This document shows positions 1 to 64,000 of a DNA stretch of 64,000 nucleotides, in pieces. Position 1 is the stretch's first letter; each line of letters begins with the position of its first letter. Under the pieces are notes generated by a model, which saw only the letters and a program-made list of their open reading frames with translations, had not been told where the DNA came from and ran no database searches. The DNA lies in assembly GCA_030603365.1 (NCBI GenBank), contig JAUVXV010000002.1:320001-384000 (forward strand), in the 5' to 3' direction. Position numbers and translations under genes: made by a program. This DNA is from Candidatus Heimdallarchaeota archaeon (lineage in GTDB: Archaea; Asgardarchaeota; Heimdallarchaeia; Heimdallarchaeales; Heimdallarchaeaceae).

Positions 1-1
1 A

Positions 2-715
2 GGAGCAATTGTAAGAATTGGGGGGACACAGATTTTTGACTCTGTTCATAATGATGGTGCAGACTATCGTACTGCTGCAACAGAAATTGGATCAGGAGTT
101 CCTCTATATGATGGTGATCTTGTTGGAAATCTAACTGAAGGTGTGGATGCAGGTGTATTATTCTATTCTTCTTGTGCAATTATTGCATATGATGGTTACA
201 ATTATAAAGATCTTAGAATTGGAGAAAGTGTTTTTCCAGACCGAGTTTGGACCATCATGAGATATAGTGAAAACGCTACTTCTTATGACTCTGATGTTAG
301 CGATAATGAATTAGATCTGTATGCTAATAGCGCAGTAACTGGATTATATCCGGCTATTGTTTATGAACATCTGATTAATGTAAATAGTCATATTATTGCA
401 TCAGGAGATGCAATCTATTCAGACTACAGATATATGTATGATCAAAAAACGGAAAATGGAGTCTACAATGGTGGAGTTCATTATGGTCAAGTATTAGTAA
501 ATAATATCTTAAATTACTTCCTTGAGACTATAGAAATACCTACACCTACACCTACACCAACTCCTACTCCAACTCCAACACCAACTCCAACAGTCTCTGA
601 AACACCTGAACCAACACCTAATACAACAATAGATGGTTTTGGTATTACTACCTTACTAATTTCTTTGTTTAGCATTGGTGTATCTGTGGTATTTACAATG
701 AGAAAGAAGAACTAA
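2..715 (+). CDS. Secreted/cell-surface protein with Pro-Thr linker and C-terminal membrane anchor; 5'-truncated by window edge; paralog of next gene
   Basis: Frame open from base 2 (GAIVRIGGTQIFDSVHNDGADYRTAATE aligns to GAIVRLDGTSISDPVFNDGASYRVAATE of 860..1966); (PT)9 linker; DGFG-TM-RKKN tail. Confidence 0.85.
   Translation, partial: GAIVRIGGTQIFDSVHNDGADYRTAATEIGSGVPLYDGDLVGNLTEGVDAGVLFYSSCAIIAYDGYNYKDLRIGESVFPDRVWTIMRYSENATSYDSDVSDNELDLYANSAVTGLYPAIVYEHLINVNSHIIASGDAIYSDYRYMYDQKTENGVYNGGVHYGQVLVNNILNYFLETIEIPTPTPTPTPTPTPTPTPTVSETPEPTPNTTIDGFGITTLLISLFSIGVSVVFTMRKKN
539..592 (+). repeat. Coding hexamer repeat CCNACN x9 (Pro-Thr linker)
   Basis: cctacacctacacctacaccaactcctactccaact..., in frame. 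Confidence 0.9.
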
Positions 716-859
716 ATTCTTCTTTTTTCTTGTTTTCAGTTTTGCTTAATAATTGTAAACGTACAAAATAGATGTGCAAAATGCAATAAGATGATGACTA
801 TTTCCTTATAGACCTGTCTATATTTCGAAATGATGAAAAATGTTTAAAAATACTGATGT

Positions 860-1966
860 TTGCTATTAAATTTGATGAAGAGAACAAAATTGCTAATTCT
901 GACTAATTTTCTTTGTGTTTTAATACTGCTAAATTCAGCAAGTAATATAACTGGTGTAGTTTTTGTCGAAACTAGTTTAGAATTCTCTGGGAATACTATT
1001 GCCTTCGATATCTATCATGGAGGGTATCATGCTAACGATGTTGATAACCTTGTAGCTAATTTGACAGCTGCTGGAAACATTGTAACATTCATTAATGAAA
1101 CATGGGATTTGCCAGATAATGTAGACGCACTTATTCTCACAAGTGCAGATATAGTTAATTGGACTACTACAGAAATAGCAGATATTGTTAATTGGATGGC
1201 ACTTGGAAATAGACTTCTTTGGGTTTCCGGTGATTCAGACTATTCTGGGTTTTTTGATCCAACACCAATTAATGACATTTTAAGTGCTATTGGAGCTATT
1301 GTAAGATTAGATGGAACATCCATCTCAGACCCAGTGTTCAATGATGGGGCATCATACAGAGTAGCTGCGACAGAATTTGGTGTAGATGATCCTTTCTATG
1401 ATGGTGATCTAGTAGGAAACTTGACTCAAGGAATGGATGCAGGTGCCATTTTTCATGGACCATGCTCAATCATTGCATTTGATGGCTATTACTATAAAGA
1501 TTTGAGATATGGGCATAGCGTTTTTCCTAATAGGGTTTGGACAATCATGAGATATAGTGAAAACGCTATTGCTGATGATACTGATACATCGAATGGAGAT
1601 CTAGATATATATGCTTATGACGTGGATACGGGATTATATCCTGCACTTGTTTATGAAACTCTTACAGATGTAAACAGCCACATCATAGCTTCTGGTGAAG
1701 CTATCTATTCCAACTACAAATATATGTATGATCAAAGGACAGAAAATGGAGTATACAATGAAAATCATCATTTTGGAGAAGTTTTGGTTAACAATATTTT
1801 CAATTATTTCTTAGAAACAAAAGTTATAACAACTCCAACACCAACACCAACACCAACACCAACTGATACTGAAACAACTATAGTTGGATTTGGTATAACT
1901 GCAGCATTAATATCTTTACTAAGCATAGGCATATCAACTGTTTTTATTATTAGAAAGAGATACTAA
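860..1966 (+). CDS. Secreted/cell-surface protein, tandem paralog of previous gene (likely start ATG 875)
   Basis: Signal peptide MKRTKLLIL..., PT linker 1835-1864, VGFG-TM-RKRY tail. Confidence 0.85.
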   Translation: MLLNLMKRTKLLILTNFLCVLILLNSASNITGVVFVETSLEFSGNTIAFDIYHGGYHANDVDNLVANLTAAGNIVTFINETWDLPDNVDALILTSADIVNWTTTEIADIVNWMALGNRLLWVSGDSDYSGFFDPTPINDILSAIGAIVRLDGTSISDPVFNDGASYRVAATEFGVDDPFYDGDLVGNLTQGMDAGAIFHGPCSIIAFDGYYYKDLRYGHSVFPNRVWTIMRYSENAIADDTDTSNGDLDIYAYDVDTGLYPALVYETLTDVNSHIIASGEAIYSNYKYMYDQRTENGVYNENHHFGEVLVNNIFNYFLETKVITTPTPTPTPTPTDTETTIVGFGITAALISLLSIGISTVFIIRKRY

Positions 1967-2024
1967 ATCCTCTTTTTTTTCCTTTTTTCTTCAAGAAACT
2001 TGCATTAAATTTAAAAAACACATA

Positions 2025-3167
2025 ATGTTTGTATATCTAATGATAATTACTTCTCTTATTTATGCTGCTGTTTCCTTGTGTATTATTATTGCTATGATTG
2101 TTTTAGTCTTTAAGAGACAATATGAACTAGCCTCATCTGCTGTTTATTTCATGCTTGGGATTCTCTTTGGTATTGCAGGTTGGATTATCGCTGACATGTT
2201 TCAAATCATTTTTAGCAAACCAGGAAATGAAATCGTTATACTTGTTTTATCTGTTATTGCTACAATATGTAGTATGTTAGCAATGGGGTCTACAGTTTTA
2301 TTTGCGCGAGTCCTAAGTGCTAGAAGAACTCTAAACTCAAAAACAGTTGTCGTTGGAAGCATTCTTTTTGGGGCGACAGTCTTTCTTACACTTACTGCTG
2401 GCTATCCAAATGATGCAGATAAATTAATTAGTTATACAGTAAACTCCTCTGATTTTGCTAATTTAGACTTCATTGTCACTGATATGAGCTTCATCTGGAT
2501 AATTGTCGATGCTGCCATGGTGTTATTTGCAGGTGGTAGTTTGATATGGTATCTTTCGCGTCAATACAGATTTGTTGAACAAAAGCATAGGAAAGTCCTA
2601 GCTTTCATGATAGCTGGTACAGTAATTGCTTTTATTGTAAGTGCAATTTTATATTCGATTTATGCTTTTGCGAAAATTAAGGCTACTCTTCATCTTGAAT
2701 TAGTTTCTGCATCTGTTGGAGCTGCCATGATAGGAATTGGAATGATTGTAGGTGGAAAAAGAGCCCTTTATGGATCTTCAAGAGTTTATTCTGTTCATGT
2801 TTTTTCTAATTCAGGATTAAGTGTGTATGCGGGTCTATTCGAAGGTAAATATGATGTCAACGAACACCTAATTTCTGGAGTTGCGACTGCTATTTCAAGC
2901 TTTGCAGGTCAATTAATAGGTAAAGATGTGGTACCACGTGAGATTGATCTCGGAGATTATTCATTGATGCTCGAAGAAAAGGAAGATTATATTGGTTTCA
3001 TTATCTGTGAGTTTCCATCTGTGATGATCAGACAGGGGCTCAAGAATATCATGAAGAATTTTGATCCTAAAATGAGTATTGAAGAGATATCAGAATTTGT
3101 AGATGACTATCTACCTTATGGAAAACCAGCTGTTATGGATCTGTTTGAGGATTTTGATATACAATAA
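2025..3167 (+). CDS. ~7-TM membrane protein with C-terminal soluble longin/roadblock-like domain
   Basis: Seven hydrophobic segments, then VHVFSNSGLSVY...LISGVATAISSFA...EIDLGDYSLML pattern. Confidence 0.6.
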   Translation: MFVYLMIITSLIYAAVSLCIIIAMIVLVFKRQYELASSAVYFMLGILFGIAGWIIADMFQIIFSKPGNEIVILVLSVIATICSMLAMGSTVLFARVLSARRTLNSKTVVVGSILFGATVFLTLTAGYPNDADKLISYTVNSSDFANLDFIVTDMSFIWIIVDAAMVLFAGGSLIWYLSRQYRFVEQKHRKVLAFMIAGTVIAFIVSAILYSIYAFAKIKATLHLELVSASVGAAMIGIGMIVGGKRALYGSSRVYSVHVFSNSGLSVYAGLFEGKYDVNEHLISGVATAISSFAGQLIGKDVVPREIDLGDYSLMLEEKEDYIGFIICEFPSVMIRQGLKNIMKNFDPKMSIEEISEFVDDYLPYGKPAVMDLFEDFDIQ

Positions 3168-3211
3168 ATCTTTAGAACAAAACTCAAATATTCTTCTTTT
3201 TTCCTCTTCTT

Positions 3212-4564
3212 ATGGATTATGCAATCAAAGGTAGATTAGCAATTTATTATGACACTAATTCAAAACTACAAATTATCGAAAATCCACTTATTATTGTAGA
3301 AGAAGAGAAAATTGTAGATATAGGTACTTATGACAAAATGAAACCCAATCTCTCTGGACATGATGTAATCGGTGATTCCAATCAACTTCTCATTCCAGGT
3401 TTAGTCAATTGTCACACTCACATCGCCATGACAATATTTAGAGGAATAGCTGATGACATTCCATTGAAAACATGGTTGGAAGACTATATTTGGCCATTAG
3501 AAGCTAAATTGGGTGAGGAGGATGTTTATCAAGGAGCACTTCTAGGTAGCATTGAATCTGTTCTAAGTGGAGTAACAGCTGTCAATTCTATGTACTGGTA
3601 TCCAGGTTTTGAAGCAAAAGCAATCAGCAATATAGGTTTAAGAGGTTACATTGCAGCCCCCATTTTATCTGGAATAACTACATTTGAAGACGCATATGAT
3701 ATTATTGAGAAACATCATCACACTTTACAAGATCTCATTAGAGTCACATTTTCTTTACACTCCCCGTATACAGTTACTATTGAAGACTTTCAGAAAGCTC
3801 ATCAATATATTCATGATTATAATGAGAAGAATGATAAACCAGAGCTATTCATCCACACTCATTTAGCGGAATCTGAAACAGAAATGGAAGATAGTAGAAG
3901 TTTTAATGAGAAGAATAATCAAACTTATCCTGATGTTGATACTCCAGTAGAATTATTGGACTCGATTGGTGTTTTAGATGACAATCTCATAGCTGCACAT
4001 TGTATTCATATTACTGAAAAAGACATAAAAATCCTCAAAGATAGAGGTACAAGATTATCGCTCAACCCAATATCAAATGCCAAATTAGGCAATCACATGC
4101 CACCTATTCCTAGCATAATTGAACAAGTAGATAGAGTAGGATTAGGGACAGATGGGCCTTCAAGTAATAATACTCTTGACATATTTGATACTATCAGATT
4201 TCTAGCACTCTATTACAAAGGATTTCATCACAATCCAACAGTGATCAAAGCTCAAGAGATTTTCAAGCTTGCAACACTTGGTGGAGCTAAAGTTTTGAAT
4301 TGGGAAGGAATTGGCACTTTAGAGAAAGGATCATTAGCTGACATTGTCACTGTTAATCTGAAAAAACCGCATCTAACACCTAGTAAAAATCCCGATTATA
4401 TTCTCAATCATTTTGCTTATTCCATGAAAGGAAGTGATGTTAGTAACGTGTTAGTTAACGGTTCTCTTATTGTTCAAGATTCATCACTTGTCAACAGAGA
4501 TATTGAAAATACCATTGAGGAAGTAGAAAAAATCACTCATCGTTTAGTTTCTAAGAATGATTGA
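3212..4564 (+). CDS. mtaD: Amidohydrolase, MTA/SAH deaminase (MtaD)-like
   Basis: PGLVNCHTH, HTHLAES, AAHC, GLGTDG, ATLGGA motifs. Confidence 0.75.
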   Translation: MDYAIKGRLAIYYDTNSKLQIIENPLIIVEEEKIVDIGTYDKMKPNLSGHDVIGDSNQLLIPGLVNCHTHIAMTIFRGIADDIPLKTWLEDYIWPLEAKLGEEDVYQGALLGSIESVLSGVTAVNSMYWYPGFEAKAISNIGLRGYIAAPILSGITTFEDAYDIIEKHHHTLQDLIRVTFSLHSPYTVTIEDFQKAHQYIHDYNEKNDKPELFIHTHLAESETEMEDSRSFNEKNNQTYPDVDTPVELLDSIGVLDDNLIAAHCIHITEKDIKILKDRGTRLSLNPISNAKLGNHMPPIPSIIEQVDRVGLGTDGPSSNNTLDIFDTIRFLALYYKGFHHNPTVIKAQEIFKLATLGGAKVLNWEGIGTLEKGSLADIVTVNLKKPHLTPSKNPDYILNHFAYSMKGSDVSNVLVNGSLIVQDSSLVNRDIENTIEEVEKITHRLVSKND

Positions 4565-5445
4565 GAGTGCTTTAGGCTGAGCATGAGAATACCGACTATT
4601 GTCACAACTAGTGAAATCCCAAGAAAAATCTGTTGAACAGGTATTAGAGAGTTCCATTCTAGTAGAATTATTCCACCAAACAGTATTGGGAAAATAATCA
4701 TTACCCCATTGTATATTGCCATTATGTTTGAAACTTTTCCTTCTTTGAACGCAAATTGTAAACTTCCTGTTGACATCAGAGCAGTTGCCAAAATTCCAAG
4801 AATATAAAGAATTACGACAACTAAATCAGTACTAAATTGTTTTTCAGTTGTCCAAACTGTAATTCCTTTAAAGACAATTGCTTGAATTCCTGCCATTAAA
4901 CCTGCAAAAATTGCAATGTCAAAAGGTCTTATTTTTCTCTTGAATAGAACAGGGATAAAAGTGAATAAGACTGCTATTACTAAACTTCCCAATACAACAA
5001 TAGCTCCATTAATTGAGTGCGAAAATCCTTTCCATTCAACCCATGATAGTTCTTCGATACCAAAACTCATGATGTATGAGGAAACTATAATACCAATTAG
5101 CACTAAAACAAAACCTACAATTTCCAGTTTTTTCAAAGATTCTTTTAAATCAATATGAGCATATGTTACGAGTACGATGAGTCCAAAACCTGATAATGGT
5201 GCTATAGCGCTCAAAGGTGCCCAAAGTAAAGCTACATAGTAGAATCCCATACTAGCTATTGTCAAAAAAAGACCAAGTAACCAAAGTTTGTTTGTAAGTA
5301 TTGATTTGATTAAAGTTACTGTTCCATCTTTTTTTTCTTCTGGCATTTTCTGGATGGCTTTCTTTTCAAGAACGAATCCAATATTGTAACAGGCTGTATA
5401 AATTAACCCCGAGATTATAGATATACCGAACAATAAACCATCCAT
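4537..5445 (-). CDS. DMT-superfamily (NIPA-like) transporter
   Basis: ~9 TM helices, APLSAIAPL motif. Confidence 0.65.
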   Translation of the reverse strand: MDGLLFGISIISGLIYTACYNIGFVLEKKAIQKMPEEKKDGTVTLIKSILTNKLWLLGLFLTIASMGFYYVALLWAPLSAIAPLSGFGLIVLVTYAHIDLKESLKKLEIVGFVLVLIGIIVSSYIMSFGIEELSWVEWKGFSHSINGAIVVLGSLVIAVLFTFIPVLFKRKIRPFDIAIFAGLMAGIQAIVFKGITVWTTEKQFSTDLVVVILYILGILATALMSTGSLQFAFKEGKVSNIMAIYNGVMIIFPILFGGIILLEWNSLIPVQQIFLGISLVVTIVGILMLSLKHSQSFLETKR

Positions 5446-5541
5446 GAAGTAGAGATATTATATCTCCTTTTTAGATTTTACTCTCAGTCAGCTGGACATG
5501 TCTAATAAAATTTAATAACAAGCCCCCTCCATACTTGTAAC

Positions 5542-6279
5542 ATGGTTGAAACGGATCTTTTTATGATATTAGTTGCTGGTTACACTAATTATCATCGTAA
5601 GTATCCGGTTTATGAGGAAAAATTTGGAGATGAGAAATTTGCTCATACTACAAATTTCAAAAGATTCTCTATAGATGAACATCTTGAAGAATTAGAATCA
5701 TTAATTCCTGAGAATCGAGAGTATCTTCTAGTAGGATATAGTATGGGAGGATCCAACATTTTAGAACTACTAGGTAGAAAACATCTCACTAATTGTAGGG
5801 GAGCTGTGCTTGTTGGTGCTGCTCATGTTCAGGATGTGCATTGGTTCCTAAATTTCATGTTTCTCTTACCTGTCCCAATCATGTATCTTTTTACCATAAT
5901 TCTTGCTCTGCTATTTCCAATGAATCTTATCATTGCTGGATTTAATTTGAAAAAAGCGATTCCAGCTTCTTTTGAAGGAATTTATATGTTCTTTAAACAT
6001 GGTGCTAGAAACATGAAGAAAGAATATAATCAATGTCTTAGAAAGGTGGGTAGAAATCTATCAGATATAAAAGAAGAAAATAAGGATATACCTCTTTTAA
6101 TAATTCGTTTAGAGAAGGATATGATGGTAAAAGAGGAACACTATGAGACTGTATTAACCTGGTTCAATAAATCCAAAACTAGAGTATTACCACCAGATAT
6201 TATACATTTGACTCATAGACTCGATGGACTCTTTATTGATATTATAGAGGAAGAAAGCGAATTTTTTGGTTTTGACTAA
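5542..6279 (+). CDS. Alpha/beta hydrolase fold protein
   Basis: GYSMGG nucleophile elbow. Confidence 0.7.
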   Translation: MVETDLFMILVAGYTNYHRKYPVYEEKFGDEKFAHTTNFKRFSIDEHLEELESLIPENREYLLVGYSMGGSNILELLGRKHLTNCRGAVLVGAAHVQDVHWFLNFMFLLPVPIMYLFTIILALLFPMNLIIAGFNLKKAIPASFEGIYMFFKHGARNMKKEYNQCLRKVGRNLSDIKEENKDIPLLIIRLEKDMMVKEEHYETVLTWFNKSKTRVLPPDIIHLTHRLDGLFIDIIEEESEFFGFD

Positions 6280-6338
6280 ACAATAATATCTCTATCAAAA
6301 AAAAACAACTTTTTAAATGCAGTTCTAACATAATCTTT

Positions 6339-7244
6339 GTGTATTCAGAGACATTTGAAACTGAAATAAATAAACTGAAAGCTGATAAAATCAGTGGATC
6401 TGAGGAAATAGTCAGGAAAGCTATTCAAATTATTAAAAAAGAAATTGACAATGACCCAACTAGATATGGTAAGATTATAGATTTAGTTGAAATGCTTCGT
6501 GCAGTTATAATTATTAAGAAAGAAATGTCAGCTTTGAGAAATGTTCTAATTTATTTTATTGATTTCTTCCAAAAAGGAGTAGCAGTTGAAGATTTGGCTG
6601 AAAGGGTCATAGGGAAAATGGATGATCAAAGAAATAATGTCAATGATAAACTGCTTCCAATTATTTCAAAATGTAAAAACATTATGACCTTTTCAAGATC
6701 TAGCACCATTATGTATAGTCTAAGAAAGTTGAGTGAACAAGTGGGGAAAGATAAATTACCTGATTTAACTGTATTTGAATCCAGACCTGCGTTAGAAGGT
6801 AAAAAGCTAGCTTTAGAAGCCACTGAAATGGGTTATAAGGTAAACTACTTAGTAGATGCAGCTATGTCAATGGCAATAATAACGCTCAAACCTGATTTGG
6901 TTTTAATTGGTGCTGACACCATATTTCCTAATGGTAATGTAGTAAATAAAATTGGATGTCAAGCTTTAGCTCTTTTTGCTTATCAAAATAAAATCCCTTT
7001 TTATGTAGTCAGTTCTTCCTTGAAACTTCTACTCAAAGCAATTCCTTTCTCAATACAAAGCTACTCATCAAGCGATATCTGGTCAAAAGATAAACCTGAA
7101 GGTGTAAAAATCTACAATCCTTACTTCGAGATTATTCCTAAAAAATTAATTAGAGGATATGTAACTGAGTTTGGTTTTAGCGAAAACATCCCAGATGTTC
7201 GAATTGAATTGGAAAAAGAGTATATTCACGAAATGTATGACTAG
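6339..7244 (+). CDS. eIF-2B alpha/beta/delta family protein (R15P isomerase/MtnA-like fold)
   Basis: ESRPALEG, LIGAD, NKIG, NPYFE motifs; no catalytic Cys (TFSRSST). Confidence 0.8.
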   Translation: MYSETFETEINKLKADKISGSEEIVRKAIQIIKKEIDNDPTRYGKIIDLVEMLRAVIIIKKEMSALRNVLIYFIDFFQKGVAVEDLAERVIGKMDDQRNNVNDKLLPIISKCKNIMTFSRSSTIMYSLRKLSEQVGKDKLPDLTVFESRPALEGKKLALEATEMGYKVNYLVDAAMSMAIITLKPDLVLIGADTIFPNGNVVNKIGCQALALFAYQNKIPFYVVSSSLKLLLKAIPFSIQSYSSSDIWSKDKPEGVKIYNPYFEIIPKKLIRGYVTEFGFSENIPDVRIELEKEYIHEMYD

Positions 7245-7358
7245 AAAATCTAGATATTAGTTATTCTGAATTTTTTTCACATATGTTTAAATAATGTAAA
7301 ATAGATAAAGGTAATTTGAACTAAGCATGATTTAGTTTATTAAATAGAGGTAATATAT

Positions 7359-8186
7359 ATGAAGAAAAAAGCAGTATTTATTCTATCTTTGTTATGTCTA
7401 TCTATAGTTTCATTTACAATGAGTACTATACAAGCAGATTTTGAAATTAGTTATCAAGGTTTTACTTACTCAGATAACTTATCTCCAGGTGAATCAGTTG
7501 CTTGGGAGATTATGAAACTAGAAAAAGATGACCAATATGAATGGGAAATAAAACCAGGAATAACTATGGAGTTAGGCGACATCCTTAGAGTTAATATCAC
7601 AACAGATCCAGATGCATTAAACCTTACTACATTTGAAGAAATACACACCACAAATGAAGAATGGGCGAACTTCTATAAAAATGACGATTATCTAGGAAAC
7701 GATGCATCTGACCTAAACTGGGGTAGCTCTCTTTATCCTGGAGCTTTACTCTGGGGTCCAATATTCTGGATGTACTTTGTTCCTGTAATTCTGCAAAATG
7801 CCACAGCAAGTGTTGATTTCTTTGATTTTGTAGTACAGCATTTTGGAGTGTATGTATTTGATGATCCAGGTGGATCATATGATATTGAAAAGAAAGGCAA
7901 TTTATTAATAATATCTGCGGAGGTACATGCTGATATATCTGGTGGAATTTTTGGAGGAGATTATAAATTTGATTCATTCGTGGAAATTAGCTACAACGTT
8001 GAATGGGGTACTTTGGATAAACTAGAAATTGATGAAACCGTAGATAGTAGTGCAGGAAAAGAAACATTCAAATTAATACTTTTGAACACTATCAGTACTC
8101 AAAGCATTCCCTTTAATTGGACATATGGTATGATAGCTCTTTTTATTATTGGATTAGCATATATTCTAAGGAAAAAAATACATTAA
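7359..8186 (+). CDS. Secreted protein with C-terminal TM anchor
   Basis: Signal peptide; acidic body; IPF...TM-RKKIH tail. Confidence 0.75.
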   Translation: MKKKAVFILSLLCLSIVSFTMSTIQADFEISYQGFTYSDNLSPGESVAWEIMKLEKDDQYEWEIKPGITMELGDILRVNITTDPDALNLTTFEEIHTTNEEWANFYKNDDYLGNDASDLNWGSSLYPGALLWGPIFWMYFVPVILQNATASVDFFDFVVQHFGVYVFDDPGGSYDIEKKGNLLIISAEVHADISGGIFGGDYKFDSFVEISYNVEWGTLDKLEIDETVDSSAGKETFKLILLNTISTQSIPFNWTYGMIALFIIGLAYILRKKIH

Positions 8187-8333
8187 AAGGAAAAAAAGGT
8201 TAATATTTTCTCCCTTTTTTTTATTATTTTTAAAAAATCTATTGTACCATAGTTGATGGTCTTGTAAAAAAATCTCCAAATTAGAAGAGAAACAGAAAAA
8301 GAGAATATTCAAGAAACTTGTGGGGAAGAGGAA

Positions 8334-9065
8334 TTAACTTCCTTCCCAATCAGTTTTCAACATTTGATCTTTATCCTCTGGGACAACTGGGTCTACATAA
8401 TAAGCGATTTTTCCAGCCCATCTGACCTCTCCTGTTCTATAAATTGGATTGGATCTGATATTTCGTAAGGTTGAAACTGGGATATTGTATTTCATACTTA
8501 ATGTTTTCAATGATGAAAAGGGATTATCAAATTCTCCAAATAACCTACGGATAAGACCTCTTTTGCTTTCTTCGATCATCAAATTTCCATTTTCATCAAC
8601 AGCATAACCAAAGGGTGGTCGAGACATGACTTTCTTATCATTAATTCTTCGTAACATTCCTTTGTATCGCTTTTCACGATATTTTTCCAGTTCCATTTCC
8701 CCGAATAAATCTTTAACTCTTGCAATCGCTTTGTTATCTTCATCATCCAAACAGACAATTGATAGTTCTTTTTTCTTGAGTAGAATTCTAATATAACCTA
8801 AAACGTCAACATCCCTGGATAATCTATCTCTGGATTGACTCCATAATTCATCAAATTCATCATTTTCAGTCATCCTCAATATTTCTAGAAAGCCTTCTCT
8901 ATATTCAGGATCACTGTCTCCAGGGCAATCTTCATCTCGAACAATCTTTACAATTTCTCGATCCCCAGCTTGGTAAATTTTTGCTGAAACATCATCAATT
9001 TGTGTTTCCAATCCTGATTCTTGATCAGCAGTTGAAGTTCGAACATATACAACACAACGAATCAT
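8334..9065 (-). CDS. Serine recombinase (resolvase catalytic domain plus short recombinase domain)
   Basis: YVRTSTADQ catalytic Ser, DRLSRD, PPFGY...NPIY. Confidence 0.9.
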   Translation of the reverse strand: MIRCVVYVRTSTADQESGLETQIDDVSAKIYQAGDREIVKIVRDEDCPGDSDPEYREGFLEILRMTENDEFDELWSQSRDRLSRDVDVLGYIRILLKKKELSIVCLDDEDNKAIARVKDLFGEMELEKYREKRYKGMLRRINDKKVMSRPPFGYAVDENGNLMIEESKRGLIRRLFGEFDNPFSSLKTLSMKYNIPVSTLRNIRSNPIYRTGEVRWAGKIAYYVDPVVPEDKDQMLKTDWEGS

Positions 9066-9069
9066 AATA

Positions 9070-9105
9070 ACCTTGTTAAGAAGGTTTAGACCTTCACTAA
9101 AAGGT
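9070..9105. promoter_or_regulatory. Two tandem ACCTT-N6-AAGGT palindromes (20-bp period) immediately upstream of the recombinase start
   Basis: ACCTTgttaagAAGGTttagACCTTcactaaAAGGT. Confidence 0.6.
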
Positions 9106-9131
9106 ATGTACTACTGGACAACATATGAAAC

Positions 9132-9581
9132 TTATCTTTCGTCGAAAACCACTTGTTCAACAAGCCTTTTATCTTGTTTTTTAGTTAGATAGCGATAAAT
9201 GAAATACTCCACCTTCTCAATTGATTCATCATAATTAAGAGGTAGTTCTCGTCCACTTTCCTTAAGATGGATTAATCTTTGTCTTAATAGACTCAAAGTA
9301 AGAGCAACAGTTCGATTTCTTTCATAAAGCTCATTCGCTTTTAATCGAATTAGAGCATACTCTTGAAATAAACTAGAATACTCTCTACTTAATTCTTGGA
9401 ATATTTTTTCATCTTCAGCTCTTTTATTAGAAAGATCATTCATGTCCCAATCAGTTAGTTCGTCAGGTATAATCTCCAAATAATAAAGATAATAAGCTAA
9501 ATCACTTGCAAGAATATTTTCATCCTCACATGGAATTTTGTCCTTGAATTTAATATTGAACCTTGTAGTATTTATTTTCAT
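9132..9581 (-). CDS. Hypothetical helical protein
   Basis: 149-aa ORF; ATGA overlap with upstream gene. Confidence 0.7.
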   Translation of the reverse strand: MKINTTRFNIKFKDKIPCEDENILASDLAYYLYYLEIIPDELTDWDMNDLSNKRAEDEKIFQELSREYSSLFQEYALIRLKANELYERNRTVALTLSLLRQRLIHLKESGRELPLNYDESIEKVEYFIYRYLTKKQDKRLVEQVVFDER

Positions 9582-9955
9582 TGAATAGTCTCCCCACCTA
9601 AATCTTTGACAATTTGCTCAATTTTTATCACAGTGTTATAATCTTGATTATATTCCTCTAGAGCATCTCTAAGTATCTCAACATGGTCATTAATTTTTTG
9701 TAAATCATCTATTCGTTCCTTTAATCTAAATGCAAATTCTCCATATTTCATTACTCCTAGAAAAAAATCCCTGAAACTTTTTTCTTGTGAGTGAGCATAG
9801 TTTTTTTTCCAAGCATGGAAAATAATACTCATCACTTTTGGATACTTTGCTAAAATTTGTTTTTCTTGAATTTTGTTCTTCTGAGCATAATTCTTTATTC
9901 TTCTGCTCTGAGTAATATTAAAGGTAAGTTGTTTAATGGTTTTCATACCATTCAA
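9578..9955 (-). CDS. Hypothetical protein
   Basis: 125-aa ORF in operon-like arrangement. Confidence 0.65.
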   Translation of the reverse strand: MNGMKTIKQLTFNITQSRRIKNYAQKNKIQEKQILAKYPKVMSIIFHAWKKNYAHSQEKSFRDFFLGVMKYGEFAFRLKERIDDLQKINDHVEILRDALEEYNQDYNTVIKIEQIVKDLGGETIQ

Positions 9956-10006
9956 GTAAAAGTCTGATGCAAAATAGATAAAGATTTAGTTAGTTTGAGT
10001 GGTCTA

Positions 10007-20249: not shown

Positions 20250-20639
20250 TTAGACAAAAGAAGCAGTTGTATTATCTTGTTTCTTAATCTGTTCAGGAAG
20301 TGATATTTCCCCAAATCTTGATTCAAAAGCTTTCAATTGCTCTGCAATAATTTTTGCTAATATTTTCAGTTGTTGAGGTGAGAAATTCACTTCTGTAATG
20401 ATTTCCTTGATAATCGATCTTGGCATTAATACATCGGGACCTACACTTGGTTCATTTTTGTATTCTGCTTTATCTTTGAATATAATCATTTTGAATCCAG
20501 CTACAGAGTGAACCATTTGTATGCTTTCAGCATAGAAGCTAGGGACATCAGCTTTTCTTTCTACTTTCATAGGAATGTTTCTACTCATTATTATCAGAAA
20601 AAAAGTAATATTGGAGAATAAAAATATATTGTTTAACAA
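20250..20639 (-). CDS. DUF3467-like protein (real start probably MSRNIPM, ~20588)
   Basis: FYAE...SPQQLKIL...FESRFGEI pattern. Confidence 0.6.
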   Translation of the reverse strand: MLNNIFLFSNITFFLIIMSRNIPMKVERKADVPSFYAESIQMVHSVAGFKMIIFKDKAEYKNEPSVGPDVLMPRSIIKEIITEVNFSPQQLKILAKIIAEQLKAFESRFGEISLPEQIKKQDNTTASFV

Positions 20640-20676
20640 AAAATATTAGAAACTATATTAACTGTGTTGAATCAGA

Positions 20677-21243
20677 ATGTCCGAAATATACACAGGAGTC
20701 AAATTTAAATATATAAGGTTAGGAGACATACAACCTTCAGAAGAAGTTGAATATCAAGCACAGAATATATCAAAGGTTCTTGGTGAGCTACCTACTGACT
20801 GTTCTTCTGGTTCTTCTGGAAATATTAGTGTGAAAACAGAAGGAGGAATTCTGATTTCGTCTAGTGGTTCTCTTCTGAAAAACTTACTTTATCCAGAACA
20901 TTTCTGTGAGGTTGTTTCAAATAGCGATGAAAAGAGGATTCGGTTCTTTGGTAAAGATTTACCTAGCTCTGAAACAAGGATGCACTTATTGATACATGAA
21001 AAACGAGTTGAAATAAAATACTGTCTTCACATTCATACTTCAAATATAACTAAACTTCAAATTCTAAATAGATTTCCTATTACTAGTCAGTTTCTTTCTT
21101 ATGGAACCATTAATCTAGCTCAAGAAGCATCAAATAATCTTCAAAGTAATGACATCGTGATTTTAAGAGATCATGGTATTGTTATTGTTGGTGAGGATTT
21201 AGTTTCTATCTTCAGAGAATCAGTTAGGGTTAGTAGCTTGTAA
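20677..21243 (+). CDS. Class II aldolase/adducin family protein
   Basis: GNIS, SSETRMH, HIH, DHG. Confidence 0.85.
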   Translation: MSEIYTGVKFKYIRLGDIQPSEEVEYQAQNISKVLGELPTDCSSGSSGNISVKTEGGILISSSGSLLKNLLYPEHFCEVVSNSDEKRIRFFGKDLPSSETRMHLLIHEKRVEIKYCLHIHTSNITKLQILNRFPITSQFLSYGTINLAQEASNNLQSNDIVILRDHGIVIVGEDLVSIFRESVRVSSL

Positions 21244-21297
21244 AGAAGTATTAGTGCTAGGAATTCTCAGACATTCCGCTATTGATGACAAAACTTT

Positions 21298-22377
21298 TTG
21301 AATAATTGCAATCAACTCACCTTAATGCCTACATTTGCTATTGGAGTTATTCTATCCTTAACAGCTGCCCTTGGTTGGGGTTCAGCTTTAGTTTCTTTCA
21401 AAGTAGGTGTTAAAAATGTTGATGCTCTTGCTGCAACTTATATTAGAGGAATCATTGCAGTTCCATTATTGCTTATCCTAGGGATTACGATAAATGGTAC
21501 AGAAACATTTACAAAACTTTTTCTTTATCCTAATTACTTGTGGTTAATCTTCGGAGCAATCTGCATAACTCTAGGAGATTTATTTTCTTTATTTGCTCTA
21601 CAAAAAATAGATGTTTCTATTTCCCAACCTGTAACGGCAATTTACCCTATTTTTACTACATTTACATTGCTTATCGCAAAAATAGAGAACATCAATTTGT
21701 TCATTATAGGAGGCACTCTACTGATTACTTCTGGAGTGATATTGATTTCTTTCTTTAGTCAAAGAAGTGAGAATAAAAGAATCAAAGAAATCGCAAAGAA
21801 AAACGAATCAAATGAAGATGGTGAAAAGAAAAAAGTTCTTCCAATAGGTATTGGGTTATCAATTGCTGCTGCGTTATTCTGGGGATTTGCTATTGTTTTC
21901 AATCGTCTAATTCTAGAAGATCAAAGTATTGACATTCTTCCCTTAATGGGATTGAGAAATGGTCTAATGGTTGTAGTAGTTGCGGTCATGGTTTTCATCC
22001 GTCCATTGGTAAATAAAGAAAAATACAAAACAAAAATCTTTGCACCAAAAAAGGAAGCACTAATATTAATGGGTGGAGGAATTATATCTTGGTGTGTAGG
22101 AGGAGTATCTTTCTTCACTGCAGTAAAAATTATAGGAGCAGGTTACAGCACGCCTCTTTCATCTATTTCCCCCTTAATTGTAATGCTTCTTGGTGGAATT
22201 TTCTTGAAAGAGAAAATCACTTTCCCACAGATAATAGGAGTAGCAATAATTGTAGCAGGATCTATTGTACTTTCATTACCTGAATTATTGAATGTAAACC
22301 AATTAGAAATTATAACGAGTACAAATGAATTAATGACATGGTTTGAAAACCATGTTTATTTTGGAAATTTCTTCTAA
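21298..22377 (+). CDS. EamA/DMT transporter
   Basis: Two 5-TM repeats, AALGWG/AALFWG, FLKEKI. Confidence 0.85.
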   Translation: MNNCNQLTLMPTFAIGVILSLTAALGWGSALVSFKVGVKNVDALAATYIRGIIAVPLLLILGITINGTETFTKLFLYPNYLWLIFGAICITLGDLFSLFALQKIDVSISQPVTAIYPIFTTFTLLIAKIENINLFIIGGTLLITSGVILISFFSQRSENKRIKEIAKKNESNEDGEKKKVLPIGIGLSIAAALFWGFAIVFNRLILEDQSIDILPLMGLRNGLMVVVVAVMVFIRPLVNKEKYKTKIFAPKKEALILMGGGIISWCVGGVSFFTAVKIIGAGYSTPLSSISPLIVMLLGGIFLKEKITFPQIIGVAIIVAGSIVLSLPELLNVNQLEIITSTNELMTWFENHVYFGNFF

Positions 22378-22592
22378 CCCCTTTCTCTTACTGTAAAAGC
22401 TTTAACCACTTGCAGAATTGCTATTAGAGCGATTAGATATGCCCAAAAAGCATACATTGACCACCAACTAGCTGCTACAGCAAAGCCAAAAGCAGCATTC
22501 ATACCTATTAGGCCATCTGCGTCAAGGATTGATAATGCTAAGAAAAGAGAGATTACACCTTGGATTAATGAAATGATTCTATAACCAGCCAT
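22374..22592 (-). CDS. Small membrane protein
   Basis: 72 aa, hydrophobic, ATG start. Confidence 0.55.
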   Translation of the reverse strand: MAGYRIISLIQGVISLFLALSILDADGLIGMNAAFGFAVAASWWSMYAFWAYLIALIAILQVVKAFTVRERG

Positions 22593-22657
22593 GTTTTAGA
22601 ATCCTTAAGTCCGATATAAAAATTTTTGTTTTATAAGTCCTAGATAAGTACTCAACT

Positions 22658-23170
22658 TTACTCACTTGTATCTATGAGTTTGTATTTTTTAGCTAATTTT
22701 TGTGCTAGAGCTTCTTCCTCTAATGCATGTTTTTCATCTTTGGTTAAATCTTCAGGAAGCCATTTTGGTGTAAATTTCTTTATCTCGATATAATATGCTC
22801 TTAAAGCTCTTCTTAATGCTCCAACAGCTAAGCTTCCACAATGAGTTTTTACCTTGGGAAGTCCTCCTAAAGCTTCTGATACATCAGCCCAAGTTATATT
22901 CCAAGCATCTTCTAGAGATTTATTTTCAATCATAATGGTCAATTGACTTGCAGCTGCAATGTTAGAAGCACATCCATAGCTTTCAAAACTAGATTTTGTA
23001 ATAGTATCTGTGCTTTCATGAATTTTCAAATAAAATGCGATCATGTCCCCACAAGCTGGACTTCCTGCAGATGCAGCTATAGTTGCATCTTCCATCCTAC
23101 CTAGATTTTGTGGATTTTGAAATAATTCTAGAACTCTTGGAGCATATGGTAATGGTATTCTGCTTGACAT
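22658..23170 (-). CDS. iscU: Fe-S scaffold IscU/NifU-N type
   Basis: NPQNLG, ACGD, YGCAS, LPKVKTHC. Confidence 0.92.
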   Translation of the reverse strand: MSSRIPLPYAPRVLELFQNPQNLGRMEDATIAASAGSPACGDMIAFYLKIHESTDTITKSSFESYGCASNIAAASQLTIMIENKSLEDAWNITWADVSEALGGLPKVKTHCGSLAVGALRRALRAYYIEIKKFTPKWLPEDLTKDEKHALEEEALAQKLAKKYKLIDTSE

Positions 23171-23184
23171 TTTTATTAATCCAT

Positions 23185-24396
23185 TTATAGTTCGATTCCG
23201 CCTGTAATCGATCGAATTCTTGATATTATTTTAGGCATTCTTTCTAGAACATAGTTTACCTGTTCTTCTGTGTTGAGTCTATTCAGTTTCATTAATAGAC
23301 TTCCATGAGCTTCTTCTGGTTTTCTTCCTATAGCAGTTAATATATGACTTGGCATCAACACTCTACTAGTACAAGCACTACCACTAGAGACATAGATCCC
23401 ATTCATGCTGCATTCAACAGTAAGAGCTTCACCTTCACATCCCAGGTAACTAATATTCACATTATCTGGAGCTCTTCTTTTTCCTGAAGGACCATTTACT
23501 TCAGCTCGTTCAATGCTTGTTACAAGCCCATATAATAATTTATCTCTTAATCTAGTAATGTTGCTTGTAATCTCATCAAATTGACTAAATTGGAGTTCTA
23601 CTGCTTTTGCAAAACCTGCCAATAAAGCTGGGTTTTCTACATCAGGTGACAAAATTTCTACACTCAGTTGTCCTTCATACAGTGCTTTAATTTTAACTCC
23701 TTCTTTAACATATAATCCCGCGATACCTTTAGGACCAAGAATCTTATTACTACTAATTGTTGCCATATCAACTTCGATTTTACTGTAATCTAAAGGAATT
23801 CGTCCAAAAGCTGATGTTGCATCTGTATGAAAGAAGATATCTTCATTTTTATCTTTAACAATTTCAAGAGCTTTCTTTATTGGCTGTATTGTCCCAATTT
23901 CATGGTTAATAGTTTGTAAGCTTACAAGAAGAGTATTATCATCGAGTTTTTCTTGTAAGACATCCAGATTAATTGTTCCGTCATTCGAAACAGGGATAAT
24001 ATCAACTTGATACTGTTGATTGAAAAGTGATTTAGCAGCATGTATGACACTTAGATGTTCCGCTTCTGATACGATTATTTTTTTCCTCTTTTTATTAAGC
24101 GGAAGAATGCCTTTTATCGCTAGATTGTTTGATTCTGTGTAACTGTGGGTTAATGCTAAAGATTGAGGATTGATACTTAATGGTTTAGCGATTTTAGTCT
24201 TTGCTTTAACGTAAAAATCGTATGTTTCCCAGCCCATTTTATGAGTAATCGCAGGATTACCATATGTCTTCTCGAGATAAATTGGAATCATTGCATCTAA
24301 TACTTCTTTATCCACAACTGATCCATTTTCCCAATCTAAATATACATCTTGAACCGGAGTTCCATGTTGTTCTAATAATCCTTCCACGTTTGACAT
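23185..24396 (-). CDS. iscS: Cysteine desulfurase IscS/NifS type
   Basis: GNP, TESNN, SSNKILGPKG (PLP Lys present), SSGSACTS. Confidence 0.88.
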   Translation of the reverse strand: MSNVEGLLEQHGTPVQDVYLDWENGSVVDKEVLDAMIPIYLEKTYGNPAITHKMGWETYDFYVKAKTKIAKPLSINPQSLALTHSYTESNNLAIKGILPLNKKRKKIIVSEAEHLSVIHAAKSLFNQQYQVDIIPVSNDGTINLDVLQEKLDDNTLLVSLQTINHEIGTIQPIKKALEIVKDKNEDIFFHTDATSAFGRIPLDYSKIEVDMATISSNKILGPKGIAGLYVKEGVKIKALYEGQLSVEILSPDVENPALLAGFAKAVELQFSQFDEITSNITRLRDKLLYGLVTSIERAEVNGPSGKRRAPDNVNISYLGCEGEALTVECSMNGIYVSSGSACTSRVLMPSHILTAIGRKPEEAHGSLLMKLNRLNTEEQVNYVLERMPKIISRIRSITGGIEL

Positions 24397-24400
24397 GTTT

Positions 24401-24655
24401 TTAACCTAGTAATTCTGTTAAGAAAATTTCAACTTGGTCAACTTCAGATAACATCAATTTTCCTGTTCTATAGAACGATATCTTATGTTTGCCGTATTGA
24501 TACTTCTCCACCATGTTGCCAATTTTTTGTATCAGATTACATTTTTCTTGTAATTTATGTTGGACTTCATCAATAGTTCCCCATTTGAGCATGATAACAT
24601 AGCTGTTATCCTTTTTACAACTCTCAACTATTGAGTCCACATATTTCTGGTACAA
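24401..24655 (-). CDS. Small hypothetical protein, first gene of the iscSU operon
   Basis: 84 aa, 4 bp upstream of iscS; ISFYRTGKLML beta motif. Confidence 0.65.
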   Translation of the reverse strand: MYQKYVDSIVESCKKDNSYVIMLKWGTIDEVQHKLQEKCNLIQKIGNMVEKYQYGKHKISFYRTGKLMLSEVDQVEIFLTELLG

Positions 24656-24710
24656 TAATTAACACCTAGTTACAAGCTTAGTGAGATAAAGGACTTATTT
24701 AACCTTTGTT

Positions 24711-25208
24711 TCAATCAAAATTTTCTTTACTTTTTATGATGATTTCTTGACAGTTTTTACAGAGAAATGATGGTTTTTCTTTAGCTTCGTTTAAACTATT
24801 GGAATATTGCATCACACAAAAATTTTGACAGTGCTCTAGACCCAAAATATGACCACATTCATGGATACTCTCTTTAATTCTCATTTCTCTAGTTTCTAGA
24901 CGATGAAAAGAAACTATAGCGCCATAAAACTTTGAGGCTAGACCGAAAATAAAATCCATGACTGGCACATACAAATCTTTTGTTACTATCCAAAAAAAGA
25001 AACGTAAATTCTTTTTGTCAATTAACATATTTAGAAGTTTCTGACCATCAAACTGATCTCTTTTTTTATTATAGGTTTTATTATCTAACTTGCATTCTTT
25101 TAATTCCTTTATCTCAACATTGTATGTTTCCTCTAGATGTTTAGCTATCCCTTTTACTTCACTAATCTCCAAATTTGGGTCGTAAAGAATGGTTATGGGA
25201 GGAAACAT
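24711..25208 (-). CDS. amzA: Archaemetzincin (M54 zinc metalloprotease)
   Basis: HECGHILGLEHC...CVM...CKNC. Confidence 0.9.
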   Translation of the reverse strand: MFPPITILYDPNLEISEVKGIAKHLEETYNVEIKELKECKLDNKTYNKKRDQFDGQKLLNMLIDKKNLRFFFWIVTKDLYVPVMDFIFGLASKFYGAIVSFHRLETREMRIKESIHECGHILGLEHCQNFCVMQYSNSLNEAKEKPSFLCKNCQEIIIKSKENFD

Positions 25209-25273
25209 AAGTTATTCTACATAATGAGATGTTTAAATTTTTCGTAATCTGTTTAAGTAAGAGTACTAAATAT

Positions 25274-26545
25274 TCATTGTATTAACTTCGAACTAATTTT
25301 ATTTTCCTTTGCTATTTCAGCAAATATCTTTGCAGAATCTCTCACTTTACGTTCCTGAGTTTCATAATCTACTCCTATCATTCCAAAGCGAGGTTCAAAA
25401 CCTTCAGCCCACTCCCAATTATCAAGAGTGGACCAATAGAAATATCCTCTCACATCTGCACCTTCTTGAATAGATTTATGAACTTGAAGTAAGTGTTGGA
25501 GGATAAATTCTTGTCTTTTACTATCATCAAGAGTCGCTATACCATTCTCTGTAACATAAATTGGACCTTTATATGCTTCTTTTACTCTCATTATATTCTC
25601 ATACAACCCCTCTGGATATACGCCCCATCCCATTTGAGTTACTTCTGTTACACTAGGAAGTTTGAAATCAAGAGCAACAGGCAAACCAAACTTAAATCGG
25701 AAGTAAACTGCATCATAATAGTTTACACCAAAATAATCTATTGTGTCTCTCATCCAATTTTTATAAGTGGAAGGTACAAAAGGTACTTTGCCTTTGATGA
25801 CAGCATCAATTGCAACTTGATTATATGCATTATCTAAAGTTGAAGTTACTTTTCTTTGCCAAAAATTCCCATGATATTTCTGATAAAAATAAGGAAAACT
25901 TTTTACTATACCAACTTGACTATCTGGATTAAATTTTTTCAATGTGTTGTAAGCGATAGAATGAGCCTTCATCATGTTGCGATAAACCTTCAGATAGGCA
26001 ATTAGAGATTTTCGTCCAGGAGGAAACTCACCATAGAAGTAACTCATTAGTGGGACTACTCCAGGTTCATTAATAGGATTCCAGAATTCTATTTCAGGAA
26101 AGTTTTTTGCAATAACCTCGCAATATTCCTGGAAATGTCTTAGATTTTTTGTTTTTAGAAATCCTCCTTTTCTTTCAAACCAGATAGGAATTGTAAAGTG
26201 ATATAAGGTTACAAAACTTTTTAGTGCATTCTTTTTCAAAGATTCGAATACCTTATGATAATGCTCTATTTCCTCTGTATCAACTTTATTTTCTTGAGGA
26301 AAAATCCTGCTCCATTCAATGCCAGTTCTATGTGAATTATGATTCAGTTTTCTGAATAGGATATGATCCTTCTCAAACAGACCATAATGATTTGAGGATT
26401 CACCGCATTTATCATCATTTTTTATATTTCCAGGTTTCTGTTCAAATTCGTACCAGTCATTATTGTAATTATTTCCTTCAGTCTGATATGCTGATTGAGC
26501 ACCACCCCACAGAAAACCATTTGGAAAATTATAATCTTGAGACAT
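25274..26545 (-). CDS. Glycoside hydrolase family 1 (beta-glucosidase)
   Basis: FLWG..SAYQTEG, NEP, TENG, DNWEWAEG. Confidence 0.95.
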   Translation of the reverse strand: MSQDYNFPNGFLWGGAQSAYQTEGNNYNNDWYEFEQKPGNIKNDDKCGESSNHYGLFEKDHILFRKLNHNSHRTGIEWSRIFPQENKVDTEEIEHYHKVFESLKKNALKSFVTLYHFTIPIWFERKGGFLKTKNLRHFQEYCEVIAKNFPEIEFWNPINEPGVVPLMSYFYGEFPPGRKSLIAYLKVYRNMMKAHSIAYNTLKKFNPDSQVGIVKSFPYFYQKYHGNFWQRKVTSTLDNAYNQVAIDAVIKGKVPFVPSTYKNWMRDTIDYFGVNYYDAVYFRFKFGLPVALDFKLPSVTEVTQMGWGVYPEGLYENIMRVKEAYKGPIYVTENGIATLDDSKRQEFILQHLLQVHKSIQEGADVRGYFYWSTLDNWEWAEGFEPRFGMIGVDYETQERKVRDSAKIFAEIAKENKISSKLIQ

Positions 26546-26621
26546 TAAGGATTCATGATTTATTTTATTTAAAACTTTAGTGAACGCAAATTTCTTATAG
26601 CAAAATACAACTCCTCATTCA

Positions 26622-27791
26622 ATGAGTTCTAAATCTTGGAATATTTTGATGGTAGTCCTAAGCACTGTCGCTCCTGATGTGAGGGTAGAAAAGGAAGCTA
26701 GATATCTTGCGAACACAGGACACAATGTAACAATAATTGGTACTAATCCAAGAGGAGATTTACCTAATGAAGAAAAAAGAGATGGATACACAATCAAAAG
26801 AGTTCCAAGTAGTAAGAAATTGTTCTTCAAGTATTTTGAGTTCTGGAAAAATGTTCGAAAATTAGTAAATAAGCAGCAATTCGATATTGTACATCTTCAT
26901 GATTTGAATGTTCTTCCCCTTGCTACAAGACTAAGGAAAAATACTAAGATAATAATTTATGACAGCCATGAAAACTTCCCAGAACAGATGTCAGAAACTT
27001 TTGGTTTTCCAGCATTGTGGGGTTATTCTATTGTAGAAAGATATTACTTAAAGAGAGTTCATGGAGTTATAACTGCTGGAATAACTTATTCAGAGAATCT
27101 AAAGAAGAAGTATAAAACTGATAGCATCTGGATTGCAAATTACCCTTCAACTGTAGATATCAATCTTGCTCATAAAAAAGAAATTCCAAAAGATTATCAA
27201 ACTGGGCAGAAATTCAGAGTTGTACATTTTGGAGTGATGTATAGTAACCTTGGATACGATAAAACAGTTGAAGCTGTTAAACTCCTTAGTCAGAATCTAA
27301 AACCATCAGAGATACAATTTCTAATTATGGGATCAGGGGCATCATTAGAACCAATGAAAGAACTGATAGAAGAAAATAATTTGAGTGAATATTTCAAAGT
27401 CACAGGTTGGATGGATTATCATGAAGCTCTTTCAATAATGCGTTCATGTGATATTGGATTAATATTATTCCAACCAGGGAAGAATAATTTTCTAAGAATA
27501 CCTAATAGACTCTATGAATTTTGTTCAGCTGGTGTACCGTTCATAGGATCCAATTTTGAAGGTTTAAGAAGGTCAGTAGTAAATCGCGAGGAACTAGGAA
27601 TTCTTATCAATCCGACATCTCCAAGAGAGATAGCTGATGCCATTCTAACAGTTTATAATGATAAAGAAAAACTCAATAAAATGAAGAAAATTGCTTCAGA
27701 TGCTTACAAAGAACAATTTAACTGGGAAAGTGAAATACCTAAAATTGAGCAAAAGTATTTAGAATCATTTAGTAAACTTAAGAAGAACTAA
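26622..27791 (+). CDS. Glycosyltransferase family 4
   Basis: DVRVEKEA, YDSHE, PNRLYEF..AGVP. Confidence 0.9.
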   Translation: MSSKSWNILMVVLSTVAPDVRVEKEARYLANTGHNVTIIGTNPRGDLPNEEKRDGYTIKRVPSSKKLFFKYFEFWKNVRKLVNKQQFDIVHLHDLNVLPLATRLRKNTKIIIYDSHENFPEQMSETFGFPALWGYSIVERYYLKRVHGVITAGITYSENLKKKYKTDSIWIANYPSTVDINLAHKKEIPKDYQTGQKFRVVHFGVMYSNLGYDKTVEAVKLLSQNLKPSEIQFLIMGSGASLEPMKELIEENNLSEYFKVTGWMDYHEALSIMRSCDIGLILFQPGKNNFLRIPNRLYEFCSAGVPFIGSNFEGLRRSVVNREELGILINPTSPREIADAILTVYNDKEKLNKMKKIASDAYKEQFNWESEIPKIEQKYLESFSKLKKN

Positions 27792-28639
27792 AACCTTCTA
27801 ATTACATTATAAATTTGCTCTTCAACCATTGCAGCTTTTGCTTCAACTTCTGATATATCATTAACTCCAGCAAAAAACTGACCAAGGATATTCTTAATTT
27901 TATCAATACTATATATAAGATCTGAATATTCTGCTGGGTAACCTAATGCTACAATACAATAGTCAACTCCTCTGAATCGAGGATCTTTTTGGTCTTTATC
28001 TTTTACAACATATAGAAAGCTTGTAGCATTGTAATGTTTCATCTTTGGGATTTTTACAGGTCCAGATGTTGTTCCTGTTTCCAGCATCTCTAATTCACCC
28101 ATTCCGAAAATTGTGAATAGTAGAACCCCTAAAGCTAGAGTTACTGTTTCTCTAACACTTTCGTATTCACTTGGGATTTTTTCTATATAGATAGGATCTG
28201 TCCCTGATTCTCCGAAACGATAAAAAGAAACAAAAATCTTATCCATATCATATTTTGACTCGACTTTTGTTACTTTGTCAATTGCATTTGGAATTTGATT
28301 GAAGAATCTCCCTCTTTTTACAATATAGTCAGAAGCACCCATTTTCATAGCATTAACTGCAACTTCTTCAGAACCCTGTCCAGTTATTATTAAAACAGGA
28401 ATTTGTGCAACTTTTCTTATTTCTTCTAAAATCTCTAATCCTGTAGTATTGACCAGAAGATAGTCAAGAAGAATAACATCGATATCATAATTTAAGTCAG
28501 AAAGTAGTTTTAGAGTATCTTCCTTAGTTTTAGTGATGAATACTTCTGCTTCAGGGTATGCTTTTAGTACATTTACTTTAATTAGAAAGGCAATATCAGC
28601 ATCATCTTCACATAAAAGTATTCTTAGTTTGCTCTGCAT
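27788..28639 (-). CDS. Response regulator receiver fused to a longin/uDENN-like C-terminal domain
   Basis: CEDD, LLDY, TGQG, DYIVK; C-terminal FYRFGESGTDP...GPVKIP...DPRF..DYCIV. Confidence 0.75.
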   Translation of the reverse strand: MQSKLRILLCEDDADIAFLIKVNVLKAYPEAEVFITKTKEDTLKLLSDLNYDIDVILLDYLLVNTTGLEILEEIRKVAQIPVLIITGQGSEEVAVNAMKMGASDYIVKRGRFFNQIPNAIDKVTKVESKYDMDKIFVSFYRFGESGTDPIYIEKIPSEYESVRETVTLALGVLLFTIFGMGELEMLETGTTSGPVKIPKMKHYNATSFLYVVKDKDQKDPRFRGVDYCIVALGYPAEYSDLIYSIDKIKNILGQFFAGVNDISEVEAKAAMVEEQIYNVIRRF

Positions 28640-28698
28640 CTTAGATACTCCAAGGTTATATTTGTCAATGGTTTATTTTATCTTTATTATAATGTCAA

Positions 28699-29703
28699 CT
28701 ATTCCAATAAACCATCTTCTTTTAACGACTCTAGTATTTCAGAGATTTCATCTTCCAATTTATCAATAGTTTCGTCCTTTCCTTTCTTGGGTTTCTTGGT
28801 TTTACGCCTTTCTTCTATCAAATCTCGTAAACTACTACCATCTGGTAGATCAACTAAAGTTCCACCCACTTTGGAAATTTCATCTCTAATGGTTTTTAAT
28901 TGAGCTTCAGATTCATCAAAAACTTCTTTATCAGGTAACATAGAAGCTAATTCAGGTACGGAGCTTGCTTCTTCTGCAGGTTGCAGTGAACCTAGATCAT
29001 TTAAACCAAGTTCTTGAAGTAAAGAAGTTTCATCTAAATCAAGATCCTTAATTGATCCTGAGGTAAATTGATCTATTTTTGTCTGAGATTTAGGTGTTGC
29101 ATCGAATTGTATTGTAGCCGTCTCTTTCTGCTTACAGTGGTGTTCTTCTGTAATGGGATGGTGAATACCACAATATGGACACACTGTCTCGTGTAAGGTT
29201 TGTATATGTACTCCCAAAGCTCTTTGATCATGAGTGACAAAACCACAATGACTACACTTGAGCAAAGGAATGAAATTTTCTGATGCCACAAATTCATCAA
29301 AATTTGCGTAAAGATACCATAGTAAAGATATTCTGACAGTCTTTGATGTACTCCAGCCTGTTTTCTTTTTAATACTTGTTAGACTTTCAGTACTTACTTG
29401 ATCTTTTAGTCTAAAAGAAAGCTTCGTTTCTTTTCTTGCTTTTGATTCATCCTCGTATCTTTTCATTAATAAAATCTCTAGTTTGATATAATCATTTAAT
29501 TCTTCAACAATATTTATACGACTCTTCATTTTTCTTACTCGAAGAGCTAGATCATCCAAAGAGAGAGTAATCATTTGGCTTGCACCTCCAAAGCTTTTAG
29601 ATTGCTCTAAAACTGCATTCTTAAAATTCTCAGGAACATTTATTGTATAAACATTGGAAGCTCTTGTACCACCAGTTTGCGGAGTTATTTGTTTCACCTT
29701 CAC
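28699..29703 (-). CDS. Hypothetical protein with C2H2-type zinc finger
   Basis: CSHCGFVTHDQRALGVHIQTLH followed by CPYC...HHC; acidic tail. Confidence 0.7.
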   Translation of the reverse strand: MKVKQITPQTGGTRASNVYTINVPENFKNAVLEQSKSFGGASQMITLSLDDLALRVRKMKSRINIVEELNDYIKLEILLMKRYEDESKARKETKLSFRLKDQVSTESLTSIKKKTGWSTSKTVRISLLWYLYANFDEFVASENFIPLLKCSHCGFVTHDQRALGVHIQTLHETVCPYCGIHHPITEEHHCKQKETATIQFDATPKSQTKIDQFTSGSIKDLDLDETSLLQELGLNDLGSLQPAEEASSVPELASMLPDKEVFDESEAQLKTIRDEISKVGGTLVDLPDGSSLRDLIEERRKTKKPKKGKDETIDKLEDEISEILESLKEDGLLE

Positions 29704-29928
29704 CGTATTATTTGCGTATTATTGTCTCGAGTTAATATTTTATAAGCTTTTGCCAATGAAAGAAATTTAAGAAAAAATCCGAAATTAGGAACTATCAAAA
29801 TCAATATTAAACACAATCTAGATATAATCTTGAGAGTTTATGATGATCATGCACTACTTTGAACATTAGTAATGCAATAAAAACGGGGATCTGAGGCTCT
29901 CACTAAATTAGCTTCTTAATTTAGTTTC

Positions 29929-30387
29929 TTAATTTAGATTCACTTTAATAGGGATCCCTTCTTTCACGCTTCCTGAAACAATACAATAGTTTTTGAAAAT
30001 TTCTAGACATCGGATGAAATTTTGGTCTTTATTATTCTCAACAACAGGTTCTAAATCTACTTCAATTTGAGAAATTCTCCAAAATCCTTCTTCATTTCTT
30101 TCACGTTTGAATTTTATTGTAGTATTAAGTTCCTTTAATTCAACTTTCTTCTTTGTTAAACAAAATGTTAGTGATGCTGAGAGACAATTTCCTACAGCAG
30201 TTGCTAATAACATAGATGCGGTTGGTCCAACCCCTTCTCCTCCAGGAACTGCTTCTTCTTCATCCATAACAAGATTCTTTATTGAATCTGATCCAAAATC
30301 AACTTCAAATTTGTAGTTGTCTTTTTTTACCATTTTAATTGTATACTCAAAATTATGACTTTCTGACATCTCAATTCCATCCTTCAA
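29929..30387 (-). CDS. OsmC/Ohr family protein
   Basis: GPTASMLLATAVGNC...YCIVSGSV. Confidence 0.85.
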   Translation of the reverse strand: MKDGIEMSESHNFEYTIKMVKKDNYKFEVDFGSDSIKNLVMDEEEAVPGGEGVGPTASMLLATAVGNCLSASLTFCLTKKKVELKELNTTIKFKRERNEEGFWRISQIEVDLEPVVENNKDQNFIRCLEIFKNYCIVSGSVKEGIPIKVNLN

Positions 30388-30401
30388 TTAATAAAAGAAA
30401 T

Positions 30402-40639: not shown

Positions 40640-41188
40640 ATGAAAAATCAAAAAGAAGGATACTTCTCTTCACAGAGAGGAAAAAGGTTCATTAAATTTT
40701 TTCTTATTGGTATGACTGGTTGGGGATTAAACTTGCTTTTCCTCTTTCTCTTTGGTTTATTGTTGGATGCATTTTTCGTGAACGATATTCTTGTTATAAT
40801 ATGGGTTTTTGTTATAAGAAAGGGAGTTGTTGCATCTTTACTTTCCATGATAATTGTCTTTGTTTTTACTTTCGTAATGAATAAAATTTGGACCTTTAGA
40901 GAACAAGGAAGGGAATTTCAGCCAAATACACTCTTTCAATTCTTTCAGTTCACATTAATTGGTTTAACTGGATTTGCTCTATTTACGGGATTTATGTTAT
41001 GGCTTCATGGCTCATTAAACTGGAACGAATACCTTGCTTCAAGTATAGCATTTTTTGTAGGCTTGGTTAATAATTTTATTTGGAATGATTTGTGGACTTT
41101 CAATCCTAAATTAATAGAAAAAAGGAAACTTAAACGTGAAAATAAAGAACTAAGAAAAAACAAGCAAACATTATCTGAAGAAGAATAA
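40640..41188 (+). CDS. GtrA family membrane protein
   Basis: RFIKFFLIG, NKIWTF, NDLWTF. Confidence 0.85.
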   Translation: MKNQKEGYFSSQRGKRFIKFFLIGMTGWGLNLLFLFLFGLLLDAFFVNDILVIIWVFVIRKGVVASLLSMIIVFVFTFVMNKIWTFREQGREFQPNTLFQFFQFTLIGLTGFALFTGFMLWLHGSLNWNEYLASSIAFFVGLVNNFIWNDLWTFNPKLIEKRKLKRENKELRKNKQTLSEEE

Positions 41189-41190
41189 AA

Positions 41191-42162
41191 TTAAGTTATA
41201 TTGTATAATCGTCTTAAAGAGAGATTTGGATATCTTGGAGAGAACTTCAGTAAAGGATATTCTTTTGCAGGAAATCTAGCCCATAGAAATCTAATTTCTT
41301 TCTCTTCTAAAGCCCGTCTTACAAATCTTAAGAGAATTTTTTCTTCTTTAATAATCTCTTCTTCATCAATCTTTGATGATAGCAATTTTGTATCAGATAT
41401 ATCAAACTCTATTACGTTCATCGGGAAGCTCTGAATTTCCTGGAATTTAATATCAATGTGATTTTCCTCTACATCAATGATAAGAAAACCCTTTGGCTCA
41501 ATAGTTTCCATAAAGCTAGTTTTAATTATAGATCCCGTATACTGGACTTTCCCTACTTGAATACGTTGAGCTCTGTGAATGTGACCTGAAATAACTACAA
41601 GAAGGTTTTCTGGCAGAATAAGAGAATTCAAGGTGTCTGATCGATTGGTAAACATATGATTATGTGGACCAAAACATGCTCCATCAAATAGCTGATGACA
41701 GAGTATGATATAATTTCTCTTTGGATTGTCTACCATAATTTCTTTTACTCTGTTGAACACAGATACAGGATTTTTTGCTTCAAAAGGAAACCCGATTATT
41801 GATACTTCATCAAAATCAATTACTGAGAGTTTATTCATAAAATGCAATTTGTCAGAAAGATGGTTTAGAAGGGTTTCAGGAAGATGTGATCTGTCATGAT
41901 TACCAGGTATAGCAGCGAAATTAATGTCCTCATCTGTGAAATTTTCAATTATTTGGTAGGATTTGGAAACTAACTCTTTTTTTGGTCGAGAACGATTAAA
42001 CATATCTCCACCATGGAGTACTAGATCAACTTGATTTTTTCCTGCAAAATCTAGAGTTTTTGAGAATACTTCAAAGGTTCTTTTTATCTGTTCTTTTTTT
42101 GTCTGAGATGTTCTACCATATTCATAACCAAAATGTGTATCAGAAAGTGCTAGAATCCTCAT
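41191..42162 (-). CDS. Mre11/SbcD-like metallophosphoesterase nuclease
   Basis: SDTHFG, GGDMF, PGNHD, SGHIH, YTGS. Confidence 0.85.
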   Translation of the reverse strand: MRILALSDTHFGYEYGRTSQTKKEQIKRTFEVFSKTLDFAGKNQVDLVLHGGDMFNRSRPKKELVSKSYQIIENFTDEDINFAAIPGNHDRSHLPETLLNHLSDKLHFMNKLSVIDFDEVSIIGFPFEAKNPVSVFNRVKEIMVDNPKRNYIILCHQLFDGACFGPHNHMFTNRSDTLNSLILPENLLVVISGHIHRAQRIQVGKVQYTGSIIKTSFMETIEPKGFLIIDVEENHIDIKFQEIQSFPMNVIEFDISDTKLLSSKIDEEEIIKEEKILLRFVRRALEEKEIRFLWARFPAKEYPLLKFSPRYPNLSLRRLYNIT

Positions 42163-42248
42163 TCTATTTCACTGGAGATGAGATGTTACATATTCTACTA
42201 GAAATCAATATAAAAGATAATCACTAATTTCCCACTCTCTTCTTACTA

Positions 42249-43736
42249 TTAAAGAACTTCTGCTTCTTTTAAATTACAGATCCACAGAGGTTTTCTTTCA
42301 ATAAATAGGTAAAAATTCTCTGCGAATGTATCATCTGTGTCATAAATATTGCGTAGTGTTTCATCAACTAGAAAAATCTTCATTTTCTCTTTTATTGCTA
42401 TTTTCAGGAAGGAGTCAACATTAAGCACAAAAGTATTTTTCTGTACAAGATTTTCAAGAAACTCAAAAACACTTTGACCTTTTTTCGTGAAATGAATTAC
42501 CCAACGATCATTATCAATAAATGGTCCAGCTACTACATCAATATGCTTTGTATACTGTTTAAGAAATTTGAGTGACTCTTTTGAAGTGATTTCTGGTCCT
42601 TCTTTTCTAATTGATATCTGGGGTTTGATATCCATTAAAGAGATGAATAAACCGTAATATTCTTCAGATACAAAGGTTTTGGACCTTTCTAAAATGTAGT
42701 TATTATTGAAAAGTTCAGTTTGAAATGCATTCTTGATTGACAGTGCTTTTTGCCAACAAATTTCAGCTTCTTCGAAATTTCGTTTGATTGCTAGAATTGT
42801 TATCTCTCTTCCAGAATTAGCAATTTTGCGAACTAGCTCATCATAAATAGGAATCTCAAATAACAAATCTTCAAAGAAACTTATATCAGGTTTCATCAGA
42901 TAAGTATTGGATGCTGCAATCAAAGATGTAAATTGATCAACAGACACATCTGCAGCAACATTATCTTTTGGATTAAGTGGATCAGGAACATATAGAGGAT
43001 AATACTTCAACAACATTTCACTAGTTAGTAAATCGACATCTTCCATTTTCTCTGTATTTCGTTTTAAATCTATAATTGTCCTGGGTCTCCATTTACTGAT
43101 AGCATCAATGGTTTCTCTAAAAGAACCATAGAAGATTATTAGCAGCTCACATAGATATCCATTGAAACCTATTGCACCTATTTCGTTTCTATAAACACCA
43201 ATTGTTTTCAAGAACTTTTTAAATAATAGAACTTCATTTCTGTTCTCTTCTTTCATATGTGTTATGATGTATTGAGAATGCATAGGGATTAAATCAAAAA
43301 TTGATTCTGGTTCCTCACCAGGAGAAACCTCAAAGCCTACAAACAGATTAATTAGTTCTCCTTCAACATTTATCCTTAGGTAAGGAATTTTTCCAGTATG
43401 TTTAGTAATTTCAATAGGATTATTCTTTATTCTATCCTTCTTTAATCTCTTTTTTAAAGCATCTAAAATCTGATGTGCTTTTGATTTATCTGATTTTTGA
43501 AGTATTAGCAATAAGTCAAATGAATCGTCTTCACTTAGATAGGTTTTCCTGACAAATGAACCCTGATTTTCTACTCTTCCTATAAAACCAAGAGCGTTGA
43601 GATCCAAGACTATTTTTTCTTTCAATATTGATAGAAGTTCTCTGATATTTTCATGCTGCTCCCACTGCACTTGAATAATTTCTAATACCTTCTTCTCTAT
43701 GGTTTCAGAATCTTCTCTTGGATTATCATTACTCAC
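42249..43736 (-). CDS. cca: Class I CCA-adding enzyme homolog with degenerate active site
   Basis: GS...TYL, LLFKKFLK..GVY, GFNGYLCELLI.FYGSF, DP....NVAA; adjacent to thpR. Confidence 0.8.
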   Translation of the reverse strand: MSNDNPREDSETIEKKVLEIIQVQWEQHENIRELLSILKEKIVLDLNALGFIGRVENQGSFVRKTYLSEDDSFDLLLILQKSDKSKAHQILDALKKRLKKDRIKNNPIEITKHTGKIPYLRINVEGELINLFVGFEVSPGEEPESIFDLIPMHSQYIITHMKEENRNEVLLFKKFLKTIGVYRNEIGAIGFNGYLCELLIIFYGSFRETIDAISKWRPRTIIDLKRNTEKMEDVDLLTSEMLLKYYPLYVPDPLNPKDNVAADVSVDQFTSLIAASNTYLMKPDISFFEDLLFEIPIYDELVRKIANSGREITILAIKRNFEEAEICWQKALSIKNAFQTELFNNNYILERSKTFVSEEYYGLFISLMDIKPQISIRKEGPEITSKESLKFLKQYTKHIDVVAGPFIDNDRWVIHFTKKGQSVFEFLENLVQKNTFVLNVDSFLKIAIKEKMKIFLVDETLRNIYDTDDTFAENFYLFIERKPLWICNLKEAEVL

Positions 43737-43745
43737 TTTATCACC

Positions 43746-44306
43746 CTATTGTTGAGCTTTGATTTCGTGGATAGTTGTATATTTGGGTCCTTCTGGGCCG
43801 AGTATAGACTTCTTTAGCTTAATAGAGACAATTTCTTGTTCTCCACAGTTGAAATCAGATAGGTTCTTTATAACTTTAATCAGTTCAGACTTATTTTGAG
43901 CGGACTTAACTCTCGCTATAGTAAGATGGGGTTTGAATGGTCTTGAATCTACTTCAAAACCCAACTTTCTTAATTTGACTCTTATTTCATTTTGTATTTT
44001 TCTTAATTCCTCTATTTCGCCTTCAATTTCACAAAATACTACTCTTATATGATTTTCATTTGGTAGTACACCTGGTTGTTTCACTGATAACCTAATTTTT
44101 TTGAAATTTATATCACTCAATAATTGAGATATTTGTTGAACTTGATGTTCAGTAATTTCTCCAAGGAATTCTATAGTTGCGTGTAAAACTTTAGGATTTA
44201 CTACTCGTAATTTTGCTCCTGAGGTTTGTATTTCACTTTGAATCGAGACGATATTTTTAACTATTTCCTCATTATCAAAATCTATTGAAATAAACGTTCT
44301 TACCAT
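43746..44306 (-). CDS. thpR: RNA 2',3'-cyclic phosphodiesterase (2H family)
   Basis: RTFISI, LHATIEFLG, FKPHLTIARVK, GPKY. Confidence 0.92.
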   Translation of the reverse strand: MVRTFISIDFDNEEIVKNIVSIQSEIQTSGAKLRVVNPKVLHATIEFLGEITEHQVQQISQLLSDINFKKIRLSVKQPGVLPNENHIRVVFCEIEGEIEELRKIQNEIRVKLRKLGFEVDSRPFKPHLTIARVKSAQNKSELIKVIKNLSDFNCGEQEIVSIKLKKSILGPEGPKYTTIHEIKAQQ

Positions 44307-44365
44307 TGCTATATGATGTTTTAATTAGATTTTATAAGTTTTTATTAAGAGGGCACCAATAGACA

Positions 44366-44980
44366 TTGACAACATTTTTAACTACAAGTGTTATTGCCTC
44401 ATTGGAATTAATGACAAAACCTAATACAAAAATACTTGGAGTGACTGGAATGCCTGGTTCAGGTAAAAGTGAGTTTGCTCATTTTGCTGAAGAACTGGGT
44501 TATCATACAGTCGTAATGGGTGATGTTGTTAGAGCAAGGGTTGTTGAAGAGGGATTTGAACCTACTCCAGAAATGAGCACAAGGTACATGCTTCAGCTTC
44601 GTGAAGAGATGGGTGAAACAGCTGTAGCTCATTTAACCTGTGATGCTATTGACATACTAGTTAGTGAAGGTAAGAATCTTTTAGTAATTGATGGAATTAG
44701 AAGTCAAGCAGAAGTAACATATTTCAAAGAACACTTGGATGAAGCTTTTTTTATTGTTGCAATACATGTTGACCCAGATTTGAGGTTCAAACGCTTACAG
44801 ACTCGTGGTAGAAAAGATGCACCTGTAACCGAAGATGATTTTAATCAAAGAGATGAATCGGAATTGAAACTTGGTTTGGGTGAAACAATTGCCTTTTCGA
44901 ATTACATAATTCCCAATAACAAATCCTTAGATGATTTTAGAGAAAAATCTCTTAGTTTATTAAACGAGTTAGAAGGTTGA
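44366..44980 (+). CDS. UPF0200 P-loop nucleotide kinase-like protein
   Basis: GMPGSGKS, MGDVVR, IDGIRS, RGRKD. Confidence 0.85.
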   Translation: MTTFLTTSVIASLELMTKPNTKILGVTGMPGSGKSEFAHFAEELGYHTVVMGDVVRARVVEEGFEPTPEMSTRYMLQLREEMGETAVAHLTCDAIDILVSEGKNLLVIDGIRSQAEVTYFKEHLDEAFFIVAIHVDPDLRFKRLQTRGRKDAPVTEDDFNQRDESELKLGLGETIAFSNYIIPNNKSLDDFREKSLSLLNELEG

Positions 44981-45435
44981 GAATTTTGAACCTTAAAATC
45001 AGTATGCGAATTCCCTTTTATTCAACTGAGGATAGAAAGAAAATAGAACAGATTGTGTTGAATCTCTTAGGTGAAGTTCCCGAGTTAACTGAGGTAAAAG
45101 AGAAAAACCGTGTATATCTAGTTGCAGATAAGATTCGAACTGAAGCCTTACGCTCCTTCTTCATGTATGTGAGAAAACAAGAAATCCTCGATACTGTTAG
45201 AAGTTGTGTTGTGATTTATCCTGAAGAAGGAGAAGTGGTTTTCAATATTCATAAACAAGCCCTGATGGTGGAGAAAATAGCTGTAGTTTCTTCAGACACA
45301 TATTCTCCTCTAGGAAATTTGAAGTTGATTATCCAATCTGGAAATATAGAAAAATTTCTTGATTGGTTCGTTCCTGAAACTTCTGAGGGTAAAGTCCTTA
45401 GAAATAGAAAATTTGATGAAATCTTCAATCTTTGA
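44977..45435 (+). CDS. UPF0201/DUF54 RNA-binding-like protein
   Basis: TED..K, QEILDTVR, HKQA, PLG, W..P.T.EG; usual partner of previous gene. Confidence 0.75.
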   Translation: MRILNLKISMRIPFYSTEDRKKIEQIVLNLLGEVPELTEVKEKNRVYLVADKIRTEALRSFFMYVRKQEILDTVRSCVVIYPEEGEVVFNIHKQALMVEKIAVVSSDTYSPLGNLKLIIQSGNIEKFLDWFVPETSEGKVLRNRKFDEIFNL

Positions 45436-46345
45436 TTTTCAATTTGATTGTAAGTCCATCGTAAGCTATTATGCTATTTGAAAAGATCTTCTTAGCTTCA
45501 GATAATGAATGCTCTAAATCTGAATGTAATTGTGAAATGTGGGTTAAAGCAAGTTTTTTTACTTTAGCTTTTTTAGCAACTAGAGCTGCATCTAAGACTG
45601 TTGAGTGCTTATATTTTGTTGCTCTTTCTTTCTCTTCAGGAGGATAGGTTGCATCATGAATTAATAAATCAGCATGTTTAGAATTTATTATAACATTCTC
45701 ATCAAATTCGGTATCACCTGTTATTACTACTTTCAAATTCTTAGAATCAATTTTATCCATAACAGCATCAGGAGTGATCTCTTTTCCTTTAATCTCTATT
45801 GGAGTTCCTTCTTGAAGTTGTTTCCATAATTTACCTTGAGGTATGTTCAGAGCTTGAGCTTTGTCTGGATTGAATCGTTCTTTTTTTGGATGAGTTTCAA
45901 TTTTGTAACCTATACTTTCTATAGAGTGGGTTACTGGAAAAGATTCTATAAAAAAATCTTTGTTGTTTAAAACAACATCTCCTGTAGTTTCCAATACTGT
46001 TACTTCAAACTCTGGTTTGAATCTGTAAGCTAAAAATAGTAGTGACAAAAATTGTGAAGTCCAAGTAGGACCAATAATAGTTACAGGAGTTTTAATATTG
46101 AAGAAATTTCTTGTAGTCAATAAACCGATTAAACCTAGTGTATGATCCGCATGTAAATGAGTGAGTAAAATAGTCATTTTTCTCAAGCTTATTTTATTTT
46201 TGAGCATCTCAATTTGAGTTCCCTCTCCCACATCCACAATTAAGAGATGACCTCTGTATCTGATAGCTATAGAGCTTTGTCTTCTTTCAATCATAGGAGG
46301 AGCAGAAGACGTTCCAAGAAATGTAATTTTCATTTCATCAGACAT
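45425..46345 (-). CDS. rnz: Ribonuclease Z
   Basis: FLGTS, DVGEGTQ, THLHADH, GP-type exosite, TGDT, HDATY, HST, LTHIS. Confidence 0.93.
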   Translation of the reverse strand: MSDEMKITFLGTSSAPPMIERRQSSIAIRYRGHLLIVDVGEGTQIEMLKNKISLRKMTILLTHLHADHTLGLIGLLTTRNFFNIKTPVTIIGPTWTSQFLSLLFLAYRFKPEFEVTVLETTGDVVLNNKDFFIESFPVTHSIESIGYKIETHPKKERFNPDKAQALNIPQGKLWKQLQEGTPIEIKGKEITPDAVMDKIDSKNLKVVITGDTEFDENVIINSKHADLLIHDATYPPEEKERATKYKHSTVLDAALVAKKAKVKKLALTHISQLHSDLEHSLSEAKKIFSNSIIAYDGLTIKLKIKD

Positions 46346-46349
46346 TCGA

Positions 46350-47378
46350 TCACTTCAGTACTAGAATTCTTCTTGTTAGAGATTTATGAATTACACAATC
46401 TATTAATGTTACTAATTTATAATCAGTTTTTTCAACTATATCTTCAGATGAAATTGATGCGGGGCTGCTGAAAACCAGATGTTTTCCAGGTTTGAGTACA
46501 TCTTTAGTAGCAATTAGAAAATCATAAATTAGATTTGGTACTTTTTCTCCATGAGTTGAAGACTGTAAGGAATAAGGAGGATCTGTTGCTATTGCATCTG
46601 CTTCTTTAATGGCTAGATATCGAGAATCTCCCCGATAAAGTGAAGAATTATAGTTTTCAAACTGTTTTAAATTCCGATTTGCTCCTCTGACAGCATATGT
46701 ATCTAAATCAGATCCTATTACATATGCCCCAAGTTCTGATGCTTCTAGAAGAAAACCACCTCCTCCACAAAAAGGATCAAAGAATATTTCTCCTTTATTT
46801 ATTCTTGATAGATTTACAATTGCTCTTGCAAAATCTGTTTTCATGCCACCTGGTCTGAAAAAATCTCTTTCTGAAGATTCTCTTACAAAATATTTCTTTC
46901 TGTCAAGAGACCAAAGCTCTAATCCCAAAAAGAAATTAGTTCCATGAAGAATTGCTAAGAAGGAATAATCTGGGTGTACCAAATCAACTTCAAGATTAGA
47001 TTTCTCATATTTGAAATAAACTTGATTTCCCAATTTTCTTTCTAAATCAACAGAACTTATGTTAATCTCCTTTCTACCTATTTTACAAACTCGCACACAA
47101 AAAGTTTTATTTTTCTCAATTTCTAGATGTTTGACATCTTCTGTAATATTTATTTTATTATTCTCTATTTCACCAGTATCTGAAAGAAGTATCAAAGCAT
47201 GTATAAACGCGCATCTTGCTGCAGCTGCAGTAGGATCCTTTTCAGATTCAAAAATGATAATTTGCTTATTTTTGTGAACAATTTTGTATTCTATACCTTC
47301 AGCTTCTAGAGCAGCATAAAACTCTTCATACCCAATTGGCAAATAATGACCACAAACATATGCAAGATATTTTTTCAT
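46350..47378 (-). CDS. trm11: tRNA m2G10 methyltransferase (THUMP + MTase)
   Basis: DPFCGGGG, TDPPY, HKSLTR. Confidence 0.85.
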   Translation of the reverse strand: MKKYLAYVCGHYLPIGYEEFYAALEAEGIEYKIVHKNKQIIIFESEKDPTAAAARCAFIHALILLSDTGEIENNKINITEDVKHLEIEKNKTFCVRVCKIGRKEINISSVDLERKLGNQVYFKYEKSNLEVDLVHPDYSFLAILHGTNFFLGLELWSLDRKKYFVRESSERDFFRPGGMKTDFARAIVNLSRINKGEIFFDPFCGGGGFLLEASELGAYVIGSDLDTYAVRGANRNLKQFENYNSSLYRGDSRYLAIKEADAIATDPPYSLQSSTHGEKVPNLIYDFLIATKDVLKPGKHLVFSSPASISSEDIVEKTDYKLVTLIDCVIHKSLTRRILVLK

Positions 47379-48265
47379 AGAAATTTGTCCTCAATAAATT
47401 TACTAATTGCAGAACTGACATCTATTTGTTCTGTATCTGTTCTTGATATTGTATTTGTTGATATAATCTTATGAACTCCAATTTCCTTCATTTTTACAAA
47501 AACTTCAGGTTTTGCCAAAGCATGAATCACAACGAATGTTAGAGATTTTGGTCTTTTATCTAAAATAATTCTAAACGCATCTAATGCTGTTCTTCCAGAT
47601 GTAATAATATCATCAAATAAAATTACATCTTTGTTTTCTACATCTATACCTATATCTCTCATTGATATTTCATGAGTAACAGAATCTCTATACTTTTCTA
47701 AAGCTGTATATGAAACATCCAGACCATCTGAGAGATATTTCAATTCTTCACTCACACCTTTATCTGGACCAATGATTGTATAATTGTCGTCTGTTTCTGA
47801 TTCTAGATATTTTTTGATAAGAGGTAAAACACTAATATCATATTTTTCTAGTTCTGGAACACTTGAAGTAAAGGCTTCCTTATTGTGAACATTGAAAGTC
47901 ATAATTGAATCAACTCCTGATTTGTAAAGTAGTTCCAGTGTTACTTTATGAGAGATTATTTCCATTTCTTTTCTTCTTCTGTCTGCCCTAGCATAACAAA
48001 GGTATGGTGTAAAAACATGAACTTTTGAAGCATTATATTCTTTAAGAGTTGCTGATAAAAACATGATCTCAAGAAGTCGTTTTTCTTGATTTGGAAAAGT
48101 GTTTTGAATAATAATAATTTCTTCATCGTTTACTTCTCCATCTATTTGAAGGTAAGATTCACCATCTGTAAATTGTTTATATTCTAAATTCAAATAAGGT
48201 ATATTTAGGTTCTTTGCAATCTTTTTACTCAGCTCAATAGAAGCAGGACCAGGTAATATTTTCAT
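47375..48265 (-). CDS. prs: Ribose-phosphate pyrophosphokinase
   Basis: FTDGE, PYLCYARAD, GPDKG, DDIITSG.T. Confidence 0.92.
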   Translation of the reverse strand: MKILPGPASIELSKKIAKNLNIPYLNLEYKQFTDGESYLQIDGEVNDEEIIIIQNTFPNQEKRLLEIMFLSATLKEYNASKVHVFTPYLCYARADRRRKEMEIISHKVTLELLYKSGVDSIMTFNVHNKEAFTSSVPELEKYDISVLPLIKKYLESETDDNYTIIGPDKGVSEELKYLSDGLDVSYTALEKYRDSVTHEISMRDIGIDVENKDVILFDDIITSGRTALDAFRIILDKRPKSLTFVVIHALAKPEVFVKMKEIGVHKIISTNTISRTDTEQIDVSSAISKFIEDKFL

Positions 48266-48392
48266 TATTATGAAGATTAATTTTCTATCAAATTAAAGCC
48301 TTTTCATGGTGATTATAAGAAATTGTAATCCAAAATAATCTGGAAATTTTGACCAAAAACATAGCTTTATTAACATACGAGAACCTATTTTA

Positions 48393-50363
48393 ATGAAATT
48401 ACTCCTAGGACATTCTGTGATAATTATGGGGTCTGGAACTCAATCTGGCAGCAAAAGGAAAGCCAAAACAAAAAAAGAACAACTACTTGACATAGATTTT
48501 CAAGATACTAGTGAAATCTCTGTACCCCCTCGCTTGGTTGATCAAGTAATAGGTCAAGAAACAGCTACTGAAATTATTAAGAAAGCTGCTCTACAACGAA
48601 GACATGTTTTACTCATCGGAGAACCTGGTACAGGTAAAAGTATGCTTGGTCTAGCTATGGCAGAACTTCTCCCAAAAGAAGAATTGGTTGATGTTCTATG
48701 TATCGCTAATCCTAAGTATCCTAATCAACCTAGAGTTGCAACTCTTCCTGCAGGACATGGAGCTAGGAAAGTTGAAATGGATGCAGAAGTAGCTAGAAAG
48801 AGTGGGAATAAAAGATTCATAATTTCGATTGCTATTCTTTTAGCAATTATAGGATATGCTTTGATTGCTACAGCTGGTCGTCCAGATCAACAGCCAACAA
48901 CACTCCTAATGGCAATGTTTGTGGGTTTCTTCATATTCTTTATGCTTAATCAGTCCAGATCTAAAACAGAATCCTTAGTACCTAAATTACTTGTTGATAA
49001 TAATAAGAAGGATACAGCGCCGTTCAATGATGCAACGGGATCACATGCAGGTAACCTATTAGGAGATGTACGACACGACCCTTTCCAATCGGGAGGACTT
49101 GGTACTCCACCTCATGAAAGAGTAGAGTCAGGTTTAATTCATAAGTCTCATCTTGGAGTTCTCTATTGCGATGAAATTGGTACGCTCGAGATGCGTACTC
49201 AACAAAAACTATTAACAGCAATGCAAGAAGGAAAGCTACAAATTACTGGTCAATCAGAACTGAGTAGTGGAGCTATGGTTAGATCGGAGCCAGTTCCTTG
49301 TCGTTTTGTGTTAATAGCTGCTGGTAATATTGAAACCACAAGAAACATGCATCCTGCTTTAAGATCAAGAATTCAAGGTTCTGGTTACGAGGTATATATG
49401 AAAGACACTATGCCAGACACACCTGAAAATCGACGAAAACTTGCTCGTTTTTGTGCTCAAGAGATCTACAATGATCGAAAAATCCCTCACTTCTCCAGAG
49501 AAGCAGTAGAAGAGATGGTTTATGAAGCTCAAAGAAGAGCGGATAAGAAAGATCATCTCACTTTAAGATTAAGAGAACTTGGAGGATTAATTCGAGCAGC
49601 TGGAGATTTAGCTAAGGAACATAACGAAACCTTTGTTACAGCTGAAACAGTACGATCAGCCAAAGTTATTGCAAGAACTCTAGAAAATCAAATAAGTGAT
49701 TCTTACGCAGATTCAAGAAAATTATACAAGATTTTTCAAACTCAAGACGCAATGGTTGGTAGAGTTAATGGTTTAGCGGTTATTAACCAAAGATCTGGTA
49801 TTGTTATGCCTATTGAAGCAGAAGTTGTACCTGCTTTCAGTCGTAGAGAAGGAAAAATTATTGCTACTGGTCAATTAAGGGTTATTGCAAGAGAAGCAGT
49901 TCAAAATGTTTCAGCTTTAGTTAAGAAATACGTAGGAAAAGACATTTCAGATTTCGACTATCACATTCAATTTGTGGGTGCATATGCTGGAGTTGAAGGA
50001 GATTCTGCATCTATTTCTATAGCAGTAGCTATTATATCTGCACTTGAAAAAGCACCTATTCGTCAAGATACTGCAATGACAGGAAGCTTAACTGTTCGAG
50101 GAATTGTTATCCCTATCGGTGGAGCTACTGCAAAAATAGAAGCAGCAGCAGAGGCTGGAATCACGAGAGTCATCATTCCTATTCAAAATGAAGATGATGT
50201 AAAACTCGAAAAAAGATATAAGGATAAAGTAGAAATCATCCCAGTATCTAATTTCCATGAAGTCTTAAGAAATGCTTTACCAAAGAAGTACCATTCAATT
50301 GCCAAGAAATTCGAAGAATTAGCTAAGGAGCAATCTGATCCTTCTGTATATAATGCAAAATAA
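48393..50363 (+). CDS. lonB: Archaeal membrane-bound Lon protease (likely start ATG 48426)
   Basis: GEPGTGKS, two TM insert, DEI, GDSAS Ser, AKIEAA Lys. Confidence 0.95.
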   Translation: MKLLLGHSVIIMGSGTQSGSKRKAKTKKEQLLDIDFQDTSEISVPPRLVDQVIGQETATEIIKKAALQRRHVLLIGEPGTGKSMLGLAMAELLPKEELVDVLCIANPKYPNQPRVATLPAGHGARKVEMDAEVARKSGNKRFIISIAILLAIIGYALIATAGRPDQQPTTLLMAMFVGFFIFFMLNQSRSKTESLVPKLLVDNNKKDTAPFNDATGSHAGNLLGDVRHDPFQSGGLGTPPHERVESGLIHKSHLGVLYCDEIGTLEMRTQQKLLTAMQEGKLQITGQSELSSGAMVRSEPVPCRFVLIAAGNIETTRNMHPALRSRIQGSGYEVYMKDTMPDTPENRRKLARFCAQEIYNDRKIPHFSREAVEEMVYEAQRRADKKDHLTLRLRELGGLIRAAGDLAKEHNETFVTAETVRSAKVIARTLENQISDSYADSRKLYKIFQTQDAMVGRVNGLAVINQRSGIVMPIEAEVVPAFSRREGKIIATGQLRVIAREAVQNVSALVKKYVGKDISDFDYHIQFVGAYAGVEGDSASISIAVAIISALEKAPIRQDTAMTGSLTVRGIVIPIGGATAKIEAAAEAGITRVIIPIQNEDDVKLEKRYKDKVEIIPVSNFHEVLRNALPKKYHSIAKKFEELAKEQSDPSVYNAK

Positions 50364-50408
50364 TCTTGATTTGATTTCAATGATATTTCATCAAGGATGC
50401 GATAAATA

Positions 50409-50729
50409 ATGACAACGTCTGGTTTTTATCATTATTACTGTGGAATCACAGCACAACCAAATGATGACGAGCAGTATGAGGATTTAGGTGAGTTTGATCT
50501 TCATTTAAATCTATTACAAAATGATTTAGCAGAGAAGGAACCAAAAAGACAACCAAGATTCGAAACTGGTTATTTCCAAGCTGAATGGATAGAAATCAGT
50601 TTTATGTTCCGAGTTTCGTATAGAGATGGGAATGAAGAAATTTACAGATATATTGATCTTGTAACAGAAACATTAGAAGATCAATTAAACATTACAATTG
50701 CAGACTTTCAAGTAGAATCAATAATCTGA
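50409..50729 (+). CDS. Acidic hypothetical protein
   Basis: 106-aa ORF. Confidence 0.6.
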   Translation: MTTSGFYHYYCGITAQPNDDEQYEDLGEFDLHLNLLQNDLAEKEPKRQPRFETGYFQAEWIEISFMFRVSYRDGNEEIYRYIDLVTETLEDQLNITIADFQVESII

Positions 50730-50735
50730 ATACAA

Positions 50736-51773
50736 TTATTTGAAAACTATCTTTAGCTGAGTTTCGCATTTATTACAGTTTCCAGTTAATGAGATTCTTC
50801 TTAATTCTGTTATTGTTGATGTTCTTTGAATAAGTAATTCATCACAAGTGGGGCAATAAGTATTATTTGCCTTATGATCAGGAACATTATCAAGATAAAC
50901 AAAATGTAATCCTACTTCCTTAGCGATTGTATAAGCTTCTTCTAAAAGTGATTTTGGTGTCGGACTTATCTCTTTCAATCTATGAGCTGGAAGCAATCTA
51001 GCTAAATGCAATGGAACTGCAGGAGACAATTCTGTTTTTATCCAATCAGCAAGTTTTCTTGTTTCGTCTAGAGTATTTCCTAAAGATTCATGAATCACTA
51101 AATTCAATTCTAGAAGTTTTTCTTTCTCAAATATTAACTTAATAATGGATTTTATGTGTTCGAAATTCCCCCTCTGACAATTTTTCTCATATCCTTCATT
51201 TGAGACAGATTTTATATCTAGTGTAACAGCATCTACATGATCTAAAATAGCCTCAATTGGCTCTCTATTGAAAAATCCGTTAGTTCTAATTAGGACTTTT
51301 AAACCTCTTTCTTTTGCTAGTTTCGCTGAATCTCTTACCCATTCAAAAGAAATCATTGGCTCAGCTTCTCCGAAACATATTACTCTTGATCCAGAAGCGA
51401 TTCCAAACATAGCGACTTGTTCAGGTGCAAATCTCTTTCCCATGTATTGTTCAGGATCTTGTCTTGCTTTTTCGGGCATTGTACAATAGTCACAATCAAG
51501 ATTACAATTATAAGTAGAAAATGTTTGAGCTCTTGAATTTGGCAGAAAATGATATACATGCTGTTTCTCAATCATATCGATTTTCATGTCAGTTGCACCA
51601 TATGTCAGCGAGTATAGTTTTCCATCAATGTTCTTTCTTGCTAAACATTTTCCTTTCTCTCCCATTAACATTGTACATTCTATAGGACATAGTTTACACT
51701 GAAGTACATTGTTATCTTCATCAAGTATTTCGTAATATTCTGCTTCGTGCAAAGGTTGTGACATAGGCTTCAT
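50736..51773 (-). CDS. AmmeMemoRadiSam-type radical SAM protein
   Basis: QCKLCP..C, CNLDCDYC, TNG, NTYCPTC...CNKC. Confidence 0.85.
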   Translation of the reverse strand: MKPMSQPLHEAEYYEILDEDNNVLQCKLCPIECTMLMGEKGKCLARKNIDGKLYSLTYGATDMKIDMIEKQHVYHFLPNSRAQTFSTYNCNLDCDYCTMPEKARQDPEQYMGKRFAPEQVAMFGIASGSRVICFGEAEPMISFEWVRDSAKLAKERGLKVLIRTNGFFNREPIEAILDHVDAVTLDIKSVSNEGYEKNCQRGNFEHIKSIIKLIFEKEKLLELNLVIHESLGNTLDETRKLADWIKTELSPAVPLHLARLLPAHRLKEISPTPKSLLEEAYTIAKEVGLHFVYLDNVPDHKANNTYCPTCDELLIQRTSTITELRRISLTGNCNKCETQLKIVFK

Positions 51774-51935
51774 GACAATGTTTAAACTCCATTATTAAAT
51801 TTTATTAAACCAACAGAACGATAATAGTTTAGACAATACGTAAATATATTAAGCAGTTCAAATTCGGTCTAAAGCTATTTACGATTTTCCAGACTTTTAA
51901 GCAAAAAGTATATCAAATTAAAAACAATATGTACA

Positions 51936-53084
51936 TTGATGAGGGCATTTTTAGGAAGAGATATTTTGACAGTTTGGCAACAGGTTGAACTTAAAGACCG
52001 CCTAGTTCATTATAGAGAAATATTCCAGAGTAAAAGAATTCCTAGATATAAACTCGCAAGATTATTTTTCGTACCTTTTGATGCATACAAGGATAAAGAT
52101 GAACTGCTAAAAAAACATGAACATCATCATCTGAAATTTAAGAAATGGGTGGAAGAGAATCAGACTGTTCCTTTGGAAGAATTAGAAAAAAAAGTTTATT
52201 CTCAATACAAAGAGGAAGAACTGGAGAAGAATAATTATCTGAAACTCAAATCTGTCTTGTTGAATAATATTCTCTCTGCATGTGAATACTGCGAGAATGA
52301 GTGTAAAACAAATCGTTCAGAAGGGAAAGTAGGAAAATGTGGAGTGAATGATGAAGCTCATATAAGTTCAGCATTTATACATATGGGGGAAGAGAGCCCA
52401 ATAGTGCCTAGTGGAACAATCTTTTTTTATGGATGTACTATGGAGTGCCAATTTTGTCAGAATTGGGATATTAGTCATGAATTTAATTTAGAAAGATTCA
52501 AGGGAAGAGGCACATCAGCTGTTCAATTAGCTAACATGTTCTACTCTTTAGTAAAACAAAATGCACGTAATATAAACTTTGTAGGAGGAGAACCTACCCC
52601 TAATCTTCATATTATCTTTGAATCTCTTTTAATCGCTCAAGTAAATGTGCCTATGTTATGGAACAGTAATATGTATTTGACTGAAACAAGTATGAAAATC
52701 ATTTCCGATATATTTGATATATGGTTACCAGATATGAAGTATAGTAACAATGAGTGTGGAAATAAATATTCAAAAGCTCCAAAATATTGGGATGCCTTAA
52801 AACGGAATATGAAGATGATCGAAGAGAGAGGAAGTGGAGAATATATAATTAGACATCTTGTTATGCCAAATCATACAAAATGCTGTTCTATACCAATCTT
52901 AGACTGGGTTAATGAACATCTGAAAACACCTTTAATCAACATCATGGCTCAATATCATCCTGATTATAAAGTTCTTCAAACCAATAGGTTTCCTGAAATA
53001 AGTAGAAGAGTCTCCACTAATGAAATGCATGAAGTGAAAAGCTATGCAGATAAATTGGGAATTTATTGGAAAAGTGTCTCTTAA
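51936..53084 (+). CDS. PflX-like radical SAM protein
   Basis: CEYCENEC, HMGEE...SGTIFF.GCTMECQFCQN, GGEPTP, RHLVMP. Confidence 0.88.
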   Translation: MMRAFLGRDILTVWQQVELKDRLVHYREIFQSKRIPRYKLARLFFVPFDAYKDKDELLKKHEHHHLKFKKWVEENQTVPLEELEKKVYSQYKEEELEKNNYLKLKSVLLNNILSACEYCENECKTNRSEGKVGKCGVNDEAHISSAFIHMGEESPIVPSGTIFFYGCTMECQFCQNWDISHEFNLERFKGRGTSAVQLANMFYSLVKQNARNINFVGGEPTPNLHIIFESLLIAQVNVPMLWNSNMYLTETSMKIISDIFDIWLPDMKYSNNECGNKYSKAPKYWDALKRNMKMIEERGSGEYIIRHLVMPNHTKCCSIPILDWVNEHLKTPLINIMAQYHPDYKVLQTNRFPEISRRVSTNEMHEVKSYADKLGIYWKSVS

Positions 53085-53097
53085 AGACCTGCACTAA

Positions 53098-53586
53098 TTA
53101 CTTAATACTCATTTCCCAAAGAAGTCTAGTAGTTGTGGATCTTTCCCATTTATTTAATGCACTTCTCGCTGCTATTGTCTCTGAAAGAAATTTATGCTGG
53201 AAATCAGCAATAAAATCTATTAGTTTGTCAATTTCTGTTACTTTCTCAAGTAATGCTTCAGAAACATAGAAAGTTATAGAAAAACCAGGTTCTGCTTCCT
53301 TTTGTACAATCCCTGTTGCTTCCGCAAGAGCAAAACTTAATCGCTTTAGCAACATATCATCAAAAGGATCTCTCATTTCAAGTATCAATGAAATTAAACT
53401 TGAATTCCTAGTCTTTTCAATGAATCCATTTTTCAAAGGAAATTGTTTCAAATCCATTTCTCTACAATCTTTACAAACTACACAAGGATAGTTAATCTCT
53501 TTATGTGGGCAAATATAACGTTCTAATTTTAGTGCCTGTCTTATCTTCTCCTTATCTTCATAAAATTCATTTGAATCAGAACTCAT
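53098..53586 (-). CDS. Hypothetical protein with N-terminal Cys cluster
   Basis: CPH...PCVVCKDC. Confidence 0.65.
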   Translation of the reverse strand: MSSDSNEFYEDKEKIRQALKLERYICPHKEINYPCVVCKDCREMDLKQFPLKNGFIEKTRNSSLISLILEMRDPFDDMLLKRLSFALAEATGIVQKEAEPGFSITFYVSEALLEKVTEIDKLIDFIADFQHKFLSETIAARSALNKWERSTTTRLLWEMSIK

Positions 53587-53658
53587 TAATTAACACTAAC
53601 TTGTTATGTTTTTAATATTTCTTTTGTCCTACTCAAAAATAAAAGCAATTTCAGTAGT

Positions 53659-54114
53659 TCAAATTTCAAATACATCAGCATCTTCAACATCTATTTCTAA
53701 AGATGAATTTCTCGAATTTTTATAGGTAAAAGCAGAAATGATTGATGAAATTGTCTCTTTAAGTTTCCAGAAATATTTGTAACTTTCCACAGGTTTCTTT
53801 TCAAAGAGTGCTAAAGCATCTTTAGAGTTCATTACAGTTTCATTTAGAATGCTAGTAGCTTTGGTCTTTATTCCAGTTCCTTGTAAATTTTCTAAGAAAG
53901 TTTTTTGCCATCTCTCTGTTTTATCTTCTTTTTCCAGTATCATTTTAAATTTAATTATCAGCATTTCTAAATCTGCTCTAAATTGCCATAGTGTGTCTCC
54001 AATTTTATTAGTAGTGGTTTTAGAAATCTCTGAAGTGATTTTGTCCAATGAATTGCAAATTTGTTGGATTTCTTTCTTCAGTTCTTCCTTATTTGGTACT
54101 GGAATTACTTGCAT
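53659..54114 (-). CDS. Hypothetical helical protein
   Basis: 151-aa ORF. Confidence 0.65.
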   Translation of the reverse strand: MQVIPVPNKEELKKEIQQICNSLDKITSEISKTTTNKIGDTLWQFRADLEMLIIKFKMILEKEDKTERWQKTFLENLQGTGIKTKATSILNETVMNSKDALALFEKKPVESYKYFWKLKETISSIISAFTYKNSRNSSLEIDVEDADVFEI

Positions 54115-54180
54115 CTTGTGAAGTAGAAATGCTATTCTTTAAAAAAATGGTGTTCGGAAACAAAGTTTAAATCAAAGAAT

Positions 54181-55386
54181 TTGTTATCTCTCCTAATGTC
54201 TTTTAGGAAAAGCTTTGGCTTAGATTTTCATTTCCCTGAAACTGAAATTTACCTAGATTCCGCTACTTCGGGAAAGATGCCTGTTTCTTCAGTTGAAGTT
54301 ATGAGTAACTATTATACTGAATTAGGAGGAGGAATTAATAGAGGCACTCATAAAAAAGCTGTAAATGCTAATAGAAAACTAGAACAATCACGTTCTACAG
54401 TAGCAAACATTTTCTCAGTAAATTCCAACAATGTTTCTTTTCTTCCCTCTCGAGAAACTGCTTTGATGAACTTTCTTCTATCTGGCATTTTTTCAAAAGA
54501 TAATGAAATAATAGTTAGTTCTTTAGATGATCATTCCATACTTGCACCAGTTTTAAAACTAAGAACAGTATACGATGTGCGTTTAAACTTTCTAAACCTA
54601 CAAGACGAATCAAATCTAGTTGAAGTCATAGAAGAGAGAATTACAGCAGAAACTAAAGCGATAGTTCTTTCAGTTATGACCCTGGGAATGGGAATTAAAC
54701 GAAATTGGAGAAAGATTACAAAAATCGCTCAGGATGCAGAAATACCTTTAGTTCTAGATATAAGCAATGCTATAGGTCATATGGAATTTAATTTCAAGGA
54801 TATAACTCCAGATATCGTAGTTTCTTCTGGAAATATCGGTGCGTTAGGTCCCCAAGGTACTGCTTTTCAAATTGTAACAGAGGACATGATGAAGAAATTT
54901 GATCCCATCTTAGTTGGAGGAGGAACAGTTATGTCTCTAGATAGATCTACCTATAAATTAGCTTCTGGCATTAACAAATATGAACCAGGGACTCTCAACA
55001 TAAGTGGAATTGCAGGATTAGCTAATAGTTTACAATCTTTATCTGAGATAGGTTTTGAAAGGATTACTAAACACGAAATCGAGCTACGAGCAATGCTTGA
55101 AGATGGGTTAAGAAAGACTAACAAATTGAACCTCATCGAACATCAAGGGTTAAATTATGGCCCAATACTCTCGTTTATGAGTGATGAGATAGATTCTCAT
55201 GACATTGCTATCATTCTCGAAGATTTGGGAGATATCTATGTAAGAAGTGGGGCATTATGTTCACATTTGTTCATGGAAGAACTACAAAAAGAATCTCTTG
55301 TTCAGGTTTCTACACATCTTTATAACACTAAAGAGGATATAGAAATTTTCTTAGAAACCTTAAACTCCATAATGTCTGAAATTTAG
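54181..55386 (+). CDS. SufS/Csd-like class V aminotransferase fold lacking the PLP lysine (paralog 1; likely start ATG 54196)
   Basis: YLDSATS, NRGTH, SGNIGALGP (canonical SGHK), YEPGT, RSGALCSH. Confidence 0.85.
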   Translation: MLSLLMSFRKSFGLDFHFPETEIYLDSATSGKMPVSSVEVMSNYYTELGGGINRGTHKKAVNANRKLEQSRSTVANIFSVNSNNVSFLPSRETALMNFLLSGIFSKDNEIIVSSLDDHSILAPVLKLRTVYDVRLNFLNLQDESNLVEVIEERITAETKAIVLSVMTLGMGIKRNWRKITKIAQDAEIPLVLDISNAIGHMEFNFKDITPDIVVSSGNIGALGPQGTAFQIVTEDMMKKFDPILVGGGTVMSLDRSTYKLASGINKYEPGTLNISGIAGLANSLQSLSEIGFERITKHEIELRAMLEDGLRKTNKLNLIEHQGLNYGPILSFMSDEIDSHDIAIILEDLGDIYVRSGALCSHLFMEELQKESLVQVSTHLYNTKEDIEIFLETLNSIMSEI

Positions 55387-55503
55387 AATTAGTGGGTATC
55401 CATTTATTAGTTACTTTTACTTTCTTTCATTGTTTGAATCACATTCAAGAATATCTTTTGCTAGTTTAAATACCAAACTGCGTATAATAATTCCAGAGAG
55501 TAG

Positions 55504-57711
55504 TTGGTGGAATTTATCTCAACTGAAACTATCACTCGTACATTTCATTTAAATTCAATTGAAACAGAAGAGATATTTTGTTATAGAGTATTTGGAGATT
55601 TTAAATCTGCAGTAAATACTCTAATAAAAGGAGGAATAAACCTCAACAACGAAATTTTCAGAGAAGAGAGTTTAGTTTCAGTAAAGCGGTTCTATTCACT
55701 ATTAAGAAAAAATTCATGTATAAGTGCTAAATTGAGCAAGCTTGAAATTAAAGAACGTTTATTGAGATGTGCTGCTCAGTATGCATATTTTTCTATTCGT
55801 AACCTAAAACAAACAAGAAATTTGTGCAGTGAGATTGCACAAGTAATGAGTGAAGATTCTTCTTGGAATAAATTTCGCAGAGATTCTTGGTTCTTATGGG
55901 ATTTATCTAAAAAATCAAAAAAAAGAAGAGATAATTTGAATGTAAAATTATTAAATCAGATTAAGAACAAACATAATTCTATATATCCTGAACAAAACAG
56001 AATGTGCAATGCACACTTGATAAATAATTATTTCAGACACATTCGAAAAATTATTCTTAGTAATCTTCAAAGGAAGGATATCAAAATCAATATTGATTCA
56101 GAATATTGTATTAAAACAATTCGAGAACATTACAGTTCTGAATACATAGATACTCTGATTAGTAAGTTTAAAACTCAAATTTCAACTTTATTAACTAGAC
56201 AATTCAAGAAATACAAAAAGAATGAAATTTCTGAAAAATCAGATGGAAACAAACAATCAAACGTTCCAGTTTTAAAAACTATTTACTCAATATGTAAAAC
56301 TAAAAAGATTCATAATGTTGAAATTGAAGAATGGAAACTAAAAAAAGAGTTATGGTTGATTAGATATATCGACGAAATTAGAGATTTCTTTAAATCTGAA
56401 TGTGTTAATCAAGAAATTAACAGAGGGATAAAAAGATTACAGGAAAAACCAACAGTGTATTTCCTAGCAATGTTTTTAGAGAAAAAGATTTTCAAATTGA
56501 GAAGAAAAATTCAAGGAGAACCAGTTAGAGATTTCTATTTCTTTCTATCACAAATAATAGATTATCATCTCACTCATCTTATACTCGAAACACAACAGAT
56601 GGTTATTTTACCTAAAATACGCATGATTCTCCTTGATTTCATTCTAAAGCCACTATCTTATCTCAAAATGCCAATCTTTACAAAATCAGTAATCCCTTTA
56701 GGAATCGATGACAATCAAGTTTATACATTGGAAGAGTTACAAAGTGAAGTAAAAATCACTTTGTCCTTTTATCCAAATCAGAAAAAACATTTCAAATTAT
56801 CATCACCAGAAAGATATTTCGAATTAACTATGAATAATGCAAAACCTGCACGAGGAATTCTTTCAGCTCATGGTGGCAAGCTTCAACTTGCTATTCCGTT
56901 TACTAGACGTTTACCAGAGTTATCAAAGATAAAACCTCTTGAAAAACAAAGAATTCTAAATTGTGATCTTGGATTGAAATCTTTTGCTGTTTTGAGTATT
57001 ACAGAAAATGGTTTTGAAACACATAGAAAATTCTTGGATCAAAAACAACTAACGGGTTCAAAAAATTCATGGTTCCTAGCAAAATCATTTAGAAATAAAA
57101 ACACAAAAACACGAGAAAAACCAACTATAAATTATAAATTCAATCTTATGAAACTCCGTAAAAAAATAAATAATTTACAATCAGAACTGAAAATGATGAA
57201 AGAAGAGACGAAAAGAAGAAGATCTAAGAACAAGAATTATCCTAAGTATAAAAATACCAAACTGTACTGGTATAAAAAAAGAGAATTGAAGTCTTACTGG
57301 AACAGAATTAGGAATATTCACAAAGAATTGATACATCAAATTTCTACAAGAATAGTTGAATATGCCAACTATCATCAAGTAGATACTATACGCTTTGAAG
57401 ATCTTCGTTGGACTCAACATTCAGCTAAACATGAAGTTGGTTATTTTCTCTCTTTCTGGCAAGTACATTGGTTTTTCAGCCAGATAATAGAATACACATC
57501 ACAAATTGCTAGAAGATATATGATTAGGTCTGTTCTAACTAATCCATATAAAAGCTCACAAATTTGCTCTACTTGTGAAAAGGAAGGAAAAAGACAAAGA
57601 AAGATATTCATGTGCTCAAATGAACTGTGTGGACTAATACTTGACAGTGATTTAAATGCTGCTCGAAACTTAGGTAAAAAATCACGCAAATGTTATCCTA
57701 TTCGACTATAA
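55504..57711 (+). CDS. Large (735 aa) TnpB/Cas12f-like RuvC nuclease
   Basis: RuvC-I NCDLGLK, RuvC-II RFEDL, SSQICSTC...FMC...C zinc ribbon, RuvC-III DSDLNAARNL. Confidence 0.88.
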   Translation: MVEFISTETITRTFHLNSIETEEIFCYRVFGDFKSAVNTLIKGGINLNNEIFREESLVSVKRFYSLLRKNSCISAKLSKLEIKERLLRCAAQYAYFSIRNLKQTRNLCSEIAQVMSEDSSWNKFRRDSWFLWDLSKKSKKRRDNLNVKLLNQIKNKHNSIYPEQNRMCNAHLINNYFRHIRKIILSNLQRKDIKINIDSEYCIKTIREHYSSEYIDTLISKFKTQISTLLTRQFKKYKKNEISEKSDGNKQSNVPVLKTIYSICKTKKIHNVEIEEWKLKKELWLIRYIDEIRDFFKSECVNQEINRGIKRLQEKPTVYFLAMFLEKKIFKLRRKIQGEPVRDFYFFLSQIIDYHLTHLILETQQMVILPKIRMILLDFILKPLSYLKMPIFTKSVIPLGIDDNQVYTLEELQSEVKITLSFYPNQKKHFKLSSPERYFELTMNNAKPARGILSAHGGKLQLAIPFTRRLPELSKIKPLEKQRILNCDLGLKSFAVLSITENGFETHRKFLDQKQLTGSKNSWFLAKSFRNKNTKTREKPTINYKFNLMKLRKKINNLQSELKMMKEETKRRRSKNKNYPKYKNTKLYWYKKRELKSYWNRIRNIHKELIHQISTRIVEYANYHQVDTIRFEDLRWTQHSAKHEVGYFLSFWQVHWFFSQIIEYTSQIARRYMIRSVLTNPYKSSQICSTCEKEGKRQRKIFMCSNELCGLILDSDLNAARNLGKKSRKCYPIRL

Positions 57712-57860
57712 GTTAAATAGGAGGGGTTTCCGTTTAATCCCAAATTAAGTTGCTCAGAAGAGCAACTTTGAAAATTCGGTCACTTAAGCTTCTTTCTGGC
57801 ATAGCTTCAAGCTTCACCAAATGCCTTTCGATCATTCCGTATATATTGGTTGTACAATTG
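57712..57860 (+). ncRNA. Candidate omega/reRNA region downstream of the TnpB-like gene (boundaries uncertain)
   Basis: Perfect hairpin AAGTTGCTC-agaa-GAGCAACTT (57747-57768); GGCAT/ATGCC stem (57798-57825); position typical of TnpB guide RNAs. Confidence 0.45.
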
Positions 57861-57947
57861 TATATACAAAAGTTTCTATATCTGAAGAATGCAATAACAT
57901 TGATATTCTCAGGTTATTTTTTTCCAAAGATTAAGAAAAGATTATTC

Positions 57948-58184
57948 TTATTGTATATATTCTGTTTCTTCTTTTTCTAGAAGTAGATAAATTCTATCAA
58001 AGTTTATTTGTTCTGCAGCTGCACTTCTTTCTGTATTTTTTGTTATCTTCCAATCCTTGATTGTATATCCTTCTGGAAGTTTATCAAATGCATCTTTTAT
58101 AGCCTTATCAAGTATTTCAATTCCTTCTGAAGTAAATATCGCTGTATTTACATCTAAATATTTCAGTTCATATCTCGATCCCAT
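57948..58184 (-). CDS. Small hypothetical protein
   Basis: 78 aa, ATG start, upstream TATA-like tttaaa. Confidence 0.6.
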   Translation of the reverse strand: MGSRYELKYLDVNTAIFTSEGIEILDKAIKDAFDKLPEGYTIKDWKITKNTERSAAAEQINFDRIYLLLEKEETEYIQ

Positions 58185-58415
58185 TCAAATCAATGTAAAA
58201 CAACATAATTTCTTTAAATACTTTTTGAACAACCATTTCTTCCCAAAAAATTTCTATTGTTTGTATACTTTCTATCATTTATCTTTTTTTATTTCTATGA
58301 TTTCCTTTCTTAATTCAAGTACTTCTTCATATATTGACAACTTCATTAGCTCCACAACTTACTCTACAAAGAAAACCCTTCGTAGGTGGATATTTAAGAA
58401 TTGTTGACAAAGAAG

Positions 58416-58452
58416 TGTAATACGTCCTGTAATACACGTTCTATGCATTACA
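58416..58452. promoter_or_regulatory. TGTAATAC direct repeat plus inverted copy (GCATTACA) upstream of TATA-like box
   Basis: 58416-58423, 58428-58435, 58445-58452. Confidence 0.4.
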
Positions 58453-58489
58453 AAGGTATTTAAGATAAAAAAACTAATTATTATTTGAC

Positions 58490-58744
58490 ATGGCTAAAAA
58501 ATACAGAATTAGTGAAAAAATAAGAAAAAAGATGAGAAAGGACAAATCCTCACTCTTTCCCTTACCTTTGAAAAAGAAGGTCGAAGTAGCTTTGTGTTAC
58601 AGATGTAATAGAAACAAATCTACTAAATTGTGCCTTAATTGTAGAAAACCTATTTGTAATCCTTGTGAAACAAAAAATCCTAAAGGTTATTGCGTTCCTT
58701 GTAGAAATGAAAAATTCGGTTTTGTATCATTTACTTTTGAATAA
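58490..58744 (+). CDS. Basic B-box-like zinc-finger protein
   Basis: CYRC...CLNCRKPICNPC...CVPC. Confidence 0.7.
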   Translation: MAKKYRISEKIRKKMRKDKSSLFPLPLKKKVEVALCYRCNRNKSTKLCLNCRKPICNPCETKNPKGYCVPCRNEKFGFVSFTFE

Positions 58745-58797
58745 AGATTTGATGAATTGTTCCGCGTAGAGATAATTCAAATAGTTCTATATTATGT

Positions 58798-59007
58798 TTA
58801 TATTTTCTTATTTCTTGATCTACGCTCTATGATGATAAGTAACAGACCTATTGCAAGAAATCCAATTGCTGCAGGTTGAATCCACATTGCCATCGATCCT
58901 CCTGAAAAATCTTTTACAAACCAAATTATAGTAAAAACTATACCGATGATTAAAACTATCGGACCAATCAAAATTCTAAAAGTTATTTTTTCTAATAAAC
59001 TCATCAC
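58798..59007 (-). CDS. Small two-TM membrane protein
   Basis: Two hydrophobic helices; upstream ggaggt RBS. Confidence 0.7.
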   Translation of the reverse strand: MMSLLEKITFRILIGPIVLIIGIVFTIIWFVKDFSGGSMAMWIQPAAIGFLAIGLLLIIIERRSRNKKI

Positions 59008-59185
59008 GATTTACCTCCCTCCATTCTGTGAGAGAGTACAGGATTTTTCTCACATTTTTAAAAAGTAACCGATTATCTGTAGTAAAACTATTTTCTTTTT
59101 TTACCATTTTACGACCAAACCGAAATCTAAACAATTCAGATAAAAACTAAGAATTAACTAACAATCAAAGAAGGATGAGATCTTA

Positions 59186-60475
59186 ATGAATAAAAACATA
59201 GTATATGGAAGCACATTGATAGTTGTTTTTTTAAGTGCAGGAATACTTACTGGTTATTTTATTCCGCAAAATAATCAGGCACAATATGATACACTACTAT
59301 CAGAATTTCAAGATTTGAATGAGGTATATAATGCTCTTTTAGAGGATTACAATACTCTACTAGGGAATTATACTGAAATAAAAGAGAAATGCGATATAAT
59401 AACTGGAGAATACGATTCTTTGAATGAAACCTACTACAACCTGTTAGAAGAGTATACTTTGTTGAATGAAACCTACAATGAATTGTTGGTAGATTATAAT
59501 ACCTTTGTAGAATCTTTCAACACATTGCAGATAGCTTATGATCAACTAAATGATTTATATTCACAACTTCTGATTGATTATGCTGTTTTTGAAAATGAAT
59601 ATAATGCTTTACTCCAGAATTATGATTTGTTGACAGCATGGATCAGAGGAATGACTTTACCTGCTCAGTACATGGTTTTTGCTGAGGCTGTTAGAAGATA
59701 CTACTTTGAAGATTTTTATGTTAAAGATACTTGGGCTACGGGAAATGAAACAGGATATTTTGCAGAATATGCACTATTCAGTCGTGATATAGTTTTGCAC
59801 GATTCTGATTTGTCATTGAAAGGAGAATTATTTGCTGAAGTATCAAATGCTCTTTCTGATTGTTTGATATATGGGAATGAAACTGAAGGCTTAGCTTGGA
59901 TGTGTATGATTGGCGTGTTTTATCCTTGGCTTCCTAATTGGAGTGGATATTATTCGTCTGGAAATGAACTAACTGATATTGATACAATAGTTCAGTGGTG
60001 CATTGATGAGATCGACTACGAATATGATACAACTATAACATATGGACAAGAACTTTATTTTTGGGATTATGTCAAGTTTCCAGTCGAAACAGCTTTCAGA
60101 ACAATGGGGGATTGTGAAGACCAAGCTCTATTCTGTGCAGCTTATCTAGAATCTTGTGGATTTCAAACTGCACTAGCATTATTTCATGATGCTGAAAATC
60201 CTATTAGTCCTGATGGTTTTTATCATGCAACTTTGTTAGTACATATAGAAGACCTAGCAAACTTTCAGTTTTGGCATCCATTTTGTCCTTTGTGGAGTCT
60301 AAGTGACATAGATCCATATGAAGGATATACTTGGGTATGGTTAGATTCTACTTGGGATGTCTCGTTTCCGTCAAAACCTGGATGGATGCAATACTACCTT
60401 GATAATGGAATAAATGATGACGATCTTACAATAGTACTATGTGACTTAAATGGAGCTACTAGCTATGCTCCTTAG
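59186..60475 (+). CDS. Membrane-anchored coiled-coil stalk plus transglutaminase-like (Cys-His-Asp) domain
   Basis: N-terminal TM, YxxLxxx heptads, GDCEDQA, FYHA, WLDST. Confidence 0.8.
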   Translation: MNKNIVYGSTLIVVFLSAGILTGYFIPQNNQAQYDTLLSEFQDLNEVYNALLEDYNTLLGNYTEIKEKCDIITGEYDSLNETYYNLLEEYTLLNETYNELLVDYNTFVESFNTLQIAYDQLNDLYSQLLIDYAVFENEYNALLQNYDLLTAWIRGMTLPAQYMVFAEAVRRYYFEDFYVKDTWATGNETGYFAEYALFSRDIVLHDSDLSLKGELFAEVSNALSDCLIYGNETEGLAWMCMIGVFYPWLPNWSGYYSSGNELTDIDTIVQWCIDEIDYEYDTTITYGQELYFWDYVKFPVETAFRTMGDCEDQALFCAAYLESCGFQTALALFHDAENPISPDGFYHATLLVHIEDLANFQFWHPFCPLWSLSDIDPYEGYTWVWLDSTWDVSFPSKPGWMQYYLDNGINDDDLTIVLCDLNGATSYAP

Positions 60476-60641
60476 CAATTTTTTTTCCTCTTAATTAATT
60501 ATACTTATACGTAAGCAATCTGCTTACAGAGATTTAAACCTCGAGCAGTAAGAAGTTTGTTTGTGATCTTACATTAGTCGTGGAGAAATGGCTTTAAACT
60601 TATGTTTAATGATTCGTATGGCTTTTTTGTTTCTTATATTA

Positions 60642-60783
60642 TGTCTCACCCCTCACTGTTTTTCAACTGTTTAACCCTGCTTTTTCTGGGAAGATTTTCC
60701 TGCTGATCCAGACCACAGAAAGTTCTTGTGCAGAGGAAAGGAAAGGAAGGGTTGAGACGAGAGAAGAGAGAAGGGGTGATACA
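60642..60783 (+). ncRNA. ~140-nt long-stem structured element (ncRNA or MITE-like)
   Basis: TGTCTCACCCCT/AGGGGTGATACA terminal stem (11/12), inner stems with G-U pairs on + strand, two apical hairpins. Confidence 0.5.
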
Positions 60784-60971
60784 CACTAGTATAGATCTTA
60801 CAGAAATTTCTTTCGTTTCCGAAGATAGATATTTATTAAAGAGTAACCATAAAAAAAATGGAAGTGCCTTCCGATCATTCCCAACTAGTATATTGTGAGT
60901 AAATATAGAAACTTTTTGATTTTAGAACAAGTAAAGTTTTAATACAGAATAAATAATAGAAAAACGAAATT

Positions 60972-62165
60972 ATGTCGTCTATAACACGATTTGGAATCGA
61001 GTTTAACATAAGATCTAACCAAATATATCTAGATTCTGCAACCATTGGTAAAATGCCTATTTCCTCAATTAAAGCCATTTCTGATTATTATCTAGATGGG
61101 GGAAGTGTACCAGTTAGGGGAATGCATAATGAAATTTCTCAAAGTAATAATTTTCTAGAAGAAAAAAGGGGAGAGCTAGCAAATCTATTTCAAGTAGAAC
61201 CTGTTCAAATTTCGTTTTTTCCTTCAAGAGAATCCAACTTAACAAGTATCCTTTATTCAATAGAAGATATCAAAGATAGGAGGATTATAACTAGCGTTCT
61301 TGAAGAACACTCTGTAATTGGTCCTGCTATCAGAGCTAATAATGATCATGGAACAGAAATAGATTATTTGAATGTAAAAAACGAAACAAATCTGTTAGAG
61401 AGCATTAATCAGAAGGTAAATTCCGAACAAGATATTCTGCTTTTATCTTCTTTAACTTCAACCAACGGAGTTAAGAGAGATTGGTCTGAGATAGCTAAAG
61501 TCTGCAAAGACACTGGTGCAACTTTTCTTCTTGACATAAGTTATTCTTTAGGTCATGAAGAGCTAAATTTCAAAGAAATTTCTCCTGATGTTGTCTTCGC
61601 ATCAGGTTGCATTGGTGCATTAGGACCCCCTGGAACAGCTTTTCAAATCACTAAAAAAGAGTTTTATGATAAGATGGATCCATTAATTGTGGGCGGAAAT
61701 TCAATAATTACTTTGGAAGAAGAGTATTATTTACTTACATCTTCAGGTTCTAAATTCGAGACAGGACTCGTTAATTGTGCAAATATTAGTTCGATGGTAA
61801 ACAGTTTAAGGATATTATCAAACGTTGGCTTTTCTAAAATTCAGGATCATGAAAGTAAATTAAATAATTTCCTAAGAAAAGAGTTAGAAAATTTACCATA
61901 TATTGAAATCAACAGTGTAGAAAATGTGGAATATGGTCCTATCATCTCCTTTGGCAGTAATAAAATTGAAGCTCATGATCTGGCTATAGTTCTAGAAGAC
62001 TTGAAGGATATCCAAATAAGAAGTGGAGCTCTCTGTTCTCATCTTTTCATGTATGAATTACCATTCAATGATATTTTGAGGGTATCTACGCACCTTTACA
62101 ATACAGAAGAAGAGGTGAAAATATTCATTGAGACACTTTCCTCAGTCTTAAGTGAGATGTCTTAG
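60972..62165 (+). CDS. SufS/Csd-like protein lacking the PLP lysine (paralog 2)
   Basis: YLDSATIGKMP, SGCIGALGP, FETG, RSGALCSH; colinear with 54181..55386. Confidence 0.85.
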   Translation: MSSITRFGIEFNIRSNQIYLDSATIGKMPISSIKAISDYYLDGGSVPVRGMHNEISQSNNFLEEKRGELANLFQVEPVQISFFPSRESNLTSILYSIEDIKDRRIITSVLEEHSVIGPAIRANNDHGTEIDYLNVKNETNLLESINQKVNSEQDILLLSSLTSTNGVKRDWSEIAKVCKDTGATFLLDISYSLGHEELNFKEISPDVVFASGCIGALGPPGTAFQITKKEFYDKMDPLIVGGNSIITLEEEYYLLTSSGSKFETGLVNCANISSMVNSLRILSNVGFSKIQDHESKLNNFLRKELENLPYIEINSVENVEYGPIISFGSNKIEAHDLAIVLEDLKDIQIRSGALCSHLFMYELPFNDILRVSTHLYNTEEEVKIFIETLSSVLSEMS

Positions 62166-62228
62166 CAGAAGCTCTTTCACAAACACCTTACACAACAATT
62201 AAAAGTAATTAATGATTTTTCAAATAAA

Positions 62229-62302
62229 GCACGCATAGTCTAGTGGTAGGACTGAGGCCTCCCACGCCTCCAACCCGAGTTCGAATCCCGGTGCGTGCAC
62301 CA
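62229..62302 (+). tRNA. tRNA-Gly(CCC), intronless, with encoded 3'-CCA
   Basis: Acceptor GCACGCA/TGCGTGC, anticodon arm GAGGC-ctCCCac-GCCTC, TTCGAAT T-loop, A-CCA end. Confidence 0.95.
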
Positions 62303-62409
62303 ACATTTCTTAATTCAACAGCGATTTAAATTTCACTATTTTCTTGACACAAAGCATTAATTTTTAAAACATTAAAGCATATATTTGATGTAGAAGAAGG
62401 TGAATTTGG

Positions 62410-62634
62410 GTGGCAAGGTGTCCTGATTGTGGTGGTGAAGTCAAGTATAAAGCTCCATTCATGGTATGTTTAGATTGTGGATTATCCATGAAAAGATGGG
62501 ATTTTGATGATACCAGTAGAAAAATCAAAGAAGAATTTAGAAGTGAAATAGGAGAATCCAATGAAGAAACTGAGCGAAAAGAAAGGCAAAAGAAACGTGC
62601 ATATCATGATTGGATTATGAAAAAGGAGGAATAG
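62410..62634 (+). CDS. Small zinc-ribbon protein
   Basis: CPDCGG...CLDCG; aggtga RBS. Confidence 0.75.
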   Translation: MARCPDCGGEVKYKAPFMVCLDCGLSMKRWDFDDTSRKIKEEFRSEIGESNEETERKERQKKRAYHDWIMKKEE

Positions 62635-62637
62635 AGG

Positions 62638-62895
62638 TTGACAATCATAGCTCAGCATATGAAATGTGATTTCAGAGACAGATGTGCTTCTTGTAGTAAA
62701 TATCTATGGTCACCTAAACAGAAAGGCAGGTATTTTTATTGTACAGATTGTAAATCAGATATACTTTGTGATAGAGGTTTAATTCAAAATTTCTCAACTG
62801 ATAAAGATGGTATCATTCAGAAAAAGAATCTTTGTATGAAGTGTAATAATGAGGTTATAGAAAAAATTTGGCCAGAAGATACTCTGGAATTATAA
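62638..62895 (+). CDS. Small Cys-rich zinc-finger protein
   Basis: CASC, CTDC, CMKC. Confidence 0.65.
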   Translation: MTIIAQHMKCDFRDRCASCSKYLWSPKQKGRYFYCTDCKSDILCDRGLIQNFSTDKDGIIQKKNLCMKCNNEVIEKIWPEDTLEL

Positions 62896-62906
62896 AAAGA
62901 GAAATC

Positions 62907-63998
62907 CTAGTCGATTATAATATACAATCCTGGATCATCCATTATATATATTAGTTCATCAGGATTTTCTGACATATAGTGAGTTATTTCTTTTCGAAGT
63001 GCATCAACTGGTGATTCTTCAGGTGTTTTAATTGGATTAACTCTGTAATATTTTCTTAATTGTTCAGCATCCCAGTCTGAAATTATTTTCAGATTGCCTT
63101 CTCCAATTGTTTTTACTATACGCATAGTATCCACTGGTTTTTGGTTACCTATTTTGAAAGTTTCTGTTGTACAGTAATTATCTAAAATATATTCAAGACC
63201 TTCTTGGAGTGGCATATCACCTGTTTCTTGCATAACTTGTTCATAATTAGCATTACCAATACCATCTGGAAGAGGTGCAACCGCTATGATTTCCCCTTTA
63301 CCATCTTGCTTCACAGCATTCCATGCAGCATGGATTCCTTTACCAGCTTGGTACAGATTGATTCCCCAGCTTTGCATACCACTAACAACTATTCCTGCTG
63401 CTTTAGGAAGACGTACTGTTCTCATTTCTACAATATGTTTTTTAGCTTCATCATGTAGTTCAACCAGATCACCTGTACAAATATGCACTATACTTCCCTC
63501 TGTAACAATTGTATCAATACCAAAGATCGTGACTTTTGACTTCAGAATATTTACCATGTTTTTGATATCTGTAATTACAGGATTTTCTTTAGTTCCACCT
63601 AATTTACATCCAGGTACAAAACCTAATTCTCTGTCAAACATCTTAGGATGATTCTGTCTTACAGTTTTTCTGCTAGCAATTCCTGGACATATTTCTTTGA
63701 TAGTACCTGCAACACCTGCAAAATAATGCAATTCACTATCAGTTATAGGAATCAAGATCGATGCTTCAAAAGCTAATTTATCGAACTCCATAGGTGTTCC
63801 AGCATCACTTTCTCCAACATAGACACCTTCTATGTCACAGTCGTGAGATACTATCTGTGATCTATATTCTTCATAAATCCTATCACCAACCACTTTTGGA
63901 TATTCCTCCTCTTTTGGTACTCTATGAGTTCCTGTTGCAATTAATATTCTAAAATCATCTTTTGAAACACCAAGAGAAAATATTTTTTCTATCATTAT
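62907..63998 (-). CDS. larA: LarA (nickel-pincer lactate racemase) family protein, 5'-truncated by window edge
   Basis: IATGTHR, HDC, HYFAG..G, INLYQAGKG; frame open to the edge. Confidence 0.8.
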   Translation of the reverse strand: MMIEKIFSLGVSKDDFRILIATGTHRVPKEEEYPKVVGDRIYEEYRSQIVSHDCDIEGVYVGESDAGTPMEFDKLAFEASILIPITDSELHYFAGVAGTIKEICPGIASRKTVRQNHPKMFDRELGFVPGCKLGGTKENPVITDIKNMVNILKSKVTIFGIDTIVTEGSIVHICTGDLVELHDEAKKHIVEMRTVRLPKAAGIVVSGMQSWGINLYQAGKGIHAAWNAVKQDGKGEIIAVAPLPDGIGNANYEQVMQETGDMPLQEGLEYILDNYCTTETFKIGNQKPVDTMRIVKTIGEGNLKIISDWDAEQLRKYYRVNPIKTPEESPVDALRKEITHYMSENPDELIYIMDDPGLYIIID

Positions 63999-64000
63999 CG

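Follow-up and report, generated by a model that had tools for sequence, protein, structure and literature searches.

A probable solo-tnpB element of the IS607 type with an oversized TnpB in an Asgard archaeon

Positions 55398–57780 of the 64,000-nucleotide stretch analyzed here (the window) most likely form an IS607-type element that is non-autonomous (solo tnpB) and carries a gene for an oversized TnpB together with an omega-RNA scaffold. The tnpB-like gene is best read as transposon cargo, and domestication by the host is not supported. We file the window copy as non-autonomous, and not as a complete IS607 element, because it has no tnpA of its own, yet such a gene lies upstream of its counterpart in seven relatives. 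The features discussed below are as follows (window coordinates):

55394–55397, + strand: GGGT at the left junction, the last host bases before the element; predicted TAM and IS607 target motif
55398–55503, + strand: left end and 5' leader; boundary from empty sites
55504–57711, + strand: tnpB-like gene, 735 aa, an open frame without a stop
57696–57780, + strand: 3' part of the omega-RNA (reRNA) scaffold, paired and covarying; a DNA-level prediction
57781–57800, + strand: predicted guide position, native host DNA that borders the right end
57781–57838, no strand: host intergenic spacer between two SufS-like genes, 84–90% identical to the spacer in three element-free relatives

Insertion boundaries and host locus

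The host is a Heimdall-type Asgard archaeon, in line with the Asgard-like host proposed by an earlier reading made from the letters alone (the sequence-only reading): an ARPC4 homologue lies 2 kb from the tnpB-like gene, and all named homologues of the protein come from Heimdall-, Hod-, Hermod- or Promethearchaeota. That reading had also recommended a search for empty sites in relatives, and these fix both ends of the element. The orthologous locus is vacant in three congeners (G023, G020 and G016), where the stop codon of a SufS-like gene and a following ..GGT run into the sequence found from 57781 onward. In empty sites L023, L024 and L025, position 55397 is joined straight to 57781, and the sequence from there on, directly after ..GGT, is identical or near-identical to that of the window. 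So delimited, the element measures 2,383 bp, is inserted directly after GGGT, 11 nt downstream of the stop codon of the SufS-like gene, and terminates on the right in ...TTCGGT, with T57780 as its final base.

The left end contains a tandem TTACTTT repeat and, at 55465–55472, an archaeal TATA-like box (TTTAAATA) that is the sole upstream block kept among four homologues. It is otherwise not conserved in the homologue comparison; the small hairpin at 55434–55448 picked out by the sequence-only reading is present in the window but has no conserved equivalent in the homologues. A repeat search at the element found no terminal inverted repeats, array or second copy, the left ends of four solo copies (window copy included) hold no tnpA remnant, and, in agreement with the earlier reading, there is no tnpA, cas1 or CRISPR array within about 5 kb of the tnpB-like gene.

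Beyond the right end, the second stem (57798–57825) and the TTCAA/TTCAC motifs (57806–57817) previously assigned to the structured 3' region do exist as sequence but belong to the host spacer, outside the element. Further downstream, a second, unrelated 3-kb insertion occupies 57839–60861 and is flanked by a 20-nt direct repeat. A 20-nt recurrence upstream of the second SufS-like gene was considered as a guide match and rejected, as it is this same direct repeat, which starts 38 nt past the true guide position.

An enlarged TnpB-like protein

Judged by its sequence, the predicted product belongs to the RuvC nucleases of the TnpB/Cas12 type, keeps an intact D-E-D triad and is about twice as large as TnpBs usually are. 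It has 735 aa, instead of the usual length of about 350–450 aa, because it contains a helical REC lobe of about 350 aa; an alternative GTG start at 55507 is equally good. The protein is laid out as a WED strand (residues 7–18), the helical REC lobe (about 28–381), the remainder of the WED (396–469), RuvC-I with D488, RuvC-II with E632, a zinc finger/TNB (688–709) and RuvC-III with D716. All three catalytic residues, in the contexts NCDLG, RFEDL and DSDLNAA, are invariant across 33 family members, and so are the zinc-finger cysteines C688, C691, C704 and C709 in the same 33 sequences. The open reading frame, triad, zinc finger and unusual size recognized by the sequence-only reading are all borne out.

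The sole Pfam domain is TNB (PF07282; residues 658–723, 46 bits against a cut-off of 26). The NCBIfam model guided_TnpB (NF040570) gives 68.4 bits (cut-off 100), with residues 535–725 aligned and the enlarged N-terminal half lying outside the model. An AlphaFold2 model of the 735-aa protein (pLDDT 86.7) allowed the comparison with TnpB, Cas12f and Fanzor that had been suggested earlier, and the fold matches Cas12f and TnpB: the WED-RuvC-TNB core superposes on Cas12f 8dzj (Z 16.9, 353 residues aligned), ISFba1 TnpB 8iaz (Z 15.2) and ISDra2 TnpB 8h1j (Z 12.6), and also on Fanzor2 9b0l (Z 14.5). About half of the protein is covered by the TnpB and Cas12f structures. The all-helical REC lobe, which reaches pLDDT 89.9 when folded alone, gave nothing above Z 6.6 in a wide structural search, the best matches being the REC helices of Cas-lambda and Fanzor2 (about 80 residues aligned, Z ≤ 6.6), and a feature search of the ESM Atlas returned only unnamed clusters or clusters with few common features.

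Omega-RNA scaffold and predicted guide position

The scaffold is encoded by the 3' end of tnpB and the 69 nt after its stop codon. It comprises hairpin 1 (57696–57722), which spans the stop codon, hairpin 2 (57724–57741), with a CCG loop at 57730–57732, and hairpin 3 (57747–57768), the 9-bp hairpin already noticed in the sequence-only reading, which is kept in homologues with compensatory changes. The CCG loop forms a predicted pseudoknot with CGG at 57777–57779, limited to 3 bp in the window copy. Across the family, the two arms covary (CCATGT/ACATGG, CCGTAT/ATACGG, CCGTTTTT/AAAAACGG and CCGTTAC/GTAACGG).

In an alignment of five sequences, the 29 pairs of the structure are 92% paired, and 11 of them are changed on both sides; none of 500 shuffles equaled the real alignment, and slid controls reached 38–52%. 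Across the genus, a covariance model matches solely beside tnpB-like genes. The window copy, with all three hairpins intact, gives its best score (101.9 bits). An Rfam scan of 53000–60000 (E ≤ 1) gave no match at the 3' region and only two sub-threshold, snoRNA-like chance matches.

Aligning the 3' flanks of homologues, as proposed earlier for finding the boundary between scaffold and guide, showed that the block conserved in four close homologues stops at 57780, the right end of the element, and not at 57860, where the structured region had been thought to end. In 14 family loci, a terminal ..[CT]GGT is followed by unrelated sequence, and the sequence at the guide position is local flank that is different in every copy. 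At the DNA level, the predicted omega-RNA structure ends at the transposon right end, with the putative guide in the flank, where a TnpB guide is to be expected. One candidate target elsewhere in the genome (contig C11, position 52263) matches 17 of 20 guide positions, lies in apparent coding sequence and is preceded by CTGT, not GGGT; we judged it to be a chance match.

Family distribution and link to serine transposases

Relatives of the protein share 27–48% identity, are about 650–830 aa long and were found only in Asgard archaea; at a best identity of 48%, no near-identical copy is known anywhere. The element has one copy in its own genome; in the genus it is single-copy and patchy (5 of 24 genomes), with decayed remnants, truncated or internally deleted, in G001 and G003. 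Other family copies occupy unrelated loci, each with its own empty sites. Three further, independent pairs of insertion and empty site (L002, L005 and L006) each lie at GGGT and have right ends reading TGGT or CGGT, bringing the independent insertions with a GGGT target to four.

A serine TnpA (MerR HTH plus resolvase) is encoded directly upstream in seven of about 20 family contexts examined (L027, L028, L029, L070, L071, L080 and L081), and no conserved neighboring gene was seen in these contexts. Mobilization of the window copy in trans is hypothetical, because the five serine recombinases of its own genome all belong to other elements. Three of these adjoin large TnpB-like proteins that barely match the 735-aa protein; they were considered as family members and rejected as a different, very distant lineage. 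The family is not described in the papers retrieved by full-text literature searches that combined Asgard with TnpB, Fanzor or IS607.

Alternative explanations

The sequence-only reading had raised domestication, in which an exapted RNA-guided nuclease or regulator would act with a fixed guide, like TldR or other immobilized TnpBs. While the single copy without a transposase, the intact frame with its own TATA-like promoter and the observation that most TnpB clusters look immobile (Altae-Tran et al. 2023) would suit such a role, we consider it very unlikely here, as the gene is part of a discrete 2.4-kb insertion, and three congeners lack this insertion at the locus. Copies elsewhere occupy unrelated loci with their own empty sites, distant members are complete IS607-type elements, and within the genus the family is confined to the 5 of 24 genomes, with decayed copies present. 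The sequence at the guide position is mere local flank, different per copy, there is no conserved neighbor in the contexts examined, and the catalytic site is intact, unlike that of most exapted regulators. The earlier reading had set its proposal against membership of an IS607 TnpB lineage with many mobile copies, and such a lineage is largely what we found, although copy number is low.

A low but appreciable probability attaches to a decaying, functionless IS607 relic, whose reading frame stays open but which forms no productive RNA–protein complex and neither moves nor homes. The missing cognate TnpA, the unconserved left end, the weak 3-bp pseudoknot and the remnants in relatives, which show that the family does decay, are consistent with this; against it stand a frame of 735 codons without a stop, the full set of invariant catalytic and zinc residues, a retained TATA-like promoter box and three intact hairpins with the best covariance-model score. 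An orphan type V CRISPR effector, that is, a Cas12 variant with its array elsewhere or lost, is extremely improbable. The protein is within the Cas12 size range, Cas12f gives its best structural matches, and 400–440 of its residues align with larger Cas12 proteins, but no repeat array is present in 53000–60500 or in the homologue contexts examined, no cas1 is adjacent (the genome's sole Cas1 signal, a 19-bit fragment, falls below threshold and lies far from the gene), and a conserved 3' scaffold with its guide position in the flank, together with the TnpA association, is a set of transposon features.

Proposed mechanism and comparison with known systems

For the solo IS607-type element, we modeled the mechanism on ISXfa1 and the C. 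botulinum IStron (CboIStron); RNA production, guide length, TAM, cleavage and homing are put forward by this analogy. Transcription through the right end would yield an RNA with about 16–20 nt of host flank (57781 onward) as its guide, and the complex of TnpB with such an RNA would cleave a vacated or naive locus at which GGGT precedes a guide match, whereas an occupied site, with CGGT in that place, would escape cutting. Once cut, the locus would regain the element through recombinational repair, amounting to homing and retention. To transpose, the element would have to rely on a serine TnpA acting in trans; no cognate enzyme is in evidence, and the window copy may therefore now be immobile.

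In IS607 elements, the core dinucleotide is GG, the target or TAM is (T)GGG, the right-end CGG averts self-cutting and TnpB drives homing (PMC6188088; 10.1101/2023.08.09.552727; 10.1101/2023.11.20.567912). The GGGT targets and [CT]GGT right ends of the family fit this published rule, under which the target carries GGG and the right end CGG. Overall, the family resembles the TnpB/reRNA systems of ISXfa1 and the C. botulinum IStron in the upstream serine TnpA (MerR-HTH plus resolvase) of some relatives, a GGG-type target motif with CGG/TGG right ends, a predicted guide taken from flanking sequence directly beyond the right end, a 3' scaffold closed by a pseudoknot that involves bases adjoining the guide, and a canonical RuvC triad and zinc finger. 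It differs in protein length (735 aa here and about 650–830 aa in the family, against about 350–450 aa), in its restriction, as found here, to Asgard archaea, in an extra T in the conserved terminal motif (..CGGT, with target GGGT), in the 5–11-nt repeats of the right flank at left junctions, which have no reported counterpart in IS607, and, for the window copy, in the lack of tnpA. Relative to Cas12f, the system lacks a CRISPR array and, relative to IS605, a Y1 transposase.

Like Fanzor and pro-Fanzor proteins, the family belongs to the IS607 lineage, has an enlarged N-terminal region and occurs in hosts close to eukaryotes. The Fanzor/pro-Fanzor clade is marked by DPG at RuvC-I and a RuvC-II glutamate shifted C-terminally (Yoon et al. 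2023); by contrast, RuvC-I here reads NCDLG and the glutamate is at the canonical RFEDL position, invariant across the family. These signatures being absent, we take the enlargement to be a parallel expansion and not a missing link. The aCas1-associated TnpBs Cas1H-Asgard-1 and -2 also have Asgard hosts, and in them the sequence downstream of tnpB becomes variable after one conserved T (Altae-Tran et al. 2023), just as the flank in the window begins after the single T of ..CGGT. Unlike in those systems, no Cas1 gene adjoins the family members in the roughly 20 contexts we examined, where the association is with serine TnpA, and no motif of the GTTCACTCA type is retained past the variable region; the GCTTCACC of the window is host spacer.

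Flank repeats at the left junction

Three of the four solo copies start, at the left end, with a repeat of the guide-side flank, which measures 5 nt in L002, 7 nt in L006 and about 11 nt in L005; in the window copy, the left and right flanks have only GGT in common. A 5'-truncated copy in G140 repeats 35–100 nt of the guide-side flank at its left border. IS607 elements are reported to insert without duplicating their target, and the simple IS607 model leaves the repeats unexplained. No attB-like half-site was apparent, the similarity of left flank to right end being not above background.

One explanation, of low probability, is that the repeats are footprints of RNA-guided insertion or of imprecise RNA-guided homing. 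The omega-RNA of an excised circle, with left-end bases as its guide, might steer integration to look-alike sites. Alternatively, cleavage of an empty site by TnpB, some 20 nt inside the target, might be followed by sloppy repair that copies a 5'-truncated, tnpA-less element and keeps target bases. By either route, the nuclease itself would influence the site and manner of transposon insertion in this Asgard lineage, and solo tnpB copies would arise. The junction repeats are in any case a small, concrete anomaly in IS607 biology.

Significance

The four clean pairs of insertion and empty site make the predicted TAM (GGGT), the boundary between scaffold and guide, and the native targets directly testable, and the protein is an easy candidate for biochemistry and possibly for editing at moderate temperature. 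Growth of the REC lobe is usually treated as belonging to the transition from TnpB to Cas12; the family described here indicates that a TnpB can double in size through a large REC lobe yet stay a transposon passenger without a CRISPR array. IS607 is also the transposon family presumed to have brought TnpB, as Fanzor, into eukaryotes, and this IS607-linked lineage, found only in Asgard archaea, belongs to the same transposon family as that presumed route.

Gene and genomic context

The 735-aa ORF proposed in the sequence-only reading is present as an uninterrupted frame at 55504-57711 (+), and the genome carries a single copy of its family. The sole domain recognized by Pfam is a Cas12f1-like TNB zinc-finger domain (residues 658-723), while NCBIfam guided_TnpB aligns to residues 535-725 and reaches 68 bits, short of its cut-off (100). 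The proposed D-E-D triad and zinc ribbon are real and conserved: all 33 aligned family members share D488, E632, D716 and C688/C691/C704/C709. In agreement with the sequence-only reading, the several kb around the ORF hold no transposase, cas gene or repeat array, and the two hairpins it described (55434-55448; 9 bp at 57747-57768) both exist. Neighbours include two class-V aminotransferase (SufS-like) genes, radical-SAM genes and a homologue of the ARP2/3 subunit ARPC4. ARPC4 is a eukaryotic signature protein, and its homologue here points to an Asgard host, as had been supposed.

Features of the window
53098-53586, -: ARPC4 homologue (Pfam PF05856, 32 bits)
8646-9053, -: resolvase-family serine recombinase ORF (258-aa frame), no TNB-domain gene adjoining
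57696-57722: proposed hairpin 1, spanning the stop codon
57724-57741: proposed hairpin 2, CCG(T) in the loop
57747-57768: proposed hairpin 3, the 9-bp hairpin
57724-57741 loop with the CGG directly ahead of the terminal T: proposed pseudoknot

Insertion boundaries and empty sites

BLAST of the flanks against congeners showed that a spacer of ~110 nt separates the first and second SufS-like genes of G023, G020 and G016. Read base by base, these empty sites have ..(G/A/C)GGT past the stop codon and run directly on into CAC(C/T)TAAGCTTCTTTCTGGCA. In the window, the left junction ..GTGGGT (55392-55397) is followed by 2383 bp of inserted DNA (55398-57780) terminating in ..TTCGGT, and CACTTAAGCTTCTTTCTGGCA starts directly past it at 57781, the boundary being uncertain only inside the common GGT. 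The second stem and TTCAA/TTCAC motifs earlier counted as part of the structured 3' region belong instead to host spacer, 84-90% identical in empty sites. Three further insertions could be paired with empty sites:

L002: empty in G010, G012, G009 and G024
L006: empty in G006 and G003
L005: empty in G005, G013, G008 and the window's own genome

GGGT precedes all four insertions, whose right ends are CGGT, TGGT, CGGT and CGGT. Empty sites, differing loci and remnants show that the family is mobile; the feature is real and well delimited, and it is a transposon, leaving the domesticated gene that had been thought possible poorly supported.

A second insertion of ~3 kb, unrelated to the tnpB element, occupies 57839-60861 relative to three congeners; both insertions lie in the spacer between the SufS-like genes. 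It is flanked by a ~22-nt direct repeat (57817-57838 and 60860-60881, ..TGCCTT(T/C)CGATCATTCC) and encloses small ORFs together with a transglutaminase-like gene (59186-60475) that has several paralogues in G013; no integrase was seen within it. Identity of the spacer itself (57781-57838 plus 60862-60960) across species is 84-90% versus 70-77% for the flanking coding sequence, a hint that a regulatory or RNA element is conserved there. The spacer has no Rfam match.

A conserved, putative 3' RNA scaffold

The 3' flanks of four homologues, all at separate loci and with 45-48% protein identity, align in a conserved block that starts at the stop codon and closes with ..TTTGAAAA(N2-3)GGT, beyond which all similarity ceases. 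The non-coding tail ends in ..[CT]GGT, mostly ACGGT, at 14 of 14 loci with protein identities as low as 27%, 19-104 nt past the stop, with unrelated sequence thereafter; two full copies in genome G141, 87% identical, part ways exactly past GTGACGGT. On these alignments, the right end of the element is the end of the putative RNA scaffold. The scaffold model proposed for the window group, evaluated on five sequences, has 92% of its cells paired, with two-sided changes in 11 of 29 pairs; no shuffle out of 500 equalled this, and slid partners reduced pairing to 38-52%. Pseudoknot arms co-vary family-wide (among them CCATGT/ACATGG, CCGTAT/ATACGG, CCGTTTTT/AAAAACGG, ACCGTAA/TTACGGT, CCGTTAC/GTAACGG and CCGTATC/GATACGG). 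According to Yoon et al. (10.1101/2023.08.09.552727), TnpB reRNA has at its core a pseudoknot in which a stem-loop pairs with the guide-flanking bases. A covariance model of the scaffold matched once per genome in the genus, always beside a tnpB-like gene or remnant, with no stand-alone copies.

Predicted structure and an enlarged REC lobe

An AlphaFold2 model built with the family alignment (mean pLDDT 86.7) comprises the following:

Single strand: N-terminal WED
Residues ~28 to 381: all-helical region
Residues 396-469: WED beta-strands
RuvC: broken up by long helices and the zinc finger

The top PDB match was Cas12f (Z 16.9, 353 residues aligned), followed by ISFba1 TnpB (Z 15.2) and Fanzor2 (Z 14.5), and larger Cas12 proteins aligned over 400-440 residues. 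Modelled by itself, the helical region remained confident (pLDDT 89.9, pTM 0.82), and a structural search with it found nothing above Z 6.6, the best matches covering ~80 residues of Cas-lambda and Fanzor2 REC domains. Because this confident fold lacks a closer match, the extra 350 aa are predicted to be an enlarged, lineage-specific REC lobe. It occurs in autonomous and solo members alike (full-length alignment over 95-98% of the query). Signatures of the Fanzor-ancestral clade (DPG motif, shifted glutamate) are absent from the window protein, and no Cas1 was seen beside any member in the family contexts examined, which speaks against placing the protein in the aCas1-linked Asgard TnpB groups (Altae-Tran et al.). 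An orphan Cas12 is poorly supported.

Family size and remnants

A word-indexed search returned ~20 clusters of 560-820 aa matching over the whole length, the nearest at 44-48% identity and all named ones from Heimdall-, Hod-, Hermod- or Promethearchaeota. An exhaustive profile-free search yielded 63 representatives at E<1e-30, including far longer proteins (1,000-1,890 aa) with only the C-terminal half in common and no other Pfam domain. Across 400 Asgard species genomes, 25 (14 of 85 genera) had at least one match at E<=1e-20, each with one or two, at most two candidates being scored per genome. Within the window's genus, 5 of 24 other genomes had a match, two of them broken: an N-terminal fragment with a stop in G001, and an internally deleted remnant in G003 (C51:28776-29369; L057 ~1777-2370). 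The latter retains codons for residues 2-73 and 623-735 only, with a stop codon, and a scaffold still recognized by the covariance model (70.9 bits), its ..CGGT terminus gone.

Two of the long relatives (P0055, 1356 aa, and P0074, 1890 aa; L062 and L063) share only the C-terminal RuvC half with the family and have no further Pfam domain; their 3' flanks share ..CTGTGGAT in place of ..ACGGT.

Link to IS607 and left-end repeats of solo copies

Seven members (L027, L028, L029, L070, L071, L080 and L081) have directly upstream an ORF with a MerR-type HTH and a Resolvase domain, the architecture of the serine TnpA of IS607; the window's genome has no Y1 transposase. IS607 is reported to recombine at a GG dinucleotide, favouring (G)GG or TGGG, without target duplication (PMC6188088; 10.1101/2023.11.20.567912), and to excise scarlessly before homing driven by TnpB (10.1101/2023.11.20.567912). 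For ISXfa1 TnpB the reported TAM is GGG and the intact right end CGG, so the element is uncut (10.1101/2023.08.09.552727). At the sequence level the Asgard elements obey the same rules, with an additional conserved T.

Five serine recombinases are encoded in the window's genome, all of other elements, three adjoining a very different TnpB-like lineage (642-676 aa). These three autonomous IS607-like units pair a MerR-HTH/resolvase TnpA with a protein only marginally similar to that of the window; in L049, the one copy compared, RuvC-III reads ..HKNAALN, without Asp at the usual position.

L048: C16:51328-53708
L049: C16:152797-155368
L050: C14:340884-343454

Target duplication is not known for IS607, whereas in three of four solo copies the left end begins with the first bases of the right flank, at the guide position:

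L002: AATTT
L006: CTAACAT
L005: ~11 nt, one mismatch and a 1-nt gap
Window copy: none

Among 275 background GGGT sites, the insertion sites themselves counted in, at least five leading matches occurred at ~0.007 and at least seven at ~0.004. In G140 (C237, L072, reverse strand), a 5'-truncated copy without tnpA has at its borders a direct repeat of its right flank, 35-100 nt long, which begins directly past ..GGAGT on the left side and ..ACGGT on the right side. Left ends of solo copies are mutually unrelated in sequence and length (63-265 nt) and contain no tnpA remnant, and the left flanks bear no likeness to right ends. The repeats may reflect TnpB-triggered homing that is imprecise and leaves copies truncated at the 5' end, a circle-junction RNA steering integration, or a recombinase preference for look-alike sites.

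The element probably derives, as a solo-tnpB copy with a structurally intact nuclease and omega-RNA module, from an IS607 lineage specific to Asgard archaea, and we infer that the window copy is active. A defunct relic is the chief rival reading: the genome shows no evident cognate TnpA and the pseudoknot of the window copy has 3 bp only, set against the open frame and invariant catalytic residues. The element represents a size-expanded form of the known IS607 TnpB/omega-RNA system, so far found in Asgard archaea only, and supplies a predicted TAM, guide boundary and native targets ready-made.

What the first reader, a model, noticed from the sequence alone, without database searches (positions are those of the whole stretch)
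57822..60916. 17-bp motif after the TnpB-like gene recurs 3 kb away upstream of the second SufS-like gene
Seen: TGCCTTTCGATCATTCC (57822-57838) matches TGCCTTCCGATCATTCC (60865-60881) at 16/17. Each copy is followed within ~30 bp by the same 14-mer in opposite orientation: AAAAGTTTCTATAT (57868-57881) and its reverse complement (60903-60916). Copy 1 lies where a TnpB guide or scaffold end is expected; copy 2 is ~90 bp upstream of the SufS-like start. Inference, three alternatives: (a) guide and cis target, i.e. RNA-guided binding or cutting at a neighbouring promoter; (b) att-like direct repeats of a 3-kb insert carrying four accessory genes; (c) the conserved end of two related guide RNAs with different spacers.
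Basis: partly seen in the sequence, partly recalled or inferred. Interest (0 to 1): 0.72.

Follow-up and report, generated by a model that had tools for sequence, protein, structure and literature searches.

The report
Duplicated end of a small-RNA gene
The repeated 17-base motif is not a nuclease guide and its target: it is the start of a conserved rRNA-methylation guide RNA gene (box C/D type) on the opposite strand, present as one whole copy and one 20-base stump on either side of 3 kb of DNA that only this Heimdall-group archaeon has inserted there.

Summary
The 17-mer pair (16/17) and the inverted 14-mer are at the stated coordinates, and the 17-mer occurs nowhere else in the 3.65-Mb genome.

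The guide/cis-target reading fails. In relatives the two SufS-like genes are adjacent (spacer 160-240 nt in the 12 loci measured), and the spacer holds one conserved ~61-nt element whose end is the 17-mer. It is single-copy in 27 of 30 genomes of the family, most without this nuclease.

The element reads as a box C/D-like small RNA on the minus strand (window 57840-57776):
- a covarying terminal stem whose G-U pairs form only on that strand;
- a K-turn core;
- two invariant arms complementary to two 23S rRNA sites 16 nt apart.

The 17-mer is its C box plus the start of one guide. The 14-mer overlaps the promoter-like TATA stretch upstream.

In this genome the spacer was hit twice:
- a TnpB-like element (55401-57780) sits at the RNA's 3' end, and its predicted guide starts at 57781, 41 nt before the 17-mer;
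- about 3 kb of mosaic accessory DNA lies between the full RNA gene and a 20-nt stump (60862-60881).

Alternative (b) is closest, but no integrase was found. This is ordinary genome plasticity, with an unannotated guide RNA as a by-product.

The parts
54181..55386 (+). SufS-like gene 1 (class-V aminotransferase fold)
   Evidence: Pfam Aminotran_5 E 3e-63. Orthologues lie next to the small-RNA element in all family genomes examined.
55401..57780 (+). TnpB-like insertion element. It has a ~100-nt left end with a promoter-like TTTAAATA, a 735-aa ORF at 55504-57711, and a ~70-nt conserved RNA scaffold at 57712-57780 ending in CGGT.
   Evidence: Pfam Cas12f1-like TNB domain and NCBIfam guided_TnpB below cut-off. 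It is single-copy in the genome. Homologues in other Heimdall MAGs sit in unrelated neighbourhoods. In 7 loci the scaffold is conserved up to GGT and the sequence then diverges. The left junction AGTGGGT|ATCC and right junction CGGT|CAC match the uninterrupted GGT|CAC of relatives.
57781..57800 (+). Predicted guide of the TnpB-like element (first 16-20 nt after the scaffold)
   Evidence: Inferred from position. It equals the native sequence that follows GGT in relatives without the element. It is unique in the genome at up to 2 mismatches over 20 nt. It is antisense to the D guide and D box of the small RNA.
57776..57840 (-). Complete box C/D-like small-RNA gene ('E'): terminal stem, C box AUGAUCG, guide AAGGCAUUUG, central hairpin, guide AAGAAGCUUA, D box GUGA
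   Evidence: Alignment of 26 genomes. Pair 6-73 is paired in 26/26 with 4 pair types, including 9 G-U that form only on the minus strand. C-G changes to A-U at the K-turn pair. The arms are complementary to 23S rRNA. No Rfam hit.
57822..57838 (+). 17-mer copy 1: reverse complement of the RNA's first bases (GG of the stem, C box, first 7 nt of the D' guide)
57841..57881 (-). Promoter-like stretch of the full RNA gene (TATA-like GTATATAC at 57860-57867). The 14-mer at 57868-57881 lies just upstream of it on the minus strand.
   Evidence: All 26 relatives have a T-rich plus TATA-like box about 20-34 nt before the RNA's 5' end. This version matches that of congener G023. Promoter function is inferred.
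57882..60861 (.). Lineage-specific ~3-kb insert. It carries a 78-aa ORF (57948-58184, -), a zinc-ribbon 84-aa ORF (58490-58744, +), a 69-aa membrane ORF (58798-59007, -), a transglutaminase-like 429-aa ORF (59186-60475, +) and a 386-nt non-coding tail. The left edge is ambiguous between 57839 and about 57883.
   Evidence: It is absent between the SufS genes of the 12 relatives whose loci were searched. No mobility gene was found. The 78-aa module is 81-89% identical in DNA to G013 contig C153, and the 429-aa gene 79% to G013 contig C2. The tail has no relative in the family.
60862..60881 (-). Truncated copy of the small-RNA gene: only its first ~20 nt. On the minus strand it is followed by a possible hairpin (GGAAG/CUUCC) and a run of 8 T.
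   Evidence: Nothing upstream of 60862 resembles the rest of the element (sequence).
60882..60916 (-). Promoter-like stretch in front of the truncated copy (TAAATATA at 60900-60907). The 14-mer at 60903-60916 overlaps it.
   Evidence: This version matches those of congeners G020 and G016.
60937..60944 (+). TATA-like box TTTTAATA, 27 nt before the SufS-like 2 start codon
   Evidence: It is conserved in the relatives' spacers (TTTTAATA or TTTTAAAA). Function is inferred.
60972..62165 (+). SufS-like gene 2
   Evidence: Pfam Aminotran_5 E 8e-59. It lies directly downstream of SufS-like 1 and the element in relatives.

Best explanation
Both 17-mers descend from one ancestral sequence: the 5' end of a ~65-nt box C/D-like small-RNA gene on the minus strand, in the spacer between two tandem SufS-like genes. 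The RNA most likely assembles with L7Ae, Nop5 and fibrillarin. Its two conserved arms would guide 2'-O-methylation at two sites 16 nt apart in the helix 69-71 region of 23S rRNA. In this genome the spacer was disrupted twice, and I infer two independent events. First, a TnpB-like insertion element landed just 3' of a GGT at the RNA gene's 3' edge. Its own terminal CGGT now supplies the last base of the D box and the closing stem, and its guide is the first bases of the flanking RNA gene, as expected for an ordinary element of this type. Second, about 3 kb of mosaic accessory DNA came to lie between the intact RNA gene with one version of its promoter and a stump. The stump consists of a second promoter version plus the first 20 nt of the RNA. 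The 17-mer repeat is thus the overlap between a whole and a truncated copy. The 14-mer is part of the quasi-palindromic T-rich/TATA promoter core, which exists in either orientation among relatives. The step I consider most likely for the 3-kb gain is inferred, not shown. It is recombination with DNA from a related archaeon, anchored on the only stretch that is nearly identical between species (the RNA gene), with an illegitimate second junction about 22 nt into the other RNA copy. No RNA-guided step is needed.
For: Shown:
- The motif is unique to these two places in the genome.
- A 19-mer containing it occurs exactly once per genome in 27 of 30 family genomes and in none of 16 genomes of the order's other families. 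G000 is the only genome with two real copies, because G014's two are overlapping contig ends.
- In 12 congeners the order o151 - SufS1 - element - SufS2 is kept (LarA follows wherever the fetched stretch reaches it), with a 160-240-nt spacer and no nuclease or accessory genes.
- Terminal stem and K-turn: columns 5-8 pair with 71-74, and pair 6-73 is paired in 26/26 (GU 9, GC 8, AU 7, CG 2). GA/GA is invariant, and C-G changes to A-U in G041/G042. The covariation score is 0.217 against 0.083 for shuffles (0 of 500 reach it), and slid controls are lower.
- The two invariant arms match 23S rRNA at G000 C14:142-149 and 158-167, each ending next to a D-type box. 15 of 3000 shuffles give such a pair.
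- The rRNA target is identical over 70 nt in 10 family genomes and is present once in 15 of 31 assemblies.
- Fibrillarin and Nop5 genes are present.
- The scaffold end at 57780 is defined by 7 loci, and there is one scaffold per genome.
- An environmental contig joins 57806 to 60865 through 16 nt typical of an uninterrupted element (table 5c).
- SufS1 and SufS2 trees agree, placing G000 as sister to G016, G020 and G023.
Against: - No RNA data: no RNA run holds the locus, so transcription, strand and ends of the small RNA are inferred only.
- The C box (AUGAUCG) and D box (GUGA) depart from the RUGAUGA/CUGA consensus. No convincing C'/D' pair was found; a covarying hairpin takes its place.
- A 10-nt complementary run to rRNA alone is not rare (387 of 3000 shuffles). 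The support comes from the pair of arms and their position next to the boxes.
- The 18/20 identity of the stump to the full copy, next to poorly alignable flanks, could also mean that the stump is under selection, which this account does not explain.
- An exact inverted 14-mer is more than a TATA-rich composition predicts. A small ancient inversion of the promoter core is assumed, not demonstrated.
- The mechanism of the 3-kb gain cannot be decided from one genome.
Confidence: 0.8

Rival explanations
1. Site-specific integration. The 3 kb is the decayed remnant of an integrative element that used the conserved 5' end of the small-RNA gene as its attachment site, as many archaeal elements use tRNA genes. 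The 17-20-nt repeats would be attL and attR cores.
For: Direct repeats of 17-20 nt bracket DNA that is absent from relatives. In another genus, G042 diverges from G041 exactly at the RNA's 5' end and carries an island there with PIN, AAA_15 and paralogues of the same transglutaminase-like gene. The sequence right after copy 1 differs from that after copy 2, as arms of attL and attR would.
Against: No integrase, recombinase or transposase was found in the 3 kb with Pfam, PHROGs or NCBIfam. The block is not found as a unit elsewhere, and its pieces lie on different contigs in G013. The 43 nt after copy 1 match the native spacer of congener G023, which has no insert. No second stump was found in G042, though its contig ends inside the island.
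Confidence: 0.12
2. RNA-guided cis action. The nuclease's RNA extends through the 17-mer and directs binding or cutting at the second copy, upstream of SufS-like 2.
For: The nuclease keeps the residues D488, E632 and D716, which are invariant among its three full-length homologues. Transcription from the nuclease gene would run through copy 1 on the plus strand. Copy 2 lies about 90 nt before the SufS-like 2 start.
Against: The scaffold ends at 57780 and the 17-mer starts 41 nt later, beyond any known 16-20-nt guide of this nuclease family (the guide length is from established knowledge of TnpB). The motif is conserved in 27 of 30 family genomes, whereas relatives of the nuclease are sparse in those searched and lie at other loci in the five examined. 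Copy 2 is preceded by GAAG, not by the GGT that precedes the native target. The conservation is fully explained by the small-RNA gene.
Confidence: 0.03
3. Local tandem duplication. A short segment (small-RNA 5' end plus promoter, ~75 nt or more) was duplicated in place. The copies then diverged, and accessory DNA accumulated between them in several steps.
For: The two copies share the 17-20-mer and a loosely alignable stretch after it (GTATAT..TTG..TG..GTA). The insert is a mosaic, which is compatible with stepwise gain. SufS trees show no sign of foreign origin of either flank.
Against: Near-identity in the 20-mer contrasts with poor similarity right after it. Each copy's flank resembles a different relative's spacer version: G023 for copy 1, and G020 and G016 for copy 2. 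That fits two alleles better than divergence in place. One junction inside the RNA gene is still needed.
Confidence: 0.05

Closest known systems
Archaeal box C/D small RNAs (guides for fibrillarin-dependent 2'-O-methylation of rRNA and tRNA)
   Same: Size of ~65 nt. A short closing stem. A K-turn with a 3-nt bulge, tandem G-A pairs and a U-U pair. Two ~10-nt arms complementary to neighbouring rRNA sites, each ending next to a D-type box. Fibrillarin and Nop5 are present in the genome.
   Different: The C box is AUGAUCG and the D box GUGA, with the usual G-C pair swapped to C-G (A-U in one genus). There is no clear C'/D' pair; a covarying hairpin takes its place. It matches no Rfam family. Expression and methylation are untested.
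TnpB elements of the IS200/IS605 type (non-autonomous, transposase-less copies with a 3' guide-RNA scaffold)
   Same: The RuvC-type residues and zinc-ribbon/TNB domain are present. A conserved RNA-like scaffold overlaps the element's right end. The guide position is occupied by the flanking target DNA. Insertion is directly 3' of a short motif (GGT) without target duplication.
   Different: The protein is 735 aa, with about 480 aa before the first RuvC motif. It scores below NCBIfam's TnpB cut-off. It is single-copy with no transposase gene nearby. The family is rare: 3 proteins of similar length in the 5.8-billion-sequence search.
Integration of archaeal mobile elements into tRNA genes, leaving a full gene and a partial direct repeat
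   Same: A whole small-RNA gene lies on one side and a short terminal fragment of it on the other, bracketing lineage-specific DNA.
   Different: The target is a methylation guide RNA gene, not a tRNA gene. The repeat is the 5' end of the RNA. No integrase was found, and the insert is a mosaic.
Homology-facilitated illegitimate recombination (foreign DNA gained through one homologous anchor and one illegitimate junction; described for naturally transformable bacteria, cited from my own knowledge)
   Same: One short, highly conserved anchor (the RNA gene) lies next to otherwise diverged DNA. The second junction shows no homology. A short duplication of recipient sequence results.
   Different: It has never been shown in Asgard archaea as far as I know, and it is not testable here.

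Membership tests
Box C/D small RNA | C box (RUGAUGA) near the 5' end and D box (CUGA) near the 3' end | tested here: inconclusive
   AUGAUCG and GUGA are found. The UGA cores are invariant in 26 genomes. The consensus G-C position is C-G in 24 and A-U in 2.
Box C/D small RNA | Boxes brought together by a closing stem so as to form a K-turn | tested here: met
   The stem (columns 5-8 with 71-74) is 85.6% paired, with changes on both sides in 3 of 4 pairs. Pair 6-73 has 4 pair types and is paired in 26/26. A 3-nt bulge is followed by GA opposite GA.
Box C/D small RNA | 10-12-nt guide directly upstream of D or D' that is complementary to rRNA or tRNA | tested here: met
   AAGGCAUUUG pairs with 23S CAAAUGCCUU, and AAGAAGCUUA pairs with UGAGCUUCUU (one G-U). 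The sites are 16 nt apart. Such a pair appears in 15 of 3000 shuffles. The target is invariant in 10 genomes.
Box C/D small RNA | Internal C' and D' boxes | tested here: not met
   Only GUGA/UGAU-like and AUG-containing stretches are seen. The pairing register differs between clades, and a hairpin with compensatory changes (TTGATTT/AAATCAA versus TTGATCT/AGATCAA; GCTCC/GGAGC in G044) takes their place.
Box C/D small RNA | Partner proteins encoded in the genome | tested here: met
   Fibrillarin (305 bits) and Nop5 (226 bits) lie side by side on contig C1. L7Ae was not searched.
Box C/D small RNA | Stable transcript of the predicted strand and size; methylation at the predicted nucleotides | not testable with these tools
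   No RNA run holds the locus.
TnpB-type RNA-guided nuclease element | RuvC-like catalytic residues and zinc-ribbon TNB domain | tested here: met
   Pfam PF07282 E 5.6e-12. D488, E632 and D716 are invariant in the 3-sequence alignment. NCBIfam guided_TnpB scores 68 bits, below its cut-off of 100.
TnpB-type RNA-guided nuclease element | Conserved RNA scaffold at the 3' end, followed by variable flank (guide) | tested here: met
   About 70 nt are conserved after the stop codon in 7 loci, with compensatory changes (CCATG/CATGG versus CCGTA/TACGG). The sequence diverges directly after GGT.
TnpB guide with cis target (reading a) | Motif lies within the guide, directly after the scaffold, and the second copy carries the target-adjacent motif | tested here: not met
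   The 17-mer starts 41 nt after the scaffold end. Copy 2 is preceded by GAAG, whereas the native target is preceded by GGT.
Integrase-type attachment sites | Direct repeats flanking DNA that is absent from an empty site in relatives | tested here: met
Integrase-type attachment sites | Integrase or recombinase in the insert; the same unit found elsewhere | tested here: not met
   No such domain was found. The pieces are scattered in G013, and the tail has no relative in the family.

The most novel reading that the evidence does not exclude
The small-RNA gene is a recurrent landing and recombination site for accessory DNA in this archaeal family. Its near-invariant ~60 nt would serve as the homology anchor (or attachment site) through which diverged species exchange islands. 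The TnpB-like element would have homed to its 3' edge in a way that rebuilds the RNA's D box and closing stem, so that host and element both stay functional. The retained stump with its own promoter, hairpin and T-run might then be a selected by-product rather than debris.
Probability: 0.2. Interest if true: 0.55.

Novelty: new member of a known kind. Interest (0 to 1): 0.35.

Why it matters
It removes a tempting but wrong reading: an RNA-guided nuclease regulating a neighbouring promoter. A short motif next to a TnpB-type gene can simply be host sequence, here a guide-RNA gene on the other strand. It also yields a concrete, testable annotation. This is an unannotated box C/D-like RNA, conserved across one Heimdallarchaeial family, predicted to direct two methylations in the helix 69-71 region of 23S rRNA. 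The region forms a ribosomal inter-subunit contact (from established knowledge). Methylation guides of Asgard archaea bear on the origin of eukaryotic snoRNAs. The locus further gives a clean before/after example: relatives provide the empty site of a rare, oversized TnpB-like element with defined ends, a defined insertion motif and a defined guide.

Tried and rejected
- Common repeat: rejected, because there are only two copies in the genome.
- Second guide RNA near copy 2: rejected, because only one scaffold exists in the genome.
- Multi-copy nuclease element whose copies would define the ends: the gene is single-copy. The ends were defined from other genomes instead.
- Rfam: no family matches the element or the scaffold. 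Only a tRNA-Gly reaches a gathering score in the window, and the hits at E up to 10 in 57650-58000 are noise.
- RNAalifold on either strand gave only weak consensus structures. The structure was then tested by explicit pair counts.
- Single-sequence folding of the RNA is not better than shuffles (z -0.9).
- rRNA targets in 16S and the 5' 2 kb of 23S: none of 8 nt or more. The target turned up only in the 3' part of 23S, on another contig.
- Expression: no RNA holder is listed for this locus.
- Laying four cold-seep DNA runs gave only short contigs of relatives. None spans the locus, and one bridges an uninterrupted element.
- Recombination signal between the SufS1 and SufS2 flanks: none, because the trees agree.
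- A 14-nt match to the predicted guide at contig C13:187613 lies inside a coding frame and is preceded by TTT, so it was taken as chance.
- Literature: one paper on TnpB diversity mentions Asgard Cas1-linked TnpB groups with a hypervariable region and a GTTCACTCA motif (PMC10691335). That motif is not present after the scaffold in the homologous loci here. No paper was found on box C/D RNAs of Heimdallarchaeota.
Full report
**1. Observation**

The sequence is as described.
- TGCCTTTCGATCATTCC lies at 57822-57838 and TGCCTTCCGATCATTCC at 60865-60881.
- AAAAGTTTCTATAT lies at 57868-57881 and its exact reverse complement at 60903-60916.
- Neither motif has any further match in the window, even with mismatches, and shuffles rarely give two.
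- In the whole assembly (3.65 Mb, 17 contigs, 33% G+C; the window is contig C15:320001-384000) the 17-mer with up to two mismatches occurs only at these two places.

The match is real.

**2. Gene content**

Pfam gives the following:
- a SufS-like gene at 54181-55386;
- a 735-aa TnpB/Cas12f-like protein at 55504-57711;
- small ORFs at 57948-58184 (-), 58490-58744 (+) and 58798-59007 (-);
- a transglutaminase-like membrane and coiled-coil protein at 59186-60475;
- a second SufS-like gene at 60972-62165;
- tRNA-Gly(CCC) at 62229-62302;
- a LarA-like gene on the minus strand.

The two SufS-like genes are paralogues (44% identity). Record titles of homologous loci name Heimdallarchaeota MAGs, among them AB_125. 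The DNA runs that share words with the locus are cold-seep metagenomes.

**3. The decisive comparison**

In the congeners the two SufS-like genes are adjacent.
- A search of 24 congeners with SufS-like 2 found both paralogues side by side.
- Twelve loci were fetched. All keep the order o151 - SufS1 - SufS2, followed by LarA wherever the fetched stretch reaches it, and none holds the nuclease or any of the four accessory genes.
- Their spacer is 160-240 nt. It carries one conserved element of about 61 nt that starts GGTCAC and ends with the 17-mer, followed by an AT-rich stretch and the SufS2 start.

The same holds across the family.
- A 19-mer covering the motif occurs exactly once per genome in 27 of 30 family genomes.
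- It occurs in none of the 16 genomes of the other families of the order.
- It always lies just downstream of SufS1, including in genera that have only one SufS gene.
- G014's two hits are overlapping contig ends, so G000 is the only genome with two real copies.

In G000 the ancestral spacer is therefore split into these parts:
- SufS1 stop;
- nuclease element;
- complete element (57778-57838);
- about 43 nt of spacer;
- about 3 kb;
- the last 20 nt of the element (60862-60881);
- about 90 nt of spacer;
- SufS2.

One contig of a cold-seep run joins 57806 to 60865 through 16 nt typical of an uninterrupted element of a relative (table 5c).

**4. What the element is**

An alignment of 26 genomes shows two invariant single-stranded stretches around a hairpin with compensatory changes:
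- TTGATTT/AAATCAA versus TTGATCT/AGATCAA;
- AGC/GCT versus GCTCC/GGAGC in G044.

Read on the minus strand, the ends form a closing stem next to a K-turn core:
- a 3-nt bulge;
- invariant GA opposite GA;
- U opposite U;
- a C-G pair that is A-U in G041 and G042.

Pair counts support this structure.
- Pair 6-73 is paired in 26 of 26 sequences with four pair types. Nine of them are G-U, which would be A-C mismatches on the plus strand. This fixes the strand.
- The covariation score is 0.217 against 0.083 for shuffles (0 of 500 reach it).
- All slid controls are lower.

The boxes read AUGAUCG and GUGA.

The two invariant stretches sit where guides sit in box C/D RNAs, and both pair with 23S rRNA.
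- AAGGCAUUUG, one base after the C box, pairs with CAAAUGCCUU.
- AAGAAGCUUA, ending one base before the D box, pairs with UGAGCUUCUU (one G-U).
- The two targets lie 16 nt apart at G000 C14:140-167, in the 3' part of the 23S gene.
- By my recollection of the E. coli sequence this is the 3' strand of helix 69 and the start of helix 71. That assignment was not tested.

A single 10-nt run is not rare (387 of 3000 shuffles), but such a pair within 40 nt is (15 of 3000). The target is identical over 70 nt in ten family genomes. It occurs once in 15 of 31 assemblies, with no control hits. Fibrillarin and Nop5 genes are present. Rfam has no match.

I conclude, at about 80%, that this is a box C/D-like methylation guide RNA gene at 57840-57776 on the minus strand. 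It lacks canonical C'/D' boxes.

The 17-mer is the reverse complement of the RNA's first bases: two stem bases, the C box and seven bases of the first guide. That explains its conservation without any reference to the nuclease.

**5. The 14-mer**

Upstream of the RNA's 5' end, all 26 relatives carry a T-rich stretch followed by a TATA-like box about 20-34 nt away. This is the geometry of an archaeal promoter; the function is inferred. In both G000 copies the 14-mer overlaps this stretch.
- The version next to copy 1 (GAAACTTTTG-TATATACA on the minus strand) is that of congener G023, and it resembles those of three other genera.
- The version next to copy 2 (AAAAAGTTTC-TATATTTA) is that of G020 and G016.

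The inverted 14-mer thus reflects two inherited versions of a quasi-palindromic promoter core. It is not a feature created together with the 17-mer repeat. The SufS2 promoter is more likely the conserved TTTTAATA at 60937-60944.

**6. The nuclease element**

The protein is single-copy and rare. Only three proteins of similar length appear in the 5.8-billion-sequence search. Further full or partial copies occur in other Heimdall and Asgard MAGs, always in other neighbourhoods.

About 70 nt after the stop codon are conserved in seven loci, with compensatory changes. All loci diverge directly after GGT, so the right end is at 57780. Upstream, only a promoter-like TTTAAATA about 35 nt before the start is shared.

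The junctions point to insertion directly 3' of GGT:
- AGTGGGT|ATCC on the left and CGGT|CAC on the right in G000;
- GGT|CAC in the relatives.

Inserted there, the element is 55401-57780. The predicted guide (57781-57800) is the native flank, as in ordinary TnpB elements, where the guide matches the empty site. The guide principle is established knowledge of IS200/IS605 TnpB.

The insertion point lies inside the 3' closing stem of the small RNA. The element's terminal CGGT now provides the last D-box base and the stem bases. Whether this is selected or accidental is open.

**7. The 3 kb**

No integrase, transposase or phage gene was detected. The block is a mosaic.
- The 78-aa ORF and its upstream region are 81-89% identical in DNA to G013 contig C153.
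- The 429-aa gene is 79% identical to G013 contig C2.
- Paralogues of the 429-aa gene occur in 7 of the 47 genomes searched in the order, G000 included.
- The 386-nt tail has no relative in the family.

The right junction is at 60861/60862, about 22 nt into a copy of the RNA gene. The left junction lies between 57839 (end of the repeat) and about 57883 (end of similarity to G023's native spacer). The SufS1 and SufS2 trees agree with each other, placing G000 as sister to G016, G020 and G023, so neither flank looks foreign.

The two copies are nearly identical in the 20-mer but carry different spacer versions right next to it. For that reason I favour recombination between two alleles of the locus, anchored on the only nearly invariant DNA there (the RNA gene), with one illegitimate junction. 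I favour this over a fresh target duplication or a classical integrase event. This step is inference.

The spacer was hit independently in other genomes:
- a 1971-bp insert between SufS1 and the RNA gene in G046, relative to G045;
- an island starting exactly at the RNA's 5' end in G042, relative to G041.

**8. Verdict**

Readings (a) and (c) are rejected. Reading (b) is right as anatomy but not shown as mechanism. The find is ordinary genome plasticity around a conserved small-RNA gene. Its useful by-products are a new box C/D-like guide RNA of a Heimdallarchaeial family with predicted rRNA targets, and a precisely delimited copy of a rare, oversized TnpB-like element with its empty site in relatives.

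Noticed in passing
window 55504-57711 (+): The TnpB-like protein is 735 aa, with about 480 aa before the first RuvC motif and no family match for that part. Only three proteins of similar length turned up in the 5.8-billion-sequence search, all from Heimdall-type MAGs. It is one copy per genome and in a different neighbourhood each time.
   Followed up: partly
window 60630-60800 (+): A long imperfect hairpin (pyrimidine-rich arm against purine-rich arm) lies in the non-coding tail of the insert. MFE is -52.7 kcal/mol with z -2.7 on the plus strand and z -0.8 on the minus strand. No similar DNA exists in 30 family genomes.
   Followed up: partly
window 60862-60850 read on the minus strand: Right after the 20-nt RNA stump, the minus strand reads GGAAGGCACUUCC (a possible 5-bp hairpin created by the A-to-G difference from copy 1) followed by eight U, a terminator-like arrangement.
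   Followed up: no
window 57967-58426: The 78-aa ORF, a possible 23-codon ORF upstream of it (58347-58277, minus strand) and their promoter region are 81-89% identical in DNA to G013 contig C153. That is far above the identity of neighbouring housekeeping genes between these species and suggests recent exchange.
   Followed up: partly
L050 (G046:C1:34500-40600) 1030-3000: A 1971-bp insert lies between SufS1 and the small-RNA gene, relative to G045. It carries three minus-strand ORFs (165, 125 and 203 aa) of unknown family.
   Followed up: partly
L043 (G042:C12:17000-34151) 6463-17152: An island starts at the small RNA's 5' end. It holds two paralogues of the transglutaminase-like gene, a NosD/beta-helix protein, and a PIN plus AAA_15 (OLD/AbiEii-like ATPase) pair. 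It looks like a defence or accessory island.
   Followed up: partly
G000 contigs C8:1-2016, C8:10098-11577 and C14:1-1665: The 23S rRNA gene is split over two contig ends, and its 3' part shows gaps relative to G045's gene (possible insertions or introns). The 16S gene lies about 8 kb from the 23S 5' part.
   Followed up: no
G000 contig C13:187613-187626: There is a 14-nt exact match to the start of the predicted nuclease guide, inside a coding frame and preceded by TTT instead of GGT. It is probably chance.
   Followed up: partly
L019 (G001:C76) and L018 (G003:C51): Decayed fragments of the same TnpB-like gene (N-terminal or C-terminal pieces with stop codons) occur here. The G001 fragment lies directly downstream of a tRNA-like gene, and the G003 remnant still has a recognisable scaffold.
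   Followed up: no
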